Source: a virus (taxonomy: Duplodnaviria > Heunggongvirae > Uroviricota > Caudoviricetes). From it: a stretch of 16,054 nt of DNA. This document shows, piece after piece, positions 1 to 16,054 of the stretch; the stretch's first letter is position 1; every line of letters begins with the position of its first letter. Made by a program: the position numbers and the translations under genes. Where the stretch lies: IMG/VR virus record IMGVR_UViG_2585427735_000006, positions 1 to 16,054 of that record; one strand, given 5' to 3'. The notes under the pieces were generated by a model that was given only the letters and a program-made list of their open reading frames with translations, was not told the origin of the DNA and searched no databases.

Positions 1-297
1 GAAGAACGCAGCAAAATTACGCCGGTCAGTGCGATTAAGGTGACGCCGACATCCGGTACGGTGGCAAAAGGGAAAACAACCACCCTGACGGTTTCTTTTG
101 AGCCGGAAAGTGCAACCGACAAGACGTTCAGAGCGGTTTCCGCCGATCCGTCGAAAGCCACCATTAGTGTGAAAGATATGACAATTACGGTAAACGGCGT
201 GGCGACAGGTAAGGTGCAGATCCCTGTGGTGAGCGGAAATGGTCAGTTCGCCGCAGTGGCTGAAGTCACCGTTACTGAAGCGGGCGCTGCAGGGTAA
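1..297 (+). CDS. V: Major tail protein V, C-terminal fragment (Ig-like domain); 5' end lies outside the window
   Basis: The frame is open from position 1 to the TAA at 295-297. The translation (…[22 protein letters not shown]…[28 protein letters not shown]) matches my recollection of the lambda gpV C-terminal Ig-like domain. It sits immediately upstream of G, as in lambda. Confidence 0.85.
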
Positions 298-310
298 ACG
301 GAGGTAATAC

Positions 311-733
311 ATGTTTCTGAAAACAGAACAATTTGAATATAACGGTGTGTCCGTCACGCTTTCCGAATTGTCTGCGCTGCAGCGGTTTGATTATATAAAG
401 TTTGTTTCAGACGCAGAACAACAGGAGACAACGAAGCATGATGTCGTGCACATTAACCAGCGATATCTGGAAACGGCATCCCTGCTTGTGGCGATGTCGC
501 TATGGCATACCCATTCCCTCAAAGGCACTCTGGCCTCTCCGGAGACAGAGATGCAGCAGATCCGCCGTGAAGTGATGCTGGGATGGCCTGCTGATGCACT
601 GAATCAGGCAACGAACCGGGTGCTTTATCTTTCAGGTATGCTGGATAACCGGCACGATGCCGATCCTGAACAAACCGGGAAAGCAGAAGCGACTGAGCCG
701 GTAACATCAAAAAAGCATTCGAAGGCGAGCTGA
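311..733 (+). CDS. G: Tail assembly chaperone G
   Basis: 140-aa ORF with a GGAGG ribosome-binding site about 7 nt upstream. Its size and position between V and H match lambda gpG, and the N-terminus (MFLKTEQFEYNGVSVTLSELSALQR) resembles lambda G as I recall it. A slippery heptamer lies near its 3' end. Confidence 0.9.
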   Translation: MFLKTEQFEYNGVSVTLSELSALQRFDYIKFVSDAEQQETTKHDVVHINQRYLETASLLVAMSLWHTHSLKGTLASPETEMQQIRREVMLGWPADALNQATNRVLYLSGMLDNRHDADPEQTGKAEATEPVTSKKHSKAS

Positions 734-1173
734 ACTTTGTCCTGAAACTGGCGCGAGAGATGGGGAGACCCGACTGGCGCGCCATGCTTGCCGGGATGAC
801 ATCCACCGAATATGCCGACTGGCGACGTTTTTACTGCACGCATTATTTTCAGGATACCCAACTGGACGCTCATTTTTCCGGGCTGATGTACGCCGTACTC
901 AGCCTGTTTTTTGGCGATCCGGATATGCATCCGGCGGATTTCAGTCTGCTTGCTCCAGCGTGTGAGGAAGAGCAGACGGAGATGCCGGACGAGGAAGAAA
1001 TGCTGATGCAGAAAGCGACAGGAGTTGCCGGAGGCGTCCGGTTCGGAGGGGACGGAGGGCGCGATATTTCACCTTCTGCGGATGTGGTGGATGTCAGCGA
1101 GGATGATGTTGCATTAATGATGGCTTCAGCGGGGATTTCCGGAGGTGTGAGATATGTCCCAGCCAGCGGGTGA
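311..1173 (+). CDS. T: Tail assembly chaperone G-T fusion, made by -1 frameshift at 709-715 (join 311..715, 715..1173)
   Basis: The T-frame ORF (translation …MGRPDWRAMLAGMTSTEYADWRRFYCTHYF…) has no ribosome-binding site of its own and overlaps the 3' end of G in the -1 frame. The G / G-T frameshift arrangement is conserved in lambda-like tail modules. T ends 20 nt into H. Confidence 0.75.
709..715 (+). other. -1 programmed ribosomal frameshift slippery heptamer A_AAA_AAG (G to T frame)
   Basis: In the G reading frame the codons are tca AAA AAG (707-715), giving the canonical X_XXY_YYZ motif in phase. The -1 frame (T frame) is open from 697 through 1173. The site is 6 codons before the G stop, the position where lambda T is conventionally annotated to begin. 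Confidence 0.7.
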
Positions 1174-3766
1174 TCTGGTTATTGATTTGAGTCTGGATGC
1201 GGCCCGGTTTGATGAACAGATGGCCCGGGTACGCCGTCATTTTTCCAGACTGGAGGCGGATGCCAGAAAAACCGCCAGTACTGTTGAACAGGGGCTGAGC
1301 CGACAGGCGCTGGCTGCACAAAAAGCCGGGATATCAGTCGGACAGTATAAGGCTGCCATGCGCACACTGCCCGCACAGTTCACGGATATTGTCACTCAGC
1401 TTGCCGGTGGTCAGAATCCCTTCCTTATCATGCTGCAGCAGGGGGGGCAGATCAGCGATTCATTCGGTGGACCGCTCAGCCTGCTTACCCTGCTGAAGGA
1501 GGAACTTCTCGGGATCAGGGATGCCTCTGAATCATCAGAGGAGTCGCTGTCAGATACGGCAAATGCACTGGCTGAAAATGCCCGGAATGCCGGTGAGCTG
1601 GGACGATTTATGTCGGTGGCCCGTGTGGCGGCAGGTGGCGGGGTTGCCGTACTGGCCGCGCTTGCTGCCGCCGCCTGGCAGGCAGAGCAGGCTGACCGGG
1701 CCTTATTGCGTTCACTGATCCTGACCGGAGGGGCGGCTGCCACCACAACGGCAGAATTGTGGAAAATGGCCGGGGTGATCAGCGATGAAGCCGGTGGTGG
1801 TATCAGACAGGCGGCAGAAAATCTGGCCCGTCTGGCAGAAAGCGGGAAATATACCGCCGGGCAGCTACGGATCATGGGGGAAACCTCTCAGAGATGGCTG
1901 CAGACGGTGGGGGACGATGCCTGGAAGGTGGAAAAAGCCTTTGAAGGGATTGCAGCAGATCCGGTGAAGGCGCTGGCCTCCCTGAATCAGCAGTATAACT
2001 TCCTGAGCGTTTCCCAGTTACGCCATATTGATGAGCTTGAGCGCACGAAAGGTAAACAGGCTGCGGTGACGGAGGCGATGTCCCTGTTTGCGGATGTCAT
2101 GAATGCACGTCTGGAGCAACTTGATAAAGCGGCCACGCCGGTGGAAAAAATCTGGGACGATGTTAAAACCTGGACTTCTGACGCATGGGCATGGATAGGT
2201 GATCATACACTGGGGGCACTCAGTCTGATCACTGACGTGGTGGCCGGAACCGTTGAACAGGTGAAGCTGCTGCTTGTGCAGGGGGATCTGGCGCTGGCTG
2301 AATTTATTCAGTCAGCCTGGGAAACGACAAAGAATGTGCCCGGCGTTGGTGCGTTGTTTGGTGAACTGGCAGAAGAGAACCGCGTATTTATTGAGAAAAC
2401 AAAACGCGATGAACTGGCGCTGAGAAAATCCATTGCGGAACGGGATGCGCGTATACGCCAGGGGGAAATGGGGTACATCAACCGCTCGCGTGCAACAGGC
2501 GTCAGCAAAGGTCCTGGGCAGCAGGAAGCCGTCAGCCGTCTGGCTGAAGAGCTGACAGGTAAAAAGCATACATCACCGAAAACGCGCTCTGCCGGGGAGA
2601 GGGAAGAGGAGCAGGCAAGAGAGGCTCTGCTTGCCCTTGAAGCTGAGCTCAGGACGCTGGAAAAACACAGCGGTGCGAATGAGAAAATCAGCCGGCAGCG
2701 CCGTGATTTATGGAAGGCGGAAAGTCAGTATGCGGTCCTGAAAGAGGCTGCCACGAAACGGCAGTTATCTGAGCAGGAAAAATCCCTGCTGGCCCATGAG
2801 AAAGAAACGCTGGAGTACAAACGCCAGCTGGCTGAGCTGGGCGACAAGATTGAACACCAGAAACGGCTGAATGAGCTGGCACAGCAGGCGGCGCGGTTTG
2901 AACAGCAGCAGAGCGCGAAGCAGGCGGCAATCAGCGCAAAAGCCCGCGGACTCACCGACCGTCAGGCGCAGCGGGAGTCGGAAGAGCAGCGCCTTCGTGA
3001 GGTGTACGGTGATAATCCGGCTGCGCTGGCGAAGGCCACATCTGCACTGAAGAACACCTGGTCTGCGGAGGAGCAGCTTCGTGGAAGCTGGATGGCCGGG
3101 ATGAAGTCCGGCTGGGGCGAGTGGGCGGAAAGTGCGACGGACAGTTTTTCGCAGGTTAAAAACGCGGCCACGCAGACCTTTGACGGTATTGCACAGAATA
3201 TGGCAGCGATGCTGACCGGCAGCGAACAGAACTGGCGTGGTTTCACCCGTTCTGTGCTGTCCATGCTGACAGAGATTTTTCTGAAGCAGGCGATGGTGGG
3301 GATAGTCGGGAGTATCGGCAGCGCCATTGGCGGTGCTTTCGGTGGTGGTGCGTCTGCCTCCACGGGGACGGCCATTCAGGCTGCGGCGGCGAACTTCCAT
3401 TTCGCGACCGGGGGATTTACGGGGACGGGGGGTAAATATGAACCTGCGGGGATTGTTCATCGCGGGGAGTTTGTCTTCACGAAGGAGGCGACCAGCCGGA
3501 TTGGTGTCGGCAATCTGTACCGCCTGATGCGGGGCTATGCGGAAGGTGGTTATGTCGGCGGTGCCGGAAGTCCGGCGCAGATGCGGCGGGCGGAAGGCAT
3601 TAATTTTAATCAGAACAATCACGTGGTGATTCAGAACGACGGCCCCAACGGGCGGGCAGGGCCGCAGCTGATGAAAGCGGTGTATGAGATGGCCCGCAAG
3701 GGGGCACAGGATGAACTCCGGCTGCAGTTGCGTGATGGCGGTATGTTATCAGGGAGCGGTGGATGA
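1154..3766 (+). CDS. H: Tail tape measure protein H
   Basis: 870-aa ORF with a GGAGGTG ribosome-binding site 6 nt upstream. The N-terminus (…GDLVIDLSLDAARFDEQMARVRRHF…) and C-terminal third (…HSGANEKISRQRRDLWKAESQYAVL…GGKYEPAGIVHRGEFVFTKEATSRIGVGNLYRLMRGYAEGGYVG…) match my recollection of lambda gpH. The central region is alpha-helical and low-complexity. Confidence 0.9.
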   Translation: MSQPAGDLVIDLSLDAARFDEQMARVRRHFSRLEADARKTASTVEQGLSRQALAAQKAGISVGQYKAAMRTLPAQFTDIVTQLAGGQNPFLIMLQQGGQISDSFGGPLSLLTLLKEELLGIRDASESSEESLSDTANALAENARNAGELGRFMSVARVAAGGGVAVLAALAAAAWQAEQADRALLRSLILTGGAAATTTAELWKMAGVISDEAGGGIRQAAENLARLAESGKYTAGQLRIMGETSQRWLQTVGDDAWKVEKAFEGIAADPVKALASLNQQYNFLSVSQLRHIDELERTKGKQAAVTEAMSLFADVMNARLEQLDKAATPVEKIWDDVKTWTSDAWAWIGDHTLGALSLITDVVAGTVEQVKLLLVQGDLALAEFIQSAWETTKNVPGVGALFGELAEENRVFIEKTKRDELALRKSIAERDARIRQGEMGYINRSRATGVSKGPGQQEAVSRLAEELTGKKHTSPKTRSAGEREEEQAREALLALEAELRTLEKHSGANEKISRQRRDLWKAESQYAVLKEAATKRQLSEQEKSLLAHEKETLEYKRQLAELGDKIEHQKRLNELAQQAARFEQQQSAKQAAISAKARGLTDRQAQRESEEQRLREVYGDNPAALAKATSALKNTWSAEEQLRGSWMAGMKSGWGEWAESATDSFSQVKNAATQTFDGIAQNMAAMLTGSEQNWRGFTRSVLSMLTEIFLKQAMVGIVGSIGSAIGGAFGGGASASTGTAIQAAAANFHFATGGFTGTGGKYEPAGIVHRGEFVFTKEATSRIGVGNLYRLMRGYAEGGYVGGAGSPAQMRRAEGINFNQNNHVVIQNDGPNGRAGPQLMKAVYEMARKGAQDELRLQLRDGGMLSGSGG

Positions 3767-4092
3767 AAACCTTTCGCTGGAAAGTGAAGCCGGATATGGA
3801 GGTGAACTCGCAGCCATCGGTGCGTGAAGTGCGTTTTGGTGACGGGTACTCACAGCGTATGGCGGCAGGGCTGAATGCTGACCTGAAAACATACAGGGTG
3901 ACGCTTTCCGTGACCCGGGAGGAGGCCCGGCATCTGGAAGCGTTCCTGGCAGAGCACGGTGGCTGGAAGGCATTTTTGTGGAAGCCACCCTATGCATACC
4001 GGCAGATAAAGGTGACCTGTGCCGGGTGGTCTGCGCGGGTCGGGATGTTGCGCGTTGAGTTCAGCGCGGAGTTTAAGCAGGTGGTGAACTGA
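3763..4092 (+). CDS. M: Tail tip protein M
   Basis: 109-aa ORF whose start overlaps the H stop (ATGA). Length and sequence (MKTFRWKVKPDMEVNSQP…GWKAFLWKPPYAYRQIKVTC…) match lambda gpM as I recall it. Confidence 0.9.
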   Translation: MKTFRWKVKPDMEVNSQPSVREVRFGDGYSQRMAAGLNADLKTYRVTLSVTREEARHLEAFLAEHGGWKAFLWKPPYAYRQIKVTCAGWSARVGMLRVEFSAEFKQVVN

Positions 4093-4790
4093 TGCAGGAT
4101 ATTCGAGAAGAAAGTCTGAGCGAGTCGGTTAAGTCAGAGCAGTCACCGCGGGTGGTACTCTGGGAAATCGACCTGACGGTACAGGGTGGTGAGCGGTATT
4201 TTTTCTGTAATGAGCTGAATGAAAAAGGGGAGCCGGTCACCTGGCAGGGGCGTAAGTATGAGGCATACCCGATTGACGGCAGCGGCTTTGAGATGAACGG
4301 CCGGGGCAGCAGTGCCAGACCGTCGCTGACGGTGTCCAATCTTTTCGGCCTTGTCACCGGAATGGCGGAGGATTTGCAGAGCCTGGTGGGGGCCACGGTG
4401 GTCCGCCGCCGGGTGTATGCCCGTTTTCTGGATGCGGTGAATTTCGTTGCGGGCAATCCGGAGGCGGACCCGGAGCAGGAGCTGAGTGACCGCTGGGTGG
4501 TGGAGCAGATGTCGGAGCTGACAGCCATGACGGCCTCGTTTGTGCTGGCCACACCGACCGAGACGGACGGGGCGCTGTTTCCCGGTCGTATCATGCTGGC
4601 GAACACCTGTATGTGGGATTACCGGGGAGATGAATGCGGGTATAACGGTCCTGCGGTGGCGGATGAGTTCGACAACCCCACCACGGATATCCGTAAGGAC
4701 AGATGCAGCAAGTGCATGCGCGGGTGTGAACTGCGCAGGAATGTCGGCAATTTTGGCGGTTTCCTTTCCATTAATAAACTTTCGCAGTAA
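4092..4790 (+). CDS. L: Tail tip protein L, with C-terminal Cys cluster
   Basis: 232-aa ORF whose start overlaps the M stop (TGATG). The sequence (MQDIREESLSESVKSEQSPRVVLWEIDL…) matches lambda gpL as I recall it. The C-terminus carries clustered cysteines (…NTCMWDYRGDECGY…DRCSKCMRGCEL…). Confidence 0.9.
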   Translation: MQDIREESLSESVKSEQSPRVVLWEIDLTVQGGERYFFCNELNEKGEPVTWQGRKYEAYPIDGSGFEMNGRGSSARPSLTVSNLFGLVTGMAEDLQSLVGATVVRRRVYARFLDAVNFVAGNPEADPEQELSDRWVVEQMSELTAMTASFVLATPTETDGALFPGRIMLANTCMWDYRGDECGYNGPAVADEFDNPTTDIRKDRCSKCMRGCELRRNVGNFGGFLSINKLSQ

Positions 4791-4800
4791 ATCCCGGTTT

Positions 4801-5544
4801 ATGACACAGACTGAATCAGCGATTCTGGCGCATGCCCGGCGGTGTGCGCCTGCGGAGTCTTGCGGCTTCGTGATAAGCACGCCGGAGGGTGACCGGTACC
4901 AGCCGTGTGTGAATATCTCTGCAGAGCCGGAGGCGTATTTTCGTATTGCCCCGGAAGACTGGCTGCGGGCACAGATGCAGGGGGAGATTGTGGCACTGGT
5001 CCACAGCCATCCCGGTGGCCTGCCCTGGCTGAGCGAGGCCGACCGGCGGCTGCAGATAAAAAGTGCCCTGCCCTGGTGGCTGGTCTGCCGGGGTGACATT
5101 CACAAATTCCGCTATGTGCCGCACCTGACCGGACGGCGCTTTGCGCACGGGGTGACGGACTGTTACACGCTGTTCCGGGATGCTTATCATCTGGCGGGGA
5201 CTGAAATGCCGGATTTTCATCGCGAGGATGACTGGTGGCGCAACGGCCAGAACCTGTACCTGGACAATATGGAGGAAACGGGCTTTTACCGGGTGCCCCT
5301 GTCCTCTGCACAGGCGGGCGATATTCTGCTGTGCTGCTTTGGTGCTTCGGTACCGAACCATGCCGTCATTTACTGCGGCAACGGTGAGCTGCTTCACCAT
5401 CTGCCTGAACAACTGAGTAAACGGGAGAGGTATTCCGAAAAATGGCAACGACGAACGCATTCTGTCTGGCGTCACCGCCACTGGCACGCATCTGCCTTCA
5501 CGGGGATTTGCAACGATTTGGCCGCCGCCTCAGCCTGTATGTGA
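4801..5544 (+). CDS. K: Tail tip assembly protein K (MPN/JAMM-like plus NlpC/P60-like regions)
   Basis: The ATG at 4801 opens MTQTESAILAHARRCAPAESCGFV…, which I recognise as the lambda gpK N-terminus. A JAMM-like motif (HSHPGGLPWLSEAD) is followed by a Cys/His region (GVTDCYTLFRDAYHLAG…NHAVIYCG). The 3' end overlaps I by 103 nt. The upstream part of the listed ORF (4540-4800) lies inside L and is not part of K. Confidence 0.85.
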   Translation: MTQTESAILAHARRCAPAESCGFVISTPEGDRYQPCVNISAEPEAYFRIAPEDWLRAQMQGEIVALVHSHPGGLPWLSEADRRLQIKSALPWWLVCRGDIHKFRYVPHLTGRRFAHGVTDCYTLFRDAYHLAGTEMPDFHREDDWWRNGQNLYLDNMEETGFYRVPLSSAQAGDILLCCFGASVPNHAVIYCGNGELLHHLPEQLSKRERYSEKWQRRTHSVWRHRHWHASAFTGICNDLAAASACM

Positions 5545-6122
5545 ACACGGCAGCGGAAGCCATTCGCGCCCTGTCGATGCAGATGCCGGGCTTTCGCCGT
5601 CAGATGAACGAAGGCTGGTACCAGATACGTATTGCCGGTGATGACACGGCACCGGAGGCGGTGTACGCCCGTCTTCACGAACAGCTGGGTGAGGGAACGG
5701 TCATCCACATTGTGCCGCGACTGGCCGGAGCCGGAAAGGGCGGACTGCAGATTGTGCTGGGGGCGGCAGCCATCGTGGGCTCTTTCTTCACGGCCGGTGC
5801 CTCGATGGCGTTATGGGGTTCAGCCCTGAGTGCCGGTGGTTTTTCTGCCACCACGATGCTGTTTTCACTGGGGGCCAGCATGATACTGGGCGGTGTGGCA
5901 CAGATGCTGGCCCCGAAGGCAAAAACACCGGATTACCGCGTAACGGATAACGGCAGACAGAACACGTACTTTTCCTCGCTGGATAACATGATTGCCCAGG
6001 GGAACCCGATGCCGGTGCCTTACGGGGAAATGCTGGTTGGCTCCCGCCGTATATCCCAGGACATCAGCACCCGTGATGAAGGCGGGGGCGGAAAGGTCGT
6101 GGTTATCGGGCGGCAGGGGTAA
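5442..6122 (+). CDS. I: Tail assembly protein I
   Basis: 226-aa ORF with a GGAGAGG ribosome-binding site upstream. The sequence (…LASPPLARICLHGDLQRFGRR…IHIVPR…QNTYFSSLDNM…) matches lambda gpI as I recall it. It has a hydrophobic Gly/Ala-rich central segment. Confidence 0.88.
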   Translation: MATTNAFCLASPPLARICLHGDLQRFGRRLSLYVNTAAEAIRALSMQMPGFRRQMNEGWYQIRIAGDDTAPEAVYARLHEQLGEGTVIHIVPRLAGAGKGGLQIVLGAAAIVGSFFTAGASMALWGSALSAGGFSATTMLFSLGASMILGGVAQMLAPKAKTPDYRVTDNGRQNTYFSSLDNMIAQGNPMPVPYGEMLVGSRRISQDISTRDEGGGGKVVVIGRQG

Positions 6123-6162
6123 AAAGAATAAAAAAATCCCGCAGTGATCGCGGAGCTGCGGG
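6121..6162 (-). terminator. Intrinsic terminator on the - strand: stem CCCGCAG/CTGCGGG (6138-6144 / 6156-6162) followed on the - strand by AUUUUUUUAUUCUUUUU
   Basis: A 7-bp GC-rich inverted repeat with an 11-nt loop. On the - strand it is followed at once by a long U-tract (the A-tract 6121-6137 on the + strand). Confidence 0.6.
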
Positions 6163-6222
6163 GACAGACAAAGATTAGAGTTAAGGAGTTGTTTTTGTTA
6201 CTCGGGCAAAAAACACTAACGC
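6125..6222 (-). ncRNA. Candidate small RNA (about 95 nt) bracketed by the - strand promoter and intrinsic terminator in the I-J intergenic insert
   Basis: Inferred transcript: GCGUUAGUGUUUUUUGCCCGAGUAACAAAAACAACUCCUUAACUCUAAUCUUUGUCUGUCCCCGCAGCUCCGCGAUCACUGCGGGAUUUUUUU. It has no start codon with a ribosome-binding site, a C/A-rich single-stranded-looking segment, and a terminal hairpin plus U-tract. Transcript ends are estimated, not measured. Confidence 0.4.
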
Positions 6223-6228
6223 AGCGAA

Positions 6229-6256
6229 ATTATACGCGCCACAGTCAGTTTGTGAA
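6229..6256 (-). promoter_or_regulatory. Sigma70-like promoter on the - strand: -35 TTCACA (6256..6251), 16-nt spacer, -10 TATAAT (6234..6229)
   Basis: Read directly from the reverse complement: a perfect -10 hexamer and a 5/6 match at -35 with 16-bp spacing. It points leftward toward the terminator at 6121-6162. Confidence 0.5.
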
Positions 6257-6294
6257 AATGTGAAGATATTCAGAAATTTTATTCCGTCATGACG

Positions 6295-6325
6295 CAGGCA
6301 CCCGGTGAGGTGCCTGTTGTTTTTG
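6295..6325 (+). terminator. Intrinsic terminator on the + strand, about 35 nt upstream of the J start: stem CAGGCACC/GGTGCCTG followed by TTGTTTTTG
   Basis: A perfect 8-bp GC-rich inverted repeat (6295-6302 / 6309-6316) with a 6-nt loop and a downstream T-rich tract. Confidence 0.6.
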
Positions 6326-6359
6326 TGAGTGAACAATTATCACGGTAAGAGGTGATGTA

Positions 6360-16031: not shown

Positions 16032-16054
16032 TCTTTACTTCCTTTTTATGGCTC

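What the first reader, a model, noticed from the sequence alone, without database searches (positions are those of the whole stretch)
6121..6330. Candidate small RNA gene in an enlarged I-J intergenic insert
I and J are separated by 237 bp of non-coding DNA, much more than the short I-J gap I recall in lambda. On the - strand it holds a near-consensus sigma70 promoter (TTCACA, 16 bp, TATAAT) and, about 95 nt downstream, a GC-rich hairpin with a long U-tract. The bracketed transcript has no plausible ORF and contains a C/A-rich stretch (AACAAAAACAAC) that looks like an sRNA target or a decoy for a G/U-rich seed. Prophage-encoded regulatory and anti-sRNA 'sponge' RNAs are known in pathogenic E. 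coli; I cannot verify from memory whether this one matches any named RNA.
Basis: partly seen in the sequence, partly recalled or inferred. Interest (0 to 1): 0.7.

Follow-up and report, generated by a model that had tools for sequence, protein, structure and literature searches.

The report
Known prophage small RNA PasB

Summary
I (5442-6122) and J (6360-9833) are 237 bp apart, against 60 bp in lambda. The minus strand carries the only 11-of-12 sigma-70 promoter match in the whole 16-kb window (TTCACA-16-TATAAT, 6256..6229). About 90 nt downstream lies a 7-bp GC hairpin followed by seven U (6162..6130).

This is not a new RNA. It is an allele of PasB, found by Hfq RIL-seq in EPEC E2348/69 (Pearl Mizrahi 2021, table S6): same I-J position, same strand, same terminator. 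The published northern probe matches the window 23 of 23. The RNA is 75/83 identical to published PasB.

Published data show PasB depends on Hfq and is almost always the sRNA partner (RNA2) in chimeras with many mRNAs. None of the PasB rows I read involves GcvB, and predicted PasB-GcvB pairing is no better than chance. The decoy idea is therefore not supported.

My re-analysis places target complementarity on the unstructured centre of PasB. The window allele keeps the CA-rich part but has lost two of the three sub-seeds.

Relatives in other phages keep the promoter, leader and terminator but carry different seed modules.

Verdict: already known, low interest. PasB's biological role has not been worked out.

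The parts
5442..6122 (+). Tail assembly gene I, the upstream flank. The 3' end of the sRNA lies 8 nt past the I stop codon, on the opposite strand.
   Evidence: ORF list. Pfam Lambda_tail_I, E = 1.5e-16.
6130..6222 (-). PasB-type small RNA gene at its largest extent: predicted start about 6222, 3' end at the last U (6130). The published EPEC 5' end, taken from read coverage, corresponds to 6208 and gives a 79-nt RNA.
   Evidence: Alignment to E2348/69 (A1). PasB coordinates and the northern probe AATCCCGCAGTGATCGCGGAGCT, which matches 6136-6158 exactly, are from PMC8550237 table S6. Folds.
6229..6256 (-). Sigma-70-type promoter: -35 TTCACA (6256..6251), 16-nt spacer, -10 TATAAT (6234..6229).
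   Evidence: 11/12. It is the only match of at least 11/12 in the window, against 0.095 expected. It is kept in most alleles; one allele group has TTCTGT/TATCAT.
6166..6201 (-). Unstructured central region, the inferred seed region. It includes the (A-R-N)x4 stretch AACAAAAACAAC (6199..6188). The differences from EPEC PasB fall here: substitutions at 6182, 6179, 6178 and 6176, and a 4-nt deletion between 6173 and 6172.
   Evidence: The centroid fold leaves it unpaired. RIL-seq target regions are enriched for complementarity of 7 nt or more to the equivalent EPEC segment. Allele differences are from A1.
6130..6162 (-). Intrinsic terminator: stem 6162..6156 paired with 6144..6138, 11-nt loop, then U7 at 6136..6130. 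The U-tail is also the expected Hfq proximal-face site.
   Evidence: The stem arms are identical in all alleles while the loops vary.
6257..6290 (.). Highly conserved A/T-rich block upstream of the -35 hexamer, resembling an UP element. It contains a CRP-like half-palindrome, TGTGAAGATATTCAGA, at 6259-6274.
   Evidence: Nearly invariant across 52 sequences. Function is inferred only.
6294..6327 (+). Plus-strand terminator-like hairpin (6294-6317) with a U-rich tail GUUGUUUUUGUG, 33 nt upstream of the J start codon. It is a separate element and not part of PasB.
   Evidence: Folds at -18.1 kcal/mol, z = -3.3. One compensatory stem change, C-G to T-A, among relatives.
6360..9833 (+). Tail tip attachment gene J, the downstream flank.
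   Evidence: Six GpJ/tail-tip Pfam domains.

Best explanation
The insert carries an allele of pasB, a prophage-encoded small RNA that depends on Hfq and acts by base pairing.

In the lysogen, host RNA polymerase starts at the near-consensus minus-strand promoter and transcribes against the direction of the silent late tail operon. It stops at the hairpin plus U7, just past the end of gene I. The product is 79-93 nt: a long unstructured 5' and central part, then a terminator stem-loop.

Hfq is expected to bind the U7 tail on its proximal face. It may also bind the AAC-AAA-AAC-AAC (A-R-N) repeat on its distal face.

The unstructured centre then pairs with several mRNAs in trans. In EPEC it also pairs with RNAs from the holin-leader region of co-resident prophages.

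Shown by published experiment for the EPEC allele: the transcript exists, it depends on Hfq, it is more abundant in static LB than in DMEM, and it has many mRNA partners on Hfq.

Shown here: the window copy is that gene, and target complementarity maps to the central region.

Inferred: the regulatory outcome, the Hfq binding mode, and a changed target set for the window allele. That allele keeps the AAAACAACU sub-seed and the UUUGUCUGUCC core, but has lost UCCUUCACAUUGA and AUCUUCAUUUG.
For: Identity:
- The window gap aligns to E2348/69 at 97% column identity.
- PasB in table S6 of PMC8550237 lies between the same two genes on the same strand and ends at the same U7.
- The northern probe matches 23/23, and 75 of 83 RNA positions are identical.

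Expression and Hfq dependence of PasB.

Partners: PasB is RNA2 in every PasB row read but one. The partners are about 45 mRNA or intergenic regions, including E2348C_2648 (71 chimeras), the napF 5'UTR (70), map (67), yhhX (57), hflX (55) and fabR (50). The pasA/E2348C_0689 intergenic RNA gives 774.

Seed mapping, my analysis:
- Perfect complementarity of 7 nt or more from 13 target regions piles up on EPEC PasB nt 25-58.
- The maximum is 7 of 13 targets, reached by 0 of 300 target shuffles.
- Against 1000 shuffled sRNA cores the summed coverage is 176 versus 43 +/- 19, never reached, and P = 0.004 for the maximum.
- Examples are 11-nt matches to napF and fabR and 10-nt matches to rpoS and tolC.

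Structure: the centre is unpaired in the centroid fold.

Conservation: the promoter, the GCGUUA..U6 leader, the UAAUCUU linker and the terminator arms are conserved across 31 distinct alleles from IMG/VR and GenBank phages.

Distribution: the exact window allele (141 nt) occurs at 99% identity or more in 36 of 5,426 complete E. coli genomes, and related alleles occur in 1,445.
Against: - No expression data exist for this particular allele.
- The published 5' end, taken from read coverage, corresponds to 6208. That is 21 nt downstream of TATAAT, whereas the promoter predicts about 6222. Either the RNA is processed, or the mapping is imprecise, or a second start is used.
- No seed or regulated target of PasB has been validated by mutation in the papers held.
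- Target complementarity is spread over about 35 nt rather than one short seed, and I tested only 13 targets.
- The whole RNA is not unusually stable (z = -0.8). That is usual for sRNAs and gives no support of its own.
- The ARN/Hfq distal-face reading rests on general knowledge of Hfq, not on any test here.
Confidence: 0.82

Rival explanations
1. Anti-sRNA or sponge. The C/A-rich stretch mimics an mRNA target site and soaks up a G/U-rich sRNA seed such as GcvB R1, as AgvB does.
For: AACAAAAACAAC can pair with GcvB R1 (nt 64-93) at -15.2 to -15.9 kcal/mol. AgvB shows that prophage RNAs can act this way (PMC4104026). An ARN motif overlapping the pairing region is also a feature of AgvB.
Against: None of the PasB rows I read in EPEC RIL-seq involves GcvB, although the GcvB-SroC sponge pair is recovered about 1,000 times in the same tables. 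The activating sheet was read only in part. PasB is RNA2 with mRNAs, which is how an sRNA behaves. The predicted pairing is not better than with shuffled GcvB (z = +0.6 to +0.8). The GcvB target consensus CACAACA is absent. Other alleles of the locus replace the C/A stretch with unrelated sequence.
Confidence: 0.06
2. Cis-antisense regulator of its own phage's late operon. PasB is fully complementary to the I-J spacer of the late mRNA. Its CA stretch also matches a second copy of GUUGUUUUUGU in the J leader. After induction it could promote RNase III cleavage, uncouple I from J, or interfere with transcription. This reading does not exclude the trans-acting role.
For: The gene lies inside the late transcription unit on the opposite strand. 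The 11-mer GTTGTTTTTGT occurs twice in the window, at 6188-6198 (the PasB antisense) and 6316-6326 (the J leader), with none expected by chance. PasB's strongest RIL-seq partner by far is another phage late-region RNA, the holin leader of prophage PP2 (774 chimeras).
Against: The J-leader copy is invariant, while the PasB seed module differs between alleles, so the match is not kept across the family. In the lists I read, no S-chimera between PasB and its own I or J mRNA appears, although late mRNA is expected to be scarce in uninduced cells. Nothing here tests phage development.
Confidence: 0.12
3. No RNA function. The insert is recombination debris whose promoter-like and terminator-like sequences only insulate or terminate transcription between tail genes.
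For: The locus is strongly mosaic, with modules exchanged between phages. RefSeq annotates nothing there.
Against: An abundant Hfq-dependent transcript of matching size is documented for the near-identical EPEC allele. The promoter, leader and terminator are conserved across alleles whose middle parts differ. Target complementarity is far above chance.
Confidence: 0.03

Closest known systems
PasB (E2348CN_0006) of EPEC O127:H6 E2348/69, prophage PP6. Pearl Mizrahi et al. 2021 (PMC8550237); distribution study by Zhu, Shabalina and Storz 2026 (bioRxiv 10.64898/2026.05.13.724894).
   Same: Same locus (between tail genes I and J), same strand, same promoter, same terminator and U7, and the CA-rich stretch is identical. 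The probe site matches exactly. The window also holds the Rfam IS009 element that Zhu et al. report as typical of PasB flanks.
   Different: The window allele has four substitutions and a 4-nt deletion in the central region, and one U fewer in the leader. It keeps 75 of 83 positions and is 79 rather than 83 nt. By my mapping it has lost the sub-seeds that match napF, fabR, caiF, tolC and ydbJ. It is a minority allele: 36 of 1,445 positive complete genomes.
AgvB / AsxR / EcOnc03 anti-sRNAs of EHEC lambdoid prophages (Tree et al. 2014, PMC4104026; Rfam RF02702 and RF02703).
   Same: Encoded on a prophage, bound by Hfq, and built on a modular plan: a conserved terminator end joined to a variable pairing module. 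An A-R-N stretch overlaps the pairing region.
   Different: They sit at the PR' moron site, not in the tail operon, and are 51-60 nt long. Their conserved 3' part (GUAUCUCAUGC..UUGCCCGAACCCAYUCGGGC) is unrelated. There is no Rfam hit even at E <= 10. They act on sRNAs, whereas PasB's recorded partners are mRNAs and intergenic RNAs.
Other prophage-encoded Hfq sRNAs that act on core genes, such as Esr41 and DicF, named.
   Same: The general mode is the same: a horizontally acquired sRNA, expressed from a prophage, that pairs with core-genome and virulence mRNAs through Hfq.
   Different: No sequence relationship, different prophage locations, and these have validated targets whereas PasB has none.

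Membership tests
PasB sRNA | Sequence homology to the 83-nt E2348/69 PasB | tested here: met
   Alignment A1: 75 of 83 positions identical, with one 4-nt deletion. The promoter and terminator are identical apart from two promoter-region substitutions.
PasB sRNA | Position and orientation: between tail assembly gene I and tip gene J, antisense to them | tested here: met
   and table S6 of PMC8550237, which gives nearby genes E2348C_1436/1437 and the minus strand.
PasB sRNA | Target of the published northern probe AATCCCGCAGTGATCGCGGAGCT | tested here: met
   Exact 23/23 match at window 6136-6158.
PasB sRNA | Rho-independent terminator with a long U tract (U-tract 7 in table S5) | tested here: met
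   7-bp stem plus U7 at 6162..6130.
PasB sRNA | Expressed as an Hfq-dependent transcript of about 80 nt | not testable with these tools
   Shown only for the EPEC allele. No transcript data exist for the window allele.
AgvB/AsxR anti-sRNA family | Conserved 3' domain of about 42 nt, matching Rfam RF02702 or RF02703 | tested here: not met
   No hit in cmscan at E <= 10 over 6050-6420. The published AgvB, AsxR and EcOnc03 sequences share no similarity with it.
AgvB/AsxR anti-sRNA family | Location in the moron site downstream of PR', in a convergent sRNA pair, with a length of 51-60 nt | tested here: not met
   The element lies in the tail operon between I and J and is 79-93 nt long.
AgvB/AsxR anti-sRNA family | Pairs with and antagonises a core sRNA (AgvB carries the GcvB R1 target consensus CACAACA) | tested here: not met
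   CACAACA is absent. Duplex energy with GcvB is at chance level. None of the PasB rows read in the published RIL-seq tables involves GcvB.
Hfq-dependent base-pairing sRNA (general class) | Own promoter, intrinsic terminator with at least 6 U, an unstructured pairing region, and no ORF | tested here: met
Hfq-dependent base-pairing sRNA (general class) | Complementarity between the sRNA and its Hfq-ligated partners, above chance | tested here: met
   Tested on the EPEC allele: (sum 176 versus 43 +/- 19, reached by 0 of 1000 shuffled sRNA cores). In the window allele only the AAAACAACU part keeps this signal.

The most novel reading that the evidence does not exclude
The I-J gap of lambdoid Escherichia phages is a modular sRNA cassette. 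A fixed promoter, leader and terminator scaffold carries interchangeable pairing modules. I saw at least five module types and 31 alleles, including the Stx-phage versions, which the word-size-28 BLAST definition of PasB probably missed. If so, each phage lineage brings a different target set.

One purpose may be cross-talk between co-resident prophages. PasB's strongest partner in EPEC is the holin-leader RNA of two other prophages, and the window allele keeps the 9-bp core for that pairing while it has lost the sub-seeds that match several core genes.
Probability: 0.25. Interest if true: 0.55.

Novelty: already known. Interest (0 to 1): 0.22.

Why it matters
As a discovery it adds little. 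PasB was found by experiment in 2021 and its distribution was surveyed in 2026.

It has some value as a pointer:
- PasB still has no validated target or phenotype.
- Re-analysis of the published chimeras places pairing on a 35-nt unstructured centre with three sub-seeds. That gives specific mutations to test.
- Natural alleles differ exactly there, so strains carrying the window allele (mostly extraintestinal and avian isolates among the listed hits) may regulate a different gene set from EPEC.
- The locus is unannotated in RefSeq in about a quarter of complete E. coli genomes.

Tried and rejected
- Rfam: nothing in the gap at gathering thresholds, and only chance-level hits at E <= 10 (Ref84, Hrs1, Trp leader).
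- AgvB/AsxR identity: rejected on location, sequence and length.
- GcvB decoy: rejected, as set out above.
- Unrestricted RNAduplex of PasB against the target regions gave whole-length artefactual duplexes and was discarded. I replaced it with exact-complement profiling and windowed duplex scans.
- RNAalifold on the family alignment failed because MAFFT misaligns the terminator 5' arm between allele types.
- A covariation test of the terminator was not possible. The collection scans required the 3' arm exactly, and it is also invariant in the eight BLAST-derived sequences.
- The repeat finder missed the 11-mer repeat, probably through its low-complexity filter. The DNA search confirmed the repeat.
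- Phrase searches across table columns in the supplements returned nothing, because tabs are not matched.
- The RNAs of the PP2 and PP5 holin-leader regions have no Rfam match.
- Predicted pairing of the PP2 RNA with PasB is only modestly better than shuffles: -17.5 against -14.2 +/- 1.8 kcal/mol.
- I did not check whether the Stx-phage relatives carry an EcOnc name in Tree et al. table S2.

Full report
What is in the sequence

Pfam confirms the neighbourhood as a lambda-like tail module: K (JAB plus NlpC/P60), I (5442-6122), J (6360-9833), Lom, side tail fibre and tail fibre assembly. A DinI-like gene and an integrase follow on the other strand. The I-J spacer is 237 nt, against 60 nt in lambda.

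On the minus strand, TTCACA-16-TATAAT (6256..6229) scores 11/12. It is the only site that good in the 16-kb window, where shuffles give 0.095. Downstream, CCCGCAG/CUGCGGG forms a 7-bp stem with an 11-nt loop, followed by U7 ending at 6130 (-12.6 kcal/mol, z = -2.3). No credible ORF lies in between.

What it is

Rfam has no family for it. The 281-nt region matches 1,644 of 5,426 complete E. coli genomes and 149 GenBank phages, always between the I and J homologues and never annotated.

In EPEC E2348/69 the match is NC_011601.1 1466233-1466516. Table S6 of Pearl Mizrahi et al. 2021 (PMC8550237) places the sRNA PasB at 1466343..1466261 on the minus strand, 83 nt, between E2348C_1436 and E2348C_1437. 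Its northern probe is AATCCCGCAGTGATCGCGGAGCT. That probe is present exactly at window 6136-6158.

Aligning the two gaps (A1) puts the PasB 3' end on window 6130 and its 5' end on 6208. Within the RNA, 75 of 83 positions are identical. The differences are substitutions at 6182, 6179, 6178 and 6176 and a 4-nt deletion between 6173 and 6172. The element is an allele of pasB.

What is known about PasB

- It was detected by northern blot.
- It falls sharply in a delta-hfq strain (log2FC -6.8 in activating and -2.4 in non-activating conditions).
- It is more abundant in static LB than in DMEM.
- It ranks 15th by number of RIL-seq interactions, with 37.

Zhu, Shabalina and Storz (2026 preprint) found 1,158 PasB hits, confined to Escherichia and Shigella and embedded in the phage structural operon. 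They note that the function of the Pas sRNAs has not been elucidated, and their PasB seed is only predicted. I found no functional study in the held literature.

My scan of one genome per species found the family pattern only in E. albertii, plus one probable contaminant contig. That agrees with their host range.

How it most likely works

I read the PasB rows of the RIL-seq tables. For the non-activating condition I read the sRNA-sRNA block and the whole PasB block. For the activating condition I read only the start of the sheet.

In all PasB rows but one it is RNA2, the sRNA position. Its partners are mRNA coding regions and 5'UTRs, including E2348C_2648, napF, map, yhhX, the rpoS leader, hflX, fabR, bfpB, caiF, espC, ftsZ and tolC. 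The strongest partner, with 774 chimeras, is a plus-strand RNA in the pasA/E2348C_0689 spacer, which lies just upstream of a holin gene in prophage PP2. The equivalent region of PP5 gives 54. None of these rows involves GcvB.

I fetched 13 target regions and profiled perfect complementarity of 7 nt or more along PasB. It concentrates on nt 25-58 (AACAAAAACAACUCCUUCACAUUGAUCUUCAUUUG), the part that the centroid fold leaves unpaired.
- Up to 7 of 13 targets cover one position, reached by 0 of 300 target shuffles.
- With real targets and 1000 shuffled sRNA cores, summed coverage is 176 against 43 +/- 19, never reached.

Three sub-seeds stand out:
- AAAACAACU: E2348C_2648, yhhX, and shorter overlapping 7-nt matches in rpoS and yrdD-smg.
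- UCCUUCACAUUGA: napF 11 nt, fabR 11 nt, caiF 9 nt, map 7 nt.
- AUCUUCAUUUG: rpoS 10 nt, tolC 10 nt, ydbJ 9 nt.

The window allele keeps the first sub-seed. Its substitutions and deletion remove the other two. It also keeps UUUGUCUGUCC, the 9-bp core of the best predicted pairing with the holin-leader RNA (only modestly above chance).

As AAC-AAA-AAC-AAC it also fits the A-R-N motif that binds the Hfq distal face. That last point rests on established knowledge of Hfq and is an inference, not a test.

Pairing with GcvB R1 is possible (about -15 kcal/mol) but no better than with shuffled GcvB.

Family anatomy

Eight BLAST-derived gaps and 119 IMG/VR loci give 31 distinct RNA alleles.

Conserved parts:
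- an A/T-rich block and CTTCACATTTT upstream;
- the promoter, although one group has the weaker TTCTGT/TATCAT;
- the leader GCGUUA..U6-8;
- the linker UAAUCUU;
- the terminator arms, with free variation in the loop.

The roughly 25-nt module between leader and linker comes in at least five unrelated versions. Examples are GCCCGAGUAACAAAAACAACUCC (PasB proper), GUCGUGAYAUAAGAAUAAUUCC, CGGGCCAAUAAAAACAAAACUCC and GCCGUGACAUAAUAAUUCC.

Zhu et al. searched bacterial genomes with word size 28 and more than 75% query coverage. Their 'PasB' is therefore probably only the first group. That is the one modest extension beyond the literature. I did not check whether the Stx-phage versions already have EcOnc names.

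The window's exact 141-nt promoter-plus-RNA occurs at 99% identity or more in 36 complete E. coli genomes. A further 916 match at 90-95%, which I take to be the common PasB types.

Open points

1. The published 5' end, from read coverage, is 14 nt downstream of the start that the consensus promoter predicts. Possible reasons are processing, imprecise mapping, or a second start served by the conserved TAnnnT (TAGTGT), which ends 7 nt upstream of the base after the published 5' end.
2. A strong plus-strand hairpin with a U-rich tail (6294-6317; -18.1 kcal/mol, z = -3.3) sits between the pasB promoter and J. It shows one compensatory change. The single-step intermediates are mostly G-U on the plus strand (four or five sequences against one). 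Phages with a different J-proximal segment carry a different hairpin there. Its role in the late operon is unknown.
3. GTTGTTTTTGT occurs twice, once antisense to the PasB C/A stretch and once in that hairpin's tail. The match is not kept in the other allele types.

Verdict

It is the known sRNA PasB in a minority allele. The decoy mechanism is not supported. Interest is low, and rises only if the seed-swapping or inter-prophage reading is borne out.

Noticed in passing
window 13415-13613 (+): Full-length Rfam IS009 (RF02111) match, 220 bits. It lies entirely inside the tail fibre assembly ORF (13072-13656, Caudo_TAP), so it may reflect conserved coding sequence rather than a separate RNA. Zhu et al. 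list IS009 as a typical neighbour of PasB.
   Followed up: partly
window 6294-6327 (+): Plus-strand terminator-like hairpin with tail GUUGUUUUUGUG, 33 nt upstream of the J ATG and inside the late operon. It folds at -18.1 kcal/mol (z = -3.3), shows one compensatory C-G to T-A change among relatives, and the intermediates favour plus-strand G-U pairs. Phages with a different J-proximal segment (for example L038 and L027) carry a different hairpin, ACCCCGGTATC..GATACCGGGGT, at the same place.
   Followed up: partly
window 6188-6198 and 6316-6326 (+): The exact 11-mer GTTGTTTTTGT occurs only at these two places in the window, with none expected by chance. One copy is antisense to the PasB C/A stretch and the other lies in the J leader. 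PasB could therefore pair with the J leader, but other alleles do not keep the match.
   Followed up: partly
window 6259-6274: CRP-like site TGTGAAGATATTCAGA, one mismatch from TGTGA-N6-TCACA, centred about 44 nt upstream of the predicted start and conserved in all alleles. It would fit PasB being higher in LB than in glucose-rich DMEM. However, the window has 3 such sites against 0.53 expected, and the position is not a canonical -41.5.
   Followed up: partly
window 6208-6222 (-): The published PasB 5' end corresponds to 6208, 14 nt downstream of the start predicted from TATAAT. A conserved TAnnnT (TAGTGT, 6220..6215) ends 7 nt upstream of 6207, the base after the published 5' end, and could be a second -10.
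   Followed up: no
L142 283-455 (NC_011601.1 743482-743654, +) and L143: PasB's dominant RIL-seq partner (774 chimeras) is an unnamed plus-strand RNA that ends at a terminator just upstream of the holin gene of EPEC prophage PP2. A near-identical copy exists in PP5. Neither has an Rfam match. The best predicted pairing uses PasB UUUGUCUGUCC.
   Followed up: partly
L145 (NZ_JBHTEB010000006.1, 'Streptomyces flavalbus'): A 3.4-kb contig in a Streptomyces assembly carries the E. coli phage I-J sRNA locus. This is most likely contamination of the assembly.
   Followed up: no
window 13772-15590 (-): A DinI-like gene and a tyrosine integrase with an Arm DNA-binding domain lie on the minus strand directly after the tail fibre genes. 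The window therefore probably reaches the end of the prophage.
   Followed up: no
L012 (NC_011601.1 3102266-3102615): rpoS is annotated as frameshifted in the E2348/69 RefSeq record. The 'nlpD.E2348C_3010.IGR' partner of PasB and PasA in the RIL-seq tables is in fact the start of rpoS.
   Followed up: no
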